Shown here one piece after another: positions 1-10,606 of a stretch of DNA of 10,606 bases. Both the position numbers and the translations under genes were made by a program. The notes under the pieces were generated by a model. It was not told the DNA's origin, did no database searches, and worked only from the letters and a program-made list of their open reading frames with translations. Source of the DNA: an archaeon (GTDB lineage Archaea > Iainarchaeota > Iainarchaeia > Iainarchaeales > 1-14-0-10-31-34); assembly GCA_043815885.1 (NCBI GenBank), contig JBDRIL010000028.1, positions 1 through 10,606 of the forward strand. Reading direction: 5' to 3'. Numbering within the stretch: position 1 is the stretch's first letter; the number at the start of each line of letters is the position of its first letter.

Positions 1-146
1 CCGTCCCCGCAACCAATATCCAGAAGTTTTCCTTTTTCTCCGTTAATCATTGAGATGGTTTTATTCAGTCTGTCCCTGAAGACAGAGTAATAGTCTTCAT
101 TAAATCTATTGGAATAAATTTTTTTGTTCTTTTCAGAGAGGTCCAT
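1..146 (-). CDS. Class I SAM-dependent methyltransferase, N-terminal part (runs off the window edge)
   Basis: Not in the ORF track. Manual minus-strand translation from ATG at 146 gives MDLSEKNKKIYSNRFNEDYYSVFRDRLNKTISMINGEKGKLLDIGCGD(G), ending in SAM-binding motif I (LDIGCGxG). Confidence 0.85.
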   Translation of the reverse strand, partial: MDLSEKNKKIYSNRFNEDYYSVFRDRLNKTISMINGEKGKLLDIGCGD

Positions 147-222
147 GCAGAAAAAATAGTTCCAGGTAAAGAATAAATAGATATCCCACAGAATACAATA
201 CTTAAAAGGAAGTGTTATTGAA

Positions 223-963
223 TTGAGTGCATTAATCTGGATTTTAGGGGCAACGATTATTACAAGTCTTGTTGCATTTATAGGAATTTTTTCCTTATGG
301 ATGAGCAAGAATTCATTGAATAAGATTCTGCTGATACTGGTTGCGTTTTCTGCTGGAGCATTACTGAGCGGGGCCTTCTTTCATTTATTGAGTGAGGCGC
401 TTGAAGAATTGGATACAACAACTGCATTCATTTACTTATTTATTGCATTCATACTGTTTTTCCTGATTGAAAGAATTCTTCACTGGCATCACTGCCATGA
501 CGGAGAATGTGACGTGCATTCATTCACTTACATGATTTTATTGGGAGACGGGATTCATAACTTTATTGATGGATTAATTATTGCTGCAAGCTTTATGGTT
601 GACATTGGTTTTGGGATAATTACCACCTTGTTAATAATTGGCCACGAGGTACCGCAGGAACTGGGGGATTTTGGGATATTGGTTTACGGAGGATTTTCCA
701 GAACAAAGGCACTGGTTTTCAATTTTTTGAGCCAGCTCGCGTGTGTTATTGGAGGATTGATTGGGTTCTTTCTTTCCCAATCACTGGGGTTTACTGTACT
801 GCTTTTGCCTTTTGCTGCAGGAGGATTTATTTACATTGCCGCAAGTGACTTGATTCCTGAACTGCATAAAGAGGCCAGCCTCAAGAAATCAATGATTTCA
901 TTTGCATTCTTTATTATCGGAATATTGTTTACCTTTTCAATTAAAATTATTTTTGAAGGCTGA
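223..963 (+). CDS. ZIP family (ZupT/GufA-like) divalent metal transporter
   Basis: About 8 hydrophobic segments, His-rich loop HWHHCHDGECDVH, TM4 motif GDGIHNFIDG, TM5 motif HEVPQELGDFG, C-terminal AAGGFIYIAASDLIPELH. TTG start. Confidence 0.95.
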   Translation: MSALIWILGATIITSLVAFIGIFSLWMSKNSLNKILLILVAFSAGALLSGAFFHLLSEALEELDTTTAFIYLFIAFILFFLIERILHWHHCHDGECDVHSFTYMILLGDGIHNFIDGLIIAASFMVDIGFGIITTLLIIGHEVPQELGDFGILVYGGFSRTKALVFNFLSQLACVIGGLIGFFLSQSLGFTVLLLPFAAGGFIYIAASDLIPELHKEASLKKSMISFAFFIIGILFTFSIKIIFEG

Positions 964-1038
964 AAAATTTGGATTAATTTAGCTTTCAACCTATAAAAAA
1001 GAAAATAAATATAAAGAGAAACAAGCTAATTATTGTCT

Positions 1039-2163
1039 ATGAAAAAAATAGATTTAATTTTCTTTATCAGTATCATGATTTTTCTTTTTTTGGTTGGATG
1101 CATTCAAACGCCTCCACTTATATGTGAGGATGGAATCCACGCCCCTGGAGAAAGCTGGAGTGTCAGATGCAATACATGTGGTTGTGGCAGGGATGGAATA
1201 ATCATTTGTACTCAAGCATATTGCCCTACTTTTTGCGCTGACGGCATACACTCAGTTGGAGAAAGATGGTTGGCTGAAGATGGATGCAATACATGTACCT
1301 GCACTAAAACAGGGATTGCCTGCACTGAAATGTATTGCGTTCCTGAAGGGGACTTTGAGGTTCATGAATGGGGCGTAATGGCTGGCTGTAGCGAGAGCGA
1401 TGGTTTTTTTGTTACTTCAAGGCCAAAGCAATTGCTTTTAGTGAGACAACCTGTTGTATACATTCATTCTGGAGAGGGGATTGAATCATTTGATGCAAGC
1501 TTTGAATTTAATGAAGGAAACCCGACAGACACTTATCCAGAAGCAGTAGTTGAAGGAAAAAAAGTTGAATGGAATAATGTAAGGATTGTGGATTCCTGTG
1601 GAGAGCCTGCGGTAAGGAGTGTTAAAGGATTTGTTCCTTTGGAGGAAATAATTGATGAATTAAATGATGTTGATGCTGATTGTTTGGAAGTTGGAGATGA
1701 AAAGAACAGATTTCTTTTCTATGAAGGGGAAATGGGCTTTGAAAATCCAATAGAGGCAGAAGAAATTTTGGATGAGAATAAAGTGAAAGTAAAAAATAAT
1801 GCTGATTATTCAGTATTCAATTTGTTTTTTGTTTCAGGCAAAGGCGATTTCATGAATCCAATACATCTTTCCGGAAGAGTGGAAGAATTGAAGGCAGGAG
1901 AAGAAAAAACAATTGAATTGAATGAAGAGGATAAGAGCAATTTTATTAGAGAGGATTTATTGGAATTGGGTTTCACTGAAAAGGAAACCAATGCATTTAC
2001 TTCTCTTTGGGATTATTCCTTTTTTAATCCAACGAATACCGGATTCGAGCAAGTGGTTTATAGGCTTCCGCAAGAGAAGTATGATGAATTAATTGAATCT
2101 TTTTACAATCCCAAGCCAAAAAAAGAAGTAAGGGCATTATATGTTTTATTTGATTTAAGTTGA
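1039..2163 (+). CDS. Predicted lipoprotein with two pacifastin-like Cys-rich repeats and an uncharacterised C-terminal domain
   Basis: MKK plus hydrophobic stretch plus LVGC lipobox (ATG 1039 preferred over TTG 1033). Two CNTCxC-x3-G-x2/3-CT-x3-C repeats. C-terminal domain carries VHEWG, QPVVYIH, TYP and FLFYEG motifs. Confidence 0.8.
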   Translation: MKKIDLIFFISIMIFLFLVGCIQTPPLICEDGIHAPGESWSVRCNTCGCGRDGIIICTQAYCPTFCADGIHSVGERWLAEDGCNTCTCTKTGIACTEMYCVPEGDFEVHEWGVMAGCSESDGFFVTSRPKQLLLVRQPVVYIHSGEGIESFDASFEFNEGNPTDTYPEAVVEGKKVEWNNVRIVDSCGEPAVRSVKGFVPLEEIIDELNDVDADCLEVGDEKNRFLFYEGEMGFENPIEAEEILDENKVKVKNNADYSVFNLFFVSGKGDFMNPIHLSGRVEELKAGEEKTIELNEEDKSNFIREDLLELGFTEKETNAFTSLWDYSFFNPTNTGFEQVVYRLPQEKYDELIESFYNPKPKKEVRALYVLFDLS

Positions 2164-2204
2164 AAGAGGAGATTGATACAAATCCCTTTTTAATTTTTTA
2201 CTGT

Positions 2205-2245
2205 TTCTTTTAAACAAAAAAAAGAAAAAAAGAAAGGCCTTTTTT
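2205..2245 (-). terminator. Oligo-T terminator region between the convergent lipoprotein and DUF4013 genes
   Basis: Long A-runs on + (T-runs on -) just after the DUF4013 stop, with an AAAGGCCTTT palindrome. T-runs at 2186-2211 could serve the + strand gene. Confidence 0.5.
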
Positions 2246-2929
2246 TTATTGGCCTTTTACTTGCATGTAAGCCTGAGCGAATACAGTGTAGGAAGTAACG
2301 AGTACAATGAATGCCGCGATAGCTGAACCAATGTATGGAATAATTGAAAGAACTAATGATAGTATTCCTCCGTAAATTATTACTATGATCCATGAAATAA
2401 TGTAGGGGCCGGTTAAAACTGTTTTAAGTACTTCTCCTACCTTGAATGCTGCGCCAAACCTGTTCTCTTTTGCGTAAAAGATTACTGCCATTGGCGTAAT
2501 GAATGCTGCAACAACTGCCAGAATTACTCCAATGATTAAAGGAATGCCTCCTGCTGCAAGTAGTTCAGGAATCAGGCTAAAGAATTGCGTCTGTATTGCC
2601 ATCATGTTTCCTGACTCCCATACCGTCATGGGAATCTTATCGAACAGCACTGCAAACATTCCAGCCACGCCTAGCGCCAAAAAGATAAATGCAGGAATCA
2701 TGTAGATTATGTCAATGATGAAAACCACTATTCCTTTTACTATTATGTCGCCCCAGTTATCCCATTTAGGCAAGGCATTGTCTTTTCCAAAAGTCTTTTG
2801 AGCGCTTTTGACTGCATAACCTGCTGGAACAAATATATTCACTACTGGAATGATTGCCATTATTATTCCAATTACTAACGCAGTTAAGTCAGTAAAAGGC
2901 CTTTTAATCGCTTCAACGTAATCAACCAT
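2246..2929 (-). CDS. DUF4013 family membrane protein
   Basis: N-terminal DYVEAIKRPF, IIPVVNIFVPAGY and LPKWDNWGDIIVKG motifs typical of DUF4013, plus several TM helices. Start moved to ATG 2929 because the ORF-track start (TTG 2944) overlaps a GGAGGT Shine-Dalgarno. Confidence 0.85.
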   Translation of the reverse strand: MVDYVEAIKRPFTDLTALVIGIIMAIIPVVNIFVPAGYAVKSAQKTFGKDNALPKWDNWGDIIVKGIVVFIIDIIYMIPAFIFLALGVAGMFAVLFDKIPMTVWESGNMMAIQTQFFSLIPELLAAGGIPLIIGVILAVVAAFITPMAVIFYAKENRFGAAFKVGEVLKTVLTGPYIISWIIVIIYGGILSLVLSIIPYIGSAIAAFIVLVTSYTVFAQAYMQVKGQ

Positions 2930-3053
2930 TTTCTTTACCTCCAAGAAATTGATTCTAATAAATTAGATTAATTCTCCTTTTAAATGGTTTCTTTCCTTTA
3001 AAAATGAAGAAAATAAGAAAGAATTAAATATCAGTTATTATCATACTATTTTC

Positions 3054-3377
3054 ATGCACTTAAAGGAAAAGATTTTTGCGGCAGGAATTGCAGTTGTTTT
3101 CTATTTTTTAGTGGCTAACATATTTGGAGAGTTTTTAATTGGTTTAATGATTGTAGGAATAATTGCAATGATGCTTGGAGCATTCTTTGTAAAGGTTAAT
3201 GCAATAAACACTGGATTAATGGGGGGAGGAATTCTTGCTTTAATGCATCTCTCATACCTAACTATCTCCCAAAAGTCAATGGAAAACAACGTAGCGCTTG
3301 TTATAGCTTTTATTGTATTGGTTGGGGTTGCTTACTTCAAGTTCTCCAAAAAACCAGAGGAACTTTCCCTGGAATAA
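3054..3377 (+). CDS. Small hypothetical membrane protein (about 4 TM)
   Basis: 107-aa hydrophobic ORF with ATG start. TTAAATA about 25 nt upstream suggests a leaderless transcript. Confidence 0.7.
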   Translation: MHLKEKIFAAGIAVVFYFLVANIFGEFLIGLMIVGIIAMMLGAFFVKVNAINTGLMGGGILALMHLSYLTISQKSMENNVALVIAFIVLVGVAYFKFSKKPEELSLE

Positions 3378-4565
3378 TTAAATTACCTTTAACTTCTTTC
3401 CGACTTTTTCAATTGAGGCAAGAGCCTTATTCAAGTCATCCTTTGTCAGGAGAGCACTCATTTGAGTGCGGATTCTGGATAGTTCCTTTGCAACCATTGG
3501 ATAAACTATTGGTGTAGCGAATAATCCTTCTTCCTTGAATAGGACTTCAGACATCTTTTGAGCCTTCTCTGGTTCTCCGGTAATTAATGGAATGATTGGG
3601 GTTTCGCTGTTTCCTGTATTGAATCCAAGGGACTGGACTTCTTTCTTGAAGTAATTAGTGTTATCCCATAAATTTTTTACATGCCGGGGTTCTTTTTCAA
3701 CTACCTCTATTGCAGCAATGCATGCTGCCACTAAACCCGGAGGATGGGCAGTGCTTAAAAGCCAGGTACGGCTTTTATTGTAGGCAAATTCAATTAATTC
3801 CTTGCTTCCGGCAATCGTTCCTCCAAATACCCCGAAGCCCTTGCTCATGGAACCGCCTTCAATGTGGATCTTTCCCTGCAAATTAAAGTGATGAACTATG
3901 CCTCTTCCATCTCCTAAAACTCCTTCTCCGTGGCAGTCGTCAACAAAAACCATTGCTCCATGGGAATCAGCCAATTCAACTATTTCTGGTAACTTCGCTA
4001 TATCTCCGTCCATTGAGAAAACCCCGTCAGTAAGTATTAGAATTCTATTGAAATTCTTTTTCTCTGCTTCATTCAATAGCTTTTCCAAGTCGCCCATGTC
4101 ATTGTGCTTGTAAACAGCTCTTTCTGCCTTGCTCAGCCTTACTCCATCAATAATGCTTCCGTGGCTTAGTTGGTCTGAGATGACTAAATCCCCTTCTCCA
4201 ATCAATTGAGGAATCAATCCAGAATTAACTGCAAAGCCTGTCTGGCAGAGAAGAGAAGCTTCCACTCCTTTAAATTTAGCAAATTTTTCCTGGAATTCTT
4301 CATGAAGAGTCATTGTTCCAGAAATAACTGGAACTGCGCCAGCTCCTACCCCAAATTCCCTTGTGGCTTTAAGAGAGGCTTCAATTAATTTTGGATGAGT
4401 AGCTAAACCCAAATAATTGTTTGCACACAAGAGCAATACTTCTTTTCCGTCCACTACTGCATGAGGCTGGGACTTGGATTGAAGGACTCTTACAATCCAG
4501 TTAAGGTTGTTTTCCTTCAGTCTTTCAACTTCTTCCTTTAGAAAGCTTGTGGGATTTCTATTCAT
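3378..4565 (-). CDS. kbl: Glycine C-acetyltransferase (2-amino-3-ketobutyrate CoA ligase), PLP class II aminotransferase family
   Basis: CANNYLGL, TDGVFSMDG, VDDCHG, SKGFG (PLP lysine) and RIRTQMSA motifs. Adjacent to tdh. GGAGG SD upstream. Confidence 0.9.
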   Translation of the reverse strand: MNRNPTSFLKEEVERLKENNLNWIVRVLQSKSQPHAVVDGKEVLLLCANNYLGLATHPKLIEASLKATREFGVGAGAVPVISGTMTLHEEFQEKFAKFKGVEASLLCQTGFAVNSGLIPQLIGEGDLVISDQLSHGSIIDGVRLSKAERAVYKHNDMGDLEKLLNEAEKKNFNRILILTDGVFSMDGDIAKLPEIVELADSHGAMVFVDDCHGEGVLGDGRGIVHHFNLQGKIHIEGGSMSKGFGVFGGTIAGSKELIEFAYNKSRTWLLSTAHPPGLVAACIAAIEVVEKEPRHVKNLWDNTNYFKKEVQSLGFNTGNSETPIIPLITGEPEKAQKMSEVLFKEEGLFATPIVYPMVAKELSRIRTQMSALLTKDDLNKALASIEKVGKKLKVI

Positions 4566-4690
4566 TAATAATTCCTCCGGATTTCTTTGAGATAAAGAAA
4601 AGCTATTGCCGAAAATGATTTTAAAGGCTAATAATGCAAAACTGAAAAAATCGCTGATTAACGAAATCAGAATAGACGGATACTTAATGC

Positions 4691-4697
4691 TTTATAT
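4691..4697 (+). promoter_or_regulatory. Putative archaeal TATA box for tdh (likely leaderless)
   Basis: TTTATAT about 26 nt upstream of ATG 4724, with no SD present. Confidence 0.45.
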
Positions 4698-4723
4698 TAT
4701 TGTTTGAATAAAGATTTAATTTC

Positions 4724-5773
4724 ATGAAAGACAAAATGATGGCAGTATTAAAGGAAAAACCAGGAAAGGGTTTTACTGTAAAGGATGTTCCCATTCCAAA
4801 AATTGGAGTAAATGATTTGCTTGTAAAGATTGGAATTGATTCTTTTTGTGGGACGGATTCACACATATATGAATGGGATGCCTGGAGCCAGAGCAGAATC
4901 AAGCCTCCCCAGATTGGAGGCCATGAAATGGGGGGAGAGGTAATAGAGATAGGAAAGAATGTGGAAGGATTCGAGGAAGGGGATTATGTTGCTGCTGAAA
5001 CCCATATATTTGATGATACATGCTATCAGTGCAGGATTGGAAACAGGCATATATGCGAGAACGTAAAGATTCTTGGGGTGGATGTAGATGGCGTGTGGGC
5101 AGAATATGCAAAGCTTCCAGCAAAAAATGCATGGAAAGGCAATCCCAGTATCCCAAAGGAATGGGTTTCAGTACAGGAGCCTTTTGGGAATGCAGTTCAC
5201 ACAGTATTTAATGGAAACAATACTGGTGTTTCAGGAAACACTGTATTAATTGCCGGTTGCGGCCCGATTGGAGTTTGTGCTATTGCAATTGCAAAGGCAG
5301 CAGGAGCAGAAAAAGTAATTGCAACAGAGATAAATGATTTCAGGATTAAACTGGCAAAAAAAATGGGTGCTGATAGTGTATTGAATCCAAAGGAAGTGAA
5401 TATAGCGAAGGAAATCCTTTCAATGACTGACGGAAGGGGGGTTGACCTTTTCTGTGAGATGTCAGGGAATGCAATGGCATTAAATCAGGGTTTAGGAGCG
5501 GTAAGGCCTGGAGGAAGGGTTTCAATTCTAGGGGTATTTCCTGATTCACTTAATGTGGATATAACAAAGGATATTGTATTCAAGGGAATAAATATTCAGG
5601 GAATAAATGGAAGGCTTATATGGGATACATGGATAAAGACTGATTCATTGCTTGGAACAAAGAAGGTCGATATAAGTCCAGTAATAACCCATAAAATGAA
5701 GTTGGAAGAGGCAAACAAGGCAGCAGAATTAATGAAGACAGGGAACTGCAGCAAGATCCTGCTTTATCCCTGA
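4724..5773 (+). CDS. tdh: L-threonine 3-dehydrogenase (Zn-dependent MDR family)
   Basis: CGTDxHIYEWDAWSQSRIKPP, GHE, ETHI, EPFGNAVHT, GCGPIG (NAD binding), EMSG and GINGR motifs. Next to kbl. Confidence 0.95.
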   Translation: MKDKMMAVLKEKPGKGFTVKDVPIPKIGVNDLLVKIGIDSFCGTDSHIYEWDAWSQSRIKPPQIGGHEMGGEVIEIGKNVEGFEEGDYVAAETHIFDDTCYQCRIGNRHICENVKILGVDVDGVWAEYAKLPAKNAWKGNPSIPKEWVSVQEPFGNAVHTVFNGNNTGVSGNTVLIAGCGPIGVCAIAIAKAAGAEKVIATEINDFRIKLAKKMGADSVLNPKEVNIAKEILSMTDGRGVDLFCEMSGNAMALNQGLGAVRPGGRVSILGVFPDSLNVDITKDIVFKGINIQGINGRLIWDTWIKTDSLLGTKKVDISPVITHKMKLEEANKAAELMKTGNCSKILLYP

Positions 5774-5811
5774 ATTCAATTAATAAACCTTTTTCTTTTT
5801 CTTTAATTAAA

Positions 5812-7113
5812 ATGCTTGAAAAAATCAGGTTAAAGAGAGAACTGGGATTGCTGGAGGCAGTACTCTGCGGGATAGGAATAATTCTTGGAGCAGGAATATA
5901 TGTATTGATTGGAGAAGCCGCAGGAGTAGCAGGAAATGCCATATGGCTTTCATTCCTTATTGCTGCAGTGGTTGCTGCTTTTACTGGACTGAGTTATGCT
6001 GAACTTGCTTCACTCTACCCCAAAGCAGGAGCAGAATTTGAATACACTAAACATTCATTCGGAAAAAGGATTGGATTCATTGTCGGATGGATGACTATTG
6101 TTGCAGGAATTATTTCTGCTGCAACAGTTGGACTGGGTTTTGGAGGATACTTTGAAGCATTGACTGGAATTCCAGTAGCCTTTGGGGCAATAGGAATAAT
6201 TGCACTGAGTTCATTTATTGTATTTTACGGGATAAAGCAGTCTGCATGGATTGCAGGAATCCTGACAGTAATTGAAACGCTTGGACTGCTTATAATTATC
6301 TTTATTGGACTGCCTTACATTGGTTCAGTTAATTTAATGGAGTTCCCTGAAACAGGTTTCACTGGAATTCTTACTGCTTCTGCACTGATTTTCTTTGCAT
6401 TCATTGGTTTTGAGGAAATAGTGAGAATGAGCGAGGAAACCAGGAATGCAGAAAAAGTAATTCCAAAGGCATTAATGATTTCAATAATAATTACTTCAAT
6501 AATTTACGTTCTTGTCGCGGTTGTTGCAGTGAGTGTTGTTCCATGGAATGAATTAGCTGAATCAAGCGCTCCACTTGCAGATGTTGCAGCAAAGGCATTG
6601 GGAAGCGAAGCATTTTTGATACTGGGAATAATTGCATTGTTTTCAACTGCAAACACTGTACTGCTTATATTGCTTGCAACCTCCAGAATAGTTTATGGAA
6701 TTGGAGAGGATGAAGACATCCCGCATATTGTTGCAAAAATCCATCCAAAGACAAGGACTCCGTATATTGCAATTGCATTGGTATTTATTGCGACAGTCAT
6801 ATTCGTTTTCCTTGGAAGAATTGATTTTGTTGCATATGCAACTGATTACGTATTGTTTCTTGTATTCATTGTAATAAATGCCGCAGTAATAGCAATGCGC
6901 TTCAAGGAACCCAATACAGTAAGGCCTTTCAGGATTCCATTCAATATAGGAAGGATTCCAGTTACAGCAGTACTGGGGATAATTACCTGCATTGTATTAA
7001 TCGGACAAATCCTTCAGATTCATCTTGATGTAATCATTACTTCCTCAGTAATCATAGTTATTGGATTGGCATTCTATGAAGTAGCAAGAATAAGACATCA
7101 TAAGGGACTATAA
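5812..7113 (+). CDS. APC family amino acid permease
   Basis: LKRELG, GIILGAGIY (TM1), SYAELASLYPKAG, FFAFIGFE (TM6), HPKTRTP and RPFRIP motifs; about 12 TM. Confidence 0.95.
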   Translation: MLEKIRLKRELGLLEAVLCGIGIILGAGIYVLIGEAAGVAGNAIWLSFLIAAVVAAFTGLSYAELASLYPKAGAEFEYTKHSFGKRIGFIVGWMTIVAGIISAATVGLGFGGYFEALTGIPVAFGAIGIIALSSFIVFYGIKQSAWIAGILTVIETLGLLIIIFIGLPYIGSVNLMEFPETGFTGILTASALIFFAFIGFEEIVRMSEETRNAEKVIPKALMISIIITSIIYVLVAVVAVSVVPWNELAESSAPLADVAAKALGSEAFLILGIIALFSTANTVLLILLATSRIVYGIGEDEDIPHIVAKIHPKTRTPYIAIALVFIATVIFVFLGRIDFVAYATDYVLFLVFIVINAAVIAMRFKEPNTVRPFRIPFNIGRIPVTAVLGIITCIVLIGQILQIHLDVIITSSVIIVIGLAFYEVARIRHHKGL

Positions 7114-7184
7114 GAAAAAGCTTCTATTTTAAAAAATAATTCATTCAAATTAATTAAGAGAATAATTTTTTGGAGGAGAAAAAA

Positions 7185-7619
7185 ATGAATTACGTGAAAG
7201 TGATTATTGCTGCAATCCTGTTCCTGATAATTGCACAGATAATTCATTCAGTTGGAGCAATGGTCTCAATGGGTTATTACATGGATCCAGCATACTTTGC
7301 AGTGTGGAGCAAGATAATGATGCCTTCAGAGTCCGCGCCTCCAATGGAATTCTATTATTTTTCAGTTGGCTTTGGATTGATTGCAGCATTACTCTATGCC
7401 GGAATCTATGGAGTAATAAAGAACGGCATTCCAGGAAAGAACTGGATGAATAAAGGACTGAGCTATGGATTCATTTTATTCTTAGTGGCAACAATTCCTT
7501 CAAGCCTCTCAATGATTCTGCTCATCAACCTTCCATTAATGCTTATAGTACTATGGACAATAGAAGGATTAGTGATTTCCCTCTTAGGCGGAATAGTAAT
7601 AGCTAAAATGATTCAGTGA
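7185..7619 (+). CDS. Hypothetical membrane protein (about 4 TM)
   Basis: Hydrophobic ORF. GGAGG SD at 7172-7176 favours ATG 7185 over TTG 7170. Confidence 0.75.
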   Translation: MNYVKVIIAAILFLIIAQIIHSVGAMVSMGYYMDPAYFAVWSKIMMPSESAPPMEFYYFSVGFGLIAALLYAGIYGVIKNGIPGKNWMNKGLSYGFILFLVATIPSSLSMILLINLPLMLIVLWTIEGLVISLLGGIVIAKMIQ

Positions 7620-7644
7620 AACTGAAACAAGGGGAATAAATCAA

Positions 7645-7652
7645 TTTAAAAA
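7645..7652 (+). promoter_or_regulatory. Putative TATA box of the tRNA gene
   Basis: TTTAAAAA preceded by a purine-rich BRE-like stretch, about 37 nt before the mature tRNA 5' end. Confidence 0.5.
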
Positions 7653-7688
7653 GGATTATTTCCAAAATTCTTTATTGTTTTATCAAAA

Positions 7689-7835
7689 GCCCTGATAGTC
7701 TAGCGGTTAGGATGCGGCCCTGTCGCGACCCCTTTTTCTTTTAGAAAAAGAAAAAGTGGTACGTTATCCCAAAAAGAAAAACGTAATTGTTATCGCAGCT
7801 AGGCCGCGACTCGGGTTCGATTCCCGGTCAGGGCG
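7689..7835 (+). tRNA. tRNA-Asp (GTC) with a 75-nt intron at canonical position 37/38 (exons 7689-7725 and 7801-7835); CCA not encoded
   Basis: Acceptor stem GCCCTGA/TCAGGGC with discriminator G. D-arm containing AGCGGTTAG. Anticodon stem CGGCC/GGCCG with CT-GTC-G. T-arm TCGGG-TTCGATT-CCCGG. BHB: CTGT (7720-7723) pairs with GCAG (7795-7798), flanked by 3-nt bulges CG^C and CT^A. Confidence 0.93.
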
Positions 7836-7837
7836 TT

Positions 7838-7880
7838 TTAACCCCACAAATTAGTTAAAACATGTTTTTTGTGGAGTTAA
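7838..7880. repeat. 13-bp imperfect inverted repeat directly downstream of the tRNA
   Basis: TTAACCCCACAAA (7838-7850) and TTTGTGGAGTTAA (7868-7880), one mismatch, 17-nt spacer. Confidence 0.75.
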
Positions 7881-7909
7881 CTGATTGCCTGTGTTTCCGT
7901 ACTGGGCAT

Positions 7910-7931
7910 AAAAAAAAGAAAAAAAAAGAAA
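7910..7931 (-). terminator. Oligo-T terminator of the DUF296-like gene
   Basis: TTTCTTTTTTTTTCTTTTTTTT on the minus strand immediately after the TGA stop. Confidence 0.6.
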
Positions 7932-8309
7932 TCAGGCTACAATCATTTTTTTTAGGTCTACTTTTCTGACACCTATTTCGAGGGTTCCGGAAGCCTTTCC
8001 TTTTATTAGTTGGCCTCCTTGTGGAGTGAAGCCTGTCTTGGTTATGGAGACCCTTATAAGGGTAGTGAAGTTTCCTGCATTGGATTTCTGTATCTTGCCG
8101 CTTATGGCATTAACCTGGAATTCTTCTTTGGCACTCATTTTTTCAATGCTTCCTCTTGGGCCATTTGAAACCAGTTCAAATTCCTTTATTTTGCCGCAAG
8201 CGCTAACCAAAAAGCCATAACCAATATCCTGTTCTTTTGCAAGATTCTGCAGTCCTTCAATTATATCGGAACCATCCTTCAGCATTAAAGCAAACATGTT
8301 TTCGGTCAT
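7932..8309 (-). CDS. PPC / DUF296 domain protein, degenerate (no His ligands)
   Basis: FALMLKDGSDIIEGLQNLA...GFLVSACGKI...VNAISGKI...GGQL...TLEIGV follows the DUF296 pattern. AGGAGG SD before ATG 8309 makes this the likely start rather than 8345. Confidence 0.8.
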   Translation of the reverse strand: MTENMFALMLKDGSDIIEGLQNLAKEQDIGYGFLVSACGKIKEFELVSNGPRGSIEKMSAKEEFQVNAISGKIQKSNAGNFTTLIRVSITKTGFTPQGGQLIKGKASGTLEIGVRKVDLKKMIVA

Positions 8310-8321
8310 AAAAACCTCCTT

Positions 8322-8354
8322 AAAAAAAATTATTGGGGGCATCAAAAAGCCCCC
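8322..8354 (-). terminator. Terminator/attenuator-like hairpin between the short ORF and the DUF296 gene
   Basis: Minus strand GGGGGC-TTTTTGAT-GCCCCC followed by AATAATTTTTTTT. Confidence 0.55.
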
Positions 8355-8378
8355 TTAGATGAAAGAAATTTTTATTAT

Positions 8379-8429
8379 TTATTCCATTTCTTCGGTTTCT
8401 TTCTTTTTCTTGGTCTTTCTTTTTGCCAT
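8379..8429 (-). CDS. Putative 16-aa basic/acidic small peptide MAKRKTKKKKETEEME
   Basis: Manual translation: ATG at 8429, TAA at 8381-8379. Strong SD GGGGAGGA 7 nt upstream. Too short for the ORF track. Confidence 0.55.
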   Translation of the reverse strand: MAKRKTKKKKETEEME

Positions 8430-8464
8430 TAAGGATTCCTCCCCTTTTTTAAATAGGCAGAATC

Positions 8465-8517
8465 GGCGTTTTGCTAGAATCAGTTTCAAGCCGCCACAGC
8501 AAAAAAGCTGCCACGCC
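8465..8517 (-). ncRNA. Candidate structured 5' leader RNA (three-way junction)
   Basis: GC-rich island in AT-rich DNA. Minus-strand helices: P1 GGCGT/ACGCC, P2 GCAGC-T6-GCTGT, P3 GCTTGAA-ACTGA-TTCTAGC. Starts about 25 nt downstream of a TATA box. Confidence 0.4.
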
Positions 8518-8542
8518 TTAATCAATGTTGCCTCTTAATCAG

Positions 8543-8550
8543 TATTTAAA
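8543..8550 (-). promoter_or_regulatory. TATA box (TTTAAATA) for the leader/peptide/DUF296 transcript
   Basis: Consensus archaeal TATA on the minus strand, predicting a transcription start near 8519-8523. Confidence 0.55.
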
Positions 8551-8559
8551 TATATCTAA

Positions 8560-8649
8560 TATCAAAAGACATTAATTATGAAAATTTTTTAATGTCTTTT
8601 GATAGCTATCAAAGGACAAATTTTGTTTCTATATTTTTGTCCTTTGATA
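8560..8649. repeat. Two adjacent perfect inverted repeats made of four copies of TATCAAARGACA
   Basis: TATCAAAAGACATTAA 8560-8575 and TTAATGTCTTTTGATA 8589-8604 (16 bp arms). TATCAAAGGACAAA 8607-8620 and TTTGTCCTTTGATA 8636-8649 (14 bp arms). Confidence 0.92.
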
Positions 8650-8698
8650 TAAAGCAAAAAAACAAGAAATAAAAAGATAATCCCGCTTATTTGTGTGC

Positions 8699-9061
8699 AT
8701 GTTTGTAAGGGATTTAAAGGAGTGTAAGGAATTCAGGAGTGGGGATAATGCTGCTTTTAGGGAGTTATTTAATCCATTAAAGGATGAATTAAAGTTAAAT
8801 TACAGTCTGGGGAGAGCAGTAGTAAAGCCTGAGAGAAGCACGAAAAAGCATAAATTGAAGTCAAGTGAAGTGTATTTTATTCTGAAGGGAAAGGGAGTAA
8901 TGTTTATTGATGGGGAAGAGAGAAAAGTGAGGGAAGGGGAAGCGATTTATATTCCTCCTGAATCAATTCAGAGAATAAAGAATAATGGAAGTACAGATTT
9001 AGTTTTTTTGTGCATTGTAGAGCCTGCATGGAAGAAAGAGGATGAGGAAGTAGTTGAATGA
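8699..9061 (+). CDS. Cupin domain protein (Cupin_2-like)
   Basis: HKLKSSEVYFILKGKG and GEAIYIPPESIQRIKNNG match cupin motifs 1 and 2; LVFLCIVEPAW tail. ATG 8699 preferred over GTG 8693. Confidence 0.88.
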   Translation: MFVRDLKECKEFRSGDNAAFRELFNPLKDELKLNYSLGRAVVKPERSTKKHKLKSSEVYFILKGKGVMFIDGEERKVREGEAIYIPPESIQRIKNNGSTDLVFLCIVEPAWKKEDEEVVE

Positions 9062-9118
9062 ATTTATTTTTGGGAATTTAGATAAACATTTATTGTTTTT
9101 GCGGCTTCTAATTAAGGT

Positions 9119-9979
9119 ATGAGAATAGGAATACTGGAGCTTAAAAGGGACGAATTCATTACTGCGGTGGTAAAGAGACTGAAAGGGCATAAAGTGAGTT
9201 ATATTCAGTTAAAGGAATGGACAGTGCCTCTTTCATCCAAGTACAGAGTCGTAATTGACAGAATGAGTTATGACAATAACCTGCTGAGGGAAATGCTGAA
9301 GAATTACTCTCTTGACGGGACTTATGTAATAAATAATCCTTTCAGTGCAAGCCTAAGCAATAAGATAGTGGACAGCAAGATTTGCTCTTCACTGGATATT
9401 CCGGTTCCTGAAACAAGGGTTTTCCCGATAATAGATGAAGAATTAAAGAAAACAATAGCTGAACCCAACTGGGAAAAATTAAAGGAAAAGATTTCTTTTC
9501 CAGTGGTATTCAAGCCGTATGACGGATATGGATGGACTGACGTGTATATTGTTGGCTCAATGGCGGAATTAAAGAATCTTTACAATGCATTCAAGGACGA
9601 GAACATTATGCTTGTGCAAAAATTTGTTTCTGCAACAGTGTACAGGGCTTTCTGCATAAACAAAAAGGATGTAATGATAAAGAAATGGAATCCCCCCCAG
9701 AATACTGACTTAAGTGAAATATCTTCTGCTGTAAAGAAGATAAAGAAATGGACTGTAAAGTTGAACAAGGCACTGGACTTTGATTTGAATAGCACGGAAT
9801 GGAGCATTGATGAAAAAGGAAAGCCTTTCATGGTGGATGCATTCAATGATGTGCCGCTCATTACAAGAAGGGAATTAAATGAAGAGCAATTCAACTGGAT
9901 TGTTGAGAAATTCACTGAATGCATTAAAGAAAAGGCAACAAGCAATGCAAAAAACAAAATGATTTTCAAGGTCAAATAG
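9119..9979 (+). CDS. ATP-grasp fold protein (RimK/glutathione-synthetase-like, substrate unknown)
   Basis: VVIDR, VINNP, NK...IPVPET, FPVVFKPYDGYGWTDV, MLVQKFV and DAFN motifs of ATP-grasp ligases. Confidence 0.82.
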   Translation: MRIGILELKRDEFITAVVKRLKGHKVSYIQLKEWTVPLSSKYRVVIDRMSYDNNLLREMLKNYSLDGTYVINNPFSASLSNKIVDSKICSSLDIPVPETRVFPIIDEELKKTIAEPNWEKLKEKISFPVVFKPYDGYGWTDVYIVGSMAELKNLYNAFKDENIMLVQKFVSATVYRAFCINKKDVMIKKWNPPQNTDLSEISSAVKKIKKWTVKLNKALDFDLNSTEWSIDEKGKPFMVDAFNDVPLITRRELNEEQFNWIVEKFTECIKEKATSNAKNKMIFKVK

Positions 9980-10007
9980 AATGAAATCCAGCACCTGAAA
10001 AAGGAAT

Positions 10008-10045
10008 ATTTAAATACGGGAACTGTTTTTATGTAAGAGAGGTGA
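10008..10045 (+). promoter_or_regulatory. TATA box and Shine-Dalgarno of the arrestin-like gene
   Basis: TTTAAATA at about 10009-10016 preceded by purine-rich AAAAGGAA; GAGGTGA at about 10039-10045 before ATG 10053. Confidence 0.55.
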
Positions 10046-10052
10046 ATGATTC

Positions 10053-10511
10053 ATGTTTGGATTGGGTAAAGGAAAAATTGAGATCATTCTGGAAAAATAC
10101 AACTTCAGGCCAGGGGAAACCATTAAAGGAAAGCTATCACTGACTTTAAAGAAACCAATAAAGGCAAGGCAGTTGAGAGTGGAATTCGTTGGATTAAAGA
10201 CTTCAACGAGTACTGGGTTTGGAGTAGTGCAAAGAAACAGAAAAGGAAGCAGCCAGGATTACGTTCATAAATTTGAAATGCCATTGGATGGAGAAAAGGA
10301 ATACAGTGGAGGGGAATACAGTTTTGAGATAGCCATTCCTGCAGACATCCTGCAGAGAGGGACTGGCCCGGGAGGAGGAATAGGAAAAACCCTTCAGGCA
10401 GCACAATTCCTTTCAGGAACACTGACAAGAATATCCTGGTATGTTCAAGCAGCCTTAGATATAGAAAAAGGAATGGATGTAACTAAAAAGGTCCAGGTAA
10501 ACCTTGCATAA
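10053..10511 (+). CDS. Arrestin N-domain / Spo0M-like beta-sandwich protein
   Basis: IEIILEKYNFRPGETIKGKLSL...IKARQLRVEFVG, YSFEIAIP and ISWYVQAALDI...D motifs match the arrestin_N/Spo0M strand pattern. Confidence 0.72.
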   Translation: MFGLGKGKIEIILEKYNFRPGETIKGKLSLTLKKPIKARQLRVEFVGLKTSTSTGFGVVQRNRKGSSQDYVHKFEMPLDGEKEYSGGEYSFEIAIPADILQRGTGPGGGIGKTLQAAQFLSGTLTRISWYVQAALDIEKGMDVTKKVQVNLA

Positions 10512-10523
10512 ATCCAATACTGG

Positions 10524-10561
10524 TTTTTTTGGGCTCCTTTAGGGCCCTCTGCTGTTTTTTT
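10524..10561 (+). terminator. Terminator-like hairpin flanked by T-tracts
   Basis: T7, then GGGCTC-CTTTA-GGGCCC, then T7, just after the stop at 10511. Confidence 0.5.
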
Positions 10562-10606
10562 AAACAAAATTTATTGAAGGAATATTAGGTTTATAAAGTT
10601 CAAGGC

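Follow-up and report, generated by a model that had tools for sequence, protein, structure and literature searches.

A candidate SD-sequestering leader RNA before a lysine-rich micro-ORF in Iainarchaeales, between a MITE copy and a histidine-less PPC gene

Overview

A short structured leader, shared by 14 Iainarchaeales genomes and followed by a lysine-rich micro-ORF, lies on the minus strand of the window (the whole stretch of archaeal DNA that was analysed, 10,606 nucleotides), between a copy of a MITE and a PPC/DUF296 gene devoid of histidine codons. We propose, with a probability of about 0.55, that this region is a composite of a MITE copy, a self-contained small gene equipped with an SD-sequestering RNA switch, and a PPC gene expressed by read-through. 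An earlier note on this DNA had described a single transcription-like module; all the elements in its list are present where it placed them, on the minus strand, but they do not constitute one module and rather correspond to three separable things. The leader and the order of the elements recur in other genomes and thus reflect more than chance. The features are as follows.

8560..8650, unstranded: MITE, 91 bp, two adjacent palindromes, with terminal inverted repeats TATCAAARGACA and TAA direct repeats at 8557-8559 and 8651-8653
8550..8543, minus strand: archaeal TATA box for the leader and micro-ORF, with sequence TTTAAATA, judged from sequence
8531..8542, minus strand: promoter-proximal element CTGATTAAGAGG, lying between the TATA box and the inferred start, conserved and locus-specific
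8456..8517, minus strand: structured 5' leader of about 62 nt, a putative new RNA motif, from covariance-model matches and covariation
8434..8444, minus strand: extended SD GGGGAGGAAUC of the micro-ORF, with complementarity to the 16S rRNA 3' end as well as to the leader tail GAUUCU.GCC (8464-8456)
ATG 8429 to TAA 8379, minus strand: 16-codon lysine-rich micro-ORF MAKRKTKKKKETEEME, with SD GGGGAGG at 8444-8438
8322..8354, minus strand: GC hairpin GGGGGC/GCCCCC with an 8-nt loop, plus U8; putatively the terminator that closes the small unit at its 3' end
8309-7932, minus strand: coding sequence of the His-less PPC/DUF296 protein (PF03479), with SD AGGAGG at 8320-8315
7910..7927, minus strand: T9-C-T8 tract, the likely archaeal terminator of the PPC transcript, judged from sequence

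The four boxes upstream of the promoter

The four-box array had been taken for the operator of the unit; it is very likely a copy of a dispersed MITE and not a dedicated operator. The half-site TATCAAARGACA occurs at plus-strand positions 8560-8571, 8593-8604, 8607-8618 and 8639-8650, the four boxes combining into two palindromes, one with 16-nt arms (100%) and one with 24-nt arms (83%), and the element, which is non-coding, has TATCAAARGACA and TGTCYTTTGATA as its ends. At least 20 full copies, spacers included, are found on 16 contigs of the genome. In 18 of these 20 copies the 3-bp flanks are identical (TAA in nine, TTA in eight, TGA in one), and all 20 are intergenic (4 convergent, 7 divergent and 9 tandem), none lying within an ORF of 100 amino acids or more. 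Since the boxes recur about 20 times in the genome, their meaning changes. They are missing from the orthologous loci. Relatives of the element were matched in three of 40 other genomes (G033, G023 and G007; E 1e-10 or better), and related copies are present in other sequencing runs too; in run X1, which like run X2 contains DNA of this organism, the depth over 8575-8628 is close to 400, versus 5.6, and there are contig breaks at both ends of the MITE, with loose ends at 8556/8559 and 8650/8652.

The element resembles Tourist-like MITEs (TWA target duplication; IS5 or PIF-Harbinger partners) in its size of about 90 bp and its lack of coding sequence, in its terminal inverted repeats with TWA duplications of 3 bp, and in its dispersal, with dozens of copies between genes and an uneven distribution across related genomes. 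Unlike in these elements, the body consists here of two complete palindromes, whose loops are found in both orientations among the copies. Tourist-like MITEs also have a partner transposase, whereas a search of the 92%-complete assembly with two Pfam families (PF01609 and PF13359, IS4/IS5 and Harbinger-type transposases) gave no match. A Tourist-like element would have targeted a TAA that lies 7 bp before the TATA box, between two divergent promoters; a MITE that landed beside a promoter can mimic an operator.

The promoter and the structured leader

In 12 of the 16 instances of the leader, a TATA-like box starts 29-33 nt ahead of helix P1, counted to its first paired base, with near-variants in the same place in the other four; in the window, the leader begins about 33 nt past the box. 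The start near 8520 predicted earlier would fit this spacing, and we infer that transcription starts at or near the 5' end of the leader. Between the TATA box and this putative start, the element CTGATTAAGAGG may be a candidate site for a regulator: a TTTAAATACTGATTGAGG-like sequence is found upstream of PPC orthologues at three loci (L005, L006 and L008), variants occur at L012 and L016, and TTTAAATACTGATT is present at only one of the 194 TTTAAATA sites of the genome.

The GC-rich foldable segment does begin at 8517, as the earlier note had it, but the 3' end of the leader is at 8456 rather than 8465. Its parts, all on the minus strand, are:

8517-8514: P1 5' strand, GGCG
8511-8507 with 8500-8496: P2, GCAGC with GCUGU
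8495-8491: GGCGG
8483-8473: box B1, CUGAUUCUAGC
8464-8459: box B2, GAUUCU
8459-8456: P1 3' strand, UGCC

Covariation across 16 instances, distributed among 14 Iainarchaeales genomes of eight families, argues strongly for the leader as a genuine structured RNA that has been conserved, and it probably belongs to no family described so far, as it matches none of Rfam 15 above threshold. With the whole window and E≤1, only tRNA passes the threshold; with region 8310-8560 and E≤10, the best Rfam match is L20_leader (19.1 bits versus a threshold of 58.7), which falls on the terminator part. Covariance-model matches were obtained in 14 of the 151 genomes of the order at E≤0.01, two of them being rejected on inspection, and in 14 of the 151 genomes of a phylum sample at E≤1e-4; the source genome has one significant match. 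A pattern scan of the genome collection returned 59 loci, of which six scored at least 37 bits with the covariance model, all six having already been found by the genome searches, the other five model matches being weak and bacterial. In a scan of metagenomes with the same kind of pattern, none of the 80 matches listed was convincing by covariance model, one reaching E 0.00099. The weak matches L050, L051 and L231-L234 were rejected on inspection. As far as searched, the leader is confined to Iainarchaeales.

Three mutually exclusive helices can be drawn in the leader, each with compensatory changes: (i) P1 together with P2 has 90.3% of its alignment cells paired, with changes on both sides in five of nine pairs, a level matched by one of 500 shuffles and to be compared with 24-76% for slid controls; (ii) the 3' strand of P2 with B1 is 96.4% paired, with two compensatory pairs; (iii) an extended P2 is 92.7% paired. 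These figures come from a small sample of 14-16 related sequences, in which kinship alone can beat shuffles without any structure, and some of the compensatory cells represent a single event because the G046 and G052 copies are near-identical. P1 comprises only 4 bp and is imperfect in three to four sequences. The most conserved letters of the leader fall in its unpaired boxes, which are repeated (GUGGC twice, UGAUUCU twice), and two loci (L011 and L237) accommodate structured insertions of 130 nt between the boxes. Another helix considered by eye, pairing GGCGG with the GCC before B2, was set aside, being kept in only some sequences. We also considered T-box-like sensing of tRNA-Lys, whose G-CCA end is complementary to UGGC, and dropped the idea because the AAA that follows B1 is not conserved.

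A possible switch on the SD of the micro-ORF

The 3' tail of the leader, GAUUCUGCCU, can pair with the extended SD of the ORF that follows. This duplex beats at least 95% of shuffles in 10 of the 16 instances and is no better than shuffles in L012b, L012a, L043 and L047; for the two leaders fused directly to PPC, sequestration is doubtful. The predicted energy is -10.4 kcal/mol for cognate pairs versus -8.7 kcal/mol for non-cognate ones (permutation p 0.00035): each tail fits its own SD better than the SDs of other cassettes of leader and micro-ORF, which points to action in cis. The minimum-energy fold pairs the SD in 9 of 12 cassettes, and forcing P1 frees it (0-1 nt paired) in 7 of the 12. 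Because the predicted energy of the P1-forced state is 0.5-13 kcal/mol above that of the minimum-energy fold, something external would have to stabilise this state.

From these calculations we tentatively propose, at a little short of even odds, that the leader is an SD-sequestering switch acting on the initiation of micro-ORF translation. In the free-SD state, the tail GAUUCU-G-CCU would close P1 with the 5' GGCG; in the hidden-SD state, it would pair with the SD region GGAGGAAUC while the 5' GCG lengthens hairpin P2, B1 competing for the 3' strand of P2. Candidate triggers would be a small molecule, an ion or a polycation, or else a protein, for instance PPC or the micro-ORF's own peptide; the gene context of the regulated genes suggests no ligand candidate. 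The leader shares with translational riboswitches that have SD-sequestering platforms (bacterial ON-switches and a few archaeal classes) a conserved structured domain at the 5' end, a closing helix P1 that has its 3' strand in common with the anti-SD helix, and mutually exclusive folds with covariation, here computed from sequence. Unlike known riboswitches, it has neither sequence nor structure match in Rfam 15, is restricted to Iainarchaeales in the genomes searched, and precedes a polylysine ORF of 9-38 codons instead of genes for enzymes or transporters.

The micro-ORF and its hairpin

In 14 of the 16 instances, the leader precedes an SD-led, lysine-rich ORF of 9-38 codons, whose SD and AUG are properly spaced each time. 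The net charge of the product ranges from +3 to +20 in all of them and lysine makes up 43% of the residues after Met1, while neither the sequence nor the length of the peptide is conserved. The micro-ORF is presumably translated. A Pfam search with five of the peptides (E≤10) returned a single match, a meaningless one; identity with a ribosomal protein was rejected on this result, and the product varies too much, both in sequence and in length, for a structural ribosomal protein.

The stem of the hairpin downstream of the micro-ORF (8354-8335) consists of six G-C pairs and is followed by T8 at 8329-8322; three terminator-like sites, this one included, are observed in 1.6 kb, versus 1.6 expected. 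Among 14 cassettes, 13 have a hairpin of -9.8 kcal/mol or lower no further than 90 nt from the stop codon, at a distance of 2-87 nt, and about one third of these hairpins are followed by a run of at least five U residues. U tracts alone suffice for archaeal termination. The hairpin plus U8 is probably a leaky terminator, and we read the small gene as self-contained: its promoter and leader of about 62 nt are followed by the extended SD, the lysine-rich micro-ORF, and finally the GC hairpin and U8 tract.

The PPC gene

The protein encoded downstream has 125 residues, none of them histidine, and matches PF03479 (PCC/DUF296) with an E-value of 9e-11 (42.6 bits, cut-off 25). Its structure model (pLDDT 93.3) has as its top PDB matches 2h6l, 2dt4, 3htn, 3hwu, 2hx0, 2p6y and 2nmu (TMq 0.73-0.78), the top eight Foldseek PDB matches all being PPC proteins. 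It thus shares family and fold with solved proteins such as 2h6l (AF0104), 2dt4 (P. horikoshii PPC), 3htn and 3hwu, and differs from those with a His-based metal site, whose histidines we take to bind metal: the H..H..H positions of 3htn align to T/L, I/R and Q, and the two PPC paralogues of the source genome likewise lack this pattern. By its PDB title, 2h6l is 'metal-containing'. The link to plant AHL regulators made in the earlier note holds for the family and the common fold and for nothing beyond; the literature on PPC function that we found, as far as its abstracts and records go, consists of plant AHL papers only.

The element order recurs in other genomes: promoter, structured leader, SD with basic micro-ORF, GC hairpin and PPC gene follow one another in seven loci of four families (f1, f10, f13 and f27). 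The module is nevertheless not obligate. In these 7 of the 16 cassettes the PPC gene comes next, and in two others (f16 and f20) leader and PPC gene are directly fused, whereas the remaining seven cassettes have unrelated neighbours; two cassette-bearing genomes (G018 and G052) have no match for a PPC orthologue, and many genomes with an orthologue have no leader match. The PPC-leader link is therefore frequent but optional. Since no promoter would fit between U8 and the PPC SD, expression of the gene probably relies on transcription reading through the U8 tract.

Alternative readings

A more specific version of the switch is, in our view, rather doubtful: the leader would be a new riboswitch-type sensor specific to DPANN archaea, its three competing helices gating a genetically encoded polycation, with the metal-site-less PPC co-expressed by read-through. 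The polycation would be a peptide rich in Ala and Lys, in the manner of a protamine or of the tail of histone H1, made in cells with a very small genome.

It is unlikely that the transcript of about 200 nt acts mainly in trans as a dual-function small RNA, the micro-ORF being secondary and the single-stranded boxes CUGAUUCUAGCAA and GAUUCUGCC mimicking the 16S rRNA 3' end to pair with the SDs of other mRNAs. The unit does have its own promoter, its own hairpin/U-tract end and a single copy per genome, seven of the 16 cassettes stand apart from PPC, the strongest conservation is in unpaired boxes, and these resemble the anti-SD end GGAUCACCUCCU; SgrS/SgrT is likewise a small RNA that also codes. 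Against this stand the SD-AUG spacing kept in 14 of 16 instances, the presence of the leader directly on the PPC mRNA in two genomes, and the preference of the tail for its own SD.

We give no better odds to a leader that serves as an autoregulatory protein-binding site in the style of ribosomal-protein leaders, in which the PPC trimer or the polylysine peptide would set the SD-sequestering fold by binding the GUGGC and UGAUUCU repeats. The repetition of these boxes, the adjacency of leader and PPC in 9 of 16 instances and the PDB titles of solved PPC relatives, deposited as 'putative DNA binding protein', would suit it. Ribosomal-protein and other autoregulatory mRNA leaders are similar in that a leader precedes a very basic small product, with repeated boxes that possibly bind protein. 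Yet two genomes hold the cassette without a PPC match, the peptide is conserved in neither length nor sequence, and rRNA mimicry amounts here to a resemblance to the anti-SD end, unlike in ribosomal-protein leaders. To our knowledge, there is no evidence that PPC domains bind nucleic acids.

The integrated cassette of the earlier note, with the four boxes as operator and translation of the basic peptide governing termination at the hairpin and thereby read-through into PPC, recalls the trp, his and pheA attenuators in placing a short ORF after the promoter and before a terminator hairpin, with a structural gene further downstream, and the order kept in seven loci and the read-through needed for PPC agree with it, but it is most improbable: the boxes belong to a MITE that also lies between convergent genes and is absent from orthologous loci, the stop-to-hairpin distance and the U runs vary as described above, and the predicted fold contains no antiterminator pairing and hence, unlike in those attenuators, no terminator/antiterminator alternative overlapping the ORF. 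Equally remote is a reading in which the boxes act as DNA, GTGGC (twice) and CTGATT (three times, once before the start) being transcription-factor operators downstream of the TATA box: they are direct repeats and CTGATT occurs in the non-transcribed promoter-proximal element as well as twice in the leader, but the helices change by way of G-U intermediates (G-C to G-U to A-U), a strand-specific route that would give A-C mismatches on the opposite strand; in addition, covariation links the tail to its own SD, and the boxes tolerate the 130-nt structured insertions.

Implications

Returning to the composite with its SD-sequestering leader, we know of few cis-regulatory RNAs in archaea and of no earlier RNA switch controlling a polylysine micropeptide; in the titles and abstracts that our literature search returned, none combines Iainarchaeota or Diapherotrites with a riboswitch or a structured RNA. 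If true, this would be a rare archaeal RNA switch, in a leader that combines small size and high conservation with a single copy per genome, and for which the switching model, P1 versus the anti-SD helix, is testable. The polylysine micro-ORF is one that standard gene callers would miss, and it may encode a small basic protein of a new type, or else serve as a device that senses translation.

Genes and elements of the contig

The host is an Iainarchaeales (DPANN) archaeon whose 92%-complete genome (1.16 Mb, 62 contigs) includes the window as one entire 10.6-kb contig, C28. The elements listed in the earlier note are all present on the minus strand; they appear below with the other features discussed here.

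1033–2163 (+), secreted Cys-rich protein with Pacifastin_I (E 6e-15), VWC and TILa matches
7689–7835 (+), tRNA gene (Rfam, 44.8 bits) with a 78-nt intron
8309–7932 (−), PPC/DUF296 gene
8354–8322 (−), hairpin followed by U8
8429–8379 (−), micro-ORF, with an extended SD at 8444–8434
8517–8456 (−), leader
8550–8543 (−), TATA box
8560–8650, four boxes (a MITE copy), flanked by TAA on both sides
8669–8701 (+), start region of a divergent cupin gene (Cupin_2, E 1.3e-12)
10053–10511 (+), 152-aa protein with a weak Arrestin_N match (E 1.7e-6)

The Pacifastin_I, VWC and TILa domains are mostly animal, and are therefore unexpected in an archaeon. The tRNA gene, convergent with the PPC gene, was not reported by ARAGORN; its anticodon, read by eye, is GUC (Asp). 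The cupin gene probably starts at ATG 8699, without an SD. The TATA-like sequence AAATAAAAA lies about 26 nt upstream of this codon, so that transcription would start at the ATG itself, and the cupin mRNA may be leaderless.

The four boxes belong to a transposable element

The four boxes had been taken for an operator, a role that does not hold: they are a Tourist-like MITE. A half-site scan of the genome revealed the identical four-box layout on many contigs, and extraction and alignment yielded 20 full copies of 87–94 bp on 16 contigs, with conserved spacers that run in one or the other orientation depending on the copy. Eighteen of these copies have identical 3-bp flanks (TAA in nine, TTA in eight, TGA in one). 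All 20 are intergenic, lying between four convergent, seven divergent and nine tandem gene pairs; between the convergent pairs there is no promoter to regulate. Moreover, the boxes are absent from all orthologous loci. In sequencing run X1, the likely source, the depth summed over contigs climbs from 5.6 to roughly 350–400 across 8575–8628, with contig breaks at the MITE edges (8556/8559 and 8650/8652), and the repeat is present in three further runs. By BLAST, six of 41 genomes matched, G000 (the present genome) included; the others are G023 (19), G033 (9), G007 (1), and G027 and G034, each with a single short match close to the E-value threshold. Neither an IS4/IS5 nor a Harbinger-type transposase turned up in this 92%-complete assembly. 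In the window, 7 bp separate this copy from the downstream TATA box on the minus strand, and about 19 bp separate it from AAATAAAAA, downstream of it on the cupin side. Note that copies differ in the orientation of the loops that separate the inverted repeats (e.g. C11:10062–10149 versus C28:8560–8650), as if each hairpin loop could flip.

A conserved, probably structured leader

Upstream of PPC orthologues from other families (41–58% identical), we found a recurrent sequence, GCGUGGCAGC-U(n)-GCUGUGGCGG ... CUGAUUCUAGCAA ... UGAUUCUGCC. Its covariance model gives one significant match in the present genome (85.9 bits; runner-up, 16 bits). At the order level, the model hit 14 of 151 genomes at E≤0.01, two weak matches being rejected on inspection; in a phylum sample, 14 of 151 matched at E≤1e-4, newly adding G164 (two copies) and G168. 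Matches were found in 2/13 genomes of family f27, in 6/23 of f20 (four of the six rejected on inspection) and in 0/11 of families f33–f37. Altogether, the leader amounts to 16 instances in 14 genomes of eight families (f1, f10, f11, f13, f16, f20, f27 and f28), and a model-filtered pattern scan of 185,579 species, one genome each, left only loci of these same archaea. No Rfam 15 family matches it, and the listings and abstracts covered by a literature search did not mention structured RNAs for these taxa. A 151-nt contig from run X2, a different groundwater study, is identical to window positions 8385–8535 (leader and micro-ORF start), indicating that the same or a near-identical organism occurs elsewhere.

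In an alignment of 14 sequences, P1 (GGCG with UGCC) and hairpin P2 (GCAGC with GCUGU) are paired in 90.3% of cells, with both sides changed in five of nine pairs; only 1/500 shuffles did as well, and slid registers reached 24–76%. The P2 3′ strand can pair just as well with UAGC in box B1 (96.4% of cells); here, L013 has all three strands changed jointly (GCGAC/GUCGU/UGAC). Alternatively, the 5′ GCG can pair with the second GUGGCGG, extending P2 (92.7%). The extended pair is C-G in eight sequences and U-A in three, the latter near-identical and thus probably reflecting a single event. Helix changes run via G-U pairs, which argues for an RNA rather than a DNA site. The sample being small and the sequences related, this covariation suggests, short of proof, that the leader is a conserved structured RNA. 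In two genomes, G017 (L011:1974–2166, −) and G164 (L237), a structured insert of some 130 nt separates GGCGG from B1, and the boxes on either side are preserved; the insert forms long-range helices of its own (GAAACUU/AAGUUUC).

Promoter, micro-ORF and hairpin

A TATA-like box starts 29–33 nt before P1 in 12 of the 16 instances, and the other four have near-variants in that position; this spacing suggests that transcription starts at or near the leader 5′ end. The stretch directly after the box, CTGATTRAG, is also conserved and occurs nowhere else in the genome (1/194 TTTAAATA sites). In 14/16 instances the leader is followed by an SD-led ORF of 9–38 codons, as part of a larger cassette. The encoded peptides (e.g. 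MAKKKKKKK, MAKKKAAPKKKAKKKK and MAAKKKAAKKKVAKKKRK) have a net charge of +3 to +20; lysine makes up 43% of residues after Met1, and alanine is the second residue in 10/14. The peptide of the window has an acidic tail, ETEEME, an end that its orthologues do not have. A RimK-like ATP-grasp gene (9119–9979, +; TIGR00768, E 6e-10, below its cut-off) lies two genes from the micro-ORF.

In 13/14 cassettes the ORF is followed within 90 nt by a hairpin with a folding energy of −9.8 kcal/mol or lower. The spacing between stop codon and hairpin varies from 2 to 87 nt, and a U run of at least 5 comes after the hairpin in only about one third, which argues against the ribosome-coupled, leader-peptide attenuation put forward earlier.

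Association with the PPC gene

The PPC protein contains no histidine. Its AlphaFold model (pLDDT 93.3) best matches solved PPC/DUF296 structures (2h6l, 2dt4, 3htn, 3hwu, 2hx0, 2p6y and 2nmu; TMq 0.73–0.78). The next gene is a PPC orthologue in seven cassettes (L004, L008, L013, L011, L237, L012a and L045), and at L016 and L046 the leader directly precedes PPC, with no micro-ORF. The seven remaining cassettes have unrelated or unassigned neighbours, one of which we read from its translation as a ribosomal-protein-L21e-like gene. G018 and G052 have the cassette, yet no PPC match in the orthologue search; conversely, G020 and G051 have a PPC orthologue and the conserved promoter, yet no leader match. 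The association is thus frequent, not obligate: of the single module envisaged earlier, the recurrent order stands, but seven of the 16 cassettes have other neighbours. Upstream of PPC at L005 (G020) and L006 (G051), the conserved promoter TTTAAATACTGATTGAGG is retained, whereas the leader motif is missing or another sequence stands in its place. Even so, L005 encodes a basic micro-ORF (MAAKKGAKKKSKSSSSCGCGCGGTMDE) and can form two hairpins, a small one that pairs with the SD and one followed by T8. In the window, the PPC SD lies immediately next to the U8 tract; expression of PPC would therefore require read-through.

A predicted SD-sequestering switch

The leader ends in a tail, GAUUCU-G-CCU, that folds back on the region of the SD, here GGAGGAAUC. 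Since the 16S rRNA 3′ terminus is GGAUCACCUCCU, the tail is an anti-SD mimic. The tail–SD duplex is better than at least 95% of shuffles in 10/16 instances, and over 14 cassettes tails pair more strongly with their own SD region than with those of other cassettes (−10.4 versus −8.7 kcal/mol; permutation p 0.00035, tail and SD windows overlapping by a few bases in short-loop cases). The minimum-energy fold leaves most of the SD paired in 9/12 cassettes; forcing P1, a state less favourable by 0.5–13 kcal/mol, frees it (0–1 nt paired) in 7/12. An SD paired by default and freed by a costlier P1 is the pattern expected of an ON-switch needing outside stabilisation. In our model, the tail would hide the SD by pairing and P1, stabilised from outside, would expose it, the leader thereby controlling micro-ORF translation. 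The stretch contains an ordinary MITE plus an undescribed conserved RNA leader, which by this model would control a polylysine micro-ORF, with a PPC gene often downstream.

Follow-up and report, generated by a model that had tools for sequence, protein, structure and literature searches.

REP sequences consist of palindromic units that alternate in orientation, are assembled into mosaics, lie outside genes and are able to form hairpins; to our knowledge, target duplications are not expected for the REPs and REPINs that are moved by Y1 enzymes. Several of the Correia, RUP and ERIC elements and of the archaeal MITEs make TA duplications, and TnpB (IS1341-like) elements make no target duplication. 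A hix site is composed of two inverted 12-bp half-sites, the TATC ends of which lie outward around a 2-bp core, and for short inverted repeats in general, inversion by template switching or recombination is an established process. The PIF/Harbinger-IS5 superfamily is described as being typified by 3-bp TWA or TNA duplications (PMC4482050). Archaeal MITEs of Sulfolobus, Halobacterium and Haloquadratum are listed in a review (PMC10969869), and MITEs in other DPANN genomes are mentioned in a survey in whose main text the strings 'Iainarchae' and 'Diapherotrites' do not occur (PMC11602168).

The DNA analysed here, referred to as the window, is a stretch of 10,606 nucleotides that constitutes contig C28 of a 1.16-Mb archaeal assembly (62 contigs, 36.8% G+C, 91.7% complete). 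The array at positions 8560-8649 of this window is very probably one copy of a non-coding MITE of approximately 90 bases, the boxes of which would be transposase binding sites and the insertion of which would proceed through a 3-bp staggered cut, as in IS5/PIF-Harbinger-like elements. The element is present in multiple copies that are dispersed, sharply bordered and flanked by TNA, and it is missing from an orthologous site and patchily distributed across the order.

Four boxes of the form TATCAAARGACA are arranged in the array in the order > < > <, with starts spaced 33, 14 and 31 bp. Box 1 (8560-8571, plus strand) and box 4 (8638-8649, minus strand) are the outer boxes, and box 2 (8593-8604, minus strand) and box 3 (8607-8618, plus strand) are the inner ones. 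Together they make two perfect hairpins and a central quasi-palindrome; the alternating boxes, the two inverted repeats and the central palindrome described in the original prediction are thus all present in the sequence. The A-type hairpin unit (8560-8604, plus strand) has 16-nt arms at 8560-8575 and 8589-8604 that are 100% complementary, with 13 nt between them (loop 8576-8588). The G-type hairpin unit (8607-8649, plus strand) has arms at 8607-8620 and 8636-8649, for which the fold prediction gives 14 base pairs and a 15-nt loop (8621-8635). The two units meet at 8605-8606 in a dinucleotide that reads GC in 44 of the 51 two-unit copies found in this and other genomes, and the palindrome centred on this junction (13+13 nt) is 92% complementary. 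The two outer boxes are inverted copies of each other that differ at one position, and they are the terminal inverted repeats. A TAA at 8557-8559, which had been missed earlier, recurs identically at 8650-8652, and the element contains no ORF.

The box is enriched both locally and genome-wide. With at most one mismatch, it matches four times in the window against 0.25 expected, and none of 200 shuffled sequences reached four; the whole-genome scan that had been suggested as a check gave 115 matches at the same threshold, as compared with 38 for the reversed-pattern control. When 8557-8652 is folded as single-stranded DNA, two hairpins are predicted at -23.9 kcal/mol (z = -9.05), a value equalled by none of 200 shuffles.

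The array lies between divergent genes, as had been noted: a PCC/DUF296 domain protein gene on the minus strand (7932-8345; Pfam PF03479, E = 1.2e-10) and a cupin gene on the plus strand (8693-9061; Pfam PF07883, E = 1.3e-12), both of which are outside the element. The cupin gene probably starts at the ATG at 8699, 46 nt past the right duplication; its homologues in six relatives begin with ATG followed by TTT or ATT. An AT-rich stretch does exist where a TATA box had been proposed (approximately 8543-8556), but it belongs to the flank only and is unrelated to the flanks of the other aligned copies. The copy in the window would be a passenger whose target was a TAA some 140 bp upstream of the cupin start, with AT-rich DNA left in between. 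On the other side of the array, a tiny lysine- and glutamate-rich ORF of 16 codons is located behind a GGAGG on the minus strand (8379-8429); the 35-nt stretch at 8395-8429, which this ORF overlaps, recurs with five differences in the contigs of three public runs, with a rise in summed depth. Elsewhere in the window, two proteins are unusual for an archaeon: a 376-aa protein (1033-2163) with two cysteine-rich modules that are pacifastin-like/VWC-like, and a 152-aa protein (10053-10511) with weak arrestin-N/C matches.

In this genome, the element occurs as 20 intact two-hairpin copies, two damaged copies and three single hairpins, the approximately 22 copies being spread over 17 contigs. The intact copies are 87-94 bp long (n=20) and share a mean identity of 91% (range 81-100%) when the loops are set to one orientation, and the window copy is unlike most of the others at 8584. 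When the copies are aligned with 120-bp flanks, similarity starts and stops abruptly at TATC...GATA, and every aligned copy begins with the A-type unit and ends with the G-type unit. One damaged copy (C50:21876) is decayed, and the other (C56:2479) carries another small repeat in its first loop. The latter insertion (C56:2503-2567) belongs to another repeat family scattered through the genome, 62-65 bp in length and with T-runs after its two short hairpins, which has 33 local matches and is also exemplified by C20:256-335 and C50:7167-7229.

The public groundwater data agree with this picture. In the contigs of one such run, the summed depth rises from approximately 5.6 to 239-266 over 8558-8651 and contigs break at the borders, in line with a multi-copy repeat. 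The contigs of other copies part from the locus at 8556/8559 on the left and at 8650/8652 on the right. A joint in run X2 that seemed to go back 90 positions proved to be a further copy in reverse orientation, with a flank that matches the copy at C11:10061. No element-free allele of the window copy was found in the contigs of four public groundwater runs. The copy number also speaks against the suggestion of a replication or partition element, since approximately 22 copies in a genome rule out a unique origin. The cumulative GC skew of the 10-kb window, too short a stretch to decide on an origin, does not turn at 8.6 kb, and the local skew tracks gene strand.

The dispersal of the element bears equally on the lead option of the original prediction, according to which the boxes are tandem operators for a dimeric regulator, or sites of another host DNA-binding protein, and control the PCC/DUF296 and cupin genes on either side. 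An array of four inverted 12-bp sites that are well spaced and lie between divergent genes would suit such a function, and among the 25 copies, 10 do lie between divergent genes; however, 12 lie between tandem and 3 between convergent genes, next to unrelated genes, according to a crude ORF call (at least 90 aa) that small ORFs escape. No copy is inside an ORF of at least 90 aa (0/25). The same 90-bp unit is found approximately 22 times in the genome with target-site duplications, so it is not specific to this locus, and the duplications show it to be inserted DNA. Moreover, the cupin homologues in seven of the eight same-family genomes have different neighbours, which precluded an empty-site comparison at the window locus, and none of the six upstream regions examined in these relatives carries the element. 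We thus consider the operator reading very improbable. There is no indication of a regulator, an origin or an invertible switch that would serve the DUF296 and cupin genes, which removes a false lead.

The preferred reading of the array as a transposable element draws its main evidence from the flanking duplications. A 3-bp direct duplication of TNA, mostly TAA or TTA, flanks 18 of the 20 intact copies in this genome; the duplicated triplet is TAA or TTA in all of these but one, which has TCA (TGA when read from the other strand), and in the two remaining intact copies, two of the three bases agree. Of 53 non-redundant two-unit copies from other genomes and metagenomes, 42 have a perfect duplication (TTA 19, TAA 19, TGA 2 and TCA 2). 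The chance that 3-mers located 90 bp apart match in this genome is 0.03, rising to 0.32 when the two are TNA triplets, and even under the stricter TNA null the duplication gives P ~1e-7 in this genome and ~2e-12 elsewhere. With the copies read A-type unit first, both TAA and TTA are seen, which indicates a genuine duplication of the middle base and not a fixed end sequence.

The duplications also define the mobile unit. In five copies that are split by an insertion between the units, the duplication is kept at the outer ends, and a separate duplication was seen for 0 of 27 single units outside this genome and for 1 of 3 here (C45:10188). The retention of the outer duplication by the split copies, together with its lack in the single units of other genomes, identifies the hairpin pair as the mobile unit, and the single hairpin was rejected in this role. 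The element is built of an A-type and a G-type hairpin, both palindromic, with GC between them; the outer boxes are its terminal inverted repeats, and the inner boxes, being inverted copies of the outer ones, give each end a pair of inverted sites. A transposase provided in trans would bind the boxes and insert the two-unit element at TNA, mostly TAA or TTA, with a 3-bp staggered cut; this insertion chemistry would be that of DDE transposases of the IS5/PIF-Harbinger kind. At four copies that directly adjoin an ORF end, with a distance of 0 (C10:27860, C11:16844, C32:13348 and C50:19148), the duplicated TAA or TTA appears to be the stop codon of the gene, which the duplication seems to have preserved.

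One insertion site could be compared with its counterparts in eight same-family relatives. The copy at C50:15650-15739 occupies the 3' end of a small ORF that immediately precedes the gene for ribosomal protein S3Ae, and the order of upstream gene, small ORF and S3Ae gene is kept in all eight relatives, none of which has the element there. In the relatives, the small ORF has 35-41 aa, or 25 aa in one, and in seven of eight only 0-19 nt separate its end from the S3Ae ATG, whereas in this genome it extends into the element for 13 codons and stops 72 nt short of the S3Ae ATG. Removal of 90 bp and one TAA, performed by eye, yields a relative-like ORF of 34 aa that ends 12 nt before the ATG. The small ORF itself (C50:15554-15691; L136:1291-1428), one of those that the ORF call of at least 90 aa does not capture, is kept in all nine family genomes, and its last codons have been replaced here by 13 from the element.

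The duplicated bases further distinguish the element from REP/BIME-like repeats, in which alternating palindromic units would be spread by a single-copy host enzyme, a RAYT-like Y1 enzyme or an analogue, and not by an insertion sequence. Such an origin would agree with palindromic units that lie outside annotated genes and combine as modules, with A plus G as the rule and, in some genomes, with other hairpin types joined to A or G units; it would also agree with the persistence of the boxes over eight families and with the result that a cognate insertion sequence was not found in any carrier examined. However, the variable middle base of the target is duplicated here, unlike the expectation for REPs and REPINs moved by Y1 enzymes, and the Y1 transposase domain (PF01797) has no match in this most copy-rich of the genomes. 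Additionally, no gene was seen to be flanked by units in the manner of a RAYT: the 3.3-kb interval between two copies on C50 holds housekeeping genes. We regard this explanation as improbable.

One instance of modular combination deserves description in its own right. In another genome, a third hairpin type, with ends of the form TAGCAGRCC..., is found exactly at the GC junction of G- and A-type units (L044:3048-3094 and L149, the latter corresponding to G119:C26:19130-19340). With its apparent TA duplication, it looks like a nested insertion of a mini-element.

The sequence variation among copies provides insight into how the units are maintained. The co-variation of the A and G variants within each pair, claimed earlier from this one array, is borne out by all 122 hairpin units, in which the same base occupies both arms (122/122): box position 8 is A/A in 65 units and G/G in 57, and one unit of each type makes one element. 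This co-variation is therefore that of two old unit types that always occur together, not ongoing compensation. At the other positions, 8 changes in both arms and 32 in one arm were counted across the 122 units, and one carrier genome has a variant A-type unit with G at position 5 of both arms in two complete units. The columns of the G-type boxes have an entropy of at most 0.61 bit, although these boxes lie outside the search pattern; the A-type boxes beyond this genome were required exactly by that pattern, and their invariance there is no evidence of constraint. The loops vary between genomes, with 42 and 41 distinct sequences among 51 two-unit copies.

Each loop is found in both orientations, as exact reverse complements, and the four combinations of loop orientation occur 11, 3, 3 and 3 times in the 20 copies. 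Two copies on C50 share both a rare base and an isomer, from which it follows that the isomer is heritable through copying. We infer that the isomers arose by inversion between the perfect arms, via template switching or recombination; a hairpin step in transposition might possibly lie behind them instead. Under the transposition model, the arms would stay alike while the loops flip, either because templated correction and inversion act at the perfect repeats or because a hairpin is needed for transposition.

The same variation weighs on whether the double hairpin was selected as RNA, in small structured RNA genes or transcript-end hairpins. The strength of the predicted fold and the eight symmetric arm changes across 122 units are what would be anticipated for such RNAs. 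However, the non-Watson-Crick arm pairs (G.T 11 times on one strand and 8 times on the other, plus 4 other mismatches) show no strand bias, which speaks against selection at the RNA level; the loops invert freely, and either orientation relative to the adjacent genes is seen among the copies. Furthermore, no Rfam match comes near its gathering score, the best over the array being snoF1_F2 at 18.3 bits as compared with a required 60. An RNA function is, in our judgment, the least credible of the explanations and scarcely to be expected.

To determine the distribution of the element, its junction pattern was searched across the order with up to two mismatches, a search in which the reversed-pattern control gave 0 matches everywhere. 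The element was present in 23 of 196 genomes of the order, representing 13 of 73 genera and eight families (its own and seven others), and was found in none of the eight other genomes of its own family (0/8). The present genome has the most copies, the next richest having approximately 8-9. The exact A-hairpin pattern gave 41 loci in species-representative genomes, of which 40 are in 14 archaeal assemblies that carry the titles Candidatus Iainarchaeum, Diapherotrites or archaeon; the one match in a Cytophagales bacterium was discarded as an unrelated palindrome with a GC loop. The same exact pattern gave 44 metagenome loci, and virus contigs had 0 matches for either hairpin pattern. The titles and the distribution of the carrier assemblies thus place the host in the Iainarchaeum/Diapherotrites group of the DPANN archaea.

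A search for the partner transposase gave negative results in the material covered. In this genome (91.7% complete, 62 contigs), PF01609, PF13359, PF13586, PF13358, PF00665, PF01797 and PF00239 have no match. A transposase gene bounded by boxes was found neither in this genome nor, with exact boxes, in two other carriers, in all three of which the boxes belong to hairpin units or are lone matches; nor was one found in 84 loci with 3-kb flanks, which come from incomplete assemblies of a kind that often loses insertion sequences. Several candidates were set aside. The PF01609 elements in the carrier genomes G041 and G042 and the PF13358 element in G041 have ends unrelated to the boxes, and boxes are lacking from an 80-aa PF01609 relic in G033 that is adjacent to ribosomal genes. 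A gene that recurs next to the element at three loci of one record is, judged by its SGGKDS motif alone, a PP-loop ATPase, and the box pairs 1.9 kb apart at L133 and L135 enclose no transposase. The two TnpB (IS1341-like) copies of this genome likewise have unrelated ends. These TnpB-only elements, at C11:11239-12556 and C38:17321-18638, are 90% identical over 1319 bp and encode a 420-aa ORF with a Cas12f1-like TNB domain.

We also considered a four-box, twin-palindrome family that has no insertion-sequence parent, has long been kept in eight families of the Iainarchaeales and is moved by a host-resident or unrecognised transposase acting on hairpin or cruciform ends with a DDE-like 3-bp staggered cut. 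We think this unlikely. If it were true, the system would parallel, in archaea and with a different chemistry, the REPIN-RAYT partnership, and the joint arm changes and the four loop isomers would be footprints of a hairpin-dependent mechanism. The MITE interpretation, which we favour, adds a well-defined family to the DPANN archaea, in which mobile DNA is little described, and the family can be used to mark recent mobile-DNA activity where genomes are approximately 1 Mb in size. Two details are noteworthy: its ends are full palindromes, which yields four putative binding sites, and no partner enzyme was detected in any carrier examined.

Searches of the literature on MITEs or transposases of DPANN archaea and Diapherotrites, and full-text searches for the box strings, found no description of this family; the array is apparently a copy of an undescribed MITE family. 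The likeness to hix and gix sites that had been pointed out consists in the string TATCAAAA, which the box has in common with the hix half-site quoted at the time. The geometry is different, as the TATC ends here face the central GC or stand 21 nt apart; the genome has no resolvase domain (PF00239, 0 matches), and the 13-15-nt loops are far too short to be invertible segments. Of the readings offered earlier, only that of a recombination site stands, and only broadly, in that the boxes most likely serve a transposable element as its ends and inner binding sites; it does not hold in the sense of a hix-type site. The REP/BIME repeats and the REPINs associated with RAYT share with the element the alternating palindromic units, the mosaic assembly, the position outside genes and the capacity to form hairpins, but the element described here has a target duplication and is AT-rich, and its genome has no Y1 domain. 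The Correia, RUP and ERIC elements and the archaeal MITEs, as presented in the review, resemble the element in size, in their many intergenic copies, in folding back on themselves and in their reliance on a transposase in trans (PMC10969869); they differ from the present element in its TNA duplication, its four boxes and its having no known partner here. The Tourist-like MITEs of the PIF/Harbinger-IS5 (PHIS) group are likewise short, non-coding elements with terminal inverted repeats, AT-rich targets and a 3-bp TWA or TNA duplication (PMC4482050). An IS5- or Harbinger-type transposase was not found in this genome, and the likeness rests on these general features, not on end sequences. In contrast to the Tourist-like elements, the present element has a complete palindrome at each end where a simple repeat would be usual, and its host is a DPANN archaeon.
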